A DNA stretch of 64,000 bases, taken from NCBI RefSeq assembly GCF_036971445.1, contig NC_091472.1, positions 187,860,001 to 187,924,000 of the forward strand, read 5' to 3'. Both the position numbers and the translations under genes were made by a program. Below the pieces are notes generated by a model. That model worked only from the letters and a program-made list of their open reading frames with translations. It did not search any database and was not told the DNA's origin. This document shows, piece by piece, positions 1 through 64,000 of this stretch; within the stretch, counting starts at the first letter, position 1, and the number at the start of each line of letters is the position of its first letter. The DNA is from Narcine bancroftii. Lineage: Eukaryota.

Positions 1-158
1 AAATAACCGAGGGAATTAAGCTTCTCTTTCTATACCCCATATTCTTACCCAGCAACAATGATCAGTGATTATGATCAAAATAATATTTCCATATGTAAAC
101 TAAATATTTTACTCTAAAATTATCTTCTTCAAAGAGTATTTAGTTGAAAATCTTTGTT

Positions 159-1034
159 TTATTTATAAATTAAGCTTGAATATAATACATGAGCAACACC
201 AGTGATTAGATTATGATTGGCAAACTCTAATATTAGGAGAACTATTGGATATTCACTTTGCCTTTTCCACAAGGCAGAATTGTCATCAAGCCCCATCCAG
301 CTTAACAGCAAAACCTTCATTGCTTCAGGAAATAGTTTATCCACCAGTTCCTCAGCAGGTGGCAAGTCTGAAATTTTGTTGATATGGCTGGTTTTAAACT
401 CTTCAACTTGCCTGCTGATAAAGGCATTAGCAGAATAAAACTGATGTCCCAACCATTTACATACAGAGTAGATCATGTGACTACAATAAATAGAATTGGC
501 CTCTGTTAAAGCTGTTTCTGTCTTTGTAATGAAGTCTTGAAGATTTGTCAAAAGTTGCATCATCATATCAGCCAACTTCTGTGCTGATATGGTTTCACCA
601 ATAAGGAGTTTGACAAGATCAAGTAACAATATAATTGTTTTTTCATGTTCCTTTTGTACTTCTATTGGTAAGATTTTGAAAGTCTGATATATCGATTTAA
701 ACTTAATGAACACAGGATTGTTACTCAAAATTTCTTCATGTGGTGAATTACCAATATGAGTTTTAGTTTCTTCTAAAAATGTTTCCTCTTGTACACAGTA
801 GTTATGGTCATTCTGATTAGCAGTACTGTCCAAAAATGAAACATTTATTCTAGACAAATTATCTGGAAGCTGTTGAGTTCTTTGAATGTTGGGGTGAAAT
901 GCAGAGCAAACTTCATGGCTCCATTTATCAAGGCGGCTGTTTTCAAGCAGTTCTTCACCAAGGAAGTTTTGTAGATCTGTAATGTCGTATTTTTCATTCA
1001 GAACAGGATCTCCTATTCTGGCTTTCCACAAATT
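159..1034 (-). CDS. Last exon (exon 4) of the uncharacterised gene
   Basis: Long ORF in AT-rich DNA; acceptor ctttcaatag at 1044-1035; TAA at 161-159. Confidence 0.88.
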   Translation of the reverse strand, partial: NLWKARIGDPVLNEKYDITDLQNFLGEELLENSRLDKWSHEVCSAFHPNIQRTQQLPDNLSRINVSFLDSTANQNDHNYCVQEETFLEETKTHIGNSPHEEILSNNPVFIKFKSIYQTFKILPIEVQKEHEKTIILLLDLVKLLIGETISAQKLADMMMQLLTNLQDFITKTETALTEANSIYCSHMIYSVCKWLGHQFYSANAFISRQVEEFKTSHINKISDLPPAEELVDKLFPEAMKVLLLSWMGLDDNSALWKRQSEYPIVLLILEFANHNLITGVAHVLYSSLIYK

Positions 1035-4000
1035 CTATTGAAAGAACAAGTAACAAGACAACCAAAAATATCACTGCATTTGATTTGATTAGAAATAACA
1101 TTTCACAAATATGGTACAACACTTTCTGCATCAATGCAGGCAAAATCAGGGATTTATAAATTTGGCAAATCTTGAGTTATTGGCCTGAACCTCTTTCAAC
1201 TCCATGATTGTGCTACTCAAATATGTTCAACTGCTGGGATACCATGTTAAGACTGTCAAGAGTCAAAAAAATAAACTTACTAACTAGTTACGGATCTGTG
1301 ATACAAAATAAACTTTCATAAATCATTATACTGAAGGCTATAATTAATCTTAAAGCCTCAAATGTGAGTTATTCAACACCAATGAAACCAGTTATAATTG
1401 ACATTTTCCATTTAATTGTACCTGCAAAACAACAAGAACATCTAGCTGTTGATTTTTACTGTACATCTCAAAAGCAATTCGAAAAAGTCCCTGAATGCTG
1501 TAAAACCACAGACTGTTCACCATGATCGGCATCTTCAGTCCTTCAAATCGAAATTCTGAAAATAAATATGTACAGAAATCATAATTGAGTTGAAATGGGT
1601 AAAGAAAATAAAAAGTGTAGTTTATTTTATAGTCAACATGTGGATGTTAAGAATTGAAAGATGAGCTGATAGAGCCCATTTCTGTGCTGTACATTTCCAA
1701 TTGAGATTAGAGGCCATGTAATCATTTGGCACATGGAGGTCACTGTGTAAGTGATATTTTGGAGGAGATATAATCATAAATATGAATTATCATTCCACAG
1801 TTTTACATGGTTTTAGGTTCTTTGTGCTTTTAAACAAAGTGCTAATGTATTACCTGAACTAAAATTGAGTTTCGTTGCCAATCCTCTCTTTGCAAATTTT
1901 GCATGAATTCTTGGATGATTTTCAGTGCGAATGCTAGTTTTTGCAATAACATCAGCACCAAGAAAAAGGGGAATCAAATTCTCCTAAAGGTGGGAAAAAA
2001 ATTAAACTTTGAAAGAAATATATTAACAGATATAATGTACATCAACCTTGGTTTTATTTACTTATAAGAAATTAATGTTTCCAAATTGAATTATCTGATA
2101 CTTGAGCACAGTAAATTTGCAGCTTTCAACCAGTCAGTAAAATAGCCTAACTCTAAAATGAGACTTGGAGAGGTAGAATGGACAAATCAGAGGTTAGATC
2201 CCTCTGATTCAAGTCTTTACTAACCAAAATTACACTTGCTGTACTAAATCCAGAGTTCTGTAGGCTTCTAATTAAATTAGCAAATTTGTGAATGACACCG
2301 ATGAATGGGATTGTAGATAGTGAAGGTGGTTGTCAAAGATTGCAGAAGGATCTCTCAGGAAGAGGAATGAATGGCTGTTGAAATTTAATACAAAGAAGTG
2401 CAAGGTGTTACACTTTGGGAGGTCTAACATAAGTAGGACATAAACAGTGAATGTTGAGATCGAAGCATTGAGATTGAGGTTGGTCAAATAGGCCTTCAGT
2501 ACATTAGCCTTCATAAGTCAGAGAACTGAGTACAGAAGTTGGGAATGTAGAAAATCCTTTGCCAGAATCGGTAACCAGAGGGAGGAGAGATTTAATGGGA
2601 ACGATGAGGTAAATTTTGTGTTTTTATAGAGGGTGGTGGATGCATGCAATAGGCTGCCAGAAGAAGTTGATGCAGGTACTTTGGGCAGTGCTAAAGAAAA
2701 AAAAATTGGGCAGATTAGATATGGGTCAAATACGAGCAGAAAGGACGTGGAAAAAATTTGAGCTGAAGAGCTTGTTTCCACGATCTGGCTTTATTAAACA
2801 TCCAAATGAAAGGATTAATCAACCTAATTGAAGTGTGTAATTTAATACAATTATTGAATCATTTTTCATTATCGGGTTGAGACCATCAAACAATGACAGT
2901 CACCAGTAACTTCGAAGAAAACTCCTACAAAAGTATCTCAATCTGCGGGGAGAAATTTTCCCATGTCATTGCCAAGGAATAGGTGGCACAGACTTGCTGT
3001 GGTGTATGACGGGTGATATCAGCAAATCTCGTTAAATAATTCACTCATCCAGTATTGCAGGAAGCTATAAAACCCATTATTTTCAAGCACTGTGTTGACT
3101 TGCCCAGTAAATACCCTAGCCGGACTCTCCGTTCTATGCTCATTGAACTTTCTAATTGAGCAAATTGATCGTCTGTTCGCAGGAGAACCCTTCTCACTCT
3201 TCTTGATACGAGTAAACAAACAAAATTTTACATGTATCAATGCTGTTGAATCAACACATTACAAGTGTTTCAAATTTACAGCACCTGCAAGGAAGAGTCT
3301 TGATTGTTGCCAAATTCAATCCATTGACATAAAATATTAAAAAAACAATTTTACACAGGCCGTTTCGGCCCACGAGCCGGTACAATTTTGAACGGGGGGT
3401 GGGACGGAGCCCGGGGTGGGGGGGGGGGTGGGACGGAGCCCGGGGTGGGACGGAGCCCGGGGTGGGGCGGAGCCCGGGGTGGGGGGGGGGTGGGACGGAG
3501 CCCGGGGTGGGGGGGGGGGGGGGTGGGACGGAGCCCGGGGTGGGGGGGGGGGGGGGTGGGACGGAGCCCGGGGTGGGGGGGGGGGGGGGTGGGACGGAGC
3601 CCGGGGTGGGGTGGGGGGGGGGTGGGACGGAGCCCGGGGTGGGGTGGGGGGGGGGTGGGACGGAGCCCGGGGTGGGGTGGGGGGGGGGTGGGACGGAGCC
3701 CGGGGTGGGGTGGGGGGGGGGTGGGACGGAGCCCGGGGTGGGGTGGGGGGGGGGTGGGACGGAGCCCGGGGTGGGGTGGGGGGGGGGTGGGACGGAGCCC
3801 GGGGTGGGGTGGGGGGGGGGTGGGACGGAGCCCGGGGTGGGGTGGGGGGGGGGTGGGACGGAGCCCGGGGTGGGGTGGGGGGGGGGTGGGACGGAGCCCG
3901 GGGTGGGGTGGGGGGGGGGGTGGGACGGAGCCCGGGGTGGGGTGGGGGGGGGGTGGGACGGAGCCCGGGGTGGGGTGGGGGGGGGTGGGACGGAGCCCGG

Positions 4001-4577
4001 GGTGGGGTGGGGGGGGGGTGGGACGGAGCCCGGGGTGGGGTGGGGGGGGGGTGGGACGGAGCCCGGGGTGGGGTGGGGGGGGGGTGGGACGGAGCCCGGG
4101 GTGGGGTGGGGGGGGGGTGGGACGGAGCCCGGGGTGGGGTGGGACGGAGCCCGGGGTGGGGTGGGGGGGGGGTGGGACGGAGCCCGGGGTGGGGTGGGGG
4201 GGGGTGGGACGGAGCCCTGGGGTGGGACGGAGCCCTGGGGGGGGTGGGAACCGCGGCCCAGTCCCGATCTCTGGCGCTGGCCGCTCCACCAACCGTGGCG
4301 CCCGCAACAACGCCGCTGTGTGAATTCGGGGGGTCAGAGACCGTGATGGACGGCAAGGGCCCCGAGCGAACGAACGTTCTGTAGATTATATTTTAGAGAA
4401 GCTGGGTTGCATTTTAACACCTAATCGGAATGCAGTAATCTTTAGAATACCAACCTCTACCTGAAAATCCTGGCCTAAGGTAAGGGAATTGGACGAACTC
4501 AAGAAGACGAATCGGTATTTCCTGGCGCCCACGCTCCATTCTGGGAAACAGACGGGTAAGCGCTCAACAGAGGCCAT
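159..4577 (-). CDS. Uncharacterised 4-exon gene, 418 aa; exons 4577-4461, 1983-1854, 1555-1422, 1034-159
   Basis: Manual splicing: all three introns are GT-AG with compatible phases (117+130+134+876=1257 nt). Continuous ORF MASVERLPVCFPEW...GQDFQ|ENLIPLFLGADV...NFSSE|FRFEGLK...VVLQ|NLWKARIGD...VLYSSLIYK*. Family not recognised. Confidence 0.82.
1422..1555 (-). CDS. Exon 3 of the uncharacterised gene
   Basis: tttcag acceptor, CAG|gtac donor, open frame FRFEGLKMPIMVNSLWFYSIQGLFRIAFEMYS. Confidence 0.82.
1854..1983 (-). CDS. Exon 2 of the uncharacterised gene
   Basis: ctttag acceptor, CAG|gtaat donor, open frame ENLIPLFLGADVIAKTSIRTENHPRIHAKFAKRGLATKL. Confidence 0.82.
2275..2775 (+). mobile_element. 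Degenerate CR1-like LINE fragment
   Basis: Remnants of CR1 RT C-terminal motifs (SKF.DDT, FN..KCKV.HFG) and a CR1-type 3' region. Confidence 0.55.
3385..4250. repeat. G-rich minisatellite, ~31-bp unit GGGGTGGGACGGAGCCCGGGGTGGGGTGGGGG
   Basis: Directly visible tandem array; explains the low-complexity ORFs at 3337-4384. Confidence 0.95.
4461..4577 (-). CDS. Exon 1 of the uncharacterised gene
   Basis: aacATGG Kozak-like start in the CpG island; CAG|gtagag donor in phase 0, matching exon 2. Confidence 0.72.
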
Positions 4578-4926
4578 GTTCTCATCGACACACCTTCCAG
4601 CCAGAAAAAAACAATCCGCGAGCCTTTCCGCTTCCGTTCAGGAAGATAATCAATCTCCACGACGCCTCTCTCTCTCTCTCTCGTCGTGCTGGTCCCAGCG
4701 TTATCACCAGCGTCTCCCTCAATTTTGGCTGCAGCCGTCGTTTTCCAGGACGTCGGCCCGCATCCTCCTCCAATGAGGCTCGTGCACAGTTGCGGCCGAA
4801 ACTGCAACATGGCTCAGCGGATCACAGCCCGACGGGCCGCTGCAGCGCTCGGGGCCGGGCCGAGGTGCGCGCACTCCGACCTTTGCCCTTTCACCCGCGG
4901 CTGGCTGCGCGCAGCTTCGTGACAAG

Positions 4927-5101
4927 ATGGCCGCGGAGAGGACGGAGCTGGATTTTGGTGACCGAAAATTGTTCGAGGCGTTTGAGGATTCCAACCCTAC
5001 TCATATTCGCTTTCTCCATTTAGAAGACCTGGGTAATATGGAGGACATCAGGAAGAAACTGCAGGAATACGAAGAGAGCGTCGGGTACCTGAAGGCAGAG
5101 A
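4927..5101 (+). CDS. ZCCHC8: ZCCHC8 exon 1
   Basis: MAAERTELDFGD...LKAE(N); ends at U12 donor ATATCCTA (5102). Confidence 0.92.
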
Positions 5102-8100
5102 ATATCCTACTGTTTTAATGGAAATGTTTTCGCAAAATCAAACCGGGCGCCTCAGGAGCGATTGGCTCGTGGCGGAGAAGCCGCGTAAAGCAGACGGGAT
5201 TAAACTGGGCATAACAACTGTTTAACGGCGTTCTCTCGCCTCCGTCGCTCCGTTTCTCTCTTCTCAAGCTTTTGCTGGCGGTTTGTTCGATGGCTTTTAA
5301 GATTACGATTGTAGTTTCACTTTTGTAGTTTGTCTTCACCCAATAGGCCTAGAATACAGGCCTGTCATTCCCTCATTTCTGTCGTTTTACTTTTCCTCGC
5401 GAATCCGATCGGAGCGATTTCATGGGAAGTATTTTTTGTGTGCCATCTCTCCCCACGGAATGGTCTTAGAGGTGTATTTAATCTGGAGCAAGCAATAATC
5501 CCATCCATTTTTGGTAATGAATACGTCTATTCAGATTCATTGTAAATTCCTGAACACTTTTTTTTTGGAAACGCTGAATATTAGTTTTATGCCCTTTCTT
5601 TCTGAAATAACTTGTGGCTAAGTCATTGAATAATAAGTAACATTCATGGCTCTCGAAATACTCCAAACCTTTTGAATAAATGTATTTTTCGATTATTTCC
5701 TACATGATGTTGCAATAGGCGTAGCAAATATGTCAACATGAATAATTACTTTATGGTCATCTTAAATTTTCAAACCTCTTTAATAGGACAGAGTGACTCA
5801 GTTTTGCACAGGAATGTGGTCAAACAAAATTTGAGATCCAGATAAATCAAAGCTTTGACAGAAAGATAGATTTAATGAAATGACAAAAGATGAAAGTGAG
5901 ATTTGTAGATTGAAAAATAGATCTTGAAAGTGTGTGATAAATTTTCACTTGAAAGGATAGGAACAGTAGATGAAAAGAACTTGAGATGAATTGGGCCGCA
6001 GTAGAATTTAGTTTTATTTAGAGAAGGAAGAAGAAAAAGCTCGAGTGAATAGAGGCAAAACCATTGACTCTCAGCTAAGTCAAGCTTATTATGCAACTGG
6101 GTGATAAGGAGATATTGGTAGGCAGTCTTTATGGAGGCATGGACATGTGATTTGGAGAGTATCACTTGGATATAGCATCAAGGTTGTGAACCTTCTGATG
6201 GTAAATAAGTAGTCTGAAGGTGCTGGAGAGCTAGAACGGTACATGAAAGTGTTGGAGAAACTTGGCATGTCATATAGCACTCATGGAAAGTGATCGGCAT
6301 TTGGGGTTTTGGCCTCGGGTCTACATCAGCAATGCCAAAAAATGAGCAGATGCCTGAATGAGAAGTGGTGGGGAGTGGACCAGAGGCTTACAGATGATAG
6401 GTAGATACTGATGGGAGGGAAAGAAGAACAAGATGAAGGGTCAATGCTTTCTGATAGGAGAAATGAACATGTCGTGAGAGGCAGGGAAAAGGAAAGGTGT
6501 CAGGAATGAAGGAAAGCAAAGGTGGGGGCTACAAGAAATTGGAGACAACTGTGCTGATGCTATCATAACCTGGCGGCATACATCTGCTCCAAATTTCACC
6601 CCTCCCCCCCCCCCCCACCCCCATCTCTAAATTGTGGTAATTGTAAACTATTGTTGATCCCTGTGTTGCTGCAGCAAGCAAGAATCTTGATTCATCTCTC
6701 TACATGACAATGAACTCCTATCTCTTGAAACTCAAGTCTACCAGTCCCAGTAATATTCTAATGAATTTTTCTGCACCCTTTCCAGGTTAATTTCATCCTG
6801 TAGCTGGGTGACAAATATATGTTCAATACACTAGGTATGTTCTCACTAACATGTACAATTGGGACATGATGTCCCAGCTCTTGTAATCAATTTTCTGACA
6901 GATGGGAGCAAGCATGCTAAATGTCTTCATCATCACCATGCCAATCTGTCTTGTCATATTCATGAAACTGTGTAATATGCCCCTTTACCTCACTGTTCCA
7001 CAATTCTCTTCAAGATCATGCCACGTACTTTGTAAATCCTGCCCTGATGCACTTTTATTTATCATACCAAAGTGCAACACCTCGCACTTGCATGAATTAT
7101 AATTCCATCTACCATTCTTTGGCCCACTTTCCCAGTTCATCATTATCCTATTGTCATCTCAGATCTTTTTCACTGTCCACTTTAGCACCAATTTTTATAT
7201 CATCTACAAGCTTCTAAACAATATCCAACTTACTAAAACAAAGATTATCACCACATACTTTGAAGTATGGCCCATCAAGTCTAATTTGGTTTAAATGCTA
7301 GTGTAGTTGTTCATGATTCTAGTTTAAAGGAAGAGTACCAACAAAGAGCTTTCATTATTTAATCATCATCATGGCTTGGCTTTGCAAATAAAAAAATTAG
7401 GAAGTGGGTGTCCACGTCTGCTGCAGGCTCTCTGGTGGCTGTTGAGACCAATGTGGGATAGACCTGCATGGCTGCAGCGGCTGCAAGGAAAACTGTTCTG
7501 GGTTTGGTGCAGTTATTGTCATGGTTCCTCATCCATCTCCTTTTGTTCTCAAGGCCAGTCCTTGCGTGCGCTCTCAAAGGAAGAGACAGACTGGTGAATG
7601 GTATGTCACCAGGCCACATGATCAAAGGCTAGAGCAGACCACTGGCGATGGTCTATGTGACAAGCGCCAAGGGATTACTTCAGAGTCCTTGTACCTCTTT
7701 TCGGAGCCCCTCTGTCAAGGTGGCCAGTGGAGAGTTCACCATACAGCTCAATTTTGGGCAGGTGATGATCATCCATCCTAGAGACGTGTTCTGCCTAGTG
7801 TAGCTGCATCTTCGAGAGCGTGGTCTTGATGCTGGTAACCTCCGCCTGTTTGAGGACTTCAAAGTTGGTGACAAAGTCACTCCACTGGATACTGAGGATG
7901 GTGCTGAGGCAGCACTGGTGGAAGCGCTCAAGGAATTCTAGGTGGTGACAGTTGGTGAGCCACGACTTGGAGCTGTACAGGAGAGTGGTCAGTACAATGG
8001 CTCTGTGCACACTGATCTTTGTGCCTTTCTTCAGATGCTTGTTGTTCCAGACTCTTGTGCAGCCTATCGAATGCATTATTTGCCTTTGCCAGTCTGTTGT

Positions 8101-11100
8101 CAACCTCTTTTTAAAAAAAATTATCTATTTTTTTGAGTGGGATGGGATAATTTAGGTGGGAAACCAATCTTGTCACGTAATGAGATGGTCCACCCCTGGT
8201 GGACTCTCTTCAGCTCAGTCTTGCTGATGGTAATGTGGGGAGGGTGGCACTCTTCCTGAGTTGCAGGCTGATGGAGAACTTCTGCCGCCTTCAAGCTTAC
8301 TTCCAGTCCAAAGAGCTCTGCAGCCTTCCCAAAGAAGGATGTTATATGCTGCAAGACTGTTTCTGTATGGGCAACAAGGGCAGCATCGTCAGCAAGAGCA
8401 GCTCTCAAATGAGTTGTTCCAATGTCTTGGTATGGGACTATAGCCGCCTTGGGTTTAACAGGCTGCCGTCGGTGCAGTGTCGGATGTGGGCACCGTCCTT
8501 GTCGTCATGGTCTTCTGTGGCCCTTTGGACATCACACTGAAGATGGTGAAGCGAGTTGGTGCGAGGACACAGCCTTGCTAGAAGGGCTACTTATTAATAA
8601 GTTGATGTGTGGCAATAGACAGCTCAATAATGAACCACTAGCTATGGATATATTTTAATGTACTGACTAGATGTTATATGATATTCATGTATATTGTGTA
8701 TAGAGTGAACATATATCCAGAATGTAAGATACTGAGTCTTTTTCCTTAAATCAATTAACATCGGGAACTTAAGAGGAAGTTGAACCTGTTGACCCGCCCA
8801 AGGTAAACTGTATATTAAATGAGTCTAAATAAAATATTGCTTGTAAAGCTACATAATGTGTATAATGATTTCAAAATGATGTGGTAATCACTCATTATGC
8901 ATAAAAAATAATCTTTTCAATTATGCGTTATTTGTGGAAACATTTGACTAGCTGTATTCTAAATTGATCTTCTTCATTCAAAGGCTTTAGTTCTCTTGCC
9001 AGATTTGTGCAATGTAATTTTATATGCAGTAGGTTAATAAGTTTAGTGATTTCTTTTTGACTAACATAAATGTTAATTTGCAAAAGATTACACATTTTCT
9101 AGGTTTTGAAAGTTTCTAACTTTTTTCATTTATGGCAGTAAAATAGTGGTGAGCGACTCCAAAACAGATGGCCCAATGGTTCAGATCTTATTTATGAATA
9201 ACAATATATCAAAGTAAGTTTGAATTTAAGCATCAACCCTTTTAAATTTTACTTCATGCTTTCTATTACAACATTTCCATTTTTTGTACCAGCTGCTCAG
9301 ATATGTTCGCCATTTTAATTTCAGACAGTTTCATCAAGAAATTGAAGACTTCATCATAGGCTTAGTAGAAAAATATGAAAAAGAATTGCAAAGTGATCTC
9401 GAAAAAACATCATTTAATTTAAACCCACAGGTAAATAAATAAACAGACATAGTTTCACTAGTACAGTTTTTTTGGTTTGGAGATGTGATAAAAGAATATA
9501 TAATTTCCTTACAGCCATCAAGTGTGCTCCTGGAAGAGTCACTGAAGGTGAAAAGTTTAAATGTAGGAAAGAAAATGAAAGATGCATTTCATGTAAGTGA
9601 TAAGTATTATTTGCTTTATAAAAGCATGTCTTCATTCAAAGCTGAAGTTACAGTCTGAATGATTTTAGATTGGAAAATTCAAGTTTGATCCATTTGAGGC
9701 AGCAGTACCTCAAGTTTTTTTAAGGACAAATCGACTAAAGTTCCGCACTTCCTGCTTTTCAATGTCAAATGAAAGTGGATATCAAATGAGGTCAAGATTG
9801 AGGTTGGTCAGATTGTGATTGTCAACCATCTTGGTGAAAGTGTCGGAGTGATTATAAAGGCTTTTTATTATTGGATAACATCAGAAGAAATTTGGCATTT
9901 TTTATACGTTAAGTTGCCAGATACATCTCTTGAATATCTAAATCTGCAACCTACATTATTTAAATGTAATGAATACCACATCTGTAATTCCTTCTATTTT
10001 AAATGTATCTTATTCAGCCTGTTCAAACCAGACCTGCGGCTGCGAGGTCCAGAAAGTCAGCAGTTTCAGTGAAACTGCATTCTGTGTTCTTTGGTCGGTC
10101 ATTGTTGGGTCCAAATCCCGTTTGTACTATCGGAGTCAGCAATGTAGTTGCACTAGGCACGCAGTGAGCGAAAGAACCACACAGAGAAGAAAGTGAGTTG
10201 AACCAACTGACTTTAATAGAACTATCACTCACGTTTAAATCCCTTGGAACCTGATGAGGCTTGCGATTCCCGGGACTTTTATGATGTCAACCGCTAGGCT
10301 GTGGGCTCTCAGTCTGATCTGCTGTGGTCTTGCCTACGACTCTGTGAGCCAGTTCGCCTGTTGCATGGGTGAGCTGCCACATGAACCTACCCACCCCAAA
10401 AACCAGCATTAGATGATGCGGAGTCCACAGCCAACTTCTCTTTAGACCGTTTGGGTGACTGACCTCATTGGCGTGGGGGTGGCACCATCACAGGGTCTTC
10501 CAGGTCTAACTGCGCCGGCTTGCGATTTCCTGGTCGAGTGACCATCAGGGTCACCAATGTAAAGTAGGCTATCGTAGTGGTCAGCCATTGTAGCCATTAG
10601 CAATGGCTGGCTCTGGCATTTACCGGAAAAGGACAGGGTGGCCAACAACGGTGGGCTCCTGAACCCCACTTTTGCTGGTTAAAAGCAGCAACAGTCTGAA
10701 CTGAGGTCGATCCTTGCTGCAGGCGTTACCGGCTCCGTTGCATCGGGAAGGCCCGGGCCTTAGGGCGTGATGCAGCAACTTGATCGATGCTTGCAACTCC
10801 CGGGACCTTTATGATGTCAACTGCTAGGCCTACAGTCAGATCTGCCACAGACTTGCCCACTACTCCGTGAGCCAGTTCGCCTGTTGCATGGGTGAGATGC
10901 CACAATCTACAAATTTTCTTTTGCAAGAATCCTTATTAATATTTGCAGAATGCTTTCAGTAGAGATATGAAAATTAGTTCATCTTTGCCCTTTTTTTTGG
11001 ACATTTTGGGACAAGTGCACTGGAAATGGTCCAGAGTGAAAAGTATGGAGGCAGATAATCAACTTCTCATAAAATTGTAAAGAAATGTTGTTCAGATCCT

Positions 11101-14100
11101 GTGTAAATGATGTAACCATTTTCTCAAAAATTACTGGATTGTGATTTGTTTTCCAGTATATTAAAATTTAATATCTTCCAATGATATCCTCCTAGCATTT
11201 TTCTGTTTCCATGAGACTGCCAATTAGTGCTTAGTGTAATGAAAGAATATTTAGTTATAAATGCAGGAAGCTATCTCATGAAAACCAGTCTTTTGGAATC
11301 TAAAATACGTATAACACAAGAGAAACATTTTGTGAAGAAGAATGGAAATTTAAGAGGCCTGCCATTTCTCCATGCCAATAATTCTCCATCTCATACTTAG
11401 CCATCAAATATCATATCTAGTTTATGGATTAATTCATTTGAAATGATTTCCAAAACTCATCAAAATGTTAAGCGATTAATGTTGATCTTTTGTAAAGGAA
11501 TCCACTTGCACAACCACTTACAAACTTAATTCTTCACTGTGTGCTATACTGAATCGGCTAAGATTATCCTTGACTTTCTCATTGGAAGACCACAGTCAGT
11601 ACAACTTGGAAACAACGTCTCCTCCTCACTGATCAGCAACACAGGCGCACCCCAAGGGTGTGTGCTTTGCCTACTGCTCGACTTGTTAGACACCCACGAT
11701 TGGCCAGGCGCATTTCCAATGCCATCTAGAAGTTTGCCGATTACAACACATTTGTCAGCAGAATCACACGGCAATGAATGGTGTAACGACCATAATCTTG
11801 CTCTCAACGTCAGCAAAACCAAGGAGATGATTGTGGACTTCAGGAGAAATTCAGGGGAACATGACACAGACATCATCAAGGGCTCGGTAGTGGAGAGGGT
11901 CAAGAACTTCAAATTCCTGGGTGTCAACCTCTCCGAGGCTCTGTCCTGGAGCCTCCACATTGATGCAATCACAAAGAAGGCTCGCCAGTGGCTATACTTT
12001 GAGGTGTTTAAGAGATTCTGTATGTCACCAAAGACTCTTGTAAACCTCTACAGTGTACCATGGAGAGCATTCTGGCTGTTGCATTACTGCCTGGTATGGA
12101 GGCACCAACACTCAACTCAAGAATAAACTCCAGAAGGTTTTTAACACCGCCTGCGACATCATGGGCATCAGACTTCACTCCATTGAGGACATCCACATGA
12201 GGTGATGTCTTTAAAAAAAAAAAGCAGTCTCTATCCTCAAAGACCCCTAACTCCCAAGCCATGCTCTCTTCACTCTGATACCATTGGAGAAAAGGTACAG
12301 GAGCCTCAAAACGAGCTCTTCACGGCAAAAGGACAGCTTTCTTCCCCGCTGCCATCAGAATCCTGTTTAATCAATGAGCCAAAGACACGGCCTTACTTTT
12401 CCTGCATTACTATTGTTATTTTTTTTATGTATGTTTGCACTAATGATGCTGCAAAACCAAATTTCATAACAATAAATTCTGGTTAGTTTTTCTCAGTTCG
12501 CAACTTCTCTGTTGGTGTTATTAATGCTAATTATTCAATAATGAATATAACATTATTGAAGATCAAAAAAACAGACAATATTGAAAATTTTAAATAAAAA
12601 TGCTGGAAATAAATACTCAGCACAACAGGCCACATCAATAGGAAGTGAAGAAACTAACTACAGGTGAAAACCTTTTTGTCAGATCATCATTTTGAAATAT
12701 TCTTAAATAATTTTGAGCCAGTTTATTTTTAAGTTTTAGTAATATGGCTACAGTCATAATTTTTGATGTTCTAGTAAGGTTTTCTATATGGCGGCACTCA
12801 ATATCGTCCACATTTCCAATGCCATTTTATTCCCTCCATATTACTATCAACTCCCCACAGATTCTTGCACTCATTTTCACTTTAGGTTCAATTTACAGTG
12901 GTTAATTATTCTGCCACATTGCATAATTTTGCAACATGGGAGGAAACTAGGACACCTAGAAGGAACCCACTCATAGGAAAATCATGCAAACTCGACACAA
13001 ACAGCTCTGGAAATCAGGATTGACCTGGTTGTTGGAGCAGTGAGGCAATACCTTTCTAATTGTACCACAATTTTGCCTTTATCTTCTAATTTTGTTAAAT
13101 ATTACAAGAAAATCTTATTTTAATGGTATTTTTAAATATATTTGTGCCATTTTTTTGCAAAGGAAATTTAAGTTTTAAAATATAATAACTATAAATGTGA
13201 TTTAAATCTGATTTGGTATCTGCAGTTTTTCTGAATTCTTATTTTGAGTGATACTATGGCCATTTTTTAATTTGCTCCTGTTCATCAACTTGATAAAAGT
13301 TGTTAGTCATTTTGATACATGTGCACAAGTACCATGAATTCCTTAAATGATAACATGGCACTTATCATCTGAGAAGACAAATACTCATTCATATTCTGCA
13401 AATTAGTATTTGTAAAATTGTATTAATTCATTCTTTTGTGCAGGTTGTGGGAAGTGTTCAGTACTTCACAAGCTTTTGCCTTGACAAACTTGGACAGCCA
13501 TTATTAAATGAGAATCCACAGCTAACAAATGGATGGGAAATACCAAAGTATCCTATGCATTGAATGGAAAACCTTTTACATCTTTTGACTCATTCTTTAC
13601 CTAATTTTACATGTGTTTTTCAAATTTGGAGGTCAGTTTTACAGTACACCTAATGCTATAGTTTTTTTAATGAAAATGTCACTTATTTAACAATATTCCT
13701 GATCTGAATAGGAGATCAAAACAGAATTTAAGTGATTTGTTTTTTTGTTTTCAAAATGTAAATTTATATCTGGTGAAATTGTTCATTCACTAAGCACAGA
13801 TTCTTGTATGTGTTTGAACATAATACTCAGTGATAAGAACGTCTGAATGAAGTGGAGAACTCGTGAAATGAAATTGAGAGTCGGTAAATCAAGTAGCTAT
13901 CAATCCAGGTGCACAGCATTGTATAAGATCCCACCACTGAACACATCTTCCCCTCCGCTTTCTGCAGGAACCGCTCCCTCGGAACTCCCTTCGTCCATTC
14001 ATCCCTTCACACACAGCACTCTCTCAGTACCTACCCTTGTGATTGCAAGAAATGTTATGCTTGTGCCCACACTTCTCCCTCATCACCATTTGGAGCCTCA

Positions 14101-17100
14101 AACAGTTCTAAGTGAAGCAGCATTTCACTTGTGAATCTGCAGGGATCATTTACTGTAACCGGTGCTCCCGTTGTGCCCTCCTCTACATCAGAGAGACTGG
14201 ACAAACATTTAACTGAGCACCTTTTCCCTGTCCGCTGCAATAATGGGCCTTCAAGTGGCAAACTATTTTAATTCCACAACTCCCAGTGGCCAACTATTTT
14301 AATCCCACAACCCATTCCCATATCTACATGTTTCTCCGTGGCCAAACTGAGAAACATGTAAATTGGAGGAACAACACATAATATTTCTTCTGGACACTTT
14401 CCAACCAGATAGTATTAACATAGACTTCTCCAGCTTCTGTTGCGCACCCCAGCCCCAGTCTCTCTCTTTCCCTATCCTCTATCTTCCAGTTCTCCACCTC
14501 CCCTTTCATTCCAAATACCCCCATCACCTCAGCTTTTTTCTCTTCTACTATCCGACCTATGACCTCTTACCTGTTAGGCCGTACTCCCCTTGCCCCTTCC
14601 TCTCTCCTATCCTCCCCCAACCTTTTATTCAGGCACCAGCCCACTTTTTGCTCGTACCTTGATGCAGTACTCAGACAAAAATGTTGACTACCCTTTACTT
14701 CCTCTAGATGCTGAGTGACCTGCTGAGTTTCTCCAACACTTTTGTGTATTGCATGGAGTTCTGCAGTTGTTTTGGTGTCTCAGTACTTTATATATATATA
14801 TATATAACTAATTGAAAATGAAATGCCCTGTTACAAAATCCTTCCTGTCAATAATGATCTCTCTAAGATTCTTTAAAGTATATGTTTGTGGAAATGAGTA
14901 ATTCCTGAATGCATTTCAAAGATACCAACAAGTCTTCGCTCAAGTTGTATCTTTAGATGGACAAGAAGTGGAACTGAAAGCTAAGAGGTATGTGCAAGAG
15001 TGAGAAATTTGTATCACTTTTTGTTTGAAATACAAATGGGGCTTTGTTGAAACGCATGATTAACACAGCAAAAACATTTTATGTATCAAATAGGCCAAAG
15101 TCTTGTTGTTTCAACTGTGGTTCAACAGAACATCAATTAAAAGATTGTCCAAAGGTAGGATGGTTACGATATTGAGCTGTCATTTAACATAGTAGCAGTT
15201 GTATGCATCTGTCACACAGAGGTCAAAAATTTGTATGTTGATTCTTTCAAGGTTTGTCATAGATGTAATAGTTGAGTTAAATTCTCAATTTGTTTAAACT
15301 TCAAAAGTTCTGGAAACTGGCCATCTTGGTTAGATGCAATTAAGTTTAGCTGACCTAAAAAGATAGGTTCAAGCAGAAGCCAGTTTCCAGAATTTGAATG
15401 TATAATACCAGTTGATAAATCAATGAAGAGATGTTAATTTGTTAGAGACGTGTACTCTTGCATTTAATAGTAAACTGTGGCCAATGTACTATCATTGGTT
15501 GACATAGAGGATCTCAACAACACGCTGGGAAGGATAGGGACATTTTCTGATGTCCAAAATTTCAGTCATCCTTCATGCAACCCCATCCACTCTGTTTAAT
15601 GTATTTTGTGTAAATTAGATGTACAGTGATTTGGAACATTTTGACATAAAATATGCCATATATTCATTGCAGTGTTTAAATACATTGCCTTCTTTAAAAG
15701 TTTCAGAAACTTTTTTTGTCCCTCTCTGTGCTATCTGTCATTAGTTTTCTTAATAAATGTACTTGATGGTATGGAACAGCAGATTGTGAATTTGACCATT
15801 GATTTCAGTAAAGGTAGTGTTTAATCACACCTGGGCACTATACTCTGCCCAAGTTCAAAATTGATAAGTTCATCCAATTGAAAAATGTATAAATTTGTAA
15901 AGATATCAAACCTGAAGCATCTTTGGTTTTAAAATTCTGTATTTGTTTTTTAATTATTGAGGAATTGATTAGTAGCGTATTAACCAGACCTGTTGCATGC
16001 CCAACTTTTATGAGGACATGTCAGTAAAGTAGCTGGGAAAGAACTCTAGTCAGAGGTAGTTTTTTTTAAACAATTGATTGATCTTCAGAGAGGGAAAGTG
16101 CAGCATGTTATTAATTTTGGGATTGCAGTTGCACACTTTCAAACATTCCTATTTTATGAGTGATTGTTAACAGCAAAAATAACTAATTCGTATCTTTTAA
16201 TTAACCTTATAGCCACGTGATCTTGCTCGCATTAGTGAAAAAAGAAAAGAATTCATGACAATGGCCAGTGATTCACCTAATTCAAGTTCTCAACAACGTT
16301 ATCATATGGAGAGGTTTGAAAAGTTCAAACCAGGAGTTATAAGGTAAAAACACTTGTAGATGAGATTACAATAGAATCATGGTGGAGGCAGCCACTCTTT
16401 GAATTGTGCCCATTGGGAAAAAAACTTTCAAATTAGACTCATTTACCCTTCTAACGAAATAAAGAACTGATTTTGTGAAATAAACTGCCTATATCCATTT
16501 AAAAAAATGTTTTGGCCAGAAAACCTTTGAATTCTGCTGTAATTATAGGTCATAGAAATAGCAGCACAACCTTGAACTTTGACCCTCCTGAAGTTACTTT
16601 TGCCATGCTTGAACTACTTAGTTTCATTTTTAATAGCATTGAATAGTATTGTTTAATTTAATTTTTGCAGTGAAGAACTTAAAGAGGCTCTTGGGATGAC
16701 AGTTGAAGATCTTCCACCTTTCATCTATCGGATGCGCCAATTGGGTTATCCACCAGGATGGTTGCTGGAGACTGAACAGGAGAATTCAGGTCTTGCTTTA
16801 TATGATGGAAAAGGTGAAGTATTTCAAATCTGAACTTTGTAAATACTTAGATATGAGAAATGTTTGCAGTGTTTTGTCAAGGCACCATTTCCTATTCTCA
16901 TTGCTATATGATAATTTTCATTTTAAGCATATAATTATTGTATGCATCATAAATCTCCACCATAGTTGGGTCATTCTATGGGGTTTATTGAATAGGATTA
17001 ACCATAGCTTGCTTCTCTCATTCTGGTAAATAAAGTATTTACTTTGTGCAACAATCATGATCTAGCATACATTCTTCTCCAAATTTTATTTATTGAACAA

Positions 17101-20100
17101 TGAGGATAAATGGCATGAAACCAGCCAATCTGAGAGCAGCTTTGACTGCACCCAGTGAAGAATTTGCTCTTGTGCTTGTACAGTGTTTGGAAATGGCTTA
17201 AGTGCTAAAGATAATAACACAATTTAATATTTAATGGTTAAGTAAATATTAAGAGGTCTGATAAATGTATTTAAAGTAGCCAATTGCTTTCTGCCAACTA
17301 TTTGGAACAAATTAAGAACAAGTCTAAGTTTAACATGTTATGTTACTTTGATGTACTCCTGATTTTTTTTTAGAAGTAAATGTCTCCAATTATATTATTT
17401 GGAAATTTCTGTCACTTTTCCACTAAAAGCCCTTGCATGCATTTATTTTAATGCAGCTTCACAGTCAATAGCGTACTTCAGACAAAAAGCTCTTCTTCAC
17501 TTCTTCAATGTTGTCATCGTTGAGTAATAACACTGGACAACAATTTTTTTCCCCCAAAAGGTTTGATTCCTTAAAATAAACCAGTGTATTACGATAGGCA
17601 ACGCCAAGCTTAACGCAAAGATAATTTCAGATTTGCTGTATAATGTACAAAGTTGGAGAAACATTAAATTAACTTGTATTTAATTTAGCATGTTTAATTG
17701 CATAATGATGCTGAGCCAAGCTCTCAGGTTGACCCCTGCACATGTTCCACAACAATCATGAGGAGCTCAGGGTTTGTCTTGGTTACCAATTTTACAATTG
17801 AAGTAGAGCTCAAAGGCTTTCTTAATAAGTGCAGTCTTGCTGTGTCTTTGAGCCTTAAGCAGATGCTTGCCTCAAATGACACAGAATGTATCGCAGCTGT
17901 TGTAACATTGATAAGACATTTCTGCTGCATTGAATCTTCCTGAAGACAATAAATGCTATTGTTAATTACACTCACTATGCTATTGTTGGAAGAACATGTG
18001 CATCAACATGCATTCAATCTATATTAATGTAATGCACAGCGTCTGTATCTGTGAGCTGCCTTTGGTTGGTGCGGTTCATTCAACAAATCTGTTGAGTCAA
18101 AGGGGGAGGAAAAATATGTTTCTGAATGATGAGAGCAATGCAGGAATCCATTACTAAAATATGAAATTAATTTGCATTTGAGCTTCCTGGGTTTACCCAA
18201 ATTCCCCTACACAATTTAGCAAAGTATTAATTGCACTTTCTCGAAGCTTGTGAAATATATTTTACAATTTAATTTGCATGATATTTTTTAAAGGTAACAA
18301 TATCACGTTTTGCAATGATGATCCAAAAGCAATCATCATGTTTCTACTCAAGGATAGAATCATTCATTTGATCAAAAATACTACATTTAACTACTATTAT
18401 TATTCTTTTTAAAATATATATTGAGTTTAATTAAAAGCATACACATATATAGTGAATGGCATAAACCATATCACATGCATAAAACATACTTACATTTTAA
18501 ATTGAAAACATATCCATAATTCATTTCTTAACTTAATTTTAACTAGGATTCAATTGAATTAAAAGTTGATATGGACTCCAAATTTTAGAAAAAAGATCTT
18601 TCTCTCTTCAATTCTATTGACTATTTCTTCCATTTTTTTACCCCTGGGGTGTGGATTGGAAGGGGAGGGTTAGGGCTTGTTTTTTTTTCCTTGTTTTTTT
18701 TTCTTACTCAAAATCAACATTGAATTATAAGATTATTTCTTTTTATGTAATTCATGTTGATTTGAAAATATAAACAGTTGATGCATTCTTCATAATATAT
18801 CAAAGATAATATTGAAAAGATGAAGCAAAGTAGAAGATAAAAAAGATAAACCCCAGGAAGGAGGAAAGTTTAAAACAATAAAAATCTGAGCAATAATATT
18901 CTTTCTTTTAAAATAAGGTAAGTTGTAAATAAAATTCTAAAAAGAAAGAGAATTTATCTTCTGTAATATAATCAAACTCATCTAAACTCATTTATTTAAT
19001 GTCTCTTAAGAAAAAAGAAATAAAAAACAGAGGAATAAACTCCTCCCTCTAAACAAGGCTAACTTATGTAAATAATACACATGAATCGAATGACCACTTC
19101 CAGAAACCAGACAATGCAACTCGGGAGCATCCAAACATCCTAATTCTTTAAATTATGATAGTAATCCAAGAATGGGCCCCACGCCTTATGAAAATTAAGC
19201 TTTACATTTTTAATATGATTTGATTTTTTTTTCAAAACAGGAAAGACTTATTTAACCATTGAATGTGAGTAGGTGGAGTGTTGTCTTTCTATTACATAGT
19301 ATTATTTTTGAAGACATCCAAAATTTCCTGATAAAACTGGCAGGATTTGGTCCAACAATTCGCCAGACTTGTTTCTTCAGTTTGCCTATTTCTGTATCTT
19401 TTTACAATTCTATGTCACACATTTAATTTGATCTTACCATTGTTAAATAAAACTTTCAAATTTACTTTTCATCAATCTTCATACAAAAATACTTAATTTT
19501 TGTAATAGTTTTAAATGTTACATTCCTTTCCAATGAATAGTCTACTGATTAAATTGCATTCTATTTATTGATTATACACTGGACAACAATTATTTTCAAA
19601 GGGTTTGCTTCCTGAAAAGAAATTGGGGATAATGATAGACAACTTCAAGATGAACACACAGATTTTTTCAGATTTGCTGTATCATGTACCAAGTTGGAGA
19701 AACACTAAGTCAACTTTTATGATATTTAAGTTGTTTAATTGCATGATGTACCCCCCCAAGCCTAGCTCTCATGTTGACTGCACATGTTGCACAACAAATG
19801 TGAGGAGCCCAGGGTTTGTCTTGGTCACCAATTTTAAAACCGAGATAGAGCTCATAGGCTTTCTCAATAAGTTCAGTCTTGCTGCATCTTTGAGCTTTAC
19901 GTATACTTGATGTATCACAGCTGTTGCGATATTGACAAAACATTTCTGCTGTATTGAATCTTCCTGAAGACAAAAATGCTCTTGTTAATTACACTCACTA
20001 TGTTAGTGCCTGAAGAGCATGTGCACCACATGCTTTCAGATCTATAATCAATGGAATACATAGCATCTGTATATATCAGTTGCTTTTATAGTCTGACTGC

Positions 20101-23100
20101 ATCTATCTTTACTAAGCATGCCCAGGCCTAAGACAGCATTTGCATAGCACCTGCACTGGATGCATGCCCAGACATGCTTGGACTGAACAAAACATCTTGC
20201 TTTGTGGGCAATGTATTAGTAGACTTCACAAAATAGCTAATAGCTAAAAAGTATACGATAGGAAAATTTTATGGTGGTTTTCGTGATCAGCAGCCTAACA
20301 TCCTTAAAATATACCCTAAGGTGTTAAGGAAGCAAAATCTTTGTTGTTCAGTGTAATATTTTTTCCTAGCCTATCAATATTGTTGAAATCAAAGTTAATC
20401 GTGAGTAAAAATCTGACTTCTAACATGGATACCATATGTTAAATCAGTTTTATTGTTGTAAGATTAGGCTACTTGTCTCAGTGATTGTGAGTTAACTTCA
20501 CATCATCAAGGCTGGTGAGGCAGAGTGATTATTTGAACTTTTGAGAAAATGGTAAGCCTTCATCCCTGCTGATTTTTGTGTCTGTCCTGAGAAGATGGTT
20601 GGTTGCTTGTTTCTCCATGAAGCCATATTTTACTGACAACTCGAAGAAGGGGAAAGCAGATGGTTAATGAATGCATTCTGCAAAAAAATTGACAGATGGG
20701 AGTATAAAGTGGGAAAATGGAAAAGCAGTATAGGGTTTAAATGGGGAGAGATTCCAAAATAATGTGGTATAGAGGGATCTGGTTATCCTTGTACACAAAG
20801 CACAAAGTTGGCATTCAGGTACAGCAAGTAGTCATGAAGTTGAAGGGAAATTTGCCCTTTATTGCATATGAAATAAAGTTCGAAAGTGGGGAAATCTTGC
20901 TGCAACAATGCCAGCAGTTAATGAGACCACACCTGGTGCACTGTATACATTTTCAGTGCAAAGGAGACTCACTCAGTTGATTCCCGTATGAAGAGATTGC
21001 CTTGTGAGAAAGGCATGAGCAGGTTCGATCTATAGTTGTTGGGGGTTTAGAAGAATGAGAAGAGATCTTGTTAAAGGATGTTTCCTCTCCACAGAATAGA
21101 GAACTGGGGTCATTTTATTCCAAGAATAATGAGTCACCCATTTAAGAAAGAATTACTTCTGAGGTAAAGAATCATTTCTGAGGGTGAGAATCCTTAGAAT
21201 TCTCTACCCTAGAGATCTGGAGGCCGTCAAGAATAATGTTTTGGTCTTGGAGATTTGAAAGATCATGAGGTACAGACAGGAAATGAAGCTGAGGGCAAAA
21301 TTGATTCACCCTTGATTGAATGCTAGATTTAGCTTTTTTTTTGTTGCTGTGGTATTTTGTTGAATTCCATAATGATTTTGAGAGGATATCATGGTCTTTG
21401 AGCATCAAAATGAAGAAAAGTTAGTGTTTGTCCAAGTCAGGGTGATGTGCAACTTAAAGCTAAAACAATCGAACAATCTATAGGATGCCTTGTTTCATGG
21501 AAAGCCAACTTTTAAAAGACATTGAAAATGGAAGGATTTGTATTTTCTGAAGTTGAGATTTTTTTTTGTCTGGGCATGAGTTAACTCATTTTTATTTTTG
21601 TCTTACTTTTATACATAGATTCAAGCGACAGTGAAATGGAGCATGACAAACAACATCCAAAAGCTAGCTTTCCATCCTATGATACAAGTAAACTAATAGA
21701 TTATGCAGGATTCAATGCTGTCATTCCAAAAGGGATTCAGGATGTAAGCATTGCACTTGGAATAGTACAATCTGTGTACATATTTGTAATCTTTTCTGTC
21801 CTATCCAAAATGTTCTGAGAAAGTAGTTAACCTAGATTTATATTTTTCTATAAATTTAACAACTATTTAACCAACCAGCCTAAAAGATAAAAGCTGATGG
21901 GCATTTTTGACTTCTGAGGATCACAATTTTGTGGTTCTGTTGTTTTGCCGAAAAGAGTTATTATTGAAAACAAAATCCTGTTCTGCAATAGTTTTTATTT
22001 TTTAGTTTCAGGACTAGTTTTTTTCCTAGTTGAGAGCACCAAACCCAAGAAACTTCCAGGGCCTTGTAACCAAAACATCATGACTTGTACTATTGCATGG
22101 CTCTTGGAGTCAACATGTTAGCACTCTTCTACACCTTTCCCACTAACAGTAATGAAATTAAGATTTTTCGTTTTTTGGAATATAGTTTTCTGTTTCTTTT
22201 CTCAACTAAAACACTTCATGGAATGTAGCCAAATCTTCACCCACAAAAATATGGACCAAAACTTTTAGTTGACTGAAAGCAGAGGGCATCAGCTGTGAAA
22301 GTTTTAAATGTTTTTAGTACAGTAAAACTGGTATCCAGCACCTAAGGAGATTGGTAGATGCCAGATTTCTGTTTGCTTGAGATTCACTCTGACAATGCCT
22401 AACTAATACACCTGCATTAAGAATAAACAGTTTATCAGATAAAAAATACTAAACTGTACTTATTCTGAACAAACATTACTTGCATGAATATATAAGCCTT
22501 AAAGGATTTTATTTTTAGTCACATTCTTTGAAAATATTTAACTGTCGCTGCATCTCCAGTTCCTCCACCTCCACAGGGCCACCCGAAAGACGAACCATAG
22601 CATTATAGATATTTAGCCCCGCATCAAGTTTACAGATTCTCTTACCAGGAAAGCTTTTAATAAGCAGGGATAAGGGGACATTTTAAGAGAGTCTCCCCAA
22701 TGGCGAGCAGAATCAACTAGCTCTTCATCATGGGCGACAGCATTTTATTTAAACACAACATTTTTCAAACAGATGCTACAAACAAAACATAACCAAGGCA
22801 CTCTGCTGGTTGAATATTTGCCACCATCTTCACCAAAGGTTTATGTGTTACTTCCGAGAACATTTACTTTGACTTATTATTTTATTCCTATTTATTTTAA
22901 TTTTTTAATTTATTTTGCTGGGTTTTTTTTTTCCAGTTGCTTAAGGCTGTCATTTGCCTGAATTCCGGACACATGGGGTTTTACTGTACTCTGTATAAAT
23001 TTAAAATTGTTTGCAGAAGAGAAAATTGTAATAAAATTTCCAACTTTGGTTACTGCCTTCCGTATGTTTTCCTACTCCAATCGTGAAACTATTTTTAATT

Positions 23101-26100
23101 ATCGCTAGAATCCTTTTTAATTTTTCTGGACCAATTGCTGATTCTATGAATGCCAAAAAGATTTTTTTTCTGATATTTATTGGTTATTTTATCTTCGTCA
23201 ACAGGAATGGAGACTCTATGGTTCAATTCCAATGCAATCTCATCATCTCAAGGAACACTTTGCACATCAGTTGAATACGAATTATCTCACAGTAAGTGTG
23301 ATCATTTCAGACTCCATTTCCCTATCTCTGCTTGGTGACAAAATGCTACACAGTTACTTTTACATTTGAAACTAGTAATTATCAATTCACAGTAGATCAT
23401 CAGCAGACAAAATTGCAATGCAATTAGGATCAAACCAGCTTTGTTAAATAGTTCACACCTTAACAGCAATTTCTCAGAAATATAAGAACAGTATTTACTC
23501 TCCAAGAGTTTACAGCATGGAAACAGGCCCCACATCCACATTGACCAAATTGTCTACCGAAGTTAGTCCTATTTGCCTTTGATTGGCCCATATCTCTCTA
23601 AACCTTTCCTATCTGTGATCCTGTCTAAATATCTTTCAAGCATTACAATTGTACCCATCTCTACCACTTCCTGTGGCAGCTTGTTCCATAATAACCACCA
23701 TCATGCAAAGTAGAAGGTAAGTTCCATTTTTAATTGTTCCTCTTTAATAGTTTTAAATATACTGGACAATGAAGATTTTGCTTTCTGAACACATTTGAAG
23801 AGAGTGCTCTGCAGGTTCTTTTAAGTCTTTCCTCTCAGCTTAAATCTGTGCCCTTTAGTTTTAGATTCCCTACCATGAAAAGTCAATGACCTGTTATTAC
23901 ATTATCTATGCCCCCTCATGATTTTATAAATCTCTGTTCCTTCCCCCCACACCTACCCAAGCCTCTTGTGCTCTCAGCCTCTCCTTGTAATTCAAGTCCA
24001 CCAGTCCTGGTAACATTCTTCTCGTTTTTTTTTCCAACACCCTTTCCAGTTTAGTATCTTTACTATAACTGGGTAACGAGAACAGTGCGCAAAACTCCCA
24101 GTGCAGTCTGACCAATATCATATACAGCTGTAACATAATGTCCTGACTCTTGTATCAGTGTCCGACTGATGAAGACAAGAGCGTGAAACTCCATCTTCAC
24201 CACTTCTTGTATCGCCACTCACGTAAAAAATGTACCTGTACGCCAAAGTAAACCTGTTCTACGACACTAGCCAGGGGATTTTCATTCATTGTCCGAGTCC
24301 CATCATGGTTTAACCAACTAGAGTGCAACACCTGCCATTCCTTAGTCCACTTTTCCAAATCATCTGAACCCTGTTGTAAACTCAGGTAACCTTCACTATC
24401 CTCAAGCACATCCCTGGTCACCTCCCTCCGATCTGAGTAACAACTCTGCACTGCTGACTTGCTGTAACCATCAAGCCATTTCTATATTCATTGGCCAGTC
24501 TCACCTGAATCCCATGCAATTTAACCTTCTGGACCAACCTACCATAATGTACCTTGTCAAAAGCCTTGCTAAAGTCCATATAGACAACATCTACCATGCT
24601 ACTCTCAATCTTCATGGTCACCTCTTCAAACAAAAAAGGATCAAATTTATGTGACATGATTTCCCTTGCATAAAACCATGTTGATTATCCCTAATCTGTC
24701 CTTCGCTTTCCAAATGCGTGTAGATCCTGTCCCTTGAAATCCCCTCCAGTAATTTGCACACATCGGGCATTAGTTTCCTGGCTTGTTCTTTTAGACTATT
24801 ATTTAAATAAAGACAACAGTAGTCACCTTCCAGTTTTATGGCACCTCATTTGTGCTTAACAATGATGCAAATATCTGCCAGCACTCATGCAATTTCTTCC
24901 ATAGCTTTCCATAATATCCTAGGATACACTTGATCAGGACCTGGGGATTTATCTACCTTTTTGCATTTTAAGATCTCCAGTGCCTGTAATGTGGACTCTC
25001 TTCAACTTATCAATACTTACTTCTCTGAGTTCTCTAACCTCCATGTCTTACAAATAAGAAATATTATGGATCTTGCCCATCTCTTGTGGATCCATGCATT
25101 AAAGAACTTTGATGATCCTTAAGGGCCCTATTCTTGCCTAGTTACTCTTTGTTCTTGATATACAGTAGAATCCCTATTATTGGGCACTTACAGGGATCGC
25201 AGATGTTGGTTATGCAAATTTTCCAGTTGACTCAGACACTCTTCCAATGCCTAACTCTTTCTTTGGCTTGGCTTCGCGGACGAAGATTTATGTAGGGGGT
25301 AAAAGTCCACGTCAGCTGCAGGCTCGTTTGTGGCTGACAAGTCCGATGCGGGACAGGCAGACACGGTTGCAGCGGCTGCAGGGGAAAATTGGTTGGTTGG
25401 GGTTGGGTGTTGGGTTTTTCCTCCTTTGCCTTTTGTCAGTGAGGTGGGCTCTGCGGTCTTCTTCAAAGGAGGTTGCTGCCCGCCAAACTGTGAGGTGCCA
25501 AGATGCACGGTTTGAGGCGATATCAGCCCACTGGCGGTGGTCAATGTGGCAGGCACCAAGAGATTTCTTTAGGCAGTCCTTGTACCTCTTCTTTGGTGCA
25601 CCTCTGTCACGGTGGCCAGTGGAGAGCTCGCCATATAACACGATCTTGGGAAGGCGATGGTCCTCCATTCTGGAGACGTGACCCACCCAGCGCAGCTGGA
25701 TCTTCAGCAGCGTGGACTCGATGCTGTCGACCTCTGCCATCTCGAGTACTTCGACGTTAGGGATGAAAGCGCTCCAATGGATGTTGAGGATGGAGCGGAG
25801 ACAACGCTGGTGGAAGCGTTCTAGGAGCCGTAGGTGATGCCGGTAGAGGACCCATGATTCGGAGCCGAACAGGAGTGTGGGTATGACAACGGCTCTGTAT
25901 ACGCTTATCTTTGTGAGGTTTTTCAGTTGGTTGTTTTTCCAGACTCTTTTGTGTAGTCTTCCAAAGGCGCTATTTGCCTTGGCGAGTCTGTTGTCTATCT
26001 CATTGTCGATCTTTGCATCTGATGAAATGGTGCAGCCGAGATAGGTAAACTGGTTGACCGTTTTGAGTTTTGTGTGCCCGATGGAGATGTTTGGCCTGGA

Positions 26101-29100
26101 AGTCAGCCTGAAGAAAACTGAGGTCCTCCATCAGCCAGCTCCCCACCATGACTACCAGCCCCCCCACATCTCCATCGGGCACACAAAACTCAAATGCCTA
26201 ACTATACGCTGTTTAAAAGACAAAAGACAGTGCAAAATGTAATTTGAAAAAAAAAGTATTGTGGTATTTAATTATGTAAAGTTCACTTTAATCAGGTGAT
26301 CTGCATAACTTACAAAATTTAAATTTGAACCCCGGTCACTGGCGATATAACAGTGTTGCGCAAGCCACTGCGCTAACTGTGAAGCCTTACTAAAGAAAAG
26401 GTAATGGTTCCATTATTGTCACATTATGCTACATTTAGAATGTAACATACATGAAATTCTTTAACTCTGTAAGGAAGACAAAGAGTCGCCACTTTATCCA
26501 GAACCTCTCACAGAAATGAGGTCCCATACAAATAAAGACACTTACCAGGCAGGTATAAGTAGATACTTTGGGAGGTCGCCCAGCAGTGAGCGGCATCGGC
26601 CGGCTCTTCATCCCGGACAATGTCATTTCATTCCAATGCAACTTTATTGAAAATTACCACTTTCCTCATATTACAACCCAACTCGCCTAAACGCAAGTCA
26701 GGACCTTGGCTCACCTTCCACACGCTGACAATCTGAAAAGAATGCAGATGCATTAAGGGGCATTGCTAGTTCAAGAGTGCAAATTTGCATGTGTCCCACG
26801 AAGTGTCGGCTCTTCCCCTGCGGGGCCCATCTAGCCAGCCTTATTAGTTCGGATTATTTATTTATTTGTTTCCCTTTCTTGTCGGTTGATTGAATTCCTG
26901 ATCACGATGACTTTACTGTATTTGTTGAATCTCTTCAGATTCTTCTCAATCTTACCTGCCAGAGCCACCTCATACCATTGTGGTCGTTTTGTTGTGCTCG
27001 GTGGTGTCGCTTACCTCTTTTTGGAAAGGCTAGCCACCTCCCTGTCGTGGCATCTTGTTGCTTGTTTGCTATTGATTTATGGATGATTTTATGGCCTCCT
27101 GTCTTAACCTTGATTGATAAAGCAAATATTGTGCAACATTATTTATGAAATTTGCATCTCCATTACATTATTTTATGTGTTCATGAGACAGTGGTTAAAT
27201 TGCTTAAACTATTCATTAAAATGTCATTGTCTGAATTGTATCACCGGGCAATGTCAATTATGTTGATAAATAACCTAGAGGAATGAATTGGGTAAATGTG
27301 TTTCCACAGAATTTATAAACTTGGCTCTCAAAGAGCTATTCTAATCCTGTTCTATATTTCATCAAATCACTTCAAATTTTAGTTTTTTTAATCATGTATT
27401 CTTGTTCTACATCCATTTTTGTGCACCAAAATTGTAACATAATATAATAAATAGCAGTATTTTTTTAAAAATTTTTGTTAATTTCTCATCATTTATTTTC
27501 TTGAAAATTGCTGCACTCATGAAATGATGGCCAATAGTATAAATTTAAATATATTGGAAACATTACCATTTGTGAAATCCAATGAAAAATGTTAACTTAA
27601 CAGTGATATTAGACATATTCATGTTATTCCTTTTTAATAAAAAAACTAAATGAACATTTTTAACATGTTTGGTAGATAGGAAATGGTAGTCTAACCAGAT
27701 AAAGGTCCAAATTAACTGATCAGCAATGGGAGTTCTGGAGATAAAGTTTGCTTAATTTGCCTTTAAATGAACTTTATCTCCAGAACCCCCATTACTAGAC
27801 ACACCTTTAGTTTGCAAAGATATATCTTGACATTGGTTGAAAATATTGAGCCCAAATCAGAATATCCTATACTCCCCTGAAGTCACTACCTGAGCATGCC
27901 AATGAAAAAGGATAATCTTGCATAATGTAACCAAGGACAGTGAAAATTTGTGAGCAGGTACTTCAGGGTGAGACATATGAACAAGGAAAAATGTTTTGGT
28001 ACAGTGTACCTTTAACACTAGCACTACTTTGAACCAATGATATAAAGCAAAAGCACATACTCTGTACATGAATTAACTGGGGATTTTTATTTCTCTCAGA
28101 CCAAACACAGTTCAAGCAAAAGGAGTTCTGATGCTAACTCGAACCTTGATAGTGTAAAGAAGCGCAAGTCTGAAAATATAGACACAAAAGCCTATGCTTA
28201 TGACATGGACATAGATTCAGGTACAACACTTTAATAGTTCATAGAAAAATTGAGATGCAAGTTTTGATATTCTGTTTTAGGAGGTTTGGTAGAAAATACA
28301 AAATTTTAAGACTGCTATTTCTTTCTAGTGGAGGAAGAAAACTCGTTGTTTTCTTGCATACTTCTGAGTGGTAAGCCACAAATTGTAAACAGGTCGTGCC
28401 TTGAAGTCTTATGGATCTATCCATATTCATGTCTACAATTGATTAAATTAAGTGTTTACTTCATATTGCAAATCGAGATATTTTCTTATAAAACTGTAAA
28501 CATTTAAAACTTATTTGTCTATTCCTAAATTAATGGGATCTCATTGCTTTTGGTGAAAAATCAAGAAATTATATTCTTTTGAGCTAGGTGATATTTGAAC
28601 AGTTTCAAAATAAAGATTGCTTCATGTGATTTACTAGCAAATTCTATGGTCATATCCATGTCTTAAGTTTAATGTGACAAAATGAGTTTATTATCTAACA
28701 ACGAATAATAGTTTCATGTAAGCATTACAATTAAGCTGGGAAAATTTACAGAAAGAAAATGATTTATGTGTATATGTTTTGACTCTAAAATTTTTAAAAG
28801 GAAGCTTAGTAGGACAAACAAACATGTAGCATTTCTTCACCTGTCAGATTGTTTTTTTTTAATTTTTACAATTTGTGTAGCCAGTAAATGAGATCAAGTT
28901 TTAGTTTCTATTAGCTGTTTTTGCATGATATGGTGTATATAGTTTAAAAGGGCAGGTCTGAAGTCAATTAAAATTCTTTATCTCTGTTATGGTTAAGAAT
29001 ACATCATTTGTCAAATTATATTATAACAGTATTTGTAATTTATTATGTTTGTAGTTTTGTTTCACTAGCATTACATTTATCAAAATGCCCTCAGAGAATT

Positions 29101-31833
29101 AGGTTTGCTTTCCAATCTGGCACATTTCACTTTGGAGTTCAAGGACCTATATTTCCTTGGTGGCTGCCTGCTTATTTCTCATCTGCATGCTGGGCTCCTC
29201 TAAAATCATTTGCAAACTATCAGATTTCATCCATATGCTGTCAAGCCAGTGAAGTTTATTGTCATCTGATTGTACAAGTACAACCCAACGAAACAGTGTT
29301 CTCCGGTCCTCAGTGCAAAACATGCAGACGCACAACCTGTCATAACACACATACAGACAAACAATACTATGCAGGACAATATTTCATCTTTACAAATAAA
29401 TAAATAGGTTTGTACATATGAGAGTATTGGATAGTTAGTGTGAGCAATTCCTTTGGTCGTTCAGCATTCTCATTGCTCGTGGGTAGAAGCTATCCTCAGC
29501 GTGGTGCTGGCTCTGATACTCCTGTATCTCCTCCTTGATGGGAGCAGCTCAAAGATGCTGTGTGCAGGATGGAAATGATCCTCAATGATTTTGCATCCCC
29601 TCTTCAGACAACAATCCCAGTAGATCACCTTGATGGGGCAGGGGGAGACTCCAGTGATCTTCTCTGCTACTCTATGATCTTGTGGATTGACCTGATCCAT
29701 TTCTCTGCAGCAAGCATATGATACAGCCAGCCAGGACAACCTTCAGAAGGTTGACGTAATAGTGGCTGGTAGCCTTGCCCGCTTCAGTCTTCTGTGAAGG
29801 GCTTTTGTGCCTTCCTGAGAAGTGAAGAAATGTTGTGTCCATGATATGAACTCCAAGGATCGGTGCTCTCCACTCTACTACAGAGTTGTTGATGTGTAGT
29901 GGAGGATGGTCATCCCTAGTCCTCCTGAAGTCCACGATCATTTATTTCTTCTTGCCCACGTAGAGACTCGAGTTATTACTCTCACACCATTTCATGAGAT
30001 TTTCCACCTCTTTTCTCTGTTGTGCATGGCTATCAAGACTTCTATCTCCATAACATCTGATTTAAACATCATTTTAGTTCATCCACTGCTCAGATTTTCA
30101 TCCATGTTTTTGTTAACTTCGAATATGACCATTTGAAGTGCTCCTGGCTATCTCACCTCTTGTATCAGTGTACTTATTTAACCCTCTGTTTTCCAAATGT
30201 TGCACAAAATCAACTTTATGCTTACTGTTTCCTGTTCAACAGCAGTTCAGAATTGATGATCATAAAAGTGTTTTCTAAATTCTTTACAGCTTTGCCCTTC
30301 TTGCCACTGTAACTATCTCAATCTCAGAGCCTTTTAGATATCAGGACTTAATTCTGGCACTTTCTACCCCAATTTTATTTTGCCGAACTATTGGCAGTCA
30401 TATTTGTTAACATCTGAAATCTTTTCTCCCCTTTCACCCCTCCTCCCACCACAACTTTTTTCCACCTTTCTGTTTGTCAGCATTCCCTTTATGTGCTCCT
30501 TTAGACCTTTTCAGAGTTATTGTCAAGAGTACATACATGACAGCAGAATTGCCACTAATTGATAGTGCAAAAAATAAACTACACAGTGTAAACAAATAAA
30601 ATAATTGTAAATGAATGACAATATCCATGGAAAGCGAAAAAGACAATATTTCAGATTATTTACGCTTCACCTTTGACCGTCAGCTTGAAAAGCTAGCTGC
30701 TTCTCTCTCAACAGATACTGTCTGATATGTTGAGCATTGCCAACATTTTCTGTTTTAGTTCAGATTTCAAGCAGGTTCAGTGTTTCGCTATTCCTTCAGA
30801 AATACCTTATTGTTCCCATGAATACTCTGGTGTTGGATACTAGATAAACTCAACGCCCTTAAGGTGTAGCCACTTTAATCATTGACACTATGGTTCCAGG
30901 ATAAAATGAACTTGTTCTGAAATTTTGTGGCTGAAGTTGAGAATTCAAGCTAATTACATTAACTTTATTTCTTCTGCAGATTCAGAATCTCAAAAGTCAT
31001 TCCATTCTCTTCCACCATTGCCTCCTGATTATCCAATAACTTCATCTCCACCACCTCTACCCAAAGGAACACCCCCTACTACACCACCTACATTTGTTCC
31101 ACCTGCACCACTTACTCCAACACGTTGGCCGCTTCCAAAAGATATGGTTCCCTCTACTCCTTCAACTTGTTCCTCACTTCAAGATGAAAGTACTCAATCA
31201 GTAACTCCCAAGATTGTGGACAAAATATTGGACGAAGATTTGTCATTGGAAGAACTGGAAGAGCAGCAGCGATTGATCTGGGCTGCTCTGGAACGAACTG
31301 AAGGTACTACTAGTGAGACAGAAGGTCCTTGTGATTCTCCTTTAACCAAGAGTTCAGACAATTCCTCACCCACAATAGCTCAACAGGACAACTGTATGGA
31401 AATAGAGATGAATAATAAATTGGGGAAAGTTGAATTTATCCCCGCGAGTCCAATTGCTGAAGCATCTTCCATCGACTCGAGAGAAGAACCAGTCAATTCA
31501 TTGAGAAACTCTCAGCACAGGGAAGAGAACCCTCAATCTGAGAACTCTGGAATAGAAACAGAGAGCAGTGGAACCATTCAAGGTTCAACCCCTATTTCTA
31601 CAGAACCTATTGGAGGAAACCAAGTATGTTCAGAGAAAACAGATGAAGCTGGCACCAGTGCAGCTGGTTCAGAAATACAGCAGAAGAGAATTTCTGCAGT
31701 GCCCGACATGAGTAAATTTGCCACTGGAATCACACCTTTTGAATATGACAATCTTTCTGAAGCAACCGGAACTTACCTTAAACTCAGGAGCTTGTTGAAG
31801 AATTTTCCAAGAAACAAAACGAAAAATAAATAA
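4927..31833 (+). CDS. ZCCHC8: Zinc finger CCHC domain-containing protein 8 (NEXT complex scaffold), 14 exons, 722 aa
   Basis: Spliced CDS 2169 nt in one frame. N-terminus DFGDRKLFEAFE; zinc knuckle CFNCGSTEHQLKDC; PSP domain LPPFIYRMRQLGYPPGWL; LEELEEQQRLIWAAL; C-terminal PDMSKFATGITPFEYDN..EATGTYLKLRSLLKN.PRN. Confidence 0.96.
6690..7225 (-). mobile_element. Degenerate CR1-like LINE fragment
   Basis: Reverse strand shows KCEVLHFG and related CR1 RT remnants. Confidence 0.5.
7361..8590 (-). mobile_element. Old RTE-clade LINE fragment, (ATG)n tail
   Basis: Frameshifted ORFs with ADDAALVAH, FGLEVSLK, LERFHQ.CL; 3' tail gccatgatgatgatt. Confidence 0.85.
8760..8802 (+). CDS. ZCCHC8: ZCCHC8 exon 2
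   Basis: AC acceptor after TTCCTTAAA branch; RELKRKLNLLTRP; gtaaac donor. Confidence 0.92.
9139..9213 (+). CDS. ZCCHC8: ZCCHC8 exon 3
   Basis: DGPMVQILFMNNNISK; ag/gtaagt. Confidence 0.92.
9325..9430 (+). CDS. ZCCHC8: ZCCHC8 exon 4
   Basis: QFHQEIEDFI...TSFNLNPQ; ag/gt. Confidence 0.92.
9515..9592 (+). CDS. ZCCHC8: ZCCHC8 exon 5
   Basis: PSSVLLEE...KDAFH; ag/gtaagt. Confidence 0.9.
10015..10903 (-). mobile_element. Degenerate Gypsy-type LTR retrotransposon remnant (partial LTR - internal - LTR - gag start)
   Basis: Direct repeat 10259-10381 / 10789-10903; LTR TGTGGC...ACTACA at 10381-10143; gag-like AVSLKLLTFWTSQPQVWFEQAE. Confidence 0.75.
11535..12480 (+). mobile_element. Rex1/Babar-like LINE fragment
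   Basis: ILDFLIGRPQSV, TGAPQGCVL, WC..HNLALNVSKTKEMIVDFRR, FKFLGV. Confidence 0.85.
12880..13065 (-). mobile_element. Degenerate V-SINE-like fragment
   Basis: gggaggaaac...aacccac...tgcaaactc.acaca pattern typical of antisense V-SINE cores (from recall). Confidence 0.45.
13444..13547 (+). CDS. ZCCHC8: ZCCHC8 exon 6
   Basis: VVGSVQYFTSFCLDKLGQPLLNENPQLTNGWEIPK; ends at U12 donor GTATCCTA. Confidence 0.94.
13930..14755 (+). mobile_element. Penelope-like element fragment (GIY-YIG region and tail)
   Basis: FTCESAGIIYC..CSRCALLYI.ETG..L.EHL remnants; tail tagatgctg..tgacctgctgagtttctcca. Confidence 0.75.
14922..14987 (+). CDS. ZCCHC8: ZCCHC8 exon 7
   Basis: YQQVFAQVVSLDGQEVELKAKR; U12-like branch TTCCTGAAT close to the AG. 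Confidence 0.92.
15094..15154 (+). CDS. ZCCHC8: ZCCHC8 exon 8 (CCHC zinc knuckle)
   Basis: PKSCCFNCGSTEHQLKDCPK. Confidence 0.95.
16213..16343 (+). CDS. ZCCHC8: ZCCHC8 exon 9
   Basis: PRDLARISEKRKEFM...QRYH...KFKPGVIS. Confidence 0.93.
16671..16813 (+). CDS. ZCCHC8: ZCCHC8 exon 10 (PSP domain)
   Basis: EELKEALG...LPPFIYRMRQLGYPPGWL...SGLALYDGK. Confidence 0.95.
17531..18065 (-). mobile_element. Partial Chapaev3-like (CMC) DNA transposon
   Basis: Starts TAA|CACTGGACAACAA; diverged copy of 19577-20090. Confidence 0.6.
18405..19300 (-). mobile_element. Degenerate L1/Tx1-like 3' region
   Basis: AT-rich 3' UTR plus F.K.WGPF-type ORF2 C-terminal remnant near 19170-19270. Confidence 0.4.
19577..20353 (-). 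mobile_element. Internally deleted Chapaev3-like (CMC) DNA transposon
   Basis: Imperfect TIRs CACTGGACAACAA / TTGTTGTTCAGTG; transposase remnant KAYELYLGFKIGDQDKPWAPHICCATC. Confidence 0.7.
20650..21330 (+). mobile_element. Degenerate CR1-like LINE 3' fragment
   Basis: RDL...V....KV..QVQQV, LMRPHL.HC, RR.RRDL remnants. Confidence 0.6.
21619..21743 (+). CDS. ZCCHC8: ZCCHC8 exon 11
   Basis: SYDTSKLIDYAGFN; ag/gtaagc; phases match. Confidence 0.9.
22320..22986. mobile_element. Non-autonomous pogo/Tigger-like DNA transposon
   Basis: TA|CAGTAAAAC ... GTTTTACTG|TA termini. Confidence 0.7.
23205..23291 (+). CDS. ZCCHC8: ZCCHC8 exon 12
   Basis: EWRLYGSIPMQ; cag/gtaagt. Confidence 0.92.
23500..25160 (-). 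mobile_element. CR1-like LINE (continues at ~26921-26990)
   Basis: VDVVYMDFSKAFDKVHYGRLVQKV..HGI; LY..LVR.H.EFC; interrupted at a TA by a Tigger-like element. Confidence 0.85.
25257..26192 (-). mobile_element. Young RTE-clade LINE, 5'-truncated with 5' inversion
   Basis: Intact C-terminal ORF (QLRWVGHVSRMEDHRLPKIVLYGEL...CSRCNRVCLSRIGLVSH); TSD AATGCCTAACT at 25246-25256 and 26193-26203. Confidence 0.92.
26395..26523 (-). mobile_element. 5'-truncated copy of the tRNA-Thr-derived SINE
   Basis: Reverse complement matches the body and tail of 53486-53600. Confidence 0.7.
27722..27796. repeat. Inverted repeat: 27-bp arms, 21-nt spacer
   Basis: agcaatgggagttctggagataaagtt / aactttatctccagaacccccattact, 2 mismatches. 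Confidence 0.85.
28100..28220 (+). CDS. ZCCHC8: ZCCHC8 exon 13
   Basis: KKRKSE...DMDIDS; ag/gt; phases match. Confidence 0.88.
29245..30015 (-). mobile_element. Rex1-like LINE 3' fragment
   Basis: EMIVDFRR, HPAHSIFELLPS.RRYRSIR; tail gatgacaataaac. Confidence 0.8.
30980..31833 (+). CDS. ZCCHC8: ZCCHC8 exon 14 (last coding exon)
   Basis: cttctgcag acceptor; PPPLPKGTPP, LEELEEQQRLIWAAL, conserved C-terminal motif; TAA at 31831-31833. Confidence 0.95.
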
Positions 31834-33086
31834 GCATTTTAAAAACTGAAATTTTTGGGATCAAAGGCTTCCTTGTCATGTTACCACCGTTTACCATAAA
31901 TGGAGTGTTTTTCCCCCCCCCCCCCCCCCCAATACGACCTCACTTCAGCAATTTGCTGCAGAGCAAATGGTTTTGGTGGAACATGTCAACAATCTGGATG
32001 TCAGTCCTCCTTGAAAATTTAAAGTTGGTAACGAATGAAAGTGTTTGGTCTTAAAGAAAGATGGTTCTTCGTGTAACACAAGTATTCACGTTTAAAGAGG
32101 CATTTGTTGAATTAGTCCTTTACGCATGGTTTCAGAATTTCTCACATGGAATTAAGTGTACAGTGGATTTTTACTCATTTCTTCATTTTTGTTTATAAAG
32201 CAATACACATTTTTGATATTACCAAGGTAATTTTATATATTCCTGCCATGGATTTTAGTGTACAGTATTTTAAATCCTAATAACTAAATATTGAAATTGT
32301 CAGGGATTACCAGGGCTGATTTCAGGTATTTTATGAATATCCACAAATGCTTTAGTTTTTTAAAGCTGGTTCTACCTTTGTAACGCTGTTCTTTGGAAGG
32401 AGTACACAACCTTGGACTATGAGAATATGATGAACAATTGAACTATTACATGTTTTAGTATTTTGTGACTGCATTAAATGGCATTGGAATTTGCAGAAAA
32501 TGTAATCTTGGTCACAATCCTTTTTAATTGTGGCAAAAGATGCCCTTTTGTGAAAATCATAATTGAGCTACCATGTGGGCAATTGTGAATTCCTGGCTAC
32601 AACTTTGAGGCCTTTCTTATATATCCTTGGAATTTTTGTTAGCTGAATAACAAACTCCACCCGTACAGCATTGAGTGTCATTTTCTTACAAGGTTTTAGC
32701 CACATGAAAAAAGTAAAATTAAATTAGTTAGAATTAAGTCTGTTAAGGCTATTGCTTGTTTAAGAAACTAAGAAGAGGACATCCCAGCAAATGTCCATCT
32801 TAGGATCAAAATCAAATGGTTATGCTCAAAATTATATGATCATTTTGCACTTTTGATAACTGGCTTTTGTATTGGACATCACAATCAAAAATTAATTGAA
32901 GTCGAGCTTTCCTTTTTCATTCAACCTTTTCACTTTGTTCACATCTCAAGATGTACTCTGACACTTTAAAATTGTTAAAGTTCTGTTTAAATGTCTAGAA
33001 TGTGCTTTTTGAGCTGCAGGATGTGAATGGGTCACATCTTCCTGCAGGTTGTAAATTTTGTATTGATCTACAATGATGGCTTTCGT

Positions 33087-33121
33087 ATCACTTCTCGGCC
33101 TTTTGGCTAAGATCAAGTGTA
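33087..33121 (+). pseudogene. RNU2: 3'-truncated U2 snRNA retrocopy (U2 nt 1-35)
   Basis: ATCACTTCTCGGCCTTTTGGCTAAGATCAAGTGTA, 34/35 to the U2 5' end as recalled; direct repeats ATGGCTTTCG at 33076-33085 and 33125-33134. Confidence 0.9.
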
Positions 33122-36100
33122 AAAATGGCTTTCGATGGTCCAGACTACTATCGATTTCTGCAGTCCAATAATCGAACTTTGCAGCAGGCCAGAAAGCTAT
33201 CTCTTTAAGAGAAGTCACAGAAAGAACAAGAAAATAAATTGGGGTAGAGGGAGGGAACATAAAAAAACATTGTTGTGTTATGGTCTACATATTGGAAGAG
33301 ACATCAGTGATGCTGGCAAAAATATACTTCCTTGTAATGACAATGTCTTGTGTTAAAATTATTTACTTTTACTTTTCTCATGTAACTAAAATGGTATAAA
33401 CCAAAGCAAAAATTAATGCAAGTCATTCCCTAACTTCATACATTGTGAACTTTTGATTCCTCATTTAGTGGTGTGGAATTGAAGCTTTGGAAAGTGTGCT
33501 GGAGACCGTCACAGACGATCTGAGCATTAAATATCTTGGTTATTAAGATGGATAGAGTTTGTTCTTTGCACTTCAGATCATCCTTGACTGAACATTGTAA
33601 ACCAAGGAAGGAAATTGATTGTATTGTTTGTTTTGATTAAGTAGGAAGGATGCAGGGTCACAATTTTAGCTTGTGCAAAGTCAAATCTACTTTTCCCAGA
33701 GAATAAATCTTCTGGAATGGTCTGCTGTTTTGGTCATGCATACTTGATGCACAGAATTTCTTCAAGCAAGTGTTGGATCAAATTCTCGTTAGATATTATC
33801 TCTTAGGAAAATTTAAAGCTTGAAGGATTAGAGGTTGGGGAGGAAAACCCCAGTTGTTTCCATCTTAATATAGCCTGGTTTACCTTTTTTATTAATGCCC
33901 CTTGTGCTGACTGAACCACATCAGGACATCTCATGAGATATAGCATGAGGCATATATCTCAGAGAAACATAAGTTATTGATCACAAATAGTGAACCAACT
34001 CGCCTCTTATTTGGTCTGGGGCGGGGGGAGGAGGGCTTTGCTCACTTATAATACAAGATGCTATTAATCTAAAACATAAAACTGGAAATATTTTTTAAAA
34101 ATCAGTCCTGAATTAAGAGTTTTTAATTTTCCATTTTCATCAAAATTGAATCTTGCACCTGACATTATTTCTATTTTGATTTTTATCAATTGACCAGTAT
34201 ATCAAAAATTTTATGTGACATGCATTTTCAGTCTAAAAATAATAAGAATATTTGTACATCAATATTGACATTGAATTTCATTGGTCGCTAGAAATAGAGG
34301 CATCCATTGTGTGCGTCTCGGGCCTCTGGTTTCATTGAAGTTATTGTCTCAATAGCTACTTGCATGTTCTCATAATCATACTTACCTAGAAATGGATAAT
34401 TCCATGGCAGCATAATTTGGTAGCTATTTAAGTCTGTGGCAACGAGTAGGAGAAAACCTGAAGGAAGTCAAACAGATCCAGCTCTGGGATGGGTAGTGAC
34501 TGACCTGTGAGAATGGAACTACCAATTGAATACTGTTGATTACAGGGGAGGCATGGTTTGCTATTGACATCTGGAAATCATTGGAGGTATTGGGCTGAAA
34601 TATGGGTAGTAAGTCGAGCAAAGTGTCATGTGGGATCAATAGTTGCATTGTGGTTAAGAATCAGCATTTTTCAGGTCAAGAGATTACTGTGAACAGCACA
34701 TTAGCACTCTAAGGTGATAACTGGAGAAGGGGGAATCGGGGAATAAGGCAAAGCTTGTGAGCTAGTGGAAGAGGTAGACATGCAAAGGAACCCATTAATA
34801 TGATGTGTTTAACTTCAAAGTAGACCCATTTCAGATGGGTCCACGGTACTTTATGGGCTGGGTCTTCCAAGTGCTGTGAAGGCTTGTTTCTGTTTGAGAG
34901 AACAGTGTTGTCCACAGGCTCCACTGTTGTATGTTATTTAAAATTAAGGAAATACCACTGAAATGTGTTTGGTACCACTATTGTTGGGCTCCAACATGTG
35001 TTAGACATGGAAGATCTGGAAGGAAAATTGTGAACCCTGGTCATTTGTGATTTTACTTTTGAAATTGAATTGTCCCGATTTTAAAAAAATATGGGGCTAT
35101 ACAATTCAGTTTTAAAATAATGATGTGTTGACTTCTTTATACTTCTCTAATAAATTCACCAGCATGGGAAATTGCACGCCATTGCACTCTTAAATTGGGT
35201 GAATATTTTCTTACATATCTTTCAGCTAGTTTAAACATAGGAAAATATGTTCATAATTTTCTATTTGTATATCAAGACATTTATATTGGAAGTTTGTTGG
35301 CCAAGACCTAATTGTGTTCATCCTCATTCTCCAAAACCTGTGATAATATCTGTACTAGGAATGAGTATTGAAAGAATAATGTAATGAATGACGAAAGAAT
35401 TTCCAGCTTGCATTTTCTTGACCAACACATACTAGCCCTCCCAGTAGATGCAACCACTTTTTAAAAAATCTATTGTTTTCCTGCTATTCAGGTCCCAACA
35501 TTTCTATATGAATCCATAACCTTCTGTACTACTTTCAGTTCAAACTTTTTTTTAATTTAACTACTTTTTATGTTATGTCCTCTATATTGGTGAGTCCAAA
35601 CTCAGGTGGATAACTGCAATGTAGAATACTGCAGGCATGACCCTGATTGACTCCTACTACATTTTTCCATTTCATACCTATTGTCACCTTGATCCTTGGC
35701 TTTCCAATGAAATTCAACTTAACCTCAATCAACTCAGCTCATGTTAACTGAGTACAAACTTCAGACTAAAGTTCTGCAGTGCATTTGAGTATATTTTTTT
35801 TCTGGATTTTGGACATTCCATTGAGATAATTTCATTTTCTTCAACTGCAGTTATTTTGTACATCAACTTTTACCCTCTCTCATCTATTCCGTTCTATCAC
35901 TCGTTGCCTTTTCTCCAATTTCTATGCAAATTATCCAATGAAACTATCCAATTATTCCCAGTTCCGTTGAATGTTAACTGTCCTGAAACATGAAGTACTT
36001 GCATATCCATAGACTGCCTGATGTACTGATCATTATAATAGGTTCTGGTTTATTTTTAATTCAGATTTCTAAAATTGCAATAATTTGCTTTTTAATATTT

Positions 36101-38489
36101 ATTATAATGAAGGTTACTGCTTGGTTGAGGTAATATAGAGTTGTTCACATTGGCAACCCATTATAATTTTGAACCCTTCAAGGAAAATAAGGAAATTTAG
36201 AAGTTCTTTTAATTTGTGTTTCCCAGAAACAGTAACATAGTTAATACATCTCTTTATAATCCAGAGAATGGAAATTCAAATCCTCATTGGACATTACAAG
36301 TACTGGAACAAACCAAGTAAATCTGTGGAAAGGAAAAATATTAAGATTTCCGGACTTGAGAGGTGTGAAAGGGATGGGTTGAACAGAGGGAATATTTGAT
36401 AGGGGAAGACCAAGTTTCTTAGCCAAGCATTTCTTCAAGGTTGACAATATTGGAAGAGAACTCCTAACCTCCTTAATATTTCGAGCAGTTTTTATTTCAA
36501 CATTTGTGGGGGGTTTTTTTATTCTCAGTTTAAATATTTGAATTTGTTTTTGGAGGGGAAAAAATTGAAATCCCTATTGTCAGAAATTGTAATGATAAAA
36601 ATTAATCAAGTCATTAATATCATTTTCACAAGTAACCCTACATCCTTCTTCCCTTGGGAATGTGATTGAGTCTTCGCTCTCAATTGACCAACTAAGCTAT
36701 TAAGACCAACCAATGAGGGACAATAAATGCTATCTTAACAAATCTCAAAGAACAAAAGTCACCACCATAACATACATGTGTTTTTTTTAAAGCAGAAAGC
36801 GATTTGAAATAAATAATGAGTTTGATGCATTTTAAGTGGAACATGCACAAATTTAAAATGAGATGTTTTGGCTAAAATTTAGCTAAGTCACTAGCTATTC
36901 TAAAGCAGAAACTATGTAAGCAGTTTTTGTTCATTTGATATAAAGGAGCCATTGAAAGGATTGTGATGTTCAAGAGGATGCAATTTATTTAAGATTGTAG
37001 TTAATGGAAGATCAGTAAGAGATGTTCATGTGAAATGTACTATTGAAAGTGTTCCTTTTGATTTAAATATGCAAACTATTTCTAAATTTATTCTATTAAA
37101 CCAGTCACTGATACTACTTAATATGTTGATATTTATTTAGGATTTTAAATTAAATACTTTTCAATAACTAGCAAATGTAAAAGATTGAAACTGTCTTCAT
37201 GATAACACTGTGTTTTTATCTGATGATATTCACTGGTCAGATCAATAATTGACTAACCAGTTTGAAAATCAATTTGAACAGTTTATGGATATAATGATGA
37301 CAAAACATCACAGATTATTAAAGATTTCTTTTCAAAACTGGATACTTAGATTTTTACTACTGGGTATTGCTTCAGGTTTGGAAAAAATGATACATTAAAA
37401 TAAATACACAAAAGTATTGGAGAAACTCAGCAGGTCCCACAGCATCTATAAAAGGCCAAGGGAATAAATACTGGACAGGCAATAAATATTGGCCTAGCCA
37501 ACATTTACTATATCTTGAAAAGTTTTTTTGGGGGGGGGGGGGAGAGAAAGTTGAAAAACTTGCTTTGCTCTCAAACTTTCCTTTCAATGCCTCCTATTTT
37601 TAATAGTGGCTTTGCCAGTCTTCTTTTTCTCTTGCCATACAATGCCTTTCACTATGCTATGATTTCCTACATTGTGTTCCTATGCCCTGTATACAGGACA
37701 CACACTCTATGCCTATGTTCTGCTTAACAAAAACCCTCTGTATCCAGAGTCCACATTGCCTCTACATAGCACAGCCACATTGTCCATATTCCCCAAACCT
37801 AATAAACACTCTCCTCTGTATCCTGCATCTGGGACCTAAAATTACTGTAATTAGAGTGACTCCATATTCTTTATCCAGTGCCCCCACACTCTTGTACCAC
37901 TTTACCCATTCACTCCAGGGTGGGCTGAGCAGGAGTGGGGTGAGCTGTGGCTGTCCTTTTAAGAGCAGTGCACAGAATGGGATGATCCTGACTGAGCTAT
38001 TGACACTGCTGGAATTGCGTATTGGTCCAAGGTCTCAAAGCCCTCAGGATTCAGTATTGTACAGTTTAAACTATCTCTCAGAAATACATCACTTCATGTG
38101 GATATTGCAAAATAGGCTGTTCCAGTGCACACTTCCTCTTCCACCATCCAAATGTACTGTGGCAATCTTTTCTGTAGTGTGATGGAGGTTGATCCTCAGT
38201 AGGGAGTTCTCTAACTAGAAGCAGTTCCATGTAACTGGGATCCTCAGTAGAAAAGCCTTATGCAAAATCTTTTGCAAGTTCCCAGGCTGGCTGTCTTTTC
38301 TGCAGACTAAACAAGTCCAAATTTACAGATGAAGTTAAAAGATCATAGCCCATTTTGGATGTTAGAAGGAACTGCTCAAGTTCTGGTTGCACTCCAGCCC
38401 CAGGGTCCTTGTCGTTGGGCAACTGATATGGAAGGGTGGAGTCAGTCTGCACCTGAGTCCAACCAAAGTAGCCATTCACAAGTTTAGAC

Positions 38490-38825
38490 AGCCTACCAAA
38501 TAACAAAAGGGATAGAGTGGACATGGAAAAGTTATTGTCATGAAAAACTCTAGGACCAGAGGACAAAGCTTCAGAATTAAAGGATGTCCTTTAAGAATAG
38601 AGATGAGGAGAAATTTCTTCAGAGAGTGGTGAATCTGGAATGTGTTACCACTAATGCCAAGCCATTGAGTACGTCTAAAGCAAAGGACTATAGGTTCATT
38701 TAGTAAAGATGCCAAAGGAGAATGGGGTTAAGAGGAAAAATACATCAGCCATGATTCAAATAGTGGAGTAGCCTCAATGGGCTGAAGGGCCAAATTCTGC
38801 TCCATTCTTATGGTCTTATGGGGTC
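38490..38825 (+). mobile_element. CR1-type 3' tail fragment
   Basis: gagatgaggagaaatttctt..agagagtggtgaatctggaa; terminal tcttatggtcttatgg repeat. Confidence 0.6.
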
Positions 38826-41257
38826 TGTCCAATGTGACTACTTTGCCCTCTTCTGAGGTTATGTTCTCTGCTGATTTTTTTATTTTACTTTTATGAATTT
38901 TCAAACTCAACAATCCATAATGGAAAAAAAAACACTACATTCTCCAATTATATACAAGCTTCACCATCGTCCAATTTTACTCTCCCATCCCCAATCCTTT
39001 TCACTATTAATATATCCAAAGACCAAATTAAATACGCAGTCACCCTAAAGAAAACAAGTCCCTTATTCCTGTAACATTTATCAATATCCCTTCCTGACAA
39101 GTTAGACATATCGGTAAAGGTTCAAAAAGTAAAACAAAACAATTACACCTAAAAAATTCTTACAAAAAAGTAAAAACCCAAAGGAAAAAGATGTAATAGT
39201 AGGATGCGTTGGGACCCCACCACCAGCCATCACTTTTTTGAATTTTTGTATCTCAATCTGATTACGATGGACCCACCCCCAAGGAGGGAGTAGGCAGGAG
39301 CAGACAGCGATGAAGCACAAGGGACTGCACTATATCTTTGCACCTATCTGACCCAGGTACTGTTGCCAAATTTTAAGGAGGTTGTCATATTTCCTCCTTA
39401 GGTTACAGGTAATTTTCTCTGGGGAACACAGCTCTGCATTTCCACATTCCAACACGCAATGCCTAGATGAGAGTCCAATTTCCAGGTATCTGCTATGCAC
39501 TACCTGGCCACCACCAAAGTGATAAACACAAATTGGATTTGAAATTTGGACAGCTTCATCGTAAACCTTGTGTCCATGATCTTTCCCAACAGGAACAACT
39601 CTGGGTCCTGTGAACACTCTTTACCTATGATTTTCTCTAGGACTTAGCCAAGCTCTACCCAAAAGGGCCTCACCTTGGAGCATGACCAGGTTGGGTGCAC
39701 AAAGGTTCCTATCTCTATGTCGCACCTAAAACATTGATCTGAAATTTCTGGCTTAGTCTTGTTCAATTTCTGCAGCGCATAGTACAACTGGTGTAGAAAA
39801 TTATACTGCATCAGCCTGTATTGAGTATTAATAATTGAGGTAATGCTGTCACGACATAGGTCTGACCAGCACCTTTAATCAATCGTTACACCCAAGTCTG
39901 ACTCCCACCATGGGCTAGATTTATGAAGACCCATCTTCAGGCTTTCGGCTTGGAGTAAGAAATACATTGCCTTAATAAACTTTCAACTCCCCTTTCAAAT
40001 CAGTGCCACTGCACACTAGTAGGACTGTAGCTGGACCTAATTTGTCCCATTTTAAAAAAAAACCTTAACTGAAGATAGCAAAAGAATTTCCTCTTTGACA
40101 AATCATATTTATTTTTAAGTTGTTCAAATGACATCATCTGACCCTGCTCATCGCAGTCTTTGATACACCTAATCCCTTTCTGGCACCAGGTGTTCAGGAT
40201 CTTGTTACCTATTGTCCATGGTATTAAGCCATCCTGAGTCAGGGCTGTTTTTGAAGATAACTTCACTTTAAATCCAATGCATTGATTAATCTTGTTCCAT
40301 GCATAAAAAATATGTTTTAATAAGGGAGTGTCTTTGTCCCCAGATAACAATTTAGAGTCCAATTTATAAATAAAGCATTTGCTATCTTCTCACCTATCGT
40401 GTGCAGACCAGTTTGTCCCCAGGGTGGTATATCTCCTCCCTCAAACAGTGAAGTGATATACCTTGACTGTGCTGCCCAATAATTTTTTTTAATTTTTTTT
40501 ATTTTTCACACTATGAACCATACTGACCAAAATACACACAAACATTTCCCTCTTGAATATACACAGTGTCATTTTCTCCCCCTTTCCCCCCTCCCTTCCC
40601 TCCCTCCTTCACCCCCTCCCCACCCACTCAACATTTAACATATATGATACATTAAACAATGTCATCACACAATGAAAATAAACAAGAAATTTGTGTCTTC
40701 TACTTTTATATACTGGGTCAGTTCATTTTGTCTTCTTCTCCTTCTGTCATTTTAGGTGGTGGAGGTCCGTGGTAGGACTTCTCTGTTGTGTTCCATGTAC
40801 AGTTCCCAAATTTGTTCGAATACTGTGATGTTATTTCTTAAATTATATGTTTTTTTTCCCAATGGAATACATTTATTCATTTCTATGTACCATTGCTGTA
40901 TTCTCAGGCTATCTTCTAATTTCCAGGTTGACATAATACATTTTTTTGCTACAGCTAAGGCTATCATAATAAATCTTTTTTGTGCTCCATCCAAATCGAG
41001 TCCAAGTTCTTTACTTCTTATATTACTTAGAAGAAAGATCTCTGGATTTTTTGGTATGTTGCTTTTTGTGATTTTATTTAACATCTGGTTTAGATCTTCC
41101 CAAAACTTTTCCACTTTCTCACATGCCCAAATTGCATGTACTATTGTTCCCGTTTCCTTCTTACAGCGAAAACATCTATCTGATACTGTTGGGTCCCATT
41201 TATTTAACTTTTGGGGCGTGGTGTATATCCTGTGTAACCAATTATATTGTATCATGC

Positions 41258-42031
41258 TGTAATGGAGGATTAAAACCATGTACCCAGATGCTTTTTGCTT
41301 ATGTGGAACTGACGACACTGGGTCCACACGCAGGTCACCTTACTTTCAGAACTAGCAGATGTAATTAAACTCAGCCATGGGGACTTATCTGAAGATACAC
41401 TTTGAAATGGAATTCCACTGTGAGGCCCAGGGAAAGCAGTTGTCAAATGCAACACTCTGAAATTGACGAATTGGTCACAACCTGTCTTGCTCGAGAAGTT
41501 TTAATAAGTCTTTGTATCTACGAGATAAACCAGGAAATTATAACATCCTGGTTCCATAATAATTAATCTTCTAAATTGTAGAATGTAATGTTCAGTTTTG
41601 ATTTTGACTGACAAATATTAGAAGGAGTAGGCGCATGATTAATTGTTTTTGGGGTATATAAGCCTGTGGTCCTGCTGCTGAAGTTTAGACTCTCCGAGGG
41701 GTGGGAACACCCCTTGTCAAGAAGGAAGAACAGCCAGAGTCCGAGCAACGTCCCGGTCGGGGGAGGTGGAGAAGCTGCTACCAGCGCCCTGACAACCTAC
41801 TACAAGTGTGCAGTTGTTGCCTCGCTTCGGCAGTTGGGACCAGTCCAAGCGTTGATAAGTATAGTTGGGAAGGGCTTGCATATTGTAGTGTGAAATCAGC
41901 TTTTGAATTAGTAATAAACATTTGTATAAACTGAACTGCTCTCGGTGTGTGTGTCTATTTTCTTTCGGTAGCTCAAACACTGTGACCAATCTAAAATGAA
42001 CAAAATGAGAGGTATAAGTTTACCCAAGACA
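41258..42031 (+). repeat. ERV 5' LTR (774 bp)
   Basis: TGTAATGG...CCAAGACA; TATATAA 41655-41661; AATAAA 41913-41918. Confidence 0.95.
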
Positions 42032-42033
42032 AT

Positions 42034-42051
42034 TGGCGCTGCGAGCAGGGT
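42034..42051 (+). other. Primer-binding site, tRNA-Ser-like
   Basis: TGGCGCTGCGAGCAGGGT 2 nt after the LTR; near-complementary to vertebrate tRNA-Ser(TGA/CGA) 3' ends as recalled. Confidence 0.8.
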
Positions 42052-42061
42052 TGGTCTCAAG

Positions 42062-43186
42062 ATGTTTCGCCGAAAGAAAGAGGTGAGCCCTGAGCAGTTC
42101 TTGATTCCTGGATGGACTTCCAAAGACGATGGGTTTGGCATGTTGGCCAATACCTTGTCTTTGTTGGGACCACCCATTAGTTGGGATGAGAAGTTAGACT
42201 CATCAAGTGCACCTCTGGGAGAGCGGGTTGCCACTCTCCTTCGAGAAAGTAAATTTCCTGATAAAAAGGGAACGCTGACGAATGGTTTTTGGTTGCTGGC
42301 CACAGCATTACGCCACTCCGTTCAGCGTGAAGCAGAATTAATTCAAAGAGAAGTAGAATCTCAGTGCAAAAGAAAGCAATTAGAGGAGGAGCTAGAAGTC
42401 CTGCGACAATGCTGTTCCATGATGAGCGAGATTGTTCACACCAGTCAGGACAGAGCCAAAGAATGGGAAGATAAGCATGTCCAAATGATTTGCCGTGATA
42501 TTAAACTCCGGCAGCAGCTCTGTGCAGATAAGGAAAGGCATGGAGTAGAACCCGATTCATATCGTATTCATGCCATGATAAGGAATGGTGACGATCCTGA
42601 TGTAATTGAGGATTGGGATGGGAATATCTGGAATGACAATGGTAATAATGCAGATACTCCTCAGCATGTGTCTAACATACTACCCTCTCCATCTGCTGTT
42701 CACGCCCGCCCTATAAGGCAGCAGATTTCCCAAACAGACAGAAGGGAGGATGATGTAAGGGTAGAGATGGAAGGGATAGATACCCCGGTTTCCCATGTGG
42801 ACCCAGGGGAAAATACCCAAACCCCTGCTTATGCTCTATGGCCTACTCCCTCTGTTGGATGGCCTCCACCTCCTCCCCTAGACTGGGTGGAGGACCCTGT
42901 GAGCCAAAGTGGGAACAGGGGTCGGAAGGAGTCAATGATCCGTGATTTCTCTGTAAAAGAGCTGGCTGCCATTGGAGATCGATTTAGGCAAAAAGCAGGG
43001 GAACATCATCCCCAGCTGCTGAGTCCTCCTGGCCCAGCTGTGCTTTCTGCTCCCACTGCTGCTTCTATCGAGCTGGCTTCTCCTGCTCCAGTTACTCATG
43101 ATGAGGTAAAACAATGGGTTAAACAGGCTCTTAAAGATAACAATAGCATGTGGTCCTGGAAGCCCCCAAACCCTTCTGAAGCCTGA
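42062..43186 (+). CDS. gag: ERV Gag (capsid region apparently deleted)
   Basis: First ATG after the PBS (MFRRKKE); coiled-coil N-half, WDGNIW, RDFSVKEL..IGDRFRQKAGE class III gag motif; ends at TGA in frame with pol. Confidence 0.8.
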   Translation: MFRRKKEVSPEQFLIPGWTSKDDGFGMLANTLSLLGPPISWDEKLDSSSAPLGERVATLLRESKFPDKKGTLTNGFWLLATALRHSVQREAELIQREVESQCKRKQLEEELEVLRQCCSMMSEIVHTSQDRAKEWEDKHVQMICRDIKLRQQLCADKERHGVEPDSYRIHAMIRNGDDPDVIEDWDGNIWNDNGNNADTPQHVSNILPSPSAVHARPIRQQISQTDRREDDVRVEMEGIDTPVSHVDPGENTQTPAYALWPTPSVGWPPPPPLDWVEDPVSQSGNRGRKESMIRDFSVKELAAIGDRFRQKAGEHHPQLLSPPGPAVLSAPTAASIELASPAPVTHDEVKQWVKQALKDNNSMWSWKPPNPSEA

Positions 43187-45622
43187 AGGTGTGGGCAGGA
43201 TTCCCGTGTCTACTCCATCGAGACACGGCGCACACACGGGGATCCGCGGCCCTACATACCGTTAACAATCCACTGGGGTGGGGGTAATGATCGCCAATAC
43301 TTGGCTTTGGTCGACACCGGTGCAGAGCACTCGGTGATTCCTGGTAATCCCAACCTCTGGACTGGACCGGCCTTTCGAATAGAGGGGTTGGGAGGAGCGG
43401 TCACCCTGGCAAAGGAAATAAAAGTCTGTGCCATGGTGGGTGATAGCCCTTCCCCTGTCTGGTTACATGCCCTGGTGGCTGCTACTGACGAGTGTATCCT
43501 GGGTATTAATATGTTGGCCGGTATGGCCCTTAATACTAGCCAAGGGGGATTTGAATTTGGAATTCGAACTATTACAAAAAAACTAGTAGTGGGTCAGGTT
43601 AAGTGGGATCCTGTGATGGTGCCAGCCCCCATGAAACCAGTGTGCATTCCACAATATCGTCTCCCTGGGGGGCAGGAAGAGATTACTGCCACCATCGATG
43701 CTCTGCAAGAAGAAGGGGTAGTGAGGCCCGCAACGTCGCCCTTTAATAGCCCTGTTTGGCCGGTCCAGAAGCCGGACGGCTCCTGGAGAATGACAGTTGA
43801 TTATCGTTTTTTGAACAAACATGCCCCACCACTTGCTTCAGCAGTTCCGGACATTGTCACCCTTATTGAAAACATTGCTACTGGGAACTCAGGAACATGG
43901 TATGCTGTCATTGATCTTGCTAACGCCTTCTTCAGTATTCTTATAGCTGAGGACTCACAGGATCAGTTCGCCTTTACCTGGAAGGGGCGCCAGTATACCT
44001 TCACCCACCTTCCAGTATCGCCTTCCCTCTCAATTCACCATTATATTGATGATGTGGCCTCCTGGAGCCTCTGGCAGAAACAAGAGGGTCGCCGAGTCCC
44101 ACTGGGATTCTGGTCACGTACCATGCCTGAGGCTGCCACTCGTTATTCTGCTTTTGAACAACAGTTACTAGCCTGTTACTGGGCCCTGCTAGAGACTGAA
44201 AGAATGACAGGCGATGCAGATGTTCAATTGCGACCTGCACTTCCTATAATGAATTGGGTCCTGGCTAATGATGCTAATCTAAAGATCGGGCGGGCTCAGC
44301 AGTCTTCTATTGTTAAATGGAAGTGGTATATTCAGAGTCGTGCGACCAGAGGGCCTGAAGGGGTGGGCCGCGTACACGAACAGGTGGCTTACCATCCCAG
44401 GTCAGGAACTCACTTATCGGAGGAGGGGGATGGTGGCTCCAGTCAGTATGCTGAGTTGAAGGCAGTCACTTTACCACTAGATCCCCATGATCACCCTCTT
44501 CGCCTGTTTACTGATTCCTGGGCTTTGGCTAATGGACTTGTGGTATGGATGCCTGATTTGCAAAAGAACAACTGGATGATACATGACCGCCCAGTATGGG
44601 GCAAAGAGTTGTGGCAGCTGTTGTGGGATGCTTCCCACCATCGTGAGATAACCGTTTATCACGTTGATGCCCATACCAATATGGCGACTAACATGGCTCA
44701 ACATAATGCAGTAGCAGATCAGCTTGCCACTATCAGCTGTGCTGATACCGTCCCCCTGGCTCGATGGGCACATGAACAGAGTGGTCATTTGGGGGAGAAG
44801 GGATCAGCTATGTGGTCCCGTACACATGCTTTATCCGTCCATCAGGATGATGTCCGCATGGTCGTACGTACATGCCCAGAATGTCAGCTTGTGAAGTTCC
44901 ATACCATTCCACCTGGTCCACATGGCCGAATAAAATGGGGTGCTCACTCAGCTGCGGTCTGGCAAATTGATTACATAGGCCCCATGCTAGACTGTATGGG
45001 TAAATATTATATCCTAGTAATGGTTGACACCTTTTCGGGCCTGGTTTTTACTTTTCCCACCAAGACGGCTGACCAAGCTAGCACTATCCAAGGACTAAAC
45101 CATTTGATTTATCGTTATGATGTTCCAGAGGAGATTCACTCTGATAATGGCTCGCACTTCTCCAGGAAAGCAATCTGTGATTGGGCAAATGACAACGGTA
45201 TTTTATGGATCCACCATATTCCTTATTACCCGCAGGCTGCCGGGTTAGTTGAACAAATGAACGGCTTACTGAAGGAACAAATTCGTTTGGAAACATCACT
45301 GGGGACCCAGAAGGGATGGTGCCATGTGCTGCAGCAGGCAGTCGACAATTTGAATCATCGCCCTTTAAAAGGAGGTACACCTTTCCACCGACTTCTTCAC
45401 GCTTCTGAACTACAGCCTATTCCAGAGGAAAAACAGTCATTGCCCCCCATCCCTGAACTAGAGAATGTTGGACAAAAGGTATGGGTGGCACCACCAGGTA
45501 GTGGCCCTCCTGTAAAAGGGGAAATAGTGACACCTGCCCAGGGTAACACTCGGTGGGTAGCTATTGAGGGACAGGATGATTTAGTCTGTTTAAACACTGA
45601 ATGCTTATGGTATCATGAGTGA
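43187..45622 (+). CDS. pol: ERV Pol: protease - truncated RT - truncated RNase H - integrase
   Basis: Open from the gag stop: DPRPYIPLTIHWG, LVDTGA, DLANAFF, YIDD, AELKA/TDS, HHCC and D-D(35)-E. Confidence 0.93.
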   Translation, partial: RCGQDSRVYSIETRRTHGDPRPYIPLTIHWGGGNDRQYLALVDTGAEHSVIPGNPNLWTGPAFRIEGLGGAVTLAKEIKVCAMVGDSPSPVWLHALVAATDECILGINMLAGMALNTSQGGFEFGIRTITKKLVVGQVKWDPVMVPAPMKPVCIPQYRLPGGQEEITATIDALQEEGVVRPATSPFNSPVWPVQKPDGSWRMTVDYRFLNKHAPPLASAVPDIVTLIENIATGNSGTWYAVIDLANAFFSILIAEDSQDQFAFTWKGRQYTFTHLPVSPSLSIHHYIDDVASWSLWQKQEGRRVPLGFWSRTMPEAATRYSAFEQQLLACYWALLETERMTGDADVQLRPALPIMNWVLANDANLKIGRAQQSSIVKWKWYIQSRATRGPEGVGRVHEQVAYHPRSGTHLSEEGDGGSSQYAELKAVTLPLDPHDHPLRLFTDSWALANGLVVWMPDLQKNNWMIHDRPVWGKELWQLLWDASHHREITVYHVDAHTNMATNMAQHNAVADQLATISCADTVPLARWAHEQSGHLGEKGSAMWSRTHALSVHQDDVRMVVRTCPECQLVKFHTIPPGPHGRIKWGAHSAAVWQIDYIGPMLDCMGKYYILVMVDTFSGLVFTFPTKTADQASTIQGLNHLIYRYDVPEEIHSDNGSHFSRKAICDWANDNGILWIHHIPYYPQAAGLVEQMNGLLKEQIRLETSLGTQKGWCHVLQQAVDNLNHRPLKGGTPFHRLLHASELQPIPEEKQSLPPIPELENVGQKVWVAPPGSGPPVKGEIVTPAQGNTRWVAIEGQDDLVCLNTECLWYHE

Positions 45623-46046
45623 CATGTGTCAGGCTTCTTTGTTCCAGGTTCTCCATTTTACACTCCTGGTGATCTGGCTTAACAGCTGCTTTGATGCCAG
45701 CAATTGGATTTGTAATGTCGAGGACGTTCCAAGGGAGTTACCCGTGGGAAACACGGTCCGATGCATTACACCAAGGAAGTCCTCGGTCACCAGCCTCAAG
45801 TGCAGCTTATATAAATATGTTATTGTTCAGCATGTTTCAAAATCTGTTCGTGAGCTCCAGTACCTGGGTATTGTGGCCAACAAGGATAATTTGAGCCTTG
45901 GTTGGAATCCTTTCTCATGGCTAACTGCTACATTTGGGGGGGTGGGCCACACTATCCTCCGTTGGTTGCTCGCGTCATTGCTTATCTTTGTAATTGTTGT
46001 TTTGATTTCTCTTTTTTCGCTCCCTCTGTACTCAAATACTGGTTAG
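45615..46046 (+). CDS. env: ERV mini-Env (signal-like segment plus C-terminal TM); probably expressed via splice 42082^45648
   Basis: Env position; hydrophobic VLHFTLLVIWL; WNPFSWL followed by TM ILRWLLASLLIFVIVVLISLF. Confidence 0.65.
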   Translation: MSDMCQASLFQVLHFTLLVIWLNSCFDASNWICNVEDVPRELPVGNTVRCITPRKSSVTSLKCSLYKYVIVQHVSKSVRELQYLGIVANKDNLSLGWNPFSWLTATFGGVGHTILRWLLASLLIFVIVVLISLFSLPLYSNTG

Positions 46047-46071
46047 GCCTCGCAAATGACAGATTGTGACC

Positions 46072-46082
46072 AAGGGGTGGGA
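46072..46082 (+). other. Polypurine tract
   Basis: AAGGGGTGGGA abutting the 3' LTR TG. Confidence 0.85.
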
Positions 46083-46856
46083 TGTAATGGAGGATTAAAA
46101 CCATGTACCCAGATGCTTTTTGCTTATGTGGAACTGACGACACTGGGTCCACACGCAGGTCACCTTACTTTCAGAACTAGCAGATGTAATTAAACTCAGC
46201 CATGGGGACTTATCTGAAGATACACTTTGAAATGGAATTCCACTGTGAGGCCCAGGGAAAGCAGTTGTCAAATGCAACACTCTGAAATTGACGAATTGGT
46301 CACAACCTGTCTTGCTCGAGAAGTTTTAATAAGTCTTTGTATCTACGAGATAAACCAGGAAATTATAACATCCTGGTTCCATAATAATTAATCTTCTAAA
46401 TTGTAGAATGTAATGTTCAGTTTTGATTTTGACTGACAAATATTAGAAGGAGTAGGCGCATGATTAATTGTTTTTGGGGTATATAAGCCTGTGGTCCTGC
46501 TGCTGAAGTTTAGACTCTCCGAGGGGTGGGAACACCCCTTGTCAAGAAGGAAGAACAGCCAGAGTCCGAGCAACGTCCCGGTCGGGGGAGGTGGAGAAGC
46601 TGCTACCAGCGCCCTGACAACCTACTACAAGTGTGCAGTTGTTGCCTCGCTTCGGCAGTTGGGACCAGTCCAAGCGTTGATAAGTATAGTTGGGAAGGGC
46701 TTGCATATTGTAGTGTGAAATCAGCTTTTGAATTAGTAATAAACATTTGTATAAACTGAACTGCTCTCGGTGTGTGTGTCTATTTTCTTTCGGTAGCTCA
46801 AACACTGTGACCAATCTAAAATGAACAAAATGAGAGGTATAAGTTTACCCAAGACA
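46083..46856 (+). repeat. ERV 3' LTR (774 bp)
   Basis: Copy of the 5' LTR at constant offset 4825; five ORF-track translations identical. Confidence 0.95.
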
Positions 46857-48307
46857 CATGCGTAACCTCGTGTTTATTGCATCTGCTCAACATTTGGAAG
46901 AAGATTCACATAGAAAGGAATAAAACAAATTAGCAACTACCAAAATTAATATTGACTCAAAATCAACTAATCCCTGTCACAATAGATAACCTTTCATTTA
47001 GAGAATGGGAGAGAAAAGGGATTAAAAGAATAGAAAATTGTTTTTTGGGAAATAAATTATTATTTTTTGAACAAATGAAGGACAAATATGGTATAACTCA
47101 TGGTACAATGTTTGCATACCACCAACTGAAAACCTTCTTGAAGGACAAATTTGGAAGCAGGCTGAGGTTACCAGAAGGAAGCAATTGTGAATATATGATT
47201 ACAGACACAATGATAATTAAAAGATTTATAACAAACATGTACATCAAACTGCAAGAGAAAGAGTATGAGGAAACAAGCTGTAAACCCAAACAAAAATGGG
47301 AACAAGATCTAAACATAAAGAATGAAACATGGGAAAAGCTATGCCCAATAATATTTCTTAAAGTTTGGTGATCTCAGTGCTCGGACTGTAATCCCAGGTT
47401 AATTTTGGCAAGGAAACCATGGTCACTCTCCTATTTCAAATTAACCTACTTACCTGTGAATTAAAATTCTGAAAGAATTTCCAGGGCAACACCATGGGCA
47501 AAGTCTGGAAGAGGTACTGAAGCCTCGGCAACACATTCAACTTGATCAATTGACCCTGCCCATCAACATGATGGGAGGGTCATCCATGTGCTTAGGTCCT
47601 CAAATTTTTTGAGCAAGGGTGTATATATAAATTTTGCAGATTATTGTCCACCCTGACTCCCAGGTACTTAATCCCTTTATGTGGCCATTTCAATTGACTG
47701 CTTTATTTAAATTGACAATAATCCCCTTTTGTAAGTGGCATAACTTCACTCGTGTCCCAATTGATCTTTTACCCAGAGACTTTCCCATAATCCTCCAGAG
47801 TAGAGTGAAGCTTGGCCAGCGAAGTTGCCGGGTCTGTCATCATCAAGAAATAGGTTGACTTTGTGTTCTTCCCAGCCCACTCTGAGCCCCTTGAAGTCTG
47901 GATCCTGTTGTATACCTTCAGTCAATGGTTCTATAGCCAAAATGAATAGAGCTGAAGACAATGGACACCCCTATCTACTAGATCTCAATAGAAGGAAGGC
48001 TGGAGATATTTGCCCATTCATCACAACTTTAGCCTTGGGCATCTTGATCCAATTTATAAAAATTGACCCTCATCCCAATTTCTCCAGTACCTTAAACAGG
48101 AAATTTCATTCTAACCTATCAAACACCTTCTCAGTATCCAGGGCTACAGCGACACTTGGGTCATCCCTTGACTGTGCCAAATGTATGATACTCAGCAATC
48201 TGTTTATATTATCTGCAGCCTGTCCTTTTTTGCAGAAAGCCCGGTTGGTCTACATTAGTTAGCTTTGGCAAATGCTTCACCGATCTACTTGCCAGGGCCT
48301 TCACAAG

Positions 48308-48782
48308 TGTAGCTCAATCAATGACTGTACTGCAGCAAGCAAACTTAAAACACAGAAAAGACTGTACTACAGGCATTAATCCACTTAACCAGTAGTAGTC
48401 TTGATGGCTCCACATGTGGCTGGCCTGGGAGGGACTGGCTCAAGCATGTATACACGTTGGTGATTGACAGCCAGCCAGGTGGAGTCAGCCTCCCAGGTGG
48501 TCATCCCCTGCAGTAGGCTGGTGGGCACACAGCCCAGTGCTGTGGTTGTATCATCACAATGACCACCTGCTGATACAAAGCAACCAATGAAAGGCTTTAT
48601 TAATTAGAAAACCCAAGCATGCCTCCACATGTGGCTGGCTCACATCCAAGGCAGGTATGAGGAAGGAGACTAGGGCTCTCAAGGGGATTAGGGGATCTTA
48701 TGGGGAGGGCCTACAGGTACAGAAGGTGGTCCAGCCTGCCCAGCCCAGGGAGGACATCCCTGCAATACTGTGTTCCACCACA
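48308..48782. mobile_element. Solo-LTR-like insertion (TG...CA) in the old L1
   Basis: Flanks ACAAG/GCAAG; the L1 sequence (D..IL.KALA) rejoins across it. Confidence 0.6.
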
Positions 48783-49237
48783 GCAAGTATCTAAAAGTCT
48801 ATATTCTGCATTGGAATAGGTCTATAAGAGGACAGTTTCAATGGGTCCCTATCTTTTTTAAGAATCACCATAATAATTGCCGTTGAGAAGGATTCTGGGA
48901 GTGTGGGGGTTTCAACCACCTGATGCACCACCTCCATAAAGATGGACATCAGATCTTAGGATTCCCTGTAAAACTCCTCCCCTGGAGACTTGCCAGCTTG
49001 CAACAGAGCCTATGCTTTTCCTATTTCTTTTTCTGTGAAGCGGGCATTCAATCCCTCCTGATCTTCCTAAACTAAATTTGGTAATTCCAATTTTGGCAGG
49101 AATTAATCTACTTTCTCAGGCTTCCCAAATTATTTTGATGTATACAATTTTTCATAAAATTGTCTGAAGGGTTCATTTATCTCCTTTGGCTTGTATGAGA
49201 TCCTGTCATCTGCTCTCTGGATCGCACTAATCATTCT

Positions 49238-49440
49238 TTTTTAAATTTAATTTTTGTTATTTTTCTCGCTGTGAACCATATCAATCAAAATGCATACAAA
49301 CAATTCCCTCTTAAATATACACAGTGGCATTTTCTCCCCTTCCCCCCCCTCCCCCCCCCCCACCTTCCCACCCCCCTCCAAACCCATTAAACTTTCAACA
49401 TATACAATACAATAAAACCATTAAACAATGTCATCACACA
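49238..49440 (-). mobile_element. Short 3' UTR-only copy of the younger L1 family
   Basis: Similar to 40484-40670; TSD CACTAATC(A/G)TTCT at 49225-49237 and 49441-49453. Confidence 0.85.
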
Positions 49441-50329
49441 CACTAATCGTTCTTGAGGCCTGCTCTTCCCTCAACTGCCAGGAGAGGACTCTGGGCTTGT
49501 TCCCCCAGCTCGTAATATTTCTGTCTTGATCTTAATATGGTTTTCTCCATCATGTATGTATAGAGTGTGTTATATTTGAGTTTTTTGTTTGTCAAAGACT
49601 GATATTTCTCTTCTGAACCTGAGTTTTGAAAATCTTTTTCTAAGTGTGCAATCTCCTGCTCCAATTCCTCTACCTTCCTTAGCTATTCCTTTTTAACTGC
49701 TTTTGTATATCCAATTATTTGACCTCTCAGGTATGCATTAAGGGTGTCCCAGTTTGACTGTTGATTCACTGGAGGCATTCTGAGACCAATAGTCTATGTA
49801 GGAGCTGAGTTGCAAACTTGGACAGCAAGGATAGCATTTTAATTTAAGTGTTATAAATAAAGTTATAACAAAACCAAAAAGGAAACATACAAAGATACAC
49901 AAAATAGAGGCCTGTGGCCAAAGCCAAAAACTGACAGAATAGAAACCAAGGAAACCTGACTCTGTACTCTTTCACACACACCAGGTCAGGATCAGACAGT
50001 TAGGATACATCAAAAGGAGTCAGGTTTACTGCAGTTAGTTTTAAAAAAAACAACTAACACAGGTTATACATGAAATAAAACTCCCTCTACATTTCTATCT
50101 CTCATTGTGAGCACCTCCCCCTGAATCAGGGACCTGAAGAGGAGCACCATGCCCCAGATTTTTAAATCGGTTCACAATCTCATTGGCAGTGGTTTGTTTC
50201 TGCAACTTGGAGAAGTCCATGTTCGGTGCATATATTGATTGTGTTAGGTTGTAGCTGTTCTTTCAAGTATTTGAAGGCTCTGCTCCTCAATGTCTGGTTG
50301 CACTTCAGCATCATTTCTCCTGATCTTTG

Positions 50330-53300
50330 ATTTAGATTTATTGTCAGAGTACACAATGACATCACCTACAATTCTGTGGCAGAATTACAACTTGTTGGTA
50401 GTGCAAAATAAAACTAAAAACTACATCATGTAGACCTGTACTCAAAAAAAGAAATATAAACAAACTGCAATACAGAGGATAAATACAATAAAGTGCAAAA
50501 GTAAGAGTCTTTAAATGAGTCCCTGATTGAGTTTGTCATGGTGGAGGGGTAGCAGTTCTTCCTGAACCTGGTGGTGTGAGTCTTGTGGCATCTTTACCTC
50601 TTTGCTGATGGTGGCAGTGAGAACAGTCCGTGTGCTGAGTGGTGTGGATCCTTGATGAATGCTGCTGCTCTCCAACAGTAGCATCAGCAGATGGTTCTCA
50701 ATGGTGAGGAGGGTTTTTCTTGTTTTGTTCTGAGCTGTGTCCACTACCTATTGCAGGGCTTTACACTCCCCATACCAGACCATTATGCAGCCAGTCAGCA
50801 TACTTTCCATCACACATCTTGTAGAAATTTGCCAGGGTTTCCAATGTCATACCAAACCTCCACAAACTCATGAGGAAGTAGAGGTGCCTTCTTCAAGATG
50901 TCATAAGTGTGTTGGGTCCAAGAAAGAAAGATCCTCTGAGATTGTAACTCACAAGAACTTAAATTTGCTCACCCTCTTCACCTCTGATCCCTCAATGATC
51001 ACTGGATTATACACATCTAGTTTTCCCTTCCTGAAGTCAACAATCAGTTTCTTGGTTTTGGTGCCATTGAGTGTGAAGTTGTTGTTGGTGCACCATTCAG
51101 TCAAATTTCAATCTCCCTCCTGAATATACAACCCCTTTTTATACAACCATGGTATCATCAGTAAATTGGTAGATGGTGTTACTGTCGAACTGAGCTACAC
51201 AGTCTCAGGTGTAAAGTGAGTAGATCAGAGGACTAAGAACAGCCCTGTGGTGCTCTAGTACTGATGGAGATTGTGGAGGAGATGTTCTTACCGATCCTCA
51301 CTGATTGTGGCCTGGAGGTGAGGAAATCAAAGATCCAATTACCCAGTGGGGTGTTGAGTCCCAGGTCTAAGGAGTTTGCTAATCAGTTTTGAGGGATGAT
51401 GGTGTTAAATGCCAAACTGTTGTCGATAGAGAGCTTCCTGATGTATACATGTTTGCTGTCCAAGTGTTCCAGGGCTTTGTGTATAGCCAGAGAAATAGCA
51501 TCCACTGTAGACCTGTTGCTCTAATAGGTGAATTGGAACGAATCTATGTCACTGCTCAGACAGGAGCTGATATACTTCAACACCAGCCTTTCAAAATGCT
51601 TCATCACTTTTGAAATTTTTTTTATTTAATACTTCACTGTGTACCATGTTAATAACAATATATACAAATATTCATCATTAAAGTGTACACAGTGACATTT
51701 TCTTTTTATTCCCCCCACTTCCTCCCATCCTCCCCACCCCCTATAACTTAAAGCAAGAAATAAAAGGAAGAAAGAAGAAAAATAAATAAGCAATAGAAGA
51801 ACACAAAAGAAAATCGTGTTGTCCAAATTTTCATATTTAATTATTTTCGTACTTGTATCACCTCAAGAGATGGAGGTCTGAAATTGCCAGTTTCTAATAT
51901 ATTCTATGTATGGTTCCCAAATTTGTTCATATAAAGTATATTTGTCTTTTAGATTGTAGGTAATTTTTTTCTAATGGAATACATTTTGTTCATCTCTACG
52001 TACCATTGTTGTATTTTTAAGGTTGCTTCTGTGTTCCTCTTCCATTGCCAATTCAGTATCTTGCTACAATGCATAACACACATGAGTGAGGAGTCGCGCA
52101 TGGGCACTGGCATTTATTTTTTGGGCTCTGCAAGCCAACGTTCAAGACCACCCCGGAGACGTTACCACCCAGTTGCCCGCTCACCAGCTTCACCGCTCGG
52201 ACCATCCTCTTGGGGAGAGCTCCCTGCTCCTGGACACAGGAGACCTTCCTCTTTTTTCTCTGGTGATTTCTTTATCTCTTCTTTACTTGATATTGTAGTC
52301 TTTTCCTTCTTTGGAGCCATCTTCAAGTTCTTCTTATACTTTTTATCTTGTGACTTTTTTATACTTTTCTTCTCTGCCTTGTTTTTTTTTAACTTTTATT
52401 TCCAACTTTCTCTGTGGAGGGCTGGTTTTCCCTGACCAGCCACTACTCCATCATGTGACCACTGTTGAAGTGAGTGCCACTTGTCAATAGACTTTATTTA
52501 GGCAGGTTACCACACTCTTGGGCACCGGTACGATTGACACCTGTTTGAATCAGGTGGGTACCACACCCTGCCGGAGTAAGATGCTGAAGATATCTGTCAA
52601 CATTGTTAAGTTGGTCAGCATAGATTTTTAATACTCGGCCGGGTTCAAACCAGATGCTTTCTTCCGATTCACTCTCTTTGGATACAGACAGGTGAGGATC
52701 ATCAGTGTTCATGGTGGCAGGCAGTGGTGGTTTTTTCTTGTTCTTACGGTCGAATCAGGCATGGAGGGCATGTGTTCATCTGGGAGTGAACCTTTGCTGT
52801 CTCCTACTGCAGCTGATTTGGTTTTGGAGCATGTTATGTCATTTAGGCCCTGCCACATCTGTCAGGTATCCTTCGTGGTTTCCATTTTTGTCTGGAAACT
52901 CCACTTGCCCAGGAGATGGCTTTCTGCAGGTCATACCTGCTCCTTCTGTAGATCTAGATCTCTGGACTTAAATGCTAGTGATCTGGCTCTCCACAGTTTC
53001 TACATTTCATTGTTTATCCAGGGTTAAAAAAAAACCATGAGCGATTTGGTGGGGACACACCCATCCACAGCTGTTTTGATAAAGTCTGTGACAGCCCTAG
53101 TGTAATCATTCAGATTCTCTTCTGAGTCCTTGAACACCGCCCAATCCACTGACTTGAGGAAGTCCTGTAACCGTTCTTCAGCCTCCTGCGACCAACTTCT
53201 TGCTGTCCAGAGCCTCTCTTTTTTCGGTCCTATTTGTATGAAGGCAGAAGGATCACAGCCAGATGATCCAACTTGCCAAAATGTGATCTTGGGAAAGAAC

Positions 53301-53400
53301 AGTAGGCCTTCCTTATCATGGTGATGCAGTAATTGAGTGTGCTGTGACCTCTGGTACAGCAGGTTACATGCAGGTAGTAGTTGGGCACTCTTTTCTTGAG
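50330..53400 (-). mobile_element. Rex1-like LINE, interrupted at ~51608-52460
   Basis: TKKLIVDFRK, TRAPQG, PVALTSTVMKHFERLV rejoined across the insertion; tail tgacaataaatc. Confidence 0.8.
51610..52459 (-). mobile_element. Bipartite, internally deleted L1-like element (5' UTR/ORF1 start joined to ORF2 end and 3' UTR)
   Basis: MAPKKEKTT... followed by LKIQQWYVEMNK...EQIWEPY and poly(A); short CACT duplication at the ends. Confidence 0.6.
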
Positions 53401-53416
53401 ACAGTCCTAATCTAGA

Positions 53417-53600
53417 GGCTCCGATAGCTCAGTGGTTAGAGCACTGGCCTTGTAAACCAGGGGTTGAAAGTTTGTTCCTTGCTGGGGCCTCATTTCTGTG
53501 AGGGGTGCTGGAAAAGTGGTGGCCCTCTCTCCACCTTACAGTAGATGAAAGTTCTAGATCTTCATGTATGTTACATGACAATAATGGAACTTTTACCTTT
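53417..53600 (+). mobile_element. tRNA-Thr(UGU)-derived SINE (degenerate tRNA head 53417-53490)
   Basis: GGCTCCGATAGCTCAGTGGTTAGAGCACTGGCCTTGTAAACCAGGGG...GCTGGGGCCT; A box intact, B box and T-arm mutated; body repeated at 26395-26523. Confidence 0.8.
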
Positions 53601-54302
53601 AAAGTGTGTCGGGTGAGCTGTCTTTTATTTACTGACCGCATCATGCAGCTCTGCAGGTGCCTGTTTGTAATTGGAAATGGGAGGGATATAAGAGTTTAGA
53701 GTGAGAATCACTGATGATAATTCTTGGGGTAGATAGAAGGGTCTACATTTAATCGAGTCACTTTAAGGCAGTAGAGATTGAGTCTGTGCATGAGCCATTA
53801 TTAGCAATAAAGTACACACCGGCCCATTTCTCTTTGCCAGAATCTGAGTTCCAAGTGTCTGTGAACTGTGAAACCTTCTGGTTGGATAGCAGTGTCCAGT
53901 GTGTTCTCTGTTAGCAAGGTCTCGATGCAGCAAACAACTGAGATTTGTCTCACCTTTATTCAGACCGCCAATTACATCTGAATTAACCCACCACTATCGT
54001 GGGTTAAATCGCGCAATATGAAATTACATAACCAGGAAGGGTGAGTTAGAGCCTGGCTGCGTTAACTCACCAATAGCCTTCTGGCAGTGTGAAACCACAA
54101 CCTGCTCTCGCATTGTCATTGCTGGAGAAGGGATCCCCTTAAAATCCTGAGTTGCAGATTTACCTGCAAATAATGGTGAGGTGTGAAAGGCTCCTGGGGT
54201 CAGCTTGTCCTGCAAATTTTCTCATTTCCTAGGAGGGTTGGCAGTGAGAAAAGGGGCTTCTGACAAAGCAGCCTTGCCCTCAGGACATCAATTTTAATCT
54301 CT

Positions 54303-55328
54303 TGTGACAGAGTATATACATGTTTTTTGGGAGATAAATTGGGAAAGGTTAGTTAGAGTAGGTCACATACAAACACTTTAAAATAGATCTTATTTAAAAT
54401 ACTGGAGCTCTGCCCCACGCCTAGACCTGTTAGGGCCAACAGTCTTTGCAAGAGCTTTGGAGAGTGCCCAAGAGACTTCACTAATGAATTGTTGTTTACA
54501 AAAGGCAACAGATAAAAGATCTTGTCGGCGCTGCAGATTATCTGGAGATGTTCAAAGGGAGTCATGTGGTTTTGCAAGCAGAGAGAGTTAAACAGGGCTT
54601 TCACTTAGATAGTCAAAAAGGCTTTCTCTCAGAGACACACAGAGATCACTTCTACAGTGTTACAGCCAGTAACAGCAGCTGAGACTGGAACAGGACAAAC
54701 TGACAAGCTTGTGGAAAACCCATTGGAAGACAGATTCTTATTTCAGCCTGGTCAAAGCCTTTGATGGTTCATGCAAGAGTAGAAGACTGGCTGTCTAATG
54801 TTTCACTTGGAATAAGAGAAACGAAAAGGAACTCTGTGGTGACCTGAAAGAAAGAGTTTATCATCTGGAGAATCCTGAGGGGGGGGGGGGGGGTAAGTTT
54901 CGTCAGCAAGAAAACTGAAGTGGCTGATTAAAAAGGAATCAGTTGTGGGAGTCCAACGAACAACAAATCTCTCTCTGAAAAACCGATAAGAACCCTTCCT
55001 GAGCAGTAACCATTTACTTTTCAAGCACCAAAGCCTGGTGAACTTCATAAATGTTAAATTCTGTGTATAGTATGAGAATTGCCCTGCAACCAGTGAATGA
55101 GAAGTGAGATTGGACTGTGAACCAAAGAACTTTTCTGTGAACTGACACCCACACATTACATATATGTGCGCTGAGAATTAGAAAGGGGGGGGGGGGGGTT
55201 AAGCGAGGTTAGTTAAAGTGGGATTCTGTCTTCATGCTTAAAGATTATTAAAGGCAACTTTTGTTTAAGTAATCATTTGTCGTGGTGAATATTGCTGCTG
55301 GGTTTTGGGGTCCTCTGGGCTCGTAAAC
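54303..55328. mobile_element. Probable ~1-kb solo LTR
   Basis: Begins TGTGACAG and ends ...GGGCTCGTAA(A/C); no coding capacity; TSD not resolved. Confidence 0.45.
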
Positions 55329-55639
55329 GCTCTAGTGACTGGACATCAGCCAGTAAATGGACGGTAGGGGGAAGTCTTTTGGGCAGAAATGCGGGGAAGC
55401 GTGGAGGTGGAATCCGGTTGAGGGAATTCCTTTCCAGATCTGCTCCGGGACCTGGCCACTCATTGATTGGCACAGACAGCGTTCCACCCAAGTCTACTCC
55501 ATCTCTTGGTTTTCTTCCCACAGATGCATCCTCACCTACTGAGTATTTCAAGCATTTTATAAGTTTATGGACGATTTCCAGCATCTGCAGATTTTTATTT
55601 TCACTGGGTTTCTTCTCAATCCAGTTCCTTCCATCAGGC

Positions 55640-56250
55640 GATCTGTCCTGAGGAGTCGACGGTTGTCCGTATCCCTATTCAATGATGCCCAGGCAACAGC
55701 GCAACCTACTCGCTTCTTTGAGCGCCGTCACCCTCCACCCACCTGGTGTCCACACCCCGATCTGTTCTTTGTATGTCGGATCCCACCCGTGGGTGTGGAA
55801 CTCGCCGAGCGAGCGAGCCGGCCCCTGCCTGCCGTCCCCGCCTCACCCTCCGGCCGTTGCTGCCGCCCGGGCGGGAGGCGGGGATCTGACGTCAGTTCAC
55901 TCGGTTCCGGTTGCAACTGGGTTGGGTTCTGTTCTCGGTTCCGGAGCGGAGCCGGGACGAAGTTGCCGCGGCCTGAGGTCTAAGTTTTCCCCCGGAGCTC
56001 CGTGCCTAGAGCGCTGCGGGTCAAGGGGAGGGGGAAGGGGAGAGGGGGAGGGGGAGGGGGTAAGCGGTCGAGTCAGCCAGAGACAGGGCTGCGGGAAAAC
56101 GGCGCTGGGGCCTTGACTCGCCGCTGAGAGGCTCCTTTCAGGGTAGGGGTCGTGCCTGGAGGGTCCCACAAAGTCGATGGCACCTGATGTTGGGAGTGGG
56201 GGTAAAGCTGTCTGAGAGTGGAAAAGTCACGGCGCGAAATGGTGGAAAAC
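55640..56250 (+). promoter_or_regulatory. CpG-island promoter / probable non-coding first exon of a downstream gene
   Basis: CpG-rich; GC boxes, full CRE TGACGTCA 55887-55894, ETS-like TTCCGG sites, candidate donor G|GTAAGC at 56060. Confidence 0.65.
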
Positions 56251-56422
56251 TCGGGCTCTTATCCTCTCCCTCCCTCCCTCCCCTCCCCCCCCCTCCTCCC
56301 TCCCTCCCCCCCCCTCCCCTCCCTCCCCCCCCCCCTCCCTCCCTCCTCCCCCCCCTCCCCTCCCTCCCTCCCCCTCTCCCCCTCTCCCCCTCCCCCCTCT
56401 CCCTCTCCCCCCCCTCTCTCCC

Positions 56423-56613
56423 NNNNNNNNNNNNNNNNNNNNNNNNNNNNNNNNNNNNNNNNNNNNNNNNNNNNNNNNNNNNNNNNNNNNNNNNNNNNNN
56501 NNNNNNNNNNNNNNNNNNNNNNNNNNNNNNNNNNNNNNNNNNNNNNNNNNNNNNNNNNNNNNNNNNNNNNNNNNNNNNNNNNNNNNNNNNNNNNNNNNNN
56601 NNNNNNNNNNNNN
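56423..56613. other. Assembly gap (191 N) after a C/T-only tract
   Basis: N run. Confidence 1.
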
Positions 56614-57542
56614 CCAGTATCACTTGTAAACTGCCCACATGATCACTTCAGCTTCCTCGAGTTACTGGTACAGATTCCTTTCTTAAGAAAGGGTTCATTT
56701 GTAAAAAGTCTACACTTTTTATAACCTGTTTAGACTGATCAGAACTGTCTGTTGACTTGTCTATGTTGGCACACACACACTGCACTCTCCTTAAATCTTT
56801 TCAAAGTTGCAAACCGAGTTGGAATCCACTGGAGACTGTGTTAGGATCATGTGCACAGGGGGGAGGGGGGGGGGGATAAAAAAAACCCCATCTGAATCAC
56901 TCAAGAGCCACCAGGACCACCTGTGTCTCCCTAACTTCCCCGTGAATCGGTTTCATTTTGATGCTTCGTAGTGGTTGCATTGGTTTGGCTTTGAGATTGC
57001 ATAATATTGGAAAGGACGTAGATGAAGAGTTTCAAGCATGTGGTCCATGTGATCTTCTTGGCTTTGAACCAGCCATTCTATTTCCATCTCGTTAGCTGTT
57101 ATTGTCTCAAAATACTTTTGTTAAGATCTATCACTGACCAGTTAAAAAAAAATTTAAACCAAGTTGAGTCAATTGGATTTCACACTGTTTTATAAAGGTT
57201 ACTTTCTGAGGCATACTTTTACATTTGATTTTTTTGGGGTCAGTATTAAACATCAAAATAGGACAAAAGAAAAACTGGTTCAATAAGAACAGAAATTGGA
57301 TTCCCACTGAATTCCTGAGTTGGTGGGTGTACGTGAAAGGATCTGCCAAACTGGAAATGAGAGCTTTTTTTGAAGGAGAGCTTTTAGAGCAGGTCTTTAA
57401 CTTGTACTGCCTTCTTGCACACTGAAAAGCTGTTTTCGCAGAAGGTCCTGTAAGTAAAGAGAGCAAATGGTGGCAATACTCAATTCAGATAGTGCTTATT
57501 GCAAGAACATAGAAAGTTCTGAACTATAATCTTTGATCAGAA

Positions 57543-57613
57543 TATGAGGGTTTGAAATTCATGACTGAGCTAGAACTTATGAGGGTTTGAAATTCATGAC
57601 TGAGCTAGAACTT
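57543..57613. repeat. 35-bp perfect tandem duplication
   Basis: tatgagggtttgaaattcatgactgagctagaact x2. Confidence 0.9.
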
Positions 57614-58259
57614 TCTGGTTTGGGTGCTAATAAGATGAAAATTCTGCATTGGGAAGCATATAGATGATGTGGAAGAAGCTTGAAGGCCAAAAAATGACGT
57701 AAAGGAAAAGAGTACTTAAAATAAATGGATATTCTGTACAGTTGGCCACTGATAAGCAAAGAAAGTTGAAATAAGACTGTGTCACAGTGAATTACCTATC
57801 ATGATAATTGAAGGAGGAGCTCGGAAGGCACTCACATCTTTGTGTGTACCTTTAGAGAATCATTTAGAACAAGAATAAAGATGAAGGATTGTACAGGAAT
57901 TGGCTCCAATCCAAAAAGCTTTTTGGGAATTAGATGAAAGTTCAAGCCAATCATTTTGGCTTAAGTGGAGATTTGTAAAATATGTGACAATTAAATAGTC
58001 ATTAATAAGATAACTATTGTAGATTTATAGATTTCCATTAGGAAGCTTTAGTAGACAACTGAAAGTTCTTGTTTCTGGGCTACATGCAACTGTTCCATAA
58101 CTTAAAAATATGAAGGAGTGGAAGAACCAATATTTTGAACTTCAATTACAATTAAAATGGGCAGTATTGCATCAAGGTGCCTCAAGCAGGCGAATAATGC
58201 TTTTGTTCCCTGGCTATTGTCTGCAATGAATGCTGGCTATGTTTACAAGAGATGCCTCA

Positions 58260-61200
58260 TCCCCCCATTCTCCCCCATCCGCCCATTCTCCCCCATCCGC
58301 CCATTCTCCCCCATCCCCCCATTCTCCCCCATCCCCCCATTCTCCCCCATCCCCCCATTCTCCCCCATCCCCCCATTCTTCCTCACCCCCCCCAGTCTTC
58401 CTCACCCCCCCAGTCTTCCTCACCCCCCAGTCTTCCTCACCCCCCAGTCTTCCTCACCCCCCAGTCTTCCTCACCCCCCAGTCTTCCTCACCCCCCCATT
58501 CTTCCTCACCCCCCCATTCTTCCTCACCCCCCATTCTTCCTCACCCCCCCATTCTTCCTCACCCCCCCATTCTTCCTCACCTCCCCATTCTTCCTCACCC
58601 CCCCATTCTTCCTCACCCCCCCATTCTTCCTCACCCCCATTCTTCCTCACCCCCCCATTCTTCCTCACCCCCCCATTCTTCCTCACCCCCCCATTCTTCC
58701 TCACCCCCCCATTCTTCCTCACCCCCCCATTCTTCCTCACCCCCCCATTCTTCCTCACCCCCCCATTCTTCCTCACCCCCCCATTCTTCCTCACCCCCCC
58801 ATTCTTCCTCACCCCCCCATTCTTCCTCACCCCCCCATTCTTCCTCACCCCCCCATTCTTCCTCACCCCCCATTCTTCCTCACCCCCCCATTCTTCCTCA
58901 CCCCCCCATTCTTCCTCACCCCCCCATTCTTCCTCACCCCCCCATTCTTCCTCACCCACCCCATTCTTCCTCACCCCCCCATTCTTCCTCACCCCCCATT
59001 CTTCCTCACCCCCCATTCTTCCTCACCCCCCATTCTTCCTCACCCCCCATTCTTCCTCACCCCCCATTCTTCCTCACCCCCCATTCTTCCTCACCCCCCG
59101 TTCTTCCTCACCCCCCGTTCTTCCTCACCCCCCGTTCTTCCTCACCCCCCGTTCTTCCTCACCCCCCGTTCTTCCTCACCCCCCGTTCTTCCTCACCCCC
59201 CGTTCTTCCTCACCCCCCGTTCTTCCTCACCCCCCGTTCTTCCTCACCCCCCGTTCTTCCTCACCCCCCGTTCTTCCTCACCCCCCGTTCTTCCTCACCC
59301 CCCGTTCTTCCTCACCCCCCGTTCTTCCTCACCCCCCCAGTCTTCCTCACCCCCCCAGTCTTCCTCACCCCCCCAGTCTTCCTCACCCCCCCAGTCTTCC
59401 TCACCCCCCCAGTCTTCCTCACCCCCCCAGCCTTCCTCACCCCCCCAGCCTTCCTCACCCCCCCAGCCTTCCTCACCCCCCCAGCCTTCCTCACCCCCCC
59501 AGCCTTCCTCACCCCCCCATTCTTCCTCACCCCCCCATTCTTCCTCACCCCCCCATTCTTCCTCACCCCCCCATTCTTCCTCACCCCCCCATTCTTCCTC
59601 ACCCCCCCAGTCTTCCTCACCCCCCCAGTCTTCCTCACCCCCCCAGTCTTCCTCACCCCCCCAGTCTTCCACACCCCCCCAGTCTTCCACACCCCCCCAG
59701 TCTTCCTCACCCCCCAGTCTTCCTCACCCCCCCAGTCTTCCTCACCCCCCCAGTCTTCCTCACCCCCCCAGTCTTCCTCACCCCCCCAGTCTTCCTCACC
59801 CCCCCAGTCTTCCTCACCCCCCCAGTCTTCCTCACCCCCCCAGTCTTCCTCACCCCCCCAGTCTTCCTCACCCCCCCAGTCTTCCTCACCCCCCCAGTCT
59901 TCCTCACCCCCCCAGTCTTCCTCACCCCCCCAGTCTTCCTCACCCCCCCAGTCTTCCTCACCCCCCCAGTCTTCCTCACCCCCCCAGTTTTCCTCACCCC
60001 CCCAGTCTTCCTCACCCTCCCAGTCTTCCTCACCCCCCCAGTCTTCCTCACCCCCCCAGTCTTCCTCACCCCCCCAGTCTTCCTCACCCCCCCAGTCTTC
60101 CTCACCCCCCCAGTCTTCCTCACCCCCCCAGTCTTCCTCACCCCCCCAGTCTTCCTCACCCCCCCAGTCTTCCTCACCCCCCCAGTCTTCCTCACCCCCC
60201 CAGTCTTCCTCACCCCCCCAGTCTTCCTCACCCCCCCAGTCTTCCTCACCCCCCCAGTCTTCCTCACCCCCCCAGTCTTCCTCACCCCCCCAGTCTTCCT
60301 CACCCCCCCAGTCTTCCTCACCCCCCCAGTCTTCCTCACCCCCCCAGTCTTCCTCACCCCCCCAGTCTTCCTCACCCCCCCAGTCTTCCTCACCCCCCCA
60401 GTCTTCCTCACCCCCCCAGTCTTCCTCACCCCCCCAGTCTTCCTCACCCCCCCAGTCTTCCTCACCCCCCCAGTCTTCCTCACCCCCCCAGTCTTCCTCA
60501 CCCCCCCAGTCTTCCTCACCCCCCAGTCTTCCTCACCCCCCAGTCTTCCTCACCCCCCAGTCTTCCTCACCCCCCAGTCTTCCTCACCCCCCCAGTCTTC
60601 CTCACCCCCCCCCCAGTCTTCCTCACCCCCCCAGTCTTCCTCACCCCCCCAGTCTTCCTCACCCCCCCAGTCTTCCTCACCCCCCCAGTCTTCCTCACCC
60701 CCCCAGTCTTCCTCACCCCCCCAGTCTTCCTCACCCCCCCAGTCTTCCTCACCCCCCCAGTCTTCCTCACCCCCCCAGTCTTCCTCACCCCCCCAGTCTT
60801 CCTCACCCCCCCAGTCTTCCTCACCCCCCCAGTCTTCCTCACCCCCCCAGTCTTCCTCACCCCCCCAGTCTTCCTCACCCCCCCAGTCTTCCTCACCCCC
60901 CCAGTCTTCCTCACCCCCCCAGTCTTCCTCACCCCCCCAGTCTTCCTCACCCCCCCAGTCTTCCTCACCCCCCCAGTCTTCCTCACCCCCCCAGTCTTCC
61001 TCACCCCCCCAGTCTTCCTCACCCCCCCAGTCTTCCTCACCCCCCCAGTCTTCCTCACCCCCCCAGTCTTCCTCACCCCCCCAGTCTTCCTCACCCCCCC
61101 AGTCTTCCTCACCCCCCCAGTCTTCCTCACCCCCCCAGTCTTCCTCACCCCCCCAGTCTTCCTCACCCCCCCAGTCTTCCTCCCCCCCCAGTCTTCCTCC

Positions 61201-61425
61201 CCCCCCAGTCTTCCTCCCCCCCCCCAGTCTTCCTCCCCCCCCCAGTCTTCCTCCCCCCCCAGTCTTCCTCCCCCCCCAGTCTTCCTCCCCCCCCCAGTCT
61301 TCCTCCCCCCCCCAGTCTTCCTCCCCCCCCAGTCTTCCTCCCCCCCCAGTCTTCCTCCCCCCCCCCAGTCTTCCCCCCCCCCCAGTCTTCCTCCCCCCCC
61401 CCCAGTCTTCCTCCCCATTCTTCCC
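58260..61425. repeat. C-rich minisatellite, 18-20-bp unit (CCCCCCCAGTCTTCCTCA and variants), ~3.15 kb
   Basis: Directly visible; explains the ~1000-aa low-complexity ORFs. Confidence 0.97.
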
Positions 61426-62443
61426 TTTGAGAATTTTTCAACAAAATGACATAAGGGCTGTGGAATTAAGGGATTATAGCTGCATGAAAACTGAATTGGC
61501 AAGAACTATGGATATGAGTGGATTGCTTTTTAGTTGAAAGATGCAATATATTAGTTGTTCCCCCAGGGGTCGAATTAGCAACTACTAATATTTTTAGATT
61601 TTTCCGAATGACCTAAATTCGTGTTTAGGGGATGATAGTGAAATGAATGGGCAATGCACTTTAGAGAGATTTAATGTCAAAAGAAACTATTCTGGCACAA
61701 TTTGAAAATTATGAGCGTAGATTTCAGTTCTCATTTATACAAATCCTTAAAAGGTTGCAGGAAAGTTGATTTTTAAAAAAAAAGCATTCGAGCTACTTGT
61801 GTTTATAAATAGAAGTGAAAGCGATCATGTTTAACATTGTAAGTCTCTGACTTCATATGAATTATTTTTCTGATTACCACATCAGACAAGATGCAAAAAA
61901 CATCAGAAAAAGAACAGAATCTAGAGTTCATTGCATTTTTGTAATTTTATGTTATGAGGGAAGTTGGGAAATTTCTTCTTGAAGCTTGGAGATTCAACTT
62001 CTTGTGCAGTGCACAAAAATGCTGGAGAAACTCAGCAGGTCCTGCAGCATCCATGGAAAGTAAAAGACATTTGAAATTTCAAGCCTGACTCCTTCTTCAG
62101 GTGTGCCAAAAATCAGACAGTCCCCTGAATTTAAAAAGGTATGGCCAAGGGGAAGAAAGAGGAAAAGTCGTTTTCATGATGTAGATTTTAAAAGGACGTC
62201 GGTCTGGTGAGGGGTTGATGAAAAATCTATTGGGAAAGAAGAGAAATTCAGGGGCTTTTGAATCTAAAAGATGTACCTGAAAAGTGTCATTTTCTTTTGC
62301 ACCAGGATTATTGTGAATATTTATATCTATCTTGCATATTTATTTTCTTCTTAATTCAATTAGTTTACTATTATAGTTTTTCCCTTTTAGTAGAACCTGT
62401 TCAGCTTCAGCAATAAGAATTTTAGTGCAAAATTATCATCATG

Positions 62444-63246
62444 CAAAGTGGTGGTAACTGATTCCAGCAACATGGACCATAGTTGGAGAGATACCTGAAG
62501 GGTTTAAGTTGTGCACCAAAGTGGTGGTAACTGATTCCAGCAACATGGACCATAGTTGGAGAGATACCTGAAGGGTTTAAGTTGTGCACCAAAGTGGTGG
62601 TAACTGATTCCAGCAACATGGACCATAGTTGGAGAGATACCTGAATGGTTTAAGTTGTGCACCAAAGTGGTGGTAACTGATTCCAGTAACATGGACCATA
62701 GTTGGAGAGATACCTGAAGGGTTTAAGTTGTGCACCAAAGTGGTGGTAACTGATTCCAGCAACATGGACCATAGTTGGAGAGATACCTGAAGGGTTTAAG
62801 TTGTGCACCAAAGTGGTGGTAACTAATTCCAGCAACATGGACCATAGTTGGAGAGATACCTGAAGGGTTTAAGTTGTGCACCAAAGTGGTGGTAACTGAT
62901 TCCAGTAACATGGACCATAGTTGGAGAGATACCTGAAGGGTTTAAGTTGTGCACCAAAGTGGTGGTAACTGATTCCAGCAACATGGACCATAGTTGGAGA
63001 GATACCTGAAGGGTTTAAGTTGTGCACCAAAGTGGTGGTAACTGATTCCAGCAACATGGACCATAGTTGGAGAGATACCTGAATGGTTTAAGTTGTGCAC
63101 CAAAGTGGTGGTAACTGATTCCAGTAACATGGACCATAGTTGGAGAGATACCTGAAGAGTTTAAGTTGTGCACCAAAGTGGTGGTAACTGATTCCAGCAA
63201 CATGGACCATAGTTGGAGAGATACCTGAAGGGTTTAAGTTGTGCAC
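62444..63246. repeat. 73-bp tandem repeat, 11 copies
   Basis: Unit caaagtggtggtaactgattccagcaacatggaccatagttggagagatacctgaagggtttaagttgtgcac; 803 = 11 x 73. Confidence 0.97.
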
Positions 63247-64000
63247 CAAAAGCAGAGAGGTGGGATGATGCACTGCTTCTCATATCTGTATGCCAACAGA
63301 ATGGAAATTGTCTTAGTCTAAGATTTGTAATACAGATAAAAACCGATTAAATCCTTGAGATTGGAAAGGGGATGAATTATGGACAGCAATTGAGGGATTA
63401 CTGTATACATCTGTGTAAATCTCAAAGTTGCTATGGATTTTGTATTGTTAAGGCAGTGGACAGCAGTAGTTTTGAAATTATTACAAAATTTGGGCCATAA
63501 CTATTTCTATAGTAAAATTTTATATATTATTTGCATACTGCAGCTTGGCTATTAAAATGGGTATGTTGTTGAATTTGGGGTTTTAGTTCCATAGGTTAAA
63601 AATCTTCCATCTTGTAAATTAGTTCCACTCACGGCAAGAATTTTGGAGGTAACATGCAGTGTTACAGAGATAAATATTAGGGCAATGACAGTCTTCACTG
63701 AGAAGAGGCCCATATTGGACATCAGCTAAATTTGAGGAAGGTGCTCCATGGTCCATCCCAGTCAATGAAAGGCCTTTGTGAGGTTGAAAGACATAGACCG
63801 TTTGGTACTGCTTTACATTTCTTATAGAATTGCCATGCAGTGAAGATCATGTCCACTATATATGTGTATGGTCAGTATCCACTTTGATGCAGAGGGCAGC
63901 TCTTTGACCATTGGGAAGATGTATTTGAAAAGACCATGACAGTGTTTCACTATTGCCTTCAGTGCATCAGTACAAAAACAGATCATGACCTCAAAAGGCG

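Follow-up and report, generated by a model that had tools for sequence, protein, structure and literature searches.

A young, internally deleted endogenous retrovirus of Narcine bancroftii, probably copied in trans by XtERV-S-like proviruses

Introduction

How does a retroviral element that has lost large parts of its genes come to sit in a ray genome with two identical long terminal repeats (LTRs)? This question is raised by a locus in a window of 64,000 nucleotides from Narcine bancroftii (assembly GCF_036971445.1, contig NC_091472.1, positions 187,860,001 to 187,924,000 of the forward strand; all coordinates below refer to the window). The initial annotation described a very recent class III, serine-primed retroviral insertion, but did not mention that the copy is defective or that it is common in the genome. 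We found that it is very probably a young member of an XtERV-S-like family with internal deletions, in which parts of gag, reverse transcriptase (RT), RNase H and env are gone, and which is likely copied in trans by full-length proviruses present in this genome.

Results

Structure of the insertion

The element lies between two copies of the target-site duplication (TSD) CATGC, at 41253–41257 and 46857–46861. On the forward strand it comprises a 5′ LTR of 774 nt with TGT...ACA ends (41258–42031; TATA-like box at 41655, AATAAA at 41913), an 18-nt primer binding site (PBS; 42034–42051), a heavily deleted interior (4,051 nt between the LTRs), a polypurine tract (PPT; 46072–46082) and a 774-nt 3′ LTR (46083–46856). 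Pairwise comparison of the LTRs gave 0 differences over 774 nt, and CATGC stands on both sides, as the initial annotation had stated. Its proposal of serine priming was also borne out, in that the PBS is complementary at 18/18 positions to the 3′ end plus CCA of a tRNA-Ser(CGA) gene of the same genome; two of five tRNA-pattern matches were proviral PBS copies and were rejected as tRNA genes. Across the family, three main PBS variants alternate, of which two match host tRNA-Ser genes, and this alternation is what re-templating by the primer would give. At the family level, a GT..AG intron inside the 5′ LTR (41859–41971) was spliced in one RNA-like run. The insertion was received by a host LINE fragment on the reverse strand (40752–41257; zf-RVT match), which runs on past the right TSD. 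Because the empty target 25-mer stands as an uninterrupted LINE motif 2706 times in the genome, we conclude that this was a clean integration into a repeat.

Compared with undeleted relatives, the copy lacks five blocks, each a multiple of three in length. gag (42062–43186, forward strand) is open, ends in TGA and has lost 678 nt from its centre near 42991, a block that, from its position, probably corresponds to the capsid region; the env splice donor is at 42083, after gag codon 7. pro-pol (43187–45622, forward strand) continues in the gag frame for 811 open codons and retains the protease DTG (43313), YIDD (44042) and the integrase HHCC/D,D,E motifs (44771–45262), with gaps of 66 nt near 44009 (RT palm), 450 nt near 44050 (RT thumb/connection) and 177 nt near 44385 (RNase H N terminus). 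The env remnant (45648–46046, forward strand; splice acceptor at 45647) joins a signal-peptide-like start to a membrane-anchor end, the 1089-nt block missing near 45820 being most of SU and the TM ectodomain. Splicing was rejected as the source of the deletions: their ends are not GT..AG (one alignment per copy), and the microhomology at the junctions fits template switching.

A deleted subfamily and its helpers

Genome-wide counting gave 440 exact copies of one deletion junction and 676 LTR–PBS junctions, compared with 43 young undeleted-RT motifs and 30 env motifs. The window insertion does not stand out within its subfamily, which numbers at least 440 copies, and by these motif counts the deleted subfamily exceeds the helpers about 10:1. 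Among the 60 copies retrieved first, 57 were complete at 5.58–5.60 kb, and 56 of these 57 had a 5-bp TSD.

The helper that had been predicted was found in the form of young proviruses of 8.0–8.5 kb whose gag, pol and gamma-type env are open; all three frames are open in 8 of 22 longer young copies. Across gag–pol, helpers are 83–92% identical to the window copy and older decayed copies about 86–96%; being less like it than the decayed copies, today's helpers are not its parent. Helper-type tracts were present in 9 of 114 deleted copies, and copies with a whole RT bear the 3′ end of the deleted lineage at 96–99%. Such tract exchange in both directions is what co-packaging would give. The element has the features of non-autonomous endogenous retroviruses (ERVs) of the IAP 1Δ1, ETn and VL30 kind: essential coding parts are gone, the LTRs, PBS and PPT are kept, many young copies have their own TSDs and a coding-competent helper is present. 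Together, the missing blocks, copy counts, helpers, tract exchange and PBS variants make mobilization in trans likely. Helper Gag would package the LTR-driven RNA of the deleted copy, and helper RT would reverse-transcribe it, primed by a host tRNA-Ser, before integration with a 5-bp duplication; translation of the open frame of the deleted copy in cis may contribute to RNA stability or packaging.

Maintenance of the open frame

An outcome in which all five deletions stay in frame has a probability of ~0.015 under a microhomology-aware null. The frame was examined in about 114–115 copies, drawn from the 150 best RT matches and chosen by frame length, so that broken copies are over-sampled. From gag to RNase H, stops were rarer among inherited cases (1/123) than among private ones (16/283; p=0.028). 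By contrast, missense changes in deleted copies were not depleted (49/26 versus 194/73, p=0.25). The gag stop, which is TGA in 13/13 relatives, has become a sense codon in 47/114 copies, and these copies look younger (LTR differences 1.0 versus 2.3, p=0.044). Rare inherited stops, free missense change and the loss of the gag stop in 47 copies suggest that selection keeps the RNA translatable, as in mouse IAP 1Δ1. We rejected the view that selection acts on the proteins of the deleted copies, for example through integrase or protease working in cis, as missense change is near neutral and integrase stops are inherited (at 44927 in 6 copies and at 45431 in 67).

It is also quite possible, at a little under an even chance, that the same non-autonomous element has its open frame by accident, template switching at short repeats favouring in-frame joins and the copies being too young for decay. 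In the coding region, 61–71% of direct repeats of 9–10 nt lie in frame, the junctions carry 1–10 nt of microhomology, the in-frame test on the four gag–pol deletions alone gives p ~0.04, and the integrase stops propagate. Such an accident fits less well with the depletion of inherited stops in gag–RNase H, with private indels there (31 frameshifts, 10 in frame) when the two widely shared indels are both in frame, or with the rise and expansion of a sublineage with a fused frame. One gag frameshift and one early pol stop are each common to 2 copies. These frame statistics are modest, and the five deletions may belong to a single lineage rather than being independent trials of selection. On balance, the chances are about even that the long frame is kept for translation in cis, for RNA stability or packaging, and not for its proteins.

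Route of spread and age

The deleted genome might instead spread by reinfection, in enveloped particles of circulating or provirus-made virus, rather than by intracellular retrotransposition. Young helpers carry an open env with CXXC, a furin site, ISD and CX6CC; changes on helper branches are mostly silent, the compared parts of env included; and the env splice was seen in 2/2 RNA-like runs examined, whose RNA nature is a guess from splice joints, no run with the element being on record as RNA. However, copies with a whole RT and identical LTRs but a deleted env are also present, and abundant env-less forms fit intracellular spread, with which high copy number of such forms is established to go (PMC6466679). 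We therefore regard reinfection as unlikely.

A similarly doubtful reading is that the burst is over, leaving a fixed insertion that dates back some million years and seems new since ray genomes evolve slowly. The age described as 'very recent' is bounded only at less than 0.9–8.8 My (0/774 differences at 2.2e-9 to 2.2e-10 per site per year). The slower rate, an assumption made for elephant shark (PMC4422223), allows the upper figure and gives the family, with its mean LTR divergence of 0.21%, a mean age of 4.9 My. Some open-frame helpers are segmental duplicates with a common TSD. Against a relic, helpers with open frames occur at no fewer than four different TSDs, copies differ from their nearest neighbours by a few bases over 4 kb (median 5 for the fused class), spliced RNA occurs in the RNA-like runs, and CpG observed/expected is 0.46–0.50 inside the element versus 0.12–0.15 in the flanks.

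Family-wide assembly collapse was rejected: other loci have their own LTR variants, common to both LTRs of one provirus, and of 103 complete copies 47 have identical LTRs and 56 differing ones. Element-skipping read joints, present in 4/4 runs, were rejected as a sign of polymorphism; because the empty LINE motif is so frequent, they represent paralogues and are uninformative. No second haplotype of the flank was found among 40 candidates scored. Runs coded as two other organisms contain the element and their same-sample sister runs next to none; these were not counted as a shared insertion.

Classification of the family

The expected cartilaginous host agrees with the best protein match, 97% identical, which its source names Narcine bancroftii. 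The class III assignment of gag–pol was supported by YIDD, a frame shared by gag and pro-pol and interrupted by TGA, the LTR ends and the 5-bp TSD. Pfam domains of a full-length copy (RVP, RVT_1, RT_RNaseH(_2), RNase_H, rve and TLV_coat) follow the retroviral order PR–RT–tether–RNase H–IN plus env. Its Gag has PSAP, read as LSAP in the window copy, and no Cys-His box; the gamma-type env features of full-length relatives are deleted from the window copy. No dUTPase was found after integrase, a pattern search found no GQR motif in Gag, and Pfam gave no capsid match in the full-length copy. In a midpoint-rooted RT tree that held no rows labelled ERV-L, HERV-S, SnRV, spuma or Gypsy, the family was sister to a stingray element (97/88) within a 98/95 clade with a Xenopus XtERV-S-like protein; the RT core shares 56.6% identity with a Xenopus protein that matches the Xt-S2 copy in motif spacing. 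A Gypsy element or an assembly artefact is highly improbable: beyond a weaker Ty3 match in the structural-database RT search (88–92 bits, versus 165 for MLV and foamy virus) nothing favours it, and the retroviral domain order with tether and separate RNase H domains, the TLV_coat env and the locus-specific LTR variants and TSDs contradict it. Named references sought among viral contigs gave no match. By these sequence features, the anatomy of the family is XtERV-S-like: class III gag–pol, in-frame TGA, YIDD and class I env, with no dUTPase. We found no paper combining Narcine bancroftii with a retrovirus and no description of this family.

Discussion

The element is a further member of an already known kind of retroviral system. 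Like the ray family, HERV-S has a serine PBS and an env; another counterpart, ERV-SA.a-Ppe, perhaps comes from a sawfish, to judge by its abbreviation. The closest system is XtERV-S of Xenopus tropicalis, reported to have the same TGT...ACA LTRs, 5-bp TSD and serine PBS, a single frame for gag and pol with TGA between them, DTG, YIDD, PSAP and no Cys-His box, a gamma-type env with CXXC/ISD/CX6CC, and young copies both intact and deleted (PMC8278194). The ray family differs from that description in its host, in the absence of dUTPase and GQR, in an env splice donor at gag codon 7, downstream of the PBS (predicted upstream in XtERV-S), in its integrase spacing D-57-D-35-E, and in having at least 440 deleted copies with the long frame kept, versus 19 (PMC8278194). 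Mouse IAP 1Δ1 is likewise a non-autonomous deleted subtype with more new insertions than its helper, and its deletion leaves a gag–pol fusion frame reported to act in cis (PMC6466679, PMC7411935). IAP, however, belongs to class II, has no env and bears a single deletion of 1.9 kb (PMC6466679, PMC7411935), whereas the ray family is class III with five; and in the ray the fusion arises in a sublineage that has lost a read-through stop, its action in cis being suggested by sequence statistics. ERV-SA.a-Ppe, from an anamniote survey that covered six cartilaginous fish, is described as joining class III Pol to a class I env; it is termed SnRV-related there and is likened here by description alone (bioRxiv 2021.11.23.469661). 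CmiERVs of elephant shark are also env-bearing ERVs of a cartilaginous fish but are reported as SnRV-like or epsilon-like, with LTR divergence of 2.4–3.3% and dated at >50 My, unlike the open frames and low mean divergence of the ray family (PMC4422223). HERV-S and ERV-L share YIDD, the 5-bp TSD and pro in the pol frame, but ERV-L is env-less and has a dUTPase (in part from Table 2 of PMC8278194).

A bolder interpretation, which we consider possible but improbable, is that an env-bearing class III retrovirus still replicates in the ray as a living counterpart of ERV-L/S fossils, with a defective passenger shaped step by step by selection to keep its frame unbroken, whatever the protein sequence, in convergence with the gag–pol fusion of IAP 1Δ1.

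By itself, the single insertion is ordinary within its own genome. Intact class III proviruses with a class I env are rarely published, and a 2023 review called XtERV-S an unusual example (PMC10536682). The ray family indicates that retroviruses have probably been active in cartilaginous fish in recent times, and it might supply insertion markers. Its youth, its open gag, pol and env frames, its spliced env RNA and its hundreds of passengers make it a place to seek a live ERV-L/S-type virus in these animals, and it offers a natural test of whether defective retroviral genomes owe their success to translation in cis.

An identical-LTR insertion that has lost five blocks

The provirus at 41253..46861 is bounded by a 5′ LTR at 41258-42031 and a 3′ LTR at 46083-46856, each of 774 nt with a TGT start and an ACA end. 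Comparison of this pair revealed no difference over 774 nt, and CATGC stands at both outer ends, bearing out the initial annotation, which had claimed identical LTRs and a perfect target-site duplication (TSD). A polypurine tract lies directly upstream of the 3′ LTR. The primer-binding site (PBS), two bases downstream of the 5′ LTR, is exactly complementary over its 18 nt to the 3′ end, with CCA added, of a tRNA-Ser(CGA) gene that this genome carries, as expected from the earlier proposal of serine priming. The target is a LINE fragment whose uninterrupted motif was counted 2706 times in the genome. This LINE (40473-47366) looks 5′-inverted, its flanks matching one LINE copy in opposite orientations, and its outer ends carry a 25-nt repeat (84%).

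One possible explanation for the LTR identity is a family-wide assembly collapse. This was ruled out, because the LTR pair of one provirus tends to share variants absent at other loci (30 LTR loci examined), indels private to one copy recur in both of its LTRs, and the LTRs differ in 56 of 103 complete copies. With 0 of 774 sites differing, the insertion would be younger than 0.9, 1.9 or 8.8 My at 2.2e-9, 1e-9 or 2.2e-10 per site per year, respectively; the outer two rates are used in PMC4422223, and the middle one is a round intermediate figure that we chose.

The gag frame (42062-43186) ends in TGA and is followed in the same frame by 811 codons of pro-pol. Compared with database relatives and undeleted copies of the same genome, this copy lacks five blocks: a central 678-nt stretch of gag, 66 nt (palm motif) and 450 nt (thumb and connection) of reverse transcriptase (RT), 177 nt from the N terminus of RNase H, including the first catalytic motif, and 1089 nt of env. 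The protease and integrase motifs are kept. From the established anatomy of RT and capsid, we infer that this copy cannot package or reverse-transcribe itself. Six copies (L150, L151, L192, L226, L229 and L233) have the gag block and lack the other four, a pattern suggesting that the gag deletion is the latest of the five.

Elsewhere in the window, tandem arrays with 95-98% matches at 3394-4143 (23 copies of 33 nt), 58255-61413 (177 copies of 18 nt) and 62444-63250 (11 copies of 73 nt) were found, and long ORFs at 3251-4392 and 58139-61537 are spurious products of such arrays.

Deleted copies and their full-length relatives

An LTR search gave matches of about 100% for all 40 scored, from 1945 candidates, and all 150 scored matches of an RT search reached at least 98%. 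Genome-wide exact motif counts, which are lower bounds, gave at least 676 copies of the LTR–PBS junction, at least 440 of the RT deletion junction, at least 43 of the young undeleted RT motif and at least 30 of the young env motif. The deleted passenger thus outnumbers the open-env full-length form by about 10:1. Among the first 60 copies fetched, 57 were complete (5.58-5.60 kb), 56 of them with a 5-bp TSD; a second set of 63 (60 new, mostly with shorter frames, and three incomplete copies from the first) yielded 46 complete copies, 41 with a 5-bp TSD. LTRs were identical in 47 of the 103 complete copies, and the mean LTR difference over the set was 0.21%. The window insertion is real, young, defective and ordinary within its own genome.

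A stingray segment of the RT thumb, which the window lacks, was used as query and recovered two kinds of undeleted relative: decayed old copies, whose LTRs differ by about 2-9%, and young copies. Twelve fetched young copies, with both LTR ends located, measured 8.05-8.49 kb, and 11 of the 12 had 0-5 LTR substitutions. A helper provirus had been predicted, and young full-length copies with three open frames do exist: gag, pol and env (627, 1043 and 518 codons, stop to stop) were all open in 8 of 22 longer copies, 4 of the 22 having been missed by the probe and given no readout. Some of these eight are segmental duplicates, and they have at least four distinct TSDs. Changes on the branch of these putative helpers are mostly silent (163 silent versus 99 missense). 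Their env matches TLV_coat and carries CXXC, a furin site, an immunosuppressive motif and CX6CC; their Gag has PSAP. A Cys-His box was not found in helper Gag, nor a dUTPase in helper Pol. On contigs C15, C23 and C9, some of the young full-length copies sit in short-period satellite arrays, duplicated with shared TSDs, and their LTRs are 773 or, through internal duplication, about 988 nt long.

Across gag-pol, the window copy is 83-92% identical to helpers versus about 86-96% to old copies; the deleted lineage therefore derives from an older stock. Nevertheless, the deleted lineage has met the helpers, since tracts have been exchanged in both directions: 9 of 114 deleted copies, in two sublineages, contain helper-type tracts, and whole-RT copies carry the env remnant and 3′ end of the deleted lineage at 96-99% identity. 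The PBS of the 114 copies occurs in three main variants (n = 42, 34 and 30), two of which match Ser(CGA) and Ser(TGA) genes that we found. This exchange and these variants would fit co-packaging and repeated reverse transcription. In two copies (L031 and L032), the PBS extends to at least 22 bases of tRNA-Ser sequence.

Placement of the family

Among 235 protein hits, the best showed 97% identity and is assigned by its source to Narcine bancroftii, in support of the cartilaginous-fish host suggested initially; the next hits were near 40%. MLV and foamy enzymes gave the highest RT scores (165 bits), and Ty3 a far lower one. An RT tree of 38 rows, which had no labelled HERV-S, ERV-L, SnRV or spumavirus rows and left out one database hit of short overlap, placed the ray protein as sister to a stingray element, both within a supported clade that also includes a Xenopus protein; the motif spacing of this Xenopus protein fits what is described for the Xt-S2 copy of XtERV-S. 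XtERV-S, with class III gag-pol and class I env, works alike; of the diagnostic features tested, the family lacks dUTPase and GQR and shares the others, and it is therefore a relative of XtERV-S and ERV-L rather than a member proper. An anamniote survey has recorded class III Pol together with class I env before (bioRxiv 2021.11.23.469661), and its supplements may list a related ray element; cartilaginous-fish retroviruses are described as spread throughout the retroviral tree (PMC6001957). This genome also has a second, decayed class III family (L066-L069), which resembles the stingray protein P0110 more closely, at 59-67% over the RT thumb.

Transcription and splicing

The contigs of four sequencing runs, two guessed to be RNA and two DNA, were examined. 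Both guessed-RNA runs contained a joint that leaves out 3565 nt, which equals the GT..AG intron at 42083-45647 in length; it was not listed for either DNA run. This joint corresponds to the env splice that a retrovirus would make, and it shows transcription at the level of the family rather than of the window locus. Splicing fuses gag codons 1-7 in frame with the hydrophobic leader of env, and the signal peptide thus begins with Gag sequence, much as in avian sarcoma-leukosis viruses.

One RNA-like run also had a GT..AG joint within the LTR (41859-41971, and the same place in the 3′ LTR) that removes AATAAA, with loose ends extending into non-viral sequence; LTRs of this family may give rise to chimeric read-through transcripts. 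Two runs coded as other organisms (X6 and X10) contained 60% and 41% of the element's words, and sister runs of the same samples next to none, so this signal is likely cross-contamination.

The open frame of the deleted copies

All five deletions are multiples of three. The chance of this is 0.004 by thirds, about 0.015 allowing for the in-frame bias of short repeats, and 0.04 for the four gag-pol deletions alone. We analysed changes in 114 copies and the window, drawn from the 150 best RT hits, in which broken copies are over-represented, after removing four copies of no more than 97% identity and two that duplicate one locus. Among non-CpG changes from gag to RNase H absent from relatives, stops made up 16 of 283 private changes versus 1 of 123 shared ones (p = 0.028). 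Missense-to-silent counts in this region were 194/73 for private changes versus 49/26 for those shared by at least three copies (p = 0.25; about 2.6 expected). Private indels comprised 31 frameshifts versus 10 in-frame; of the three shared indels, two keep the frame (in 4 and 8 copies) and one shifts it (in 2 copies). Integrase stops are inherited: 67 of 114 copies end 63 codons early, and 6 of 114 terminate upstream of the catalytic core. In 13 of 13 relatives the gag stop is TGA; in 47 of the 114 deleted copies a sense codon stands there, which fuses the frames. Fused-frame copies had 1.0 LTR differences versus 2.3 in the others (p = 0.044), for a label that changes twice on the local tree.

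The neutral-like missense changes, inherited integrase stops and depletion of shared stops together argue that the proteins are not selected but that selection may act on the 5′ frame, on evidence that is suggestive rather than strong. A gag-pol fusion of the non-autonomous mouse element IAP 1Δ1 is reported to act in cis (PMC6466679, PMC7411935), and early gag stops in RSV are reported to trigger NMD and lower packaged RNA (PMC9143442). The actual finding is the family: a recently amplified XtERV-S-like retrovirus with an open env in a ray, together with a passenger that keeps its frame.

Follow-up and report, generated by a model that had tools for sequence, protein, structure and literature searches.

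In the snakehead retrovirus the leader splice is independent of Gag. In alpharetroviruses (ASLV) the donor lies inside gag and Env begins with six Gag residues (PMC8220723), a parallel that a sequence-only reading of the DNA analysed here had drawn and that holds for the endogenous retrovirus (ERV) described below, in which seven Gag residues open Env. According to the ASLV account, a further 56 env-coded residues follow inside the signal peptide (PMC8220723), whereas here the hydrophobic h-region begins at the acceptor, so that Gag would supply the start and the entire basic n-region. Because ASLV belongs to a different ERV class, we infer that the Gag-supplied Env start is convergent with that of the alpharetroviruses. 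In general build, the parent of our element resembles the XtERV-S/ERV-S type, which, as described in PMC8278194, likewise has a tRNA-Ser primer-binding site (PBS), gag-TGA-pol in one frame, a YIDD motif, an ~8 kb parent, a Gag with a basic, non-myristoylated N-terminus and a PSAP motif but without a zinc knuckle, and an Env with a gamma-type TM carrying an ISD and CX6CC. The same description gives XtERV-S a dUTPase-like segment, undetected here, and an Env with its own 19-aa signal peptide, and places the splice donor 5' of the PBS, whereas the donor here is in gag and the copy studied here, unlike XtERV-S, is multiply deleted (PMC8278194). ERV-S, in that source, is without dUTPase.

The stretch of DNA analysed (the window) comprises 64,000 nucleotides of the Narcine bancroftii genome (NC_091472.1, 187,860,001 to 187,924,000; positions below are those of the window). 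The short env is hosted by a 5.6-kb ERV-S-like provirus on the plus strand that has identical LTRs, lies within a minus-strand LINE fragment which it splits, and is flanked by a 5-bp target-site duplication (CATGC, 41253..41257 and 46857-46861). The 5' LTR (41258..42031; 774 nt, the same sequence as the 3' LTR at 46083..46856) contains a TATA-like sequence at 41655, an AATAAA near 41913 and, in U5, two ATGs in the gag frame at 41996 and 42005. It is followed by a PBS for tRNA-Ser(UGA) (42034..42052), a gag of 374 aa (42062..43186) that ends in TGA with pol in the same frame, and an open pro-pol of 811 aa (43187..45622) in which the protease and integrase motifs are kept. Gag codons 1-7 (MFRRKKE, 42062..42082; donor at 42083) form a basic leader exon common to gag and env, and the env splice acceptor is located at 45635..45647. 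The second exon has 132 codons, a hydrophobic start and no Met, and stops at 46046. It consists of env residues 1-58 (45648..45821), i.e., the signal h/c region and an SU stub of ~40 residues, a deletion junction with 5-nt microhomology (45818..45825), and residues ~422-487 of the long form (45822..46046) with the C-terminal heptad end, the WNPFSWL membrane-proximal stretch and the TM helix. A purine-rich tract (46070..46082), from its position probably the PPT, precedes the 3' LTR. The provirus is a young and helper-dependent ERV.

Longer relatives in the same genome share this donor and acceptor and encode a gamma-type Env of ~500 aa that has a furin site, ISD and CX6CC (RHRR or RHKR at ~317, an LQNR motif, CX6CC at ~402, CWVC at 144, and TM). 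This long Env matches TLV_coat (E 8e-15) and Syncytin-2 (E 3e-16). The Env of Lokiretrovirus is related to Mononegavirales fusion proteins, and assignment to that lineage was rejected on the TLV_coat/Syncytin-like Env. With respect to the PBS, one sister copy contains a copy of the 3' half of the tRNA, including a TGA anticodon loop; ARAGORN labels this stretch tRNA-Ser under relaxed settings, with the anticodon misplaced, and at default settings detects no tRNA at the PBS-like matches. The single gag-TGA-pol frame, YIDD and the order RT-tether-RNase H-IN are present as in the class III ERV-S type. In one long Gag, a motif scan found a basic N-terminus, an MHR-like motif at 307 and PSAP at 551, and neither a CCHC zinc knuckle nor myristoylation. 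Pol is matched best by ERV proteins of amphibians, fish and birds, many of which have a dUTPase after IN; among PDB entries, MLV and foamy RT score almost equally, and the integrase is nearest PFV. ERV-L proper (dUTPase after integrase, no env) was rejected, since env is present and Pfam gave no dUTPase match in one long Pol. By its PBS, gag-pol organisation, Gag motifs and Env, the parent is probably a class III (ERV-S/XtERV-S-like) ERV with a gamma-type Env.

The sequence-only reading had predicted a splice from gag to env, and its two sites stand as proposed: the donor GAG|GTGAG directly follows gag codon 7 and the acceptor ttctttgttccag|G directly precedes 45648, both in phase 0. A crude weight matrix ranks the donor first among the 332 GT sites of the element and the acceptor seventh among its 358 AG sites. 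Reads with the joint 42082^45648, a skip of 3,565 nt, occur in all four runs inspected (from one study, their RNA nature being guessed). In these same runs, with the same proviso, read depth rises stepwise at the acceptor, and the env exon is covered 5-31 times as deeply as the intron on average, whereas their genomic copies stand at 475:428. The exact joined form is also present in the genome in two diverged relatives; a genomic source of the joint reads was nevertheless rejected, because the pattern search returned no window-type joined copy. The family-typical allele at 45740 makes up 54-95% of depth, and the letters private to the window locus (45010 and 45602) hardly occur in the runs. 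The joint reads do not establish expression of the window locus itself. The gag-env splice is real.

The acceptor is kept in all 26 mappable loci of the 30 long relatives considered and in 30/30 sister copies, and the donor follows gag codon 7 in 12 of 16 long-relative stretches, the remaining four having no gag start. This conservation indicates that the splice arrangement is inherited and belongs to the long parent gene. An in-frame ATG upstream of the acceptor is missing in 9/12 long loci, the first Met of env is at 147-162 in 10/12, and the U5 ATG positions read ACG or GTG in 22 of the 25 LTR matches of long relatives. The parent env mRNA is spliced from just 3' of gag codon 7, with the Gag start codon and basic N-terminus acting as start and putative n-region of the Env signal peptide. 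As a separate observation, the hundreds of copies of a working acceptor seem to capture host transcripts.

The window env equals the long env minus one in-frame block of ~1,089-1,092 nt (364 codons, the middle three quarters of the gene), plus a one-base tail shift; the alignment to a full-length env that had been proposed earlier covers only long residues 1-~60 and 422-487. The extra base, near 46011, throws the tail into another frame and makes it shorter; it is fixed in most copies, and an older copy has the env deletion without the tail shift. The furin site and CX6CC, reported missing by the sequence-only reading, both fall in the deleted block, as do the fusion peptide, the ISD and SU residues ~59-316 with their CXXC at 144, so that the gamma-type fusion machinery is lost and the membrane anchor kept. 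The predicted TM helix, preceded by WNPFSWL, agrees with a hydropathy peak near second-exon residues 105-125. The Cys-containing ectodomain does have Cys at 14, 22, 39 and 52 of the second exon, but it is an SU stub fused to a TM end rather than one domain. Likewise, the predicted length of 139 aa applies from the gag ATG, but the ATGs at 41996 and 42005, found together in 21 of the 30 sister copies sampled (nine not matched), could give 161 aa. Pfam gave no match for the window env or gag, and a search of 50%-cluster proteins with the env exon returned only three matches, all from Narcine bancroftii. The junction was also considered as a recombination point of two long subfamilies, which was rejected as the post-junction segment is 84-90% identical to every subfamily and only U3 is subfamily-specific; nor are the deletions spliced-out introns, their ends not being GT..AG. 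The spliced RNA is still made and can encode a non-fusogenic membrane protein of 139-161 aa (signal, SU stub and TM end).

Gag has lost 226 codons (deletion near 42991), beginning at the MHR-like motif. From pol, 66 nt are missing near 44009, 450 nt near 44053 and 177 nt near 44389, all in frame, and with them LPQG, the part of RT that follows YIDD and the first RNase H motif. As judged from the lost motifs, these four in-frame deletions cripple capsid, RT and RNase H, and the family therefore needs a helper. The env deletion junction is common, exactly, to at least 475 genomic copies. One lineage lost internal sequence in five blocks, at short microhomologies and probably through template jumps during reverse transcription, turned helper-dependent and then expanded to at least ~475 copies. 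Both env ends, like the splice sites, would have been kept as cis features that were inherited and lie close to the acceptor and the PPT/LTR. The reading that we prefer, with a probability of about 0.75, is that of a parental gag-spliced Env in a five-block-deleted, helper-dependent lineage, whose short protein is most likely a by-product without selected function, i.e., a passenger remnant in an env-degraded family.

The proposal of a dedicated mini-Env kept for function is not supported, as the protein is the ~500-aa Env minus 364 codons and the splice is parental. Its frame is open in 26/30 sister copies, as that proposal anticipated, but selective retention of the frame is not borne out either: the gag/pol deletions are also in frame, the variation fits neutrality and a frame-breaking env deletion spread too. 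Changes in env in 30 copies number 59 N, 32 S and 3 stop, where neutrality predicts a synonymous share of 0.30 (p 0.43), and the 3' pol control shows the same pattern (p 0.91); this test, on 30 of 475 copies, has little power, since young copies acquire most of their changes after insertion. For the retained TM part, the difference from the purifying pattern seen in the long envs is not significant (p 0.23). The frame-breaking deletion, which is independent and out of frame, has 35 pattern matches and was confirmed in 11 of 12 examined, 10 of which stop within 41 aa. The reading frame survives each of the five large deletions, compared with 6/14 of the other deletions seen in relatives (Fisher one-sided p 0.04), which makes some selection for open frames plausible. 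It could act at the RNA level (NMD avoidance or a cis translation need) on gag-pol only, the env frame being a one-in-three chance, as 4/4 gag/pol deletions are in frame and the env frame, 3' of the gag-pol stop, would leave the genomic RNA unaffected. Given a stop near the integrase end common to 19/30 copies, and an in-frame share that already reaches 6/14 among the control deletions, we regard such selection as possible but short of probable; it is compatible with, and additive to, the passenger-remnant explanation.

Three independent env deletions resume within ~30 nt of one another, just after CX6CC. This near-identical resumption point could suggest that the short protein is a natural membrane-anchored C-peptide, or dominant-negative subunit, which jams the cognate long Env in fusion or trimer assembly; heptad end, MPER and TM would then protect cells from reinfection and favour intracellular copying. 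The retained part covers the heptad end matched to Syncytin/GP2 ectodomain structures, the env exon is well represented in the runs, and an engineered membrane-anchored C46 is described as blocking HIV fusion (PMC2925957). However, just ~15-20 heptad residues are left, one of the three deletions spread although out of frame, and synonymous change is not in excess (window-side changes relative to the older copy are 6 N : 2 S), which makes this role unlikely. Equally doubtful is a helper-dependent ERV at hundreds of copies expressing a fusion-blocking Env remnant that shields hosts from its enveloped parent; if true, the remnant would be a natural counterpart of the engineered maC46 delivered by a Gag-leader splice, and an ERV-derived restriction route distinct from receptor interference.

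The passenger remnant also has to be compared with truncated Envs of established activity. The layout matches that of Friend SFFV gp55, described as the product of a defective virus with deletions in all genes, a deletion that fuses SU to TM without the cleavage site and a one-base insertion that truncates the tail (PMC3185572), and the short protein might, like gp55, act as an accessory via its TM helix on a host membrane protein. Yet gp55, whose function is proven, retains its N-terminal SU domain (PMC3185572), whereas the window env has ~40 SU residues, no sequence relation to gp55 and neither a selection signal nor other evidence of function; the older copy with the deletion but without the tail shift fits stepwise decay equally well, and we consider such a role very unlikely. 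Receptor interference as in Refrex-1 or suppressyn, suggested by the sequence-only reading, would be in line with the retention of the predicted signal peptide and of the very N-terminus of SU, where three Cys lie. The active truncated Envs covered in PMC9245640, however, are 230-439 aa long with a receptor-binding domain, and those of the Refrex-1 type, shortened like the window env, keep this domain, lack TM and are secreted, the opposite cut. With SU residues ~59-316 absent and ~40 surface residues remaining, interference is the most improbable of these roles.

The literature searched, mostly open-access, gave no description of this ERV family, nor of any class III ERV with a Gag-supplied Env start or a Gag-leader env splice. 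In a cartilaginous fish, a class III-like ERV lineage takes the start of its Env, with the putative signal n-region, from the basic N-terminus of Gag. Automatic annotation misses such a start: records P0135 and P0137 begin at internal methionines. Since long and deleted forms coexist in one genome, the shift from enveloped virus to helper-dependent parasite can be traced. In IAP, recKoRV and HML2-MER11A, as described in PMC10536682, loss of env integrity accompanies high copy number, as it does here, but the window family is also without capsid, RT and RNase H motifs and yet splices an open env remnant.

The provirus at 41258-46856 (5.6 kb) is flanked by a CATGC target-site duplication, and its two 774-nt LTRs are identical, which indicates a very young insertion; annotated proteins of Narcine bancroftii match its Pol and its env exon at 97-98% identity. 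As described in the sequence-only reading, a donor (GAG|GTGAG) directly follows gag codon 7 (codons 1-7, MFRRKKE, 42062-42082) and an acceptor directly precedes the env exon (45648-46046), both in phase 0; a crude matrix places the donor first among 332 candidates and the acceptor seventh among 358. The env exon consists of 132 codons without a methionine. Contigs from four sequencing runs of one study (X1-X4), presumed to be RNA, all contain the predicted 3,565-nt skip, in its GT..AG form (42082^45648) at depths of 239, 73, and 13 in X1, X2, and X3, and as a one-base-shifted variant at 45 in X3 and 63 in X4. Mean depth also rises at the acceptor (env exon/intron 31, 11, 4.8, and 9.2), unlike the genome, where copies of the env and RT deletion junctions are about equally numerous (at least 475 vs. 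428). We conclude that the splice is used, the RNA origin of the runs being presumed.

The depth of this joint is far below that of the env exon in X1-X4 and, consequently, other donors may feed the exon. None of the listed contigs covers both the splice joint and the env deletion junction (45818-45825). Since the runs contain hardly any of the letters at 45010 and 45602 that are private to the window locus, the expression evidence holds for the family of copies sharing this deletion (the short family) and not for the window copy; the family-typical allele at 45740, carried by 21 of 25 matched short copies and 1 of 24 matched long loci, makes up 54-95% of the depth. A genome pattern search for joined copies, with purines directly before the env start, retrieved two diverged copies (L127 and L128) ordered LTR, PBS, seven gag codons, env, which look like products of reverse-transcribed spliced env RNA, and no window-type joined copy. 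Three runs also contain a joint from 42271 to 45843 with 15 intervening letters, probably another gag-to-env deletion variant.

In P0135, an annotated homolog, the window-matching part is preceded by a furin site and CX6CC, and a genome search with this upstream part gave at least 150 matches. Both breakpoints could be mapped in 26 of 30 such long loci; all 26 share the acceptor and have 1,041-1,097 extra nt at 45818-45825, and eight of them, in which both the furin site and CX6CC are found, encode 491-502 aa counted from the acceptor. Matches to this long Env include TLV_coat, Syncytin-2, and a stingray Env (40% across 96% of its length). The window protein covers only residues 1-~60 and 422-487 of the long Env, so that the greater part of SU with its CXXC, the furin site, the fusion peptide, the first heptad, the ISD, and CX6CC are missing. 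One additional base near 46011 changes the frame of the tail and makes it shorter.

The donor after gag codon 7 recurs in 12 of 16 fetched long-relative stretches, the other four being without a gag start; the Gag-env splice is ancestral. Because an in-frame ATG before the acceptor is absent in 9 of 12 long loci and the first Met of the long Env lies at 147-162 in 10 of 12, the long Env needs the Gag start. The XtERV-S Gag N-terminus is likewise basic, of a kind said in an excerpt of PMC8278194 to bind membranes in other retroviruses, and we infer that this basic patch doubles as the n-region of the Env signal. Two in-frame upstream ATGs in U5, present in 21 of 30 short copies (nine unmatched) and mostly ACG/GTG in long relatives, may extend the short-family product to 161 aa.

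Among the first 30, in genome order, of at least 475 junction-bearing copies, the acceptor is intact in all and the env frame is open in 26, the latter passing the refutation test set in the sequence-only reading. Distinct env changes number 59 nonsynonymous, 32 synonymous, and 3 stops (neutral synonymous share 0.30, p 0.43), and those in the 3' pol control 269, 116, and 18 (p 0.91). Between two long envs, the nonsynonymous to synonymous ratio is about 1:1 beyond residue 58, indicating purifying selection, vs. 23:9 within residues 1-58. The TM part of the short family (31:18) does not differ significantly from this long pattern (p 0.23), so that the test fits neutrality but is weak. More telling is the spread of an independent, frame-breaking env deletion (35 pattern hits), which is carried by 11 of 12 examined copies, 10 of them stopping within 41 aa, and is visible in three runs. 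A third, in-frame env deletion occurs at one locus. The env middle is lost repeatedly in this family, both with and without preservation of the frame. A bolder reading, which we consider rather improbable, is a membrane-anchored heptad peptide that would block the parent Env in the manner of the engineered maC46 (PMC2925957, in excerpt); in each of the three deletions the sequence picks up again just past CX6CC.

The short Env is most likely a passenger in an env-degraded, high-copy family (probability roughly 0.75), in which the splice sites and both env ends would persist as inherited cis features; env degradation with high copy number is a known ERV pattern (excerpt of PMC10536682). The Gag-env splice of the sequence-only reading is confirmed; its interpretation is supported in part, a mini-Env retained for a function not being supported. 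Receptor interference, one of the functions it suggested, is unlikely, since truncated Envs with such activity retain the receptor-binding domain and measure 230-439 aa (as excerpted from PMC9245640). SFFV gp55, a product of a defective virus, is closely paralleled in layout by an SU-TM fusing deletion and a one-base tail shift (PMC3185572, partial text), but a gp55-like protein seems very improbable.

The element has defects along its whole length. Compared with long relatives, blocks of 678, 66, 450, 177, and ~1,092 nt are missing, each a multiple of three, with microhomologies of 0-6 nt at the five deletions; since relatives keep the frame in 6 of 14 other deletions, a score of five out of five departs only mildly from expectation (p 0.04). 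The losses comprise the part of Gag that starts at the MHR-like motif, LPQG, the post-YIDD RT region, and the first RNase H motif and, therefore, the element needs a helper. One locus (L096) is window-like (99%, deleted gag-pol) up to ~44390-44400 and then has long-type integrase and env, a sign that recombination with long copies has taken place. A stop at 45431 near the integrase end is common to 19 of 30 sampled copies and absent from the window copy. Among the long subfamilies, just one has a U3 that matches the U3 of the window copy; L084, L091, L092, and L128 form a subfamily with a different U3 and a different PBS, which presumably matches another Ser tRNA. At L131 (1460-1520) the PBS is extended by the 3' half of tRNA-Ser(UGA), which would fit a reverse transcription that did not halt at the usual stop in the primer. 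Elsewhere in the window, 3001-5000 and 58001-62000 are GC-rich with extreme GC skew (+0.5 and -0.8), probably simple or tandem repeats, and 56423-56613 is a run of N.

Two predicted RefSeq models of host genes, P0134 (HSPB1-associated protein 1 isoform X4) and P0139 (NKAIN3-like isoform X2), end in the whole 132-aa env exon, entered in frame at the same acceptor; the family may trap host transcripts, adding a membrane anchor. The RefSeq gag-pol models P0126 and P0129 splice from within integrase (~45375) to the 45648 acceptor and end in a 10-residue tail that is read in a different frame.

By its features, the parent resembles XtERV-S/ERV-S (Ser PBS, gag-TGA-pol, gamma-type TM), and a dUTPase gave no hit in the parent element, in keeping with this likeness. 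A XtERV-S gag primer (primer table of PMC8278194) reads MFCWLKNK followed by a donor-like GTTAG, one codon later than in the window, although the excerpted text of that paper places the donor elsewhere and the primer is a lead only. In the literature searched, mostly that outside subscription, no report of a Gag-shared Env start in a class III ERV was found. Such a start is as such already known from ASLV, where, according to an excerpt of PMC8220723, six Gag residues are followed by 56 that are env-coded.

Follow-up and report, generated by a model that had tools for sequence, protein, structure and literature searches.

The window analysed here is a 64,000-nucleotide stretch of the Narcine bancroftii genome (NCBI RefSeq assembly GCF_036971445.1, contig NC_091472.1, positions 187,860,001 to 187,924,000), and a class III provirus of 5,599 bp lies on its forward strand at positions 41258-46856, with all of the parts described below on the same strand. 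The provirus is bounded by a 5-bp target-site duplication (left copy 41253..41257, right copy 46857-46861) and by two 774-bp LTRs with TG...CA ends, the 5' LTR at 41258..42031 showing no difference from the 3' LTR at 46083..46856. This LTR is ~90% identical over its whole length to that of a complete lineage in the same genome, and the LTR of an old parent family matches only its 3' half. The primer-binding site (42034..42051) matches the 3' end of tRNA-Ser; a pattern derived from it finds seven matches in the genome, two of which are called as tRNA-Ser (TGA and CGA) by ARAGORN with the other five uncalled. The polypurine tract occupies 46072..46082.

The gag frame (42062..43186) is open for 374 codons from an ATG at 42062 and closes with a TGA at 43184 that is in frame with pol. 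A predicted hairpin at 43198..43245, just 3' of this stop, is a candidate read-through signal (z -2.56, with 1 of 200 shuffles equally good), and its pairs are mostly kept across all three lineages in a stretch that varies little. The in-frame TGA followed by this hairpin makes it likely that pol is made by read-through. The pol frame (43187..45622) is open for 811 codons and covers protease, a remnant of reverse transcriptase (RT), the connection, a remnant of RNase H, and integrase. It retains the protease DTG motif (43313..43324), YIDD, QIDY, HSDNG, and EQMNG, and the integrase (44735..45619) has its HHCC and D,D(35)E residues; LPQG, two FLG motifs, and FTDGS are missing, all of which are present in the 1,043-codon pol of a whole natural copy. 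Neither pol contains a dUTPase. A protein 98% identical to the window pol is assigned to Narcine bancroftii. The env remnant (45648..46046) consists of a signal peptide joined in frame to the transmembrane end. A splice donor at 42082..42083, after gag codon 7, is matched by an acceptor at 45647/45648 leading into the env frame, and the corresponding GT..AG joint, linking gag codon 7 with the env frame, occurs in contigs from two runs (X1 and X2) that are only guessed to be RNA.

The best matches in the PDB are foamy-virus Pol and integrase, and pol is 42-51% identical over most of its length to the best vertebrate class III homologues. This Pol affinity, together with the TG...CA LTRs, the primer-binding site, the polypurine tract, and the 5-bp duplication, supports assignment of the element to the class III (spuma-related) endogenous retroviruses (ERVs). 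ERV-L and ERV-S are likewise class III, with foamy-type Pol and integrase relatives and a 5-bp target duplication. ERV-L proper has a dUTPase after integrase, a Leu primer-binding site, and no env, whereas the ray element has no dUTPase, a TLV_coat env in its whole copies, and a Ser primer-binding site; many of the top class III homologues also differ from it in having a dUTPase. Among these, P0019 is taken by us to be MuERV-L, and the combination of a tRNA-Ser primer-binding site with a TLV_coat env presumably puts the ray element nearer to ERV-S.

Measured against undeleted natural copies from the same genome, the window element carries five deletions, every one a multiple of three. The gag deletion (junction 42990..42999) removes 678 nt, or 226 codons, with a 3-9-nt repeat at the breaks. 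The first pol deletion (44009..44013) removes 66 nt including the QG of LPQG and the residues that follow it, the second (44046..44056) removes 450 nt directly after YIDDV comprising the rest of the palm and the thumb, with an exact 10-nt repeat at the breaks, and the third (44383..44389) removes 177 nt, taking with it the RNase H motif that holds the first catalytic Asp, and has a 6-nt repeat. The env deletion (45820-45825) removes 1,089 nt in frame and is inherited from the old parent family, where it is already present. Splicing was rejected as the source, as no GT-AG reading suits any of the five breaks. The breaks fall on short repeats (2-10 nt) and not on splice signals, which suggests that the deletions arose one by one through template switching by RT. 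A sequence-only reading of the locus had described pol as a single open frame with three in-frame deletions in an RT-dead copy and had proposed a search for microhomology at the junctions, and the deletion sizes, the missing LPQG, thumb, and RNase H Asp motifs, and the repeats agree with it. The same reading placed the first pol break before HLP, where it in fact follows LP, and had gag breaking off after RQKAGE, where gag instead has its internal in-frame deletion and then runs on to its own TGA. Its estimate of 1 in 27 for three in-frame pol deletions is also too low: when such repeats are paired within a whole copy, 38-45% of the pairs keep the frame, as do 63% for repeats of at least 9 nt (only 30 and 16 pairs), and from these rates our own arithmetic gives ~1 in 11.

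The part of gag that is lost likely includes the capsid region, the leads being an Fv1 cluster (0.90) and DUF5535 (E 0.018). A PDB sequence search with the deleted part gave no match, and its single-sequence structure model has a pLDDT of 39. Protein searches with gag returned matches from the host Narcine bancroftii only, with no close relative elsewhere.

The junctions are a property of many copies and are not unique to the locus. With one mismatch allowed, 425 places in the genome match the first pol junction and 317 match the gag junction (control patterns 0), and because they are common to hundreds of copies the junctions are not assembly errors. The best 30 matches each measure 5.6 kb and lack internal indels, and target duplications are present in 28 of the first 30 copies. 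Fetching 91 junction copies by position gave 68 window-like, 12 gag-whole, and 11 mosaic elements. The LTR pairs of gag-deleted copies differ at a median of 1 position of 774 (41 of 105 pairs are identical), those of gag-whole copies differ at 6-21 positions, and those of old relatives with full RT or other deletions are mostly 82-98% identical. This is a young family that was amplified after the loss of an essential enzyme. One locus carries the 450-nt deletion only and another the 450- and 177-nt deletions, followed by copies with all three and then by copies in which the gag deletion is added; the series suggests the order env, 450, 177, 66, gag 678, and loss of the gag stop, with each of the two intermediates represented by one locus. 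Two further deletions outside this series, 846 nt in pol of an older sister lineage (12 loci) and 1,011 nt in gag (2 loci), are also in frame. Among the 32 pieces shown (of ~4,100) from four contig sets that cover the element, their RNA nature only guessed, none extends at least 31 letters to either side of a deletion junction. Literature searches, one of them swamped by general ERV papers, turned up no description of this retrovirus family, and this is weak evidence of absence.

A second young lineage, ~88% identical to the window element and present in ~30 copies, provides the full-length relative that the sequence-only reading had proposed to look for. Of the 40 hits scored for it, 33 reach >=97%, some of them likely duplicates, and among 21 fetched copies 10 retain a whole pol of 1,043 codons while in 6 the gag, pol, and env frames are all open; older members of the lineage are also present. 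The primer-binding sites of the deleted and complete lineages agree within 0-2 mismatches, and deleted copies stand to helper copies at ~425 to 30. Old full-RT copies were considered as helpers and rejected, as none of the parent family's best 30 has a whole pol frame (all are broken, the longest frame being 840 codons) and their LTR pairs have the low identity given above. Several copies, read at 430 diagnostic columns, make a clean change from 100% helper alleles to 0%, with crossovers near 43780, 43950, 45290, and 45790 and additional internal patches. These mosaics make up 11 of the 91 position-sampled copies, and some have themselves multiplied and have identical LTRs. All seven mosaics tested carry the deleted-lineage LTR at 39 of 39 diagnostic sites, so that the U3/U5 comparison does not separate recombination during reverse transcription from gene conversion. 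Retroviral recombination requires co-packaged RNAs, and the mosaics are therefore the best evidence for a helper and suggest that deleted and helper RNAs have shared particles, although gene conversion could have started them. With the 425 copies, the complete young relative, and the mosaics, the earlier proposal of an RT-dead, amplified lineage that relies on a helper is borne out, and we regard dependence on a helper as very probable.

The intact protease and integrase of the window copy had suggested that these enzymes are kept for their function. This is contradicted by their evolution in the deleted lineage, where changes fixed in the two domains, polarised with the parent and the helper, number 22 nonsynonymous to 6 synonymous (22N:6S) compared with 17N:57S on the helper branch (p 5e-7); taken separately, integrase has 16N:4S and protease 6N:2S on the deleted branch against 14:37 and 3:20 on the helper branch. 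Across 74 copies the ratio of shared to private N:S is 0.93 in pol compared with 0.27 in the helper (p 0.0003). Shared and singleton variants stand at 34:8 and 76:28 in integrase and at 6:1 and 33:12 in protease, and inherited integrase variants (60N:19S) are not lower in N than private ones (112N:66S). A stop at 45431 in the integrase tail is present in 59 of the 91 position-fetched copies and 65 of the 110 analysed copies, stops in the integrase core are inherited in clades of 6 (at 44927) and 2 copies, and a protease frameshift is inherited in small spreading clades. The claim of complete domains thus holds for this copy and fails for most of its sisters; the whole integrase of the window copy is a minority state, and on these substitution counts, with dN/dS near or above 1 in both domains, protease and integrase evolve neutrally in this lineage and are not kept for function, an outcome that the sequence-only reading had itself named as a refutation.

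The reading frames behave differently from the residues they encode. Among deletions of at least 30 nt in gag and pol, the multi-copy ones are in frame in 6 of 6 cases and the single-copy ones in 6 of 18 (p 0.014, two-sided); the six are the four gag and pol deletions of the window copy together with the 846- and 1,011-nt deletions, and only three of them are independent of the reason for flagging the locus. An 848-nt case (the 846-nt deletion plus a later loss) and two further single-copy frameshifting losses were left out of this count. As an internal control, env has one multi-copy deletion in frame and one out. For stop codons, 110 of 145 fetched junction-type copies were used (set aside were 12 that keep gag whole, 16 mosaics, and 7 that are partial), with inherited and private variants told apart by the tree. 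From gag to RNase H, a region picked after the per-domain tables were seen, the 179 inherited substitutions come with no stop and 2 frameshifts, whereas the 457 private ones come with 17 stops and 25 frameshifts, the private frameshifts possibly including assembly errors (stops, p 0.005). The regional p value becomes 0.077 once CpG sites and helper or parent alleles are removed, and over the whole of gag and pol the deficit is not significant (p 0.13). Integrase and env show no deficit of inherited stops, and all four inherited stops fall in integrase (position test, p 0.043); none occurs among 51 fixed amino-acid changes. An apparent stop at 45290 proved to be an artefact of single-letter classing and is present in 0 copies; the inherited and private stop counts given here and the position test leave it out. 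Two pol frameshifts are inherited in clades of 2-3 copies, and a combination of protease frameshift and integrase stop is common to independent insertions; segmental duplication was rejected for such shared disruptions, as three copies with the same integrase stop have different flanks. Among the gag-deleted copies sampled by position, only 3 of 44 keep pol open throughout. Selection for open frames is probable on these counts, and there is moderate indication that it is strongest from gag to RNase H without being absolute. The earlier suggestion of selection for a translated genome that avoids nonsense-mediated decay (NMD) accordingly survives for the gag to RNase H region and is weakened by the two inherited pol frameshifts.

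A subclade extends this pattern. Among the 110 copies, 36 carry TCA where the gag stop would be, and 34 of these group in a single clade; loss of the stop is found at 79 genome places; the window copy keeps TGA, and the change is absent from the 12 gag-whole, 16 mosaic, 25 parent, and 20 helper copies read. In 31 of the 36 copies a single Gag-Pol fusion frame of 1,122-1,186 codons runs from the gag ATG. The fusion clade has 0 pol stops before 45389 among 166 substitutions compared with 16 among 470 (p 0.016; p 0.10 with frameshifts included). Since Gag has to be made in large excess over Gag-Pol for a retrovirus to be self-sufficient, loss of the gag stop is open only to a parasite.

The explanation we prefer, to which we give about an even chance, is that this young, helper-copied ERV keeps its gag-pol frames open since translation protects its RNA, and not for use of the protein. 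The parasite RNA would be packaged with helper RNA and copied by the enzymes and particles of the complete relative, and selection would see the amount of parasite RNA that survives. A stop early in the frame would make the untranslated tail longer and leave the unspliced RNA open to NMD; in-frame shortening would then win, and stops would be better tolerated closer to the 3' end. A shorter untranslated tail would result from shortening in frame, from tolerating late stops, and from losing the gag stop. Read-through is reported to be able to shield an RNA against NMD, and an in-frame stop lying after the read-through signal to abolish the shielding (PMC5360307). RNA protection as the cause of the frame selection is evenly balanced in our judgment, as the Rous sarcoma virus (RSV) result makes pol stops harmless wherever ribosomes stop at gag, the shared protease frameshift and integrase stop and the rarity of fully open pol indicate that an open pol is not required, and a weak amino-acid constraint in gag favours a role for the protein. 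A bolder version, which we hold tentatively and which falls somewhat short of an even chance, sees the copies as the fossil series of a retroviral defective-interfering genome in which six steps lead to one long meaningless ORF whose sole job would be shielding from NMD while it recombines with its helper.

The protein role just mentioned would be one in cis, in which a truncated Gag or a Gag-Pol fusion takes its own RNA into helper particles, the frame and the Gag N terminus being selected and the protease, RT, and integrase residues being passengers. The precedent is mouse IAP 1-delta-1 as described in PMC6466679 and PMC7411935, and the fusion frame of the ray element was reached independently in 79 copies. 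Within gag alone there are 0 inherited stops or frameshifts compared with 19 private ones (p 0.009), and inherited variants are weakly short of N changes (53N:38S compared with 132N:56S, p 0.058), a deficit that fades without helper and parent alleles (ratio 0.77, p 0.55). Since the part of gag that is deleted is likely capsid, the usual surface for co-assembly, and a cis protein alone leaves the deficit of stops in the RT remnants of copies with a gag stop unexplained, we consider this reading unlikely but a serious contender. Chance with a founder effect would hold that a few well expressed sources with strong LTRs happened to carry in-frame deletions and that the frames are open through youth. 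The in-frame rate of repeat pairs (38-63%), the existence of inherited disruptions, the nonsignificant test over all of gag and pol, and the mosaics, whose uniform deleted-lineage LTR means that the LTR may drive success, are all as it would predict, whereas the low in-frame share of large single-copy deletions, the in-frame state of the 846- and 1,011-nt deletions outside the flagged lineage in contrast to one multi-copy env deletion, and the lack of stops among fixed changes or among inherited variants upstream of integrase run against it, and we find it rather unlikely. That the element is a satellite donating protease and integrase, and keeps them for that reason, is very improbable given their fixed changes, their inherited variants, and the integrase stops that clades of 6, 2, and 65 copies have inherited, alongside the inherited protease frameshift, even with the catalytic motifs intact in the window copy and 0 of 6 multi-copy deletions hitting either domain (by our own estimate a chance of about a quarter).

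Open frames in ERVs are usually read as signs of activity or of co-option by the host; here the frames are open while the proteins drift neutrally, and the frame is decoupled from function. One genome holds the parent, the intermediates, the parasite, the helper, and the recombinants together as hundreds of datable copies, and counting their natural alleles offers a test of what lets deleted ERVs, IAP 1-delta-1 among them, outdo their helpers, a cis protein or RNA stability. The family also suggests that a class III retrovirus was active recently in a cartilaginous fish, and the RefSeq-type "uncharacterized proteins" derived from such copies (P0001, with 14 members) represent ORFs of the parasite and not host genes. 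Already known are deleted non-autonomous ERVs that outrun their helpers and selection on frame over sequence in coronavirus defective RNAs (IAP 1-delta-1; PMC10924933; PMC8255065). New are an example from class III, in a cartilaginous fish, a dated stepwise series, neutral protease and integrase alongside conserved frames, and a Gag-Pol fusion reached independently.

Several known systems share parts of this arrangement. The interiors of ETn/MusD, VL30, and MaLR elements are largely non-coding or replaced, and the ray element differs in being an in-frame miniature of gag-pol-env. In the pairs ETn/MusD, VL30/MLV, and MaLR/ERV-L, non-autonomous LTR elements are copied by an autonomous partner, as outlined in PMC6466679. 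For bovine ERVK[2-1-LTR], PMC10924933 describes a defective majority of D-types that is mobilised in trans by a competent minority and outcompetes it; the D-types are without intact ORFs, whereas the frames of the ray element are mostly open. In the coronavirus MHV, defective-interfering RNAs propagate better with a long ORF even if its protein is non-functional (work cited in PMC8255065), but these derive from a cytoplasmic RNA virus with no reverse transcription and no germline record, unlike the ray element. The mouse IAP 1-delta-1 is non-autonomous and internally deleted, and its new insertions outnumber those of its helper; its deletion creates a gag-pol fusion ORF whose translation is reported to be helpful in cis (PMC6466679 and PMC7411935). 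IAP 1-delta-1 is of class II with one 1.9-kb deletion, whereas the ray element is of class III with five stepwise in-frame deletions. The fusion of gag and pol is the direct product of the deletion in IAP and came about separately in the ray element, by loss of the gag stop and in the 79-copy subclade only, and the protease and integrase residues of the ray element are neutral.

The provirus appears to have inserted within a decayed ORF2 on the minus strand (window 40000-41339), which we take to be LINE-like, and further remnants, presumably of the same LINE-like kind, lie downstream of it at window 46857-48262. Elsewhere the window contains three G/C-skewed minisatellites composed of a 33-mer repeated 23 times (window 3394-4143), an 18-mer repeated 177 times with 97% matches (window 58255-61413) and a 73-mer repeated 11 times (window 62444-63250), and the long open reading frames spanning them were rejected as artefacts of the repeats.

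The 5' half of the LTR (window 41258-41645) matches the LTR of the complete helper lineage at ~90% and has no match within the LTR of the old parent family, an older relative of the deleted lineage, which suggests from sequence comparison that the U3 now carried by the deleted lineage is a new one, gained by capture. Contigs of sequencing run X3, whose kind is guessed as RNA, contain a 113-nt GT..AG joint within the LTR (window 41858-41972), and contig depth is very high across the LTR and env ends, so that spliced transcripts driven by the LTR are possible. Pieces of the family's gag are present inside two host gene models, SPACA9 isoform X1 (P0121) and BEN domain protein 5 isoform X2 (P0122), as a possible result of exonisation or annotation artefact.

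An old deleted sister lineage (L099-L106 and L110) has a whole gag and a different in-frame deletion of 846 nt in pol, extending from the YIDD region to RNase H. It accounts for 13 of the 30 LPQG-bearing loci sampled on sequence set C1, and several of its copies carry a distinct, frameshifting env deletion of 1,127 nt.

The deleted-type LTR is found in all seven mosaics tested, these being copies that switch between helper and deleted-lineage alleles. Mosaics of 6,959 bp lacking env (among L111-L130) take gag and RT from the helper and the 3' end and LTR from the deleted lineage; their pol stops after 965 codons, within the integrase tail, and the LTR pairs are identical in several copies. Judged from sequence, either these elements would also be complemented or their integrase would be functional without its tail. 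A second mosaic has multiplied (L192, L195, L196, L203, L205, L206, L213 and L229) and joins helper gag and protease to the deleted RT. Its gag is open over 627-634 codons, and in it the parasite again encodes a complete Gag, while RT has not been restored.
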